Assembly: GCA_002794465.1 (NCBI GenBank)
Contig: MTSL01000148.1
Location: 1 to 13,235, forward strand
Length of the DNA stretch: 13,235 bases
Origin: Paramicrosporidium saccamoebae KSL3
Taxonomy: Eukaryota > Fungi > Cryptomycota
Reading direction: 5' to 3'
Part shown: one piece after another, positions 1 to 13,235 of the stretch
Numbering within the stretch: the first letter of the stretch is position 1
Layout: every line of letters starts with the position of its first letter
Made by a program: the position numbers and the translations under genes
Notes under the pieces: generated by a model
Database searches by the model: none
Seen by the model: the letters and a program-made list of their open reading frames with translations, nothing else
Told to the model about the DNA's origin: nothing

Positions 1-303
1 CTCACCTCTGCTGACAAACCGATCAGCGATGAGTGCATGAAGACGGTCATCGATCGTCTTACTATCATGTTAGACTCGCACATCTGTCTTCCATTTGGAA
101 TGACTGTTGTTCCGAATAGGGGTGTCATTGTCGCTCCGGAAGCCTATTGTGAGGGAGCCGTCTGTGTGCCGACCACTACCGACCACCAACTCGCGGGCCA
201 AACTGCCAACGGAGCCCATTCCAATTTCTCCTCCGTCTTGAACCCGGGTGCCATATTGATGAGGATCATTAGAAGCGTCGCTGCCTTTGTCCGTGGCTAT
301 TAA
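1..303 (+). CDS. Possible 3' end of an upstream gene (5'-partial, unknown product)
   Basis: Frame 1 is open from base 1 to TAA 301-303 (100 codons) and AATAAA follows at 317-322. No recognisable domain, and the in-register antisense frame is nearly as open, so strand and coding status are uncertain. Confidence 0.25.
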   Translation, partial: LTSADKPISDECMKTVIDRLTIMLDSHICLPFGMTVVPNRGVIVAPEAYCEGAVCVPTTTDHQLAGQTANGAHSNFSSVLNPGAILMRIIRSVAAFVRGY

Positions 304-1375
304 ATCGGTCAGTTTTAATAAAACGTTAATCTATTATGGTCGACTTGACACGGCACCTACCATCTACCGTGTTTGCCTTCAGATAGGCATGTTAACTATA
401 GACATCTTTCATGACTAGTAAGAAGACTGCTCTTCCAGCACCGGCTAGTTGGCCAGTACTATAGGATACTCCTGGAGTGGCAACAGATTCTCATCGAACG
501 AATATCCCGTCGCCTTGTTCTGTGTTTCCTCATTCGATTATGACCTTGGCGTTCCGTCAACTCTTTCCCCGGCCGCCCGCGAAAGAAGCAGCGCTAATAT
601 GTCCGCAATCGATACTATGTTTGCCGTGATCATCATATTTGGACGGCAAGATCAGACAGGTTACTACATTTAGGGTTTAGCGTGCGACAAATGAAGCATT
701 TGCAAAACGCTAAATTTCGTATTGCAAAGTCTCTAGAGATCAAGAATTATCTCAAGTAGATGTCTGTAAGCATATATTTGCTGTTCAAATTAGCTATAAT
801 TAATGTTTAATTTACGCAGCAGTGCTGCCTGCTAGTCTCGTCAATAAGCACTTTAAAGGGCACCAAGTCCTGAGCGTTTCTACAAATCCTTTTCGGAGTA
901 TTCCTCGTGGATGATCGTTCGCTAAACAAAGAGGAGGGTTCTTTGAACATAGTTGACGACGGAATCGTCCTGTGGCTGGGTCACCAATGCCTTATTTCTT
1001 GATGTGATCATTTCCTTTGATATCTGCATCAGTAAGCGAAATGAGATCCTCAGCTAGAGCACTGATCTCCAATAGAGGCTCTTCTTGGATTCTGAATCGG
1101 CACAAGCTGTGAAGCTTGTGCGACTGTACGAGATCGCTATAGGCTCTCTGCGCATGCTTTCTGCTGCATCCGACAGCTTCTGATATTTTCAAATTACTCC
1201 TACCTTCTCTCGGGGGAATACTTACGAGGCAATTTGCAAATATAGATATACATGCTTGTACTACATGTAAGTTCAGGGTAAATTGGTCGGGACTGCGCAA
1301 ACGCTCTTCCTCCTTAAATTGAGGGAAAGTTGGTTACATGAAATTTTAGGGAAAAATTTTGTCTGCGCAAATGCT

Positions 1376-1412
1376 CCAATGTTTAAATTCGCTAACCTGA
1401 CACATTCATTGG
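1376..1412. promoter_or_regulatory. Possible CCAAT boxes
   Basis: CCAAT at 1376-1380 and ATTGG at 1408-1412, about 25-60 nt upstream of the TATA box. Short motifs that could be chance. Confidence 0.25.
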
Positions 1413-1436
1413 TTCTCTAAACTAGGCAACTGAGCC

Positions 1437-1446
1437 TATATATAAA
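1437..1446 (+). promoter_or_regulatory. TATA box
   Basis: TATATATAAA ending 52 nt upstream of the ATG at 1499. Confidence 0.65.
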
Positions 1447-1498
1447 CAAACGGTCAGCTGAGAGTCACCCTCTACAGTGACGTGTATTTTGATTGCGC

Positions 1499-1555
1499 AT
1501 GCCCTTTATTTATATCTTGTTATTATCTTTGCTGGCCGCCGTTCCGATTGAGGGA
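1499..1555 (+). other. Predicted N-terminal signal peptide
   Basis: MPFIYILLLSLLAAVPIEG: hydrophobic core FIYILLLSLLAAV followed by small/helix-breaking residues; cleavage plausibly after G19 (judged by eye). Confidence 0.75.
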
Positions 1556-4500
1556 CACTGGGTGCGAAGCTTGCGAGATAATGACAAGGTGTCACAAGAG
1601 GAACGAGCTTCAAGCAATGTCAGCCTACAGACAACGGAAAAGGGCCTCCGCCCGATTGTAGACTTGGTCGATACGATAGTGGCCAACTTGCCAATTACTA
1701 TCCTCTTGTCCCCAAATAATAGTGTTCCCCAGGCTGTGCTATCCACTACACTGACTACTACCCCCACTACTGCACGAACCACCACTTCTACCTTAACGCC
1801 CACTACTACACCGACTACTACTGCACGAACCACCACGCCTACCTCAACGTCCGCTACTACACCGATTGCTTCACGAACTACTACACCTACATCGACGTCC
1901 ACCATTACGCCGATGACGACTCCTACTACTTTGTCATCCCAGACGTCGAGCAATGGTAGTCCTCGTGCGACGTCTACTGCCACTCCAACCACTAATGGAC
2001 GAACTACTACACCTATATCAACGCCCACCACTACGCCGATGACAACTCCCACTGCTTTTGCATCGCAGTCATCGAGCGGTGGTAGCCCTACTGTAACTCC
2101 TACTACCACTGTTACTTCGTCGCTACAATCACTGTGCGGTGGTAGCCCTAGTGTAACCTCCACCACTACTGCACGACTTACTACACCTGCCTCAACGCCC
2201 ACTACTGCACCAACCACCTCGCGGGCTACTACACCCATATCAACGCCCACCACTACGCCGACGACGAACCCCATTACTACATCGACTACTTTGCCATCAC
2301 AGCTATCGAACGGTGGTACCTTTACTGTAACTCCTACTACCACTCCGGTTACCCCTCCCGCCAATACACCGACTACTACCACCGTTACTTCATCGCTACG
2401 ATCATTGTGCGGTGGTAGTCCTAGTGTAACGTCTACCACTACTCCCACCGTTATTGCACGAACTACTACGCCTGCCTCAACGCCCACCACTACGCCGACG
2501 ACTCCCATCACTACATCGACCACTTTTTCATCCCAGCCATCGAGCAATGGTAGTCCTAGTGTGACTTCTACTAGACTGACTGCCACTCCAACTACTACAC
2601 CGACGACGAACCCCGTTACTACATCGACTACTTTGCCATCACAGTCCTCGAGCGATGCTAGTTCTAGTGTAACTACTACTTCCACTTCCACTACTACTCC
2701 GGCCACTACACCTACTACTTCCAACTCGCCATCAAGTAGTAGTTCTGGGGGAGCATCTTCCAGTACATCGTCTATCACTCCCGTGACAACGCCTCCTACT
2801 TCCTCCAGTCAGCCATCAAGTAGTAGTAGCTCTGGAGGAGCGCCTTCTACTACGCCAGCCACCACTCCTATGCCGACGTCTACTACTTCCAATTCGCCAT
2901 CAAGCAGTAGTTCTGGGGGATTATCTCTCACCACGCCGCCCACTACTCCTATGACGACACCTACTTCCAATCAGCGAGCAAGCAGTAGTAATTTTGAGGG
3001 CGCATCTTCTGCTACGTCGCCTATCACATATATAGCGACTCCTACTCCTTCTTCCAGTCAGCCATCGAGTAGTGGTAGTTCTGAAGGAGTACTTTCCACT
3101 ACGCCGGCTAATACTTCCAATCAGCTATCAAGCAGTAGTTCTGGGGGAGTGTCTTCCATCACACAGTCTACTACTCCTATGACGACACCTATCACTTCCA
3201 ATCCACTATCAAGTAGTAGTAGTTCCGGGGGATTATCTTCTGTTACGTCGCCTATCCCATCTATAACGACGCCTGCCACTTCGTCCGACCCACCATCAAG
3301 CAGTAGTAATTCTGGGGAAGGATCTTCTACTGCGCCGGCTACCACTTCTGCGACGACATCTACTACCTCCAATCAGCCATCAAGCAGTAGTTCTGGGGAA
3401 GTGTCATCCATCACGCAGTTTCCTACTCCTATGACGACCCCTATCACTTCTTCCAGTCAGCCATCAAGTAGTAGTAGTTCTGAAGCAGTACCCTCTGCTA
3501 CATCGCCTATCACATCTGTAACAACGCCTACTACTACTTCCAATCAGTCATCAGGCAGTAGTAGCTCTGGGGGAGCATCATCGATTACTCCGCCTACCAC
3601 TCCTATGACAACGCCTACTACTTCTTCCAATTCACCATCGAGTGGTAATAGCTCTATAGCACAAACTACTACGCCACCTACCACTCCTATGACGGCACCT
3701 ACTACTTCCAATTCGCTATCGAACAGTAATAGCTCTAGAGGAGCATCTACTACAGTTACGGTTACTCCCGTTACTACGCCATCTACTATTCCTATGACGG
3801 CGTCTACTACTTTGTACAGTCAATCATCGGACAGCAGTAACTCTGAGGGAATATCTCCTACTACACCGCTTACCACTTCTATGATGACGTCTTCTGCTAG
3901 TTCCAATCTGCCATCAAGCATTAGTAGCTCTGGAGAAAGATCTTTCAACATATCTACGACCACTCCGACTACCATACTCAACATGCCGAGTCAGTCGAGT
4001 AGCAGCAGCTCTGAAGAAGCGTCTTCTACTATATCAAATGCCTCGTCGGCGCAAGCATTAAGCAGCAGTTCGGAAGAAGTACAATCTACCAGATCAACTA
4101 CCTCATCGATGCACACATTAAGCAGCACTCCTGGAGAAGTGTCTTCTACTAAATCAACTACTTCATCGGCGCAAGCATTGAGCAACAGCTCTGAAGAAGT
4201 ATCGTCTAATAGCTCGGCTGCTCCATCGACGCAAGCGTTAAGCAGTAGTCCTGAAGAGGTGTCGTCTGCTAGCTCAACTGTTTCCTCGGTGCAAATGACC
4301 AGCAGTAGCTCTGAAGAGGTACAATCTGCCAGATCAACAGCCTCATCGGAGCAAGTATTAAGCAGCAGCTCTGGAGACGTATCTTCTACTCAATCAACTA
4401 CTTCATCGGCGCAAGCAGTGAGCAGCAGTTCTGAAGGAATGTTTCCTACCATACCAACTACTTCCTCGACGCAAGAGTCGAGTAACAGCAGCTTTGAAGA

Positions 4501-7500
4501 AGTGTCGTCTAATAGCTCGGCTGCTCCATCGACGCAAGCGTTAAGCAGTAGGCCTGAAGAGGTGTCGTCTGCTAGCTCAACTACCCTTTCAGTGCAAGAA
4601 CCGGGTGGCAGCAGCTCTGAAGGGTTCTCGTCCACTAGATTAACTGCCTCATCGGTACAAACATCAAGTAGCAACAGCTCTGAAGAAGTGTTTTCTACTA
4701 GTTCAACTTCCTCATCGACGCACACATTAAGCAGCACTCCTGGAGAAGTGCCTTCCACTAGATCAACTACTTCGTCGGCGCAAGTTTTAAGTAGTGAAGG
4801 CCCTGAAGGAGTGTCTTCTACTGGCTTAACCATCTCATTGAGGCAAGGATCAAGTAGTAATAGCTCCGAAGAAGCACAATCCACTAGCTCGACTTTTTCA
4901 TCGACGCAAGTATTAAACAGTAGTTCCGACCAAGTGTCTTCTACTACTTCAGCTACCTCATCGGTACAAGTATCAAGGAGCTACAGCTCTGAAGAAGCGT
5001 CACTGACCAGATCAACTGCCTCACCAGTGCAGGAATCGGGTAGCAGCAGCTCTGAAGGATTTTTGTCCACTAGATCAACTGCCTCATCGGTACAAGCATC
5101 AAGCAGCAATGGCTCTGAAGAAGTGTCTTCTACTAGTTCAACTTCCTCATCGACGCACACATTAAGCAGCAGTTCTGAAGAAGTACCATCCACCAGTTCA
5201 ACTGCCTTATCGGCGCCAGAATTTAATAGTAGCCGTTCTGAAGAAAGGTCTTCTGCTCCATCGGTGCAGGAATCGATCAGTAGTTCTGAAGAAGTGCAAT
5301 TCACCAGATCAACTACTTTGTCGGCGCAAGCATTGAGCAGTAGTTCTGAAGGAGTGTCTTCTGTTAGACCAACCACCTCAGCGGTACAAGAATCGAGAAG
5401 CAATAGCTCTGAAGAAGCATCTTCCACCAGATCAACTGTCTCACTAGTACAAGAATTGAGTAGCAATAGTCGTGAAGAGGGACCTTCTACCAGTTCAACT
5501 ACCTCATCAACGTATGCACTAAGCAGTAGTTCTGAAGAAGTACCATCCAGCAGATCACCTGCCTCATCGATACGAGAATCGAGTAGTAACAGCTCTGAAG
5601 AAGTACAATCCACTTTATCAACTTCTTCATCCGTGCAAGCATTAAGCAGTAGCGGTTTTGAAGAAGTACCATACACCAGATCAATTGCCTCCTCGGTACA
5701 AGCATTAAGCAGCAGCTCTGGAGAAGGGTCTTCTACTAAATCAACTACTTTATCGGTGCAAGAATCAAGCAGTAGTTTTGAAGAGGTGTCGCCCACTAGC
5801 TCAACTGCCTCGTCGGCGCAAGAATCGAGTAGAAGTGGTTCTGAAGAAGTGCCGCCTACTAGCTCAACTACTTTATCGGCGCAAGCATTAAGCAGCAACA
5901 GCTCCGAGGACGGACAGTCCACTAGTTCAACTACCTTGTCAGTGCAAGCACTAAGCAGGACCTCTGAAGAAATGTCGTCTACTAATTCGACCACTTTAAT
6001 GGCGCAAGAACTGAGTAGTAACAGCTCTGAGGAAGGGCGGTTCATCAGATCGGCTGCCTCATCAATGCAAGGATCGAGTAGTAGCAGTTCTGAAGAAGTA
6101 CAGTCCACTAGCTCGGCTGCTTTGTCGGCGCGAGCATCAAGCGACAGCAGCTCCGGAGAAGCGCCTTCTACTCGATCAGCTACTTTGTTGGCGCAAACAT
6201 TAAGCAGCGGTTCTGGAGAATTGTCTTCCACTAGACCAACTACCTCCTCGACACAAGCATTAGGCAGCGACAGCTCTGAAGGAGTGCGCTATACTAGCTC
6301 AACTGTCTCATCAATGCATGAATCGAGTAGCAACAGTTCTGAAGACGGACAATCCACCAGCTCAGCTACCTTATCGATGCAAGGATCAAGTAGTCTCGGC
6401 TCTGAAGAAGTGTCTTCTACTAGATCACCGACTTTATCGACACAAGATTTGAGTAGTGATGGCGTTGAAGAAGTGTCCTCTACTGGCTCAGCTACCTCAT
6501 CGGTACAAGTATCAAGGAGCCACAGCTCTGAAGCAGCGTCGTCTACTACCTCAACTGCTTCATCGGGCCAAGAGCCGAGTAGTCACAGCTCTGGAGAAGT
6601 ACAATCCCTTAGAGCAACTATTTCATCGACACAGGCATCAAGCAGCAGCAGTTTTGAAGAAATGCTGTCCACCGGGTCAGCCACCTCCGCGGCACAAGTA
6701 TTAAACAGTAGCTCTGAAGAAGTCTATTCCGCTGGCTCAACTGCTTCGTCCGTGCAAGAATCGAGTAGTAATAGCTCTGAAGAAACATCCTCCACTAGAT
6801 CAACCACTTCATCGGCGCAAACATTAAGCAGTAGTTCTGGAGAATCGTCTTCCACTAGACCAACTATCTCCTCGGCGCAAGAATTAGGCAATAACAGCTC
6901 TGAAGGAGTGTCCTCTGCTAGTTTAATTGCCTCATCGGTGCAAGGATCGAGTGGCCACAACTCTGAAGAAGTGCCTTCTACCCAATCGACTACTTCATTA
7001 ACACAAGAATTGAGCAGCAGTTCTGGAGAAGCGTCTTCTACTCGGTCAACTACCTCGCCAGCACAAACATTAAGCAGCAGTAGCTCTGAAGACGTACAAT
7101 CCACCAGATCAGCTACTCCATCAACGCAAGTTTCGAGTAGTAACAGCTCTGAAGAGGTGTCTTCTATTCGACCGACTACTTCATCAGCGCAAACATTAAG
7201 CAGCGGTTCTGGAGAGTTGTCTTTCACCAGATCAACTACCTCATCGACACAAGTATTAAGCAGCAGCTCTGAAGAAGCGTATTCCACTAGCTCAATTGCT
7301 TCATCGGTGCAAGAATTGAACAGTAGCAGCTCTGAAGAGCATTCGCTCTTTAGCTCAACTATTTCATCGGCGCAAGAACCAAGTAGCAACAGCTCTGAAA
7401 AGGCGTCTTCGACTCGATCAAGTGCTTCTTCAATACAAGCATTAAGCAGCAGCTCTGGAGAAGTGTCTTATGCTCGAGCAACTGCTTCATCGGCGCAAGA

Positions 7501-10500
7501 ATCGATTAGTGGTAGCTCCGAAGAAGAACAGCCCACTAGTTCAATTGCCTCCTCGACGCAAGCATTAAGCAGCAATAGCTCTGAAGAGGTGTCGTTCACT
7601 AGTTCAATTTCCTCATCGATGCAAGAGCCCGGTAGCCACAGCTCTGGGGAGGTACAATCCTCTGGAGCAACTATTTCATCGGCACAAGTATTAAGCAGCA
7701 ACAGTTCTGAAGACGGACAATCCACCAGCTTAACTACCTTTTCGGTGCAAGCATTCAGCAGCAGCCCTGAAGAAGTATATTCTACTAGCTCAACTGCCTC
7801 ATCGATGCGAGAATCGAGTAGCAATAGCCTTGAAGAAGTGTCGTCTACTGGCTCAACCATCTCATCGGTACAAGTCTCAAGGAGCCACAGCTCTGAAGCA
7901 GTGTCGTCTACTAACTCAACTGCTTCATCGGGCCAAGAGCCGAGTAGTCACAGCTCTGGAGAAGTACAATCCCTTAGAGCAACTATTTCATCGACACAGG
8001 CATCAAGCAGCAGCAGTTTTGAAGAAGTGCTGTCCACTATGTCAACGATCTCCTCGGCACAAGCATTAAGCAGCAGCTCTGAAGGAGTATATCCTACTAG
8101 CTCAACTACCTCATCAGTCCAAGAATCGAGCAGTGACGGCTCGGTAGAAGGGTCTCCCGCTAGACCGACTGCCTCATTAACGCAAGCATTGAGCAGTAGT
8201 TCTGAAAAAATGTCTTCTGCCAGCTCAACTGCCTCATCGGCACAAGAATCGGTTAGTAATAGCCCTGAAGCACCGCCCACCAGATCAACTGCTTCATCGG
8301 TGCAAGAATCGCGTAGTGGCAGCTCTGACGAGCTTTCGTTCACTAGGTCGGCTATTTCATCAACGCAGGCATTAAGCAGCAGTTCTGAAGAAGTATCATC
8401 CGCTATAACAGCTACTCCATCAGTGCAAGCATTAAGCAGGAGCAGCTCTAAAGAAGTACCATCCATTAGCTCAACTACCTTATCGGTACAAGTACTAGGC
8501 AGTAGCTTTGAAGAACTATCGTCTACTAGCTCGATTAGCCCATTGGCGCGAGAATTAAGTAGTAACAGCTCTGAAGAAGGACAGTCCACCGGATCAACTC
8601 TTTCATCGGTGCAAACAGCGAGCAGCGGCCATGAAGAAGAATCGTCTAATAGCTCAACTATCTCATTGGCGCAAGCATTAAGCAGTAGTTATGAAGAGAG
8701 ACTTACCAGTTCAGCTTCCTCACCAGCGCAAGAGTCGAGTAGCAGTAATTCTGAAGAAGCGTCGTCTACCAGGTCAACTGCCTCGTCGGCACAAGCATTG
8801 AACAGCAGCCCTGAAGAAGCATCTTCTACCCGGTCAGCTACTTCATCGGTGCAATCACTAAGCAACAGTTCTGGAGAAGTGCCTTCCATTAGCTCAATTG
8901 CCTCATTGATGCAAGCACTAGGCATTAGTTCTGAGGAAGTGTCTTCCACTAGTTCAACTATTTCATCGGCGCAAGGATCTATTAGCAACAGCTCTCAAGA
9001 AGAACAGCCCATTAGTTCAACTACCCCATCGGCGCAAGCATTAAGTAGCAGAAGCTTTGAAGGAGTGTCTTCCAATAGCTCAACTGCTTCATTGGTACAA
9101 GAATCGAGCAGTAACAGCTCTGAAGACGGACACTCCACTAGCCCGACCTTCTCATCGGTGCAAGAATCGAGTGGTAACAACTCTGGAGAAGGGCAATTCA
9201 CTCGCTCAACTACTTTATTGACGCAAGGATCGGGTAGTAACAGCTTTAAAGAAGTGTCTTCTGATAGCTCGGCTACTCTATCGGCACATGCGTTAAGCAG
9301 TAGCTCTGAAGAGGAGTCGTCTGCTAGCTCAACTAGCTCTTCAGTACAAGCACTAGGCATTATTTCTGGAGAATTTTCTTCCACCAGACCAGCTATTTCA
9401 TCGGCGCAAGCATTAAGCAGTAGAAGTTTTGAAGGAGCGTCTTTTACTAGCTCAACTGCTTCATTGGTACAAGAATCGAGTAGTAACAGCTCTGAAGACG
9501 GACACTCCACTAGCTCGACTTTCTCATCGGTGCAAGAATCGAGTAGCAACAGCTCCGAAGAAACATCCTCCACTAGATCAAACGCTTTGTCAGTACAAGA
9601 ACTGAGCAGCAGCAGCTCTGAAAAAGTGTCATCCACCAGATCAATTACCTCCCCGACACAAGTATTAAGCAGCAGTTCTGGAGAAGTGTTTTCTACTAGT
9701 GCAATCGCCTCGTCAGTGCAAGGATCGAGTAGCCACAGCTCTGAAGAAGTGCCTTCTACCCAATCAACTACTTCATTAACACAAGAATTGAGCAGCAGTT
9801 CTGGAGAAGTGTCTTCCACTAAACCAACTACTTCATCAACGCAAGCACTAAGCAGTAGTATTGAACAAGTACAATTCACCAGATCGACTGCATCATCGGT
9901 GCAGACAGCAAGTGGTAACAGCTCTGAAGAGATACAATCCACTAGAACGACTACTCTATCAGTACAGACATCAGATAGTAACAGCCCTGAAGGATTATAT
10001 TCCATTAGCTCAACTGCCTCATCAATTCAAGAACCGGGTAGTAGTTATGAAGAGGAGCCTTCTACTAGTTCAACTTTCTCATCGACGCACGGACTAAGCA
10101 GCAGCTCTGGAGAAGGGTCTTCTACCGGATCAGCTAGTTTTGAAGAGGTGTCGCCTACTAGCTCGACTACCTCACCGATTCAAACATTAAGCAGCAGTTT
10201 TGAAGAAGTGTCTTCCACCAGATCAACTGTCTCACCGATCCGAGTATTAGGCAACAGGAATTCTAAAGAAACATTGTCTACCATTTCCACTACCTCATCA
10301 GTCCAGGCGTTAAGTAGCAGCCCTGAAGAAGTATATGCTACTACATCGACTACCTCGTCGGTGCAAACATTAAGCAGTAGTTCTGAAGAAGTACAACCCA
10401 TCAGTTCAACAATTTACTCAATGCAAACGTCCAGAAATAGTTCTGAAGAAGTACAATCTATTAGAGCAACTACTTTATCGGTGCAAGCACTAAGCAGCAA

Positions 10501-13235
10501 CAGCTCTGAAGGAGTGCGTTATACCAGCTCAACTGTCTCATTGACGCAAGAATCGAGTAGTAATAGCTTTGAAGAAGTGCCTCCCGCTAGCTCAGCTACT
10601 TCATCGGCGCAGGAATCGAGTAGCAACAGCTCTGAAAAATTGTCTTCGACTCGATCAAGTACTTTATCAACACAAGAATCAAGCAGCAGTTTTGAAGAAG
10701 TTTCTTTTACTAGCCCAACTACCTCATCAACACAAGCATTAGGCAGTAGTTTTGAAGGAGTGTCTTTCACCAGATCAGCTATCTCATCGGCGCAAGCATT
10801 AAGCAGCAACAGCTTTGAAGAAGTGTCTTTCACTGGATCAACTATCTCATCAGTGCAAGAATCGAGCAGTAGCTCTGAAGAGGTGTCGCCCGCTAGTTCA
10901 ACTACTTCACCGACGCGAGCGTTAAGCAGCAGTAGTTCTGAAGAAGTACCATCCACCAGATCAACTGTCTTAGTGGTGCAAGAATCAAGCAGTAACAGCT
11001 CTGAAGAAGGACAGTCCATCAGATCAACCACCTCATCGGTGCAAACATCGAGTAGCCACAGCTCTGAAAAAGTGTCGTCTACTAAATCACCGGTCTCATC
11101 GATACAGGCATTAAGCAGCAGCTCGGAAGAAGTGTATTTCACTAGCTCAATTGCCCCGTTGGTGCAAGAATCAAGTAGAAGTGGTTCTGAAGAGGTGTCG
11201 CCTACTAGCCTAACTACCTTATCGGCGCAAGCACTAAGCAGCAACAGTTCCGAAGACGGACAGTCCACTAGTTCAACTACCTTGTCGGTGCAAGCACTAA
11301 GCAGGAGCTCTGAAGAGATGTCTTCCACCAGATCAACTACTTCATCAACGCAAGCATTAAGTAGTAGTTCTGAAAAAGCGCCTTCTACTAGCTCAACTAC
11401 CCCATCGGTACAAGTATCAAGGTGCTACAGCTCTGAAGTACCACCCACTAGCTTAACTGCTTCATCGGCGCAAGAACCGAGTAGCGACAGTTCTGAAGAA
11501 GCGTCTTCCACCAGATCAACCGCCTCTTTAACGCAAGTATTTAGTACTAGTTCTGAAAAAGTGTCTTCTACTAGCTCAACTGCCTCATCGGCGCAAGAAT
11601 CGATTAGTAATAGCTCCGAAGTATCGCCCACCGGATCAACTGCCTCATTAACGCAAGCATTGAGCAGTAGTTCTGAAAAAGTGTCCTCTACTATATCAAC
11701 TGTCTCACCAGTGCGATTACTAGGTAACAGGAATCCTAAAGAAACATCGTCTACCAGGTCAACTACCTCATCGGCACAAGCATTAAGCAGTTTTGAAGAA
11801 GTATCTTTTACAAGCCCAACTACCTTATTGGCACAACCATTGGGCAGCAGTTTTGAAGAAGTGTCGTCTACCGGATCAACTATCTCGTCAGTGCAAGAAT
11901 CGAGCAGTAACAGCTCTGAAATAGGGCAGTCCACTAGCTCAACTACTCTATCGGTGCAAGCATTGAGCAGCAGTAGTTTTGAAGAGATTTCGTCCATCAG
12001 ATCAGCCACTCCACCGGCGCAAGCGCTAAGCAGTAGTTTCGAAGAAGTGTCGTCTACTAGCTCAACTACCCCATTGGTGCGAGGATCAAGCAGTAGCAGC
12101 TCTGAAGAAGGACAGTCCATCCGATCAGTCACCACATCGGTGCAAACATCGAGTAGCCACAGCTCTGAAAAAGTGTCGTCTACTAGATCGCCGGCCTCAT
12201 CGATACAGGCATCAAGCAGCAGCTCTGAAGAAATGCCGTCTAATAGCTCAGCTGTTTTATCGGCGCGAGAATTAAGCAGCAACAGCTCCGAAGACGGACA
12301 GTCTACCAGGTCAACTACCTCATCGGTACAAGTATCAAGGAGCTACAGCTCCGAAGTATCGCCCACCGGATCAACTGTCTCATCGGCGCAAGAATCGAGT
12401 AGCAATAGATCTGAAGAAACGTTTTCCACCAGATCAACTACTTCATCGACGCAAGCGTTAAGCAGTAATTCTGGAAATGTGTCCTCTACCAGATCAACCG
12501 TCTCACCAGTGCGAGTATTAGGCAACAGGAATCCTAAAGAAACATCGTCTACTAGGCCAACTACCTCATCAACACGAGCATCAAGCAGCTTTGAAGAAGT
12601 GTCTTCCACCAGATCAACTACCTCATTAACGCAAGCATTAAGCAGCAGTTTTGAAGGAGTGTCTTCCACCAGGTCAGTTATCTCATCAATGCAAACAGCG
12701 AATCATAGCAGCTTTGAAGACGTATCACCCACCGCGTCTACCACTTTGTCGATTAAACCAGCAGACATCAGTAACTCTAAAGAAGCGCCCTCCAGTGCAC
12801 CCAGTACATCGGTTGTGCCCCCACCGCAAGAGTCAAACAGTAATAGCTCTGAAAGAATGATGCCCATTATGGCGACTGCTAGCATCCGGGAATCATCTGC
12901 TACCAGTGCGGATAGAACATTAGGCGAAACGCCTTCCTCTGAATCTACCATGCCATCGAGTACGTCAGCAGCGCAAAGGCGCTCTTTCAGCTCCAGAAAC
13001 ATTTATATATCGGCATCCCACAATCCAGCCTCCTTTGTAGCACCGCTGCGGTTCTCCAATTCGGAAAGCCACTCTGCATCGGAATCCCATGCTGCATCAC
13101 GAACCGGATCTCCCTGGACGGAATCGAGGACAAGTCTCACTATCGCAGCATGTCCTCCTGCAAGTCGTAGCATGTGCACCCATTATGTGCCTGTGATCAT
13201 CACCACCGTGATCAACAATATCATCAACGGTGCCG
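1499..13235 (+). CDS. Giant secreted mucin-like Ser/Thr/Glu-rich tandem-repeat protein, 3'-partial (>=3912 aa)
   Basis: ATG at 1499 gives MPFIYILLLSLLAAVPIEGHWVRSLRD...; the same frame (codon starts = 2 mod 3) reads SSEEVQSTRSTTSS at ~4070 and ...MCTHYVPVIITTVINNIINGA at the window end. I translated many segments without meeting a stop. The ORF track lists nothing in this frame, as expected if it only reports stop-terminated ORFs. The shadow ORFs keep one antisense frame from 1510 to 13002, so there is no frameshift. Confidence 0.93.
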   Translation, partial: MPFIYILLLSLLAAVPIEGHWVRSLRDNDKVSQEERASSNVSLQTTEKGLRPIVDLVDTIVANLPITILLSPNNSVPQAVLSTTLTTTPTTARTTTSTLTPTTTPTTTARTTTPTSTSATTPIASRTTTPTSTSTITPMTTPTTLSSQTSSNGSPRATSTATPTTNGRTTTPISTPTTTPMTTPTAFASQSSSGGSPTVTPTTTVTSSLQSLCGGSPSVTSTTTARLTTPASTPTTAPTTSRATTPISTPTTTPTTNPITTSTTLPSQLSNGGTFTVTPTTTPVTPPANTPTTTTVTSSLRSLCGGSPSVTSTTTPTVIARTTTPASTPTTTPTTPITTSTTFSSQPSSNGSPSVTSTRLTATPTTTPTTNPVTTSTTLPSQSSSDASSSVTTTSTSTTTPATTPTTSNSPSSSSSGGASSSTSSITPVTTPPTSSSQPSSSSSSGGAPSTTPATTPMPTSTTSNSPSSSSSGGLSLTTPPTTPMTTPTSNQRASSSNFEGASSATSPITYIATPTPSSSQPSSSGSSEGVLSTTPANTSNQLSSSSSGGVSSITQSTTPMTTPITSNPLSSSSSSGGLSSVTSPIPSITTPATSSDPPSSSSNSGEGSSTAPATTSATTSTTSNQPSSSSSGEVSSITQFPTPMTTPITSSSQPSSSSSSEAVPSATSPITSVTTPTTTSNQSSGSSSSGGASSITPPTTPMTTPTTSSNSPSSGNSSIAQTTTPPTTPMTAPTTSNSLSNSNSSRGASTTVTVTPVTTPSTIPMTASTTLYSQSSDSSNSEGISPTTPLTTSMMTSSASSNLPSSISSSGERSFNISTTTPTTILNMPSQSSSSSSEEASSTISNASSAQALSSSSEEVQSTRSTTSSMHTLSSTPGEVSSTKSTTSSAQALSNSSEEVSSNSSAAPSTQALSSSPEEVSSASSTVSSVQMTSSSSEEVQSARSTASSEQVLSSSSGDVSSTQSTTSSAQAVSSSSEGMFPTIPTTSSTQESSNSSFEEVSSNSSAAPSTQALSSRPEEVSSASSTTLSVQEPGGSSSEGFSSTRLTASSVQTSSSNSSEEVFSTSSTSSSTHTLSSTPGEVPSTRSTTSSAQVLSSEGPEGVSSTGLTISLRQGSSSNSSEEAQSTSSTFSSTQVLNSSSDQVSSTTSATSSVQVSRSYSSEEASLTRSTASPVQESGSSSSEGFLSTRSTASSVQASSSNGSEEVSSTSSTSSSTHTLSSSSEEVPSTSSTALSAPEFNSSRSEERSSAPSVQESISSSEEVQFTRSTTLSAQALSSSSEGVSSVRPTTSAVQESRSNSSEEASSTRSTVSLVQELSSNSREEGPSTSSTTSSTYALSSSSEEVPSSRSPASSIRESSSNSSEEVQSTLSTSSSVQALSSSGFEEVPYTRSIASSVQALSSSSGEGSSTKSTTLSVQESSSSFEEVSPTSSTASSAQESSRSGSEEVPPTSSTTLSAQALSSNSSEDGQSTSSTTLSVQALSRTSEEMSSTNSTTLMAQELSSNSSEEGRFIRSAASSMQGSSSSSSEEVQSTSSAALSARASSDSSSGEAPSTRSATLLAQTLSSGSGELSSTRPTTSSTQALGSDSSEGVRYTSSTVSSMHESSSNSSEDGQSTSSATLSMQGSSSLGSEEVSSTRSPTLSTQDLSSDGVEEVSSTGSATSSVQVSRSHSSEAASSTTSTASSGQEPSSHSSGEVQSLRATISSTQASSSSSFEEMLSTGSATSAAQVLNSSSEEVYSAGSTASSVQESSSNSSEETSSTRSTTSSAQTLSSSSGESSSTRPTISSAQELGNNSSEGVSSASLIASSVQGSSGHNSEEVPSTQSTTSLTQELSSSSGEASSTRSTTSPAQTLSSSSSEDVQSTRSATPSTQVSSSNSSEEVSSIRPTTSSAQTLSSGSGELSFTRSTTSSTQVLSSSSEEAYSTSSIASSVQELNSSSSEEHSLFSSTISSAQEPSSNSSEKASSTRSSASSIQALSSSSGEVSYARATASSAQESISGSSEEEQPTSSIASSTQALSSNSSEEVSFTSSISSSMQEPGSHSSGEVQSSGATISSAQVLSSNSSEDGQSTSLTTFSVQAFSSSPEEVYSTSSTASSMRESSSNSLEEVSSTGSTISSVQVSRSHSSEAVSSTNSTASSGQEPSSHSSGEVQSLRATISSTQASSSSSFEEVLSTMSTISSAQALSSSSEGVYPTSSTTSSVQESSSDGSVEGSPARPTASLTQALSSSSEKMSSASSTASSAQESVSNSPEAPPTRSTASSVQESRSGSSDELSFTRSAISSTQALSSSSEEVSSAITATPSVQALSRSSSKEVPSISSTTLSVQVLGSSFEELSSTSSISPLARELSSNSSEEGQSTGSTLSSVQTASSGHEEESSNSSTISLAQALSSSYEERLTSSASSPAQESSSSNSEEASSTRSTASSAQALNSSPEEASSTRSATSSVQSLSNSSGEVPSISSIASLMQALGISSEEVSSTSSTISSAQGSISNSSQEEQPISSTTPSAQALSSRSFEGVSSNSSTASLVQESSSNSSEDGHSTSPTFSSVQESSGNNSGEGQFTRSTTLLTQGSGSNSFKEVSSDSSATLSAHALSSSSEEESSASSTSSSVQALGIISGEFSSTRPAISSAQALSSRSFEGASFTSSTASLVQESSSNSSEDGHSTSSTFSSVQESSSNSSEETSSTRSNALSVQELSSSSSEKVSSTRSITSPTQVLSSSSGEVFSTSAIASSVQGSSSHSSEEVPSTQSTTSLTQELSSSSGEVSSTKPTTSSTQALSSSIEQVQFTRSTASSVQTASGNSSEEIQSTRTTTLSVQTSDSNSPEGLYSISSTASSIQEPGSSYEEEPSTSSTFSSTHGLSSSSGEGSSTGSASFEEVSPTSSTTSPIQTLSSSFEEVSSTRSTVSPIRVLGNRNSKETLSTISTTSSVQALSSSPEEVYATTSTTSSVQTLSSSSEEVQPISSTIYSMQTSRNSSEEVQSIRATTLSVQALSSNSSEGVRYTSSTVSLTQESSSNSFEEVPPASSATSSAQESSSNSSEKLSSTRSSTLSTQESSSSFEEVSFTSPTTSSTQALGSSFEGVSFTRSAISSAQALSSNSFEEVSFTGSTISSVQESSSSSEEVSPASSTTSPTRALSSSSSEEVPSTRSTVLVVQESSSNSSEEGQSIRSTTSSVQTSSSHSSEKVSSTKSPVSSIQALSSSSEEVYFTSSIAPLVQESSRSGSEEVSPTSLTTLSAQALSSNSSEDGQSTSSTTLSVQALSRSSEEMSSTRSTTSSTQALSSSSEKAPSTSSTTPSVQVSRCYSSEVPPTSLTASSAQEPSSDSSEEASSTRSTASLTQVFSTSSEKVSSTSSTASSAQESISNSSEVSPTGSTASLTQALSSSSEKVSSTISTVSPVRLLGNRNPKETSSTRSTTSSAQALSSFEEVSFTSPTTLLAQPLGSSFEEVSSTGSTISSVQESSSNSSEIGQSTSSTTLSVQALSSSSFEEISSIRSATPPAQALSSSFEEVSSTSSTTPLVRGSSSSSSEEGQSIRSVTTSVQTSSSHSSEKVSSTRSPASSIQASSSSSEEMPSNSSAVLSARELSSNSSEDGQSTRSTTSSVQVSRSYSSEVSPTGSTVSSAQESSSNRSEETFSTRSTTSSTQALSSNSGNVSSTRSTVSPVRVLGNRNPKETSSTRPTTSSTRASSSFEEVSSTRSTTSLTQALSSSFEGVSSTRSVISSMQTANHSSFEDVSPTASTTLSIKPADISNSKEAPSSAPSTSVVPPPQESNSNSSERMMPIMATASIRESSATSADRTLGETPSSESTMPSSTSAAQRRSFSSRNIYISASHNPASFVAPLRFSNSESHSASESHAASRTGSPWTESRTSLTIAACPPASRSMCTHYVPVIITTVINNIINGA
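1742..2720 (+). repeat. Repeat zone A: Thr/Pro-rich degenerate coding repeats
   Basis: Recurrent actactacacc / acgcccaccactacgccgacgac motifs encoding TTPxSTPTTTPxT, punctuated by Q-x-SSNGSPSVTST-like blocks. Confidence 0.85.
2721..3985 (+). repeat. Repeat zone B: ~15 units, mostly 78-87 nt, (N/S)QPSSSS(S)SGGxSS + TTPMTTPTT
   Basis: Anchor ccatcaag(c/t)agtagt..tctgg(g/a)gga recurs near 2722, 2806, 2890, 2968, 3055, 3118, 3199, 3283, 3370, 3454, 3541, 3628, 3709, 3817 and 3904. Confidence 0.85.
3986..12720 (+). repeat. Repeat zone C: ~140 degenerate 60/63-nt coding tandem repeats (20/21 aa)
   Basis: Anchor agcagctctgaagaagt recurs every 60 or 63 nt; consensus SEEVSSTRSTTSSAQALSS(S). Copy number estimated as span divided by ~61.5 nt, not counted unit by unit. 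Confidence 0.95.
12721..13235 (+). other. Non-repetitive C-proximal region of the giant ORF (incomplete)
   Basis: Periodicity ends after SSFEDV at ~12720; translation continues ...KPADISNSKEAPSSAPSTSVVPPPQES...GSPWTESRTSLTIAACPPASRSMCTHYVPVIITTVINNIINGA with no stop. Confidence 0.85.

Follow-up and report, generated by a model that had tools for sequence, protein, structure and literature searches.

The signalling mucins Hkr1 and Msb2 are recognized by a signal peptide, an extracellular Ser/Thr-rich tandem-repeat (STR) domain, an HMH domain beside a single TM helix, and a cytoplasmic tail (PMC11581313, PMC4411306). In Hkr1, an O-glycosylated Ser/Thr-rich repeat domain begins immediately after the signal peptide, and the 1,802-aa protein is encoded by an intronless 5.4-kb ORF (PMC11581313, PMC4411306). 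The adhesins of the Flo, Als and Epa type and Flo11 carry a Ser/Thr-rich tandem-repeat stalk that varies by recombination, and Flo, Als and Epa depend on a folded N-terminal domain for ligand binding (PMC8621652, PMC7199969). That domain spans 200-300 aa. The large PTS-type repeats of metazoan mucins lie in one giant exon, which is often mis-assembled or poorly annotated (PMC6269512, PMC1552070). These mucins are defined by the PTS repeats plus VWD/Cys-knot domains in the gel-forming class or SEA in the membrane class (PMC1552070). In secretory acidic phosphoproteins, Ser clusters lie beside Glu (S-x-E, SSSEE), as in Fam20C-type substrates (PMC3416761, PMC10294482). Fam20C phosphorylates secreted proteins, including casein and biomineralisation proteins, at S-x-E/pS, and invertebrate homologues of the kinase exist (PMC3416761, PMC5824888).

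The 13,235-nt stretch of DNA analysed here (the window) was translated on the plus strand from position 1499 to 13235. This gave 3,912 codons with no stop, and the frame was open up to the window edge. The original prediction had claimed a frame of at least this size and had named an in-frame stop as the finding that would count against it. The translation contained none among the 3,912 codons, and the claim was borne out. From the base composition, stops are expected at 4.7% of codons, and the probability of finding none in 3,912 is ~4.8e-82. Over the same region, the other two plus-strand frames contained 128 and 368 stops, and the three minus-strand frames 394, 374 and 29.

The ORF (1499..13234, plus strand), of at least 3,912 codons, is truncated by the window edge, and its product has a mass of at least 393 kDa and a pI of 4.46. 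The visible product consists of 34% Ser and 15% Thr (49% together) with 7% Glu, and it contains 59 N-x-S/T sites, 179 S-x-E motifs and only 5 Cys. The gene is likely a single exon across the repeat body; short introns without stops are conceivable in the unique parts.

An in-frame TGA (1490..1492, plus strand) lies three codons 5' of the ATG at 1499. No ATG intervenes, and 1499 is therefore the earliest possible start. Reading of the sequence and a motif scan pointed to a TATA-like box, TATATATAAAC (1437..1447, plus strand), ~50-62 nt 5' of the ATG, as a candidate promoter element. No Shine-Dalgarno-like sequence was found upstream of the ATG. The giant ORF is preceded by an ORF-poor flank of 1.2 kb. 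At the left end of the window, frame +1 is open from the edge to a TAA at 301-303 (1..303, plus strand; 100 codons, GC3 0.59), and this may be the 3' end of an upstream gene on the same strand. Two sequences resembling polyadenylation signals are found there, ATTAAA at 299, overlapping the TAA, and AATAAA at 317. This upstream ORF is separate from the mucin-like gene. Searches of the protein database, PDB and NCBIfam gave no relative for it, and a protein-database search with three left-flank frames gave none either; tRNA and Rfam scans of the window found nothing.

The mechanical ORF list gave a very different picture of the region. The plus-strand frame is absent from it because the frame runs off the window, and such ORFs are not listed there. 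All 10 of the 10 listed ORFs of at least 100 aa inside 1499-13235 are on the minus strand, and they cover 66% of the region. These ten ORFs, of 108-422 aa (1510..12669, minus strand), all fall in a single minus frame, the one with 29 stops across 1499-13235. 'LLLNAC' occurs 26 times in them, or 58 times if near-variants are counted, and 21% of their residues are D or E vs 4% K or R. A motif SSELLLNAC or LLLDSC recurs in them. The original prediction had described precisely this situation, a real gene missing from a list filled with its antisense shadows and a cluster of acidic 'LLLNAC' proteins that might be called on the wrong strand. The motif count and the acidic composition agreed with the latter description, and the stop counts, together with the neutral-decay, repeat-spacing and pN/pS results given below, all favoured the plus strand.

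The minus-strand ORFs are by-products of the codon composition of a Ser/Glu/Thr-rich gene on the plus strand and are not genes. Genes on the minus strand were rejected on the stop counts by frame and on the composition of the shadows. Exact look-up of ten complete window ORFs in the protein collection gave no match, a result that GTG/TTG starts and trailing stops may invalidate for some of them; one window ORF with an ATG start, looked up as plain letters, also gave no match.

It is scarcely credible that the plus-strand frame is not a gene at all, that is, a non-coding minisatellite left open by chance, a dead pseudogene, or the shadow of true genes on the minus strand. The last of these draws on the unusual openness of the one minus frame (29 stops, ORFs up to 422 aa) and on its pN/pS of 0.55-0.59, near the value of the plus frame. 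Because these antisense values nearly equal the sense value, pN/pS alone does not decide the strand. The minus frame is nevertheless broken 29 times, comparable pN/pS values are to be expected where wobble positions fall together, and the minus-strand ORFs were not found in the protein collection. All non-gene readings can also point to the failure of the searches to find a homologue for the plus-strand gene.

Chance openness was examined through the repeats that make up most of the frame. Tandem Repeats Finder (TRF) reported one array at 4001-12666 with a period of 63 bp, ~141 copies, 62% matches and 7% indels, and most copies were 60-77% identical to their reference copy. Two consensus units were back-translated, tandemised and mutated to the observed divergence, by substitutions only, in 300 runs. 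A mean of 85 in-frame stops (range 54-129) was expected in the array from this neutral decay, but none was observed.

The spacings of the repeats gave a concordant result. All 111 of 111 start-to-start spacings, from nine repeat families, were divisible by 3. This indicated that every surviving indel preserved the frame, and it stands against an accidentally open array just as the absence of stops does.

Clean units of 21 and 20 aa were compared for diversity by codon position and for pN/pS. Nucleotide diversity peaked at codon position 3 (0.42 and 0.37 vs 0.25-0.30 at positions 1-2), and the pN/pS of the plus frame (0.51 and 0.58) was the lowest among the frames. The non-repeat codons at both ends, 85 at the N-terminal and 172 at the C-terminal, were likewise open. 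The openness of these unique ends also counts against a non-gene reading, as does the placement of the ATG and a signal-like peptide directly after a stop and the TATA-like box.

An open minisatellite or a pseudogene was thus rejected by the neutral-decay simulation and the frame-keeping spacings. The plus-strand frame is a real gene of eukaryotic type, kept open by selection. The divergence of the copies also means that the array should assemble unambiguously, and its length is therefore unlikely to be an assembly artefact.

The product had the layout claimed in the original prediction: it starts with a hydrophobic N-terminus and a short unique segment, continues with repeats over ~3,650 aa and then passes into a C-terminal part free of repeats. 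The first 19 residues, MPFIYILLLSLLAAVPIEG (1499..1555, plus strand), formed the top hydropathy peak of the visible protein (KD19 = 1.88) and had a small residue at position -1 of the putative cleavage site. From hydropathy, aa 1-19 is a candidate signal peptide. A unique stretch of 66 residues follows (aa 20-85; 1556..1753, plus strand), for which no relatives were found. Within it lies a second hydrophobic segment, PIVDLVDTIVANLPITILLS (aa 50-72; 1646-1714, plus strand; KD19 = 1.75). This is probably not a TM helix because it contains two Asp; it could instead represent a pro-region or a small element with structure or amphipathic character.

Repeat zone 1 (aa 86-400; 1754..2698, plus strand) is made of irregular TTTPTSTP-type units with 41% Thr and 13% Pro. 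A module of ~91 aa is duplicated in this zone, with the motif SSL[QR]SLCGGSPSVTSTTT and one Cys per copy. The two Cys, at aa 213 (2135-2137) and aa 304 (2408-2410), occupy equivalent positions and make up 2 of the 5 Cys of the visible product. A disulfide between them, within one molecule or between two, is conceivable. Repeat zone 2 (aa 401-830; 2699..3988, plus strand) has 33% Ser, 22% Thr and 13% Pro, and a period of 27-29 aa (81-87 bp) with a unit of approximately TTPTTSNSPSSSSSGGASSITPPTTPM. Together, zones 1 and 2 (745 aa) have the classic PTS composition, with 22-41% T, 18-33% S and 13% P.

Zone 3, the main array (aa 831-3740; 3989..12718, plus strand), contains ~140 units of 20/21 aa with the general unit [AE]LSSSSEEVSSTRSTTSSAQ. 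Units of 20 aa, ALSSSSEEVSSTSSTTSSVQ, alternate with units of 21 aa, ESSSNSSEEVSSTRSTASSVQ, with higher-order periods of 41 and 62 aa. The array is 38% Ser, 11% Thr and 9% Glu with 3.2% Pro, and carries a net charge of -174. Within the unit, conservation peaks at the acidic core, with E at position 8 in 92% of copies and the flanking Ser in 71-85%. The conservation of the SSEE core in each unit indicated the acidic Ser cluster as the selected feature.

The main array contained 170 S-x-E motifs vs 100 +/- 8 in composition-matched shuffles, a 1.7-fold excess, and in zones 1 and 2 the motif was nearly absent (5 in 745 aa). This excess traces to a single ancestral unit, so that the motifs are not independent evidence.

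The relationships between the zones were tested by alignment. Homology between zones 1 and 2 was supported by z = 7.5 with consensus units, and between zones 2 and 3 by z = 10 in a 93-nt ungapped alignment of real DNA with codon-shuffled controls. The latter pair was not significant (z = 1.2) when TRF consensus units and strict scoring were used. With the three zones homologous, the entire repeat body derives from one unit family. Along the protein, this family grades from T/P-rich to S/E-rich.

Two pairs of blocks stood above the background, 6399-6698 vs 7764-8063 with 89% identity and 11628-11920 vs 12426-12718 with 82%. These are relatively recent block duplications, which shows that the array was still being reshaped. 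Growth of the array would have proceeded by unequal recombination of 20/21-aa units and of larger blocks. GC3 was 0.38 in the main array vs 0.49-0.59 in the unique parts; the two unique ends of the gene itself had 0.49-0.54. The codon usage of the array mirrors that of its founder unit, and it is therefore unsuitable for taxonomy. An array of ~140 units that is old and diverged speaks of long-term selection for length and for the acidic Ser cluster.

The non-repeat C-terminal part (aa 3741-3912, 172 aa; 12719..13234, plus strand) is cut by the window edge. Sequence complexity rises in this unique part, shortly before the window ends. The part contains two Cys and one Trp and has a moderately hydrophobic end, HYVPVIITTVINNIINGA, at the edge. 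The RR at aa 3827-3828 (12977-12982, plus strand) is the sole dibasic site in 3,912 aa, where ~5 would be expected from the K+R content. Depletion elsewhere and the placement after the repeats suggest a candidate processing or shedding site. A Kex2-processed repetitive pro-protein of the Rep1 type was rejected on the presence of one dibasic site in 3,912 aa. By hydropathy, neither the ~3,650 aa of repeats nor the rest of the visible product beyond aa 72 contained a TM-grade segment.

Relatives were sought with several approaches. The original prediction had proposed a search with the unique parts only, and it had named a full-length match to a characterised protein as a result that would remove the novelty. 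The search was run with both ends against ~5.8 billion protein clusters and gave no relative, hence no characterised homologue. Twenty repeat units, searched against the same clusters, had no relative among the 8,000 candidates listed. Neither PDB, searched with both ends, nor NCBIfam gave a match. Back-translated patterns of the C-terminal part and of the repeat identified no related locus in metagenome, viral and prokaryote-genome contigs, and the repeat pattern found nothing related in 185,579 prokaryote genomes. An exact 41-mer near the right edge was absent from metagenome, prokaryote-genome and viral contigs.

The protein-cluster searches (with 8,000 candidates listed), NCBIfam and the pattern searches thus agreed with the original prediction, in which the repeat was not recognised as part of any named family. 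With no relative found, conservation across species is unusable as support for the gene. The absence of the product from the protein collection fits its being overlooked by annotation pipelines, and it fits equally well a source genome that is missing from the collection.

Very long Ser-rich repeat regions are also known from bacteria. The serine-rich repeat proteins (SRRPs) of the GspB/Fap1 type have a long specialised signal peptide, SASASAST dipeptide-type repeats, an LPXTG anchor and an accessory Sec locus. The likeness to GspB and Fap1 lies in the length of the Ser-rich repeat regions, which in those proteins are glycosylated and surface-exported. A bacterial SRRP was rejected, in view of the short signal without a charged n-region, the lack of a Shine-Dalgarno sequence and the ORF-poor 1.2 kb upstream, and also in view of the 185,579 prokaryote genomes in which nothing related was found. 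A vertebrate mucin was rejected as well, on the CpG content of the flank, which is not depleted (observed/expected 0.97). The fungal setting of the original prediction is plausible, and filamentous fungi, many protists or invertebrates would agree equally well with the position of the TATA-like box relative to the ATG and with the AATAAA that follows the upstream ORF.

The product is probably a secreted or surface-bound, densely O-glycosylated, mucin-like polyanionic brush. According to this model, the protein would enter the secretory pathway and, as established mucin biology suggests, would be O-glycosylated on a large share of its ~1,900 Ser/Thr. With its glycans, the repeat body would be a stiff, heavily hydrated and extended polyanion, a 'bottle-brush' whose length would be on the order of 1 micrometre at ~0.25 nm per residue. 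Located at the cell surface or in the extracellular matrix, such a brush may form a barrier, keep surfaces apart, lubricate or modulate adhesion. The C-terminal part from aa 3741 on would most likely anchor or organise it through a membrane-proximal domain, a TM helix, a GPI or a wall linkage. The low Pro content of the main array (3.2%) counts against the brush model, as classic PTS mucin domains differ in this respect.

How the brush is held or used admits several more specific readings. One is a coat or adhesin that is GPI-anchored or linked to the wall, or else a secreted gel or glue, with the repeats themselves mediating hydration, adhesion or anti-adhesion. This is possible, with the balance somewhat against it. 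Extreme length, a body made only of repeats and the acidic charge all suit such a protein; block duplications and array dynamics are typical of surface-protein repeats, and disulfides between molecules would be possible through the two Cys of the duplicated N-terminal module. On the other hand, the visible part has no C-terminal signal and no N-terminal binding domain, and with 5 Cys in total it shows no multimerisation domain of the VWD or Cys-knot type.

The adhesins themselves share with this product a secretory nature and a central Ser/Thr-rich repeat stalk, although here the repeats extend several times farther. The 66 unique residues contained no folded binding domain of the PA14, Ig-like or Flo11 type and had no PDB, NCBIfam or protein match. 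The protein was thus unlike Flo, Als and Epa, as had been claimed, in that no large folded N-terminal domain precedes the repeats.

The original prediction had preferred signalling mucins such as Msb2 and Hkr1, or secreted gel or glue proteins, a preference that is at most tentative. A signalling mucin like Msb2 or Hkr1 is an unlikely reading, made by analogy. In such a protein, the glycosylated repeats would hold a single-pass membrane sensor inactive, and stress or shedding, for example at the RR site, would lift the inhibition and activate a MAPK pathway via the downstream membrane-proximal domain and tail. The order of parts is that of Hkr1, including the intronless repeat body and the unique region after it, and the sole dibasic site falls in that post-repeat region. 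Msb2 is cleaved by a yapsin. However, the visible 172-aa tail is similar to no protein, all deposited Msb2 and Hkr1 sequences included. There is also no TM helix within the 3,912 aa, and the product is at least 2-3 times as long as Hkr1 (1,802 aa).

The acidic Ser clusters bring in another reading, a secreted polyanionic phosphoprotein whose SSEE and S-x-E clusters, of the type known from caseins, would be phosphorylated by a Fam20C-type Golgi kinase. The protein would belong to the matrix of an invertebrate animal, where it might bind Ca2+, interact with mineral or act as an adhesive. We regard this as quite doubtful. The excess of S-x-E over the shuffled arrays and the superior conservation of the EE core agree with it, and the distance from TATA to ATG, like the AATAAA that follows the upstream ORF, would suit a metazoan no less than a fungus. 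Its weight is reduced by the descent of the S-x-E excess from a single ancestral unit, and by the classic O-glycosylation-type PTS of zones 1 and 2, with almost no S-x-E. To our knowledge, Fam20C-type kinases are not known from fungi.

Caseins, osteopontin, dentin phosphophoryn and the invertebrate matrix and cement proteins resemble this product in being secreted, disordered and acidic with S-x-E clusters, the phosphorylation here being predicted. They differ from it in being far smaller and in lacking long T/P-rich mucin zones. It is a long shot that the ~140 SSEE clusters, instead of being a by-product of composition, are functional elements of a cation-binding polyanion of megadalton scale, multiply phosphorylated and/or glycosylated, that acts as a mineral, cement or matrix scaffold. 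If this were true, a single polypeptide, from a eukaryotic lineage that has been sampled poorly, would join a classic T/P-rich mucin module with a casein-like phosphoserine array. We know of no described protein that combines the two.

Returning to the brush model, a polyanionic glycoprotein with a mass of at least 393 kDa even without its glycans would probably be the main determinant of surface or matrix chemistry in the cell that produces it. What is noteworthy about the product is its size, an old array whose acidic SSEE unit is conserved, the gradation across three zones and the lack of any relatives found.

The locus also bears on annotation. Giant exons of such repeat genes are often missed or mis-assembled (PMC6269512). 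The locus exemplifies a real gene of at least 11.7 kb of the sort that escapes ORF lists and repeat-masked annotation, with plausible acidic ORFs on the wrong strand. The combination of stop asymmetry, neutral-decay simulation, 3n spacing and pN/pS is reusable to settle such cases from sequence.

Compared with the known systems, the metazoan mucins (MUC1/4/12/16/17 and MUC2/5/6/19) are alike in having a giant repeat exon, and zones 1 and 2 agree with their PTS criterion. They differ in that no VWD, Cys-knot or SEA domain is present in the visible 3,912 aa, which have 5 Cys and ends without a PDB match. In addition, the candidate signal peptide here lies in the repeat exon, and the main array is Ser/Glu-rich and Pro-poor.

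Hkr1 and Msb2 (1,306 aa) are differentiated from the product by the absence of sequence similarity, by a main repeat that is acidic (SSEE core) and Pro-poor, and by its length of at least 3,912 aa. In the visible part, which ends at 13235, neither an HMH domain nor a TM helix with a cytoplasmic tail is seen; these could lie farther downstream. The likeness consists of the signal-like N-terminus seen by hydropathy, the ~3,650 aa of Ser/Thr-rich tandem repeats and the absence of an N-terminal globular head. By this analogy, the gene resembles Hkr1 and Msb2 in layout but cannot be filed in their family. Large, fast-evolving, relative-less Ser/Thr-rich repeat proteins are common in eukaryotes, and the gene product is of this familiar kind, a mucin-like repeat protein rather than a new type of system.
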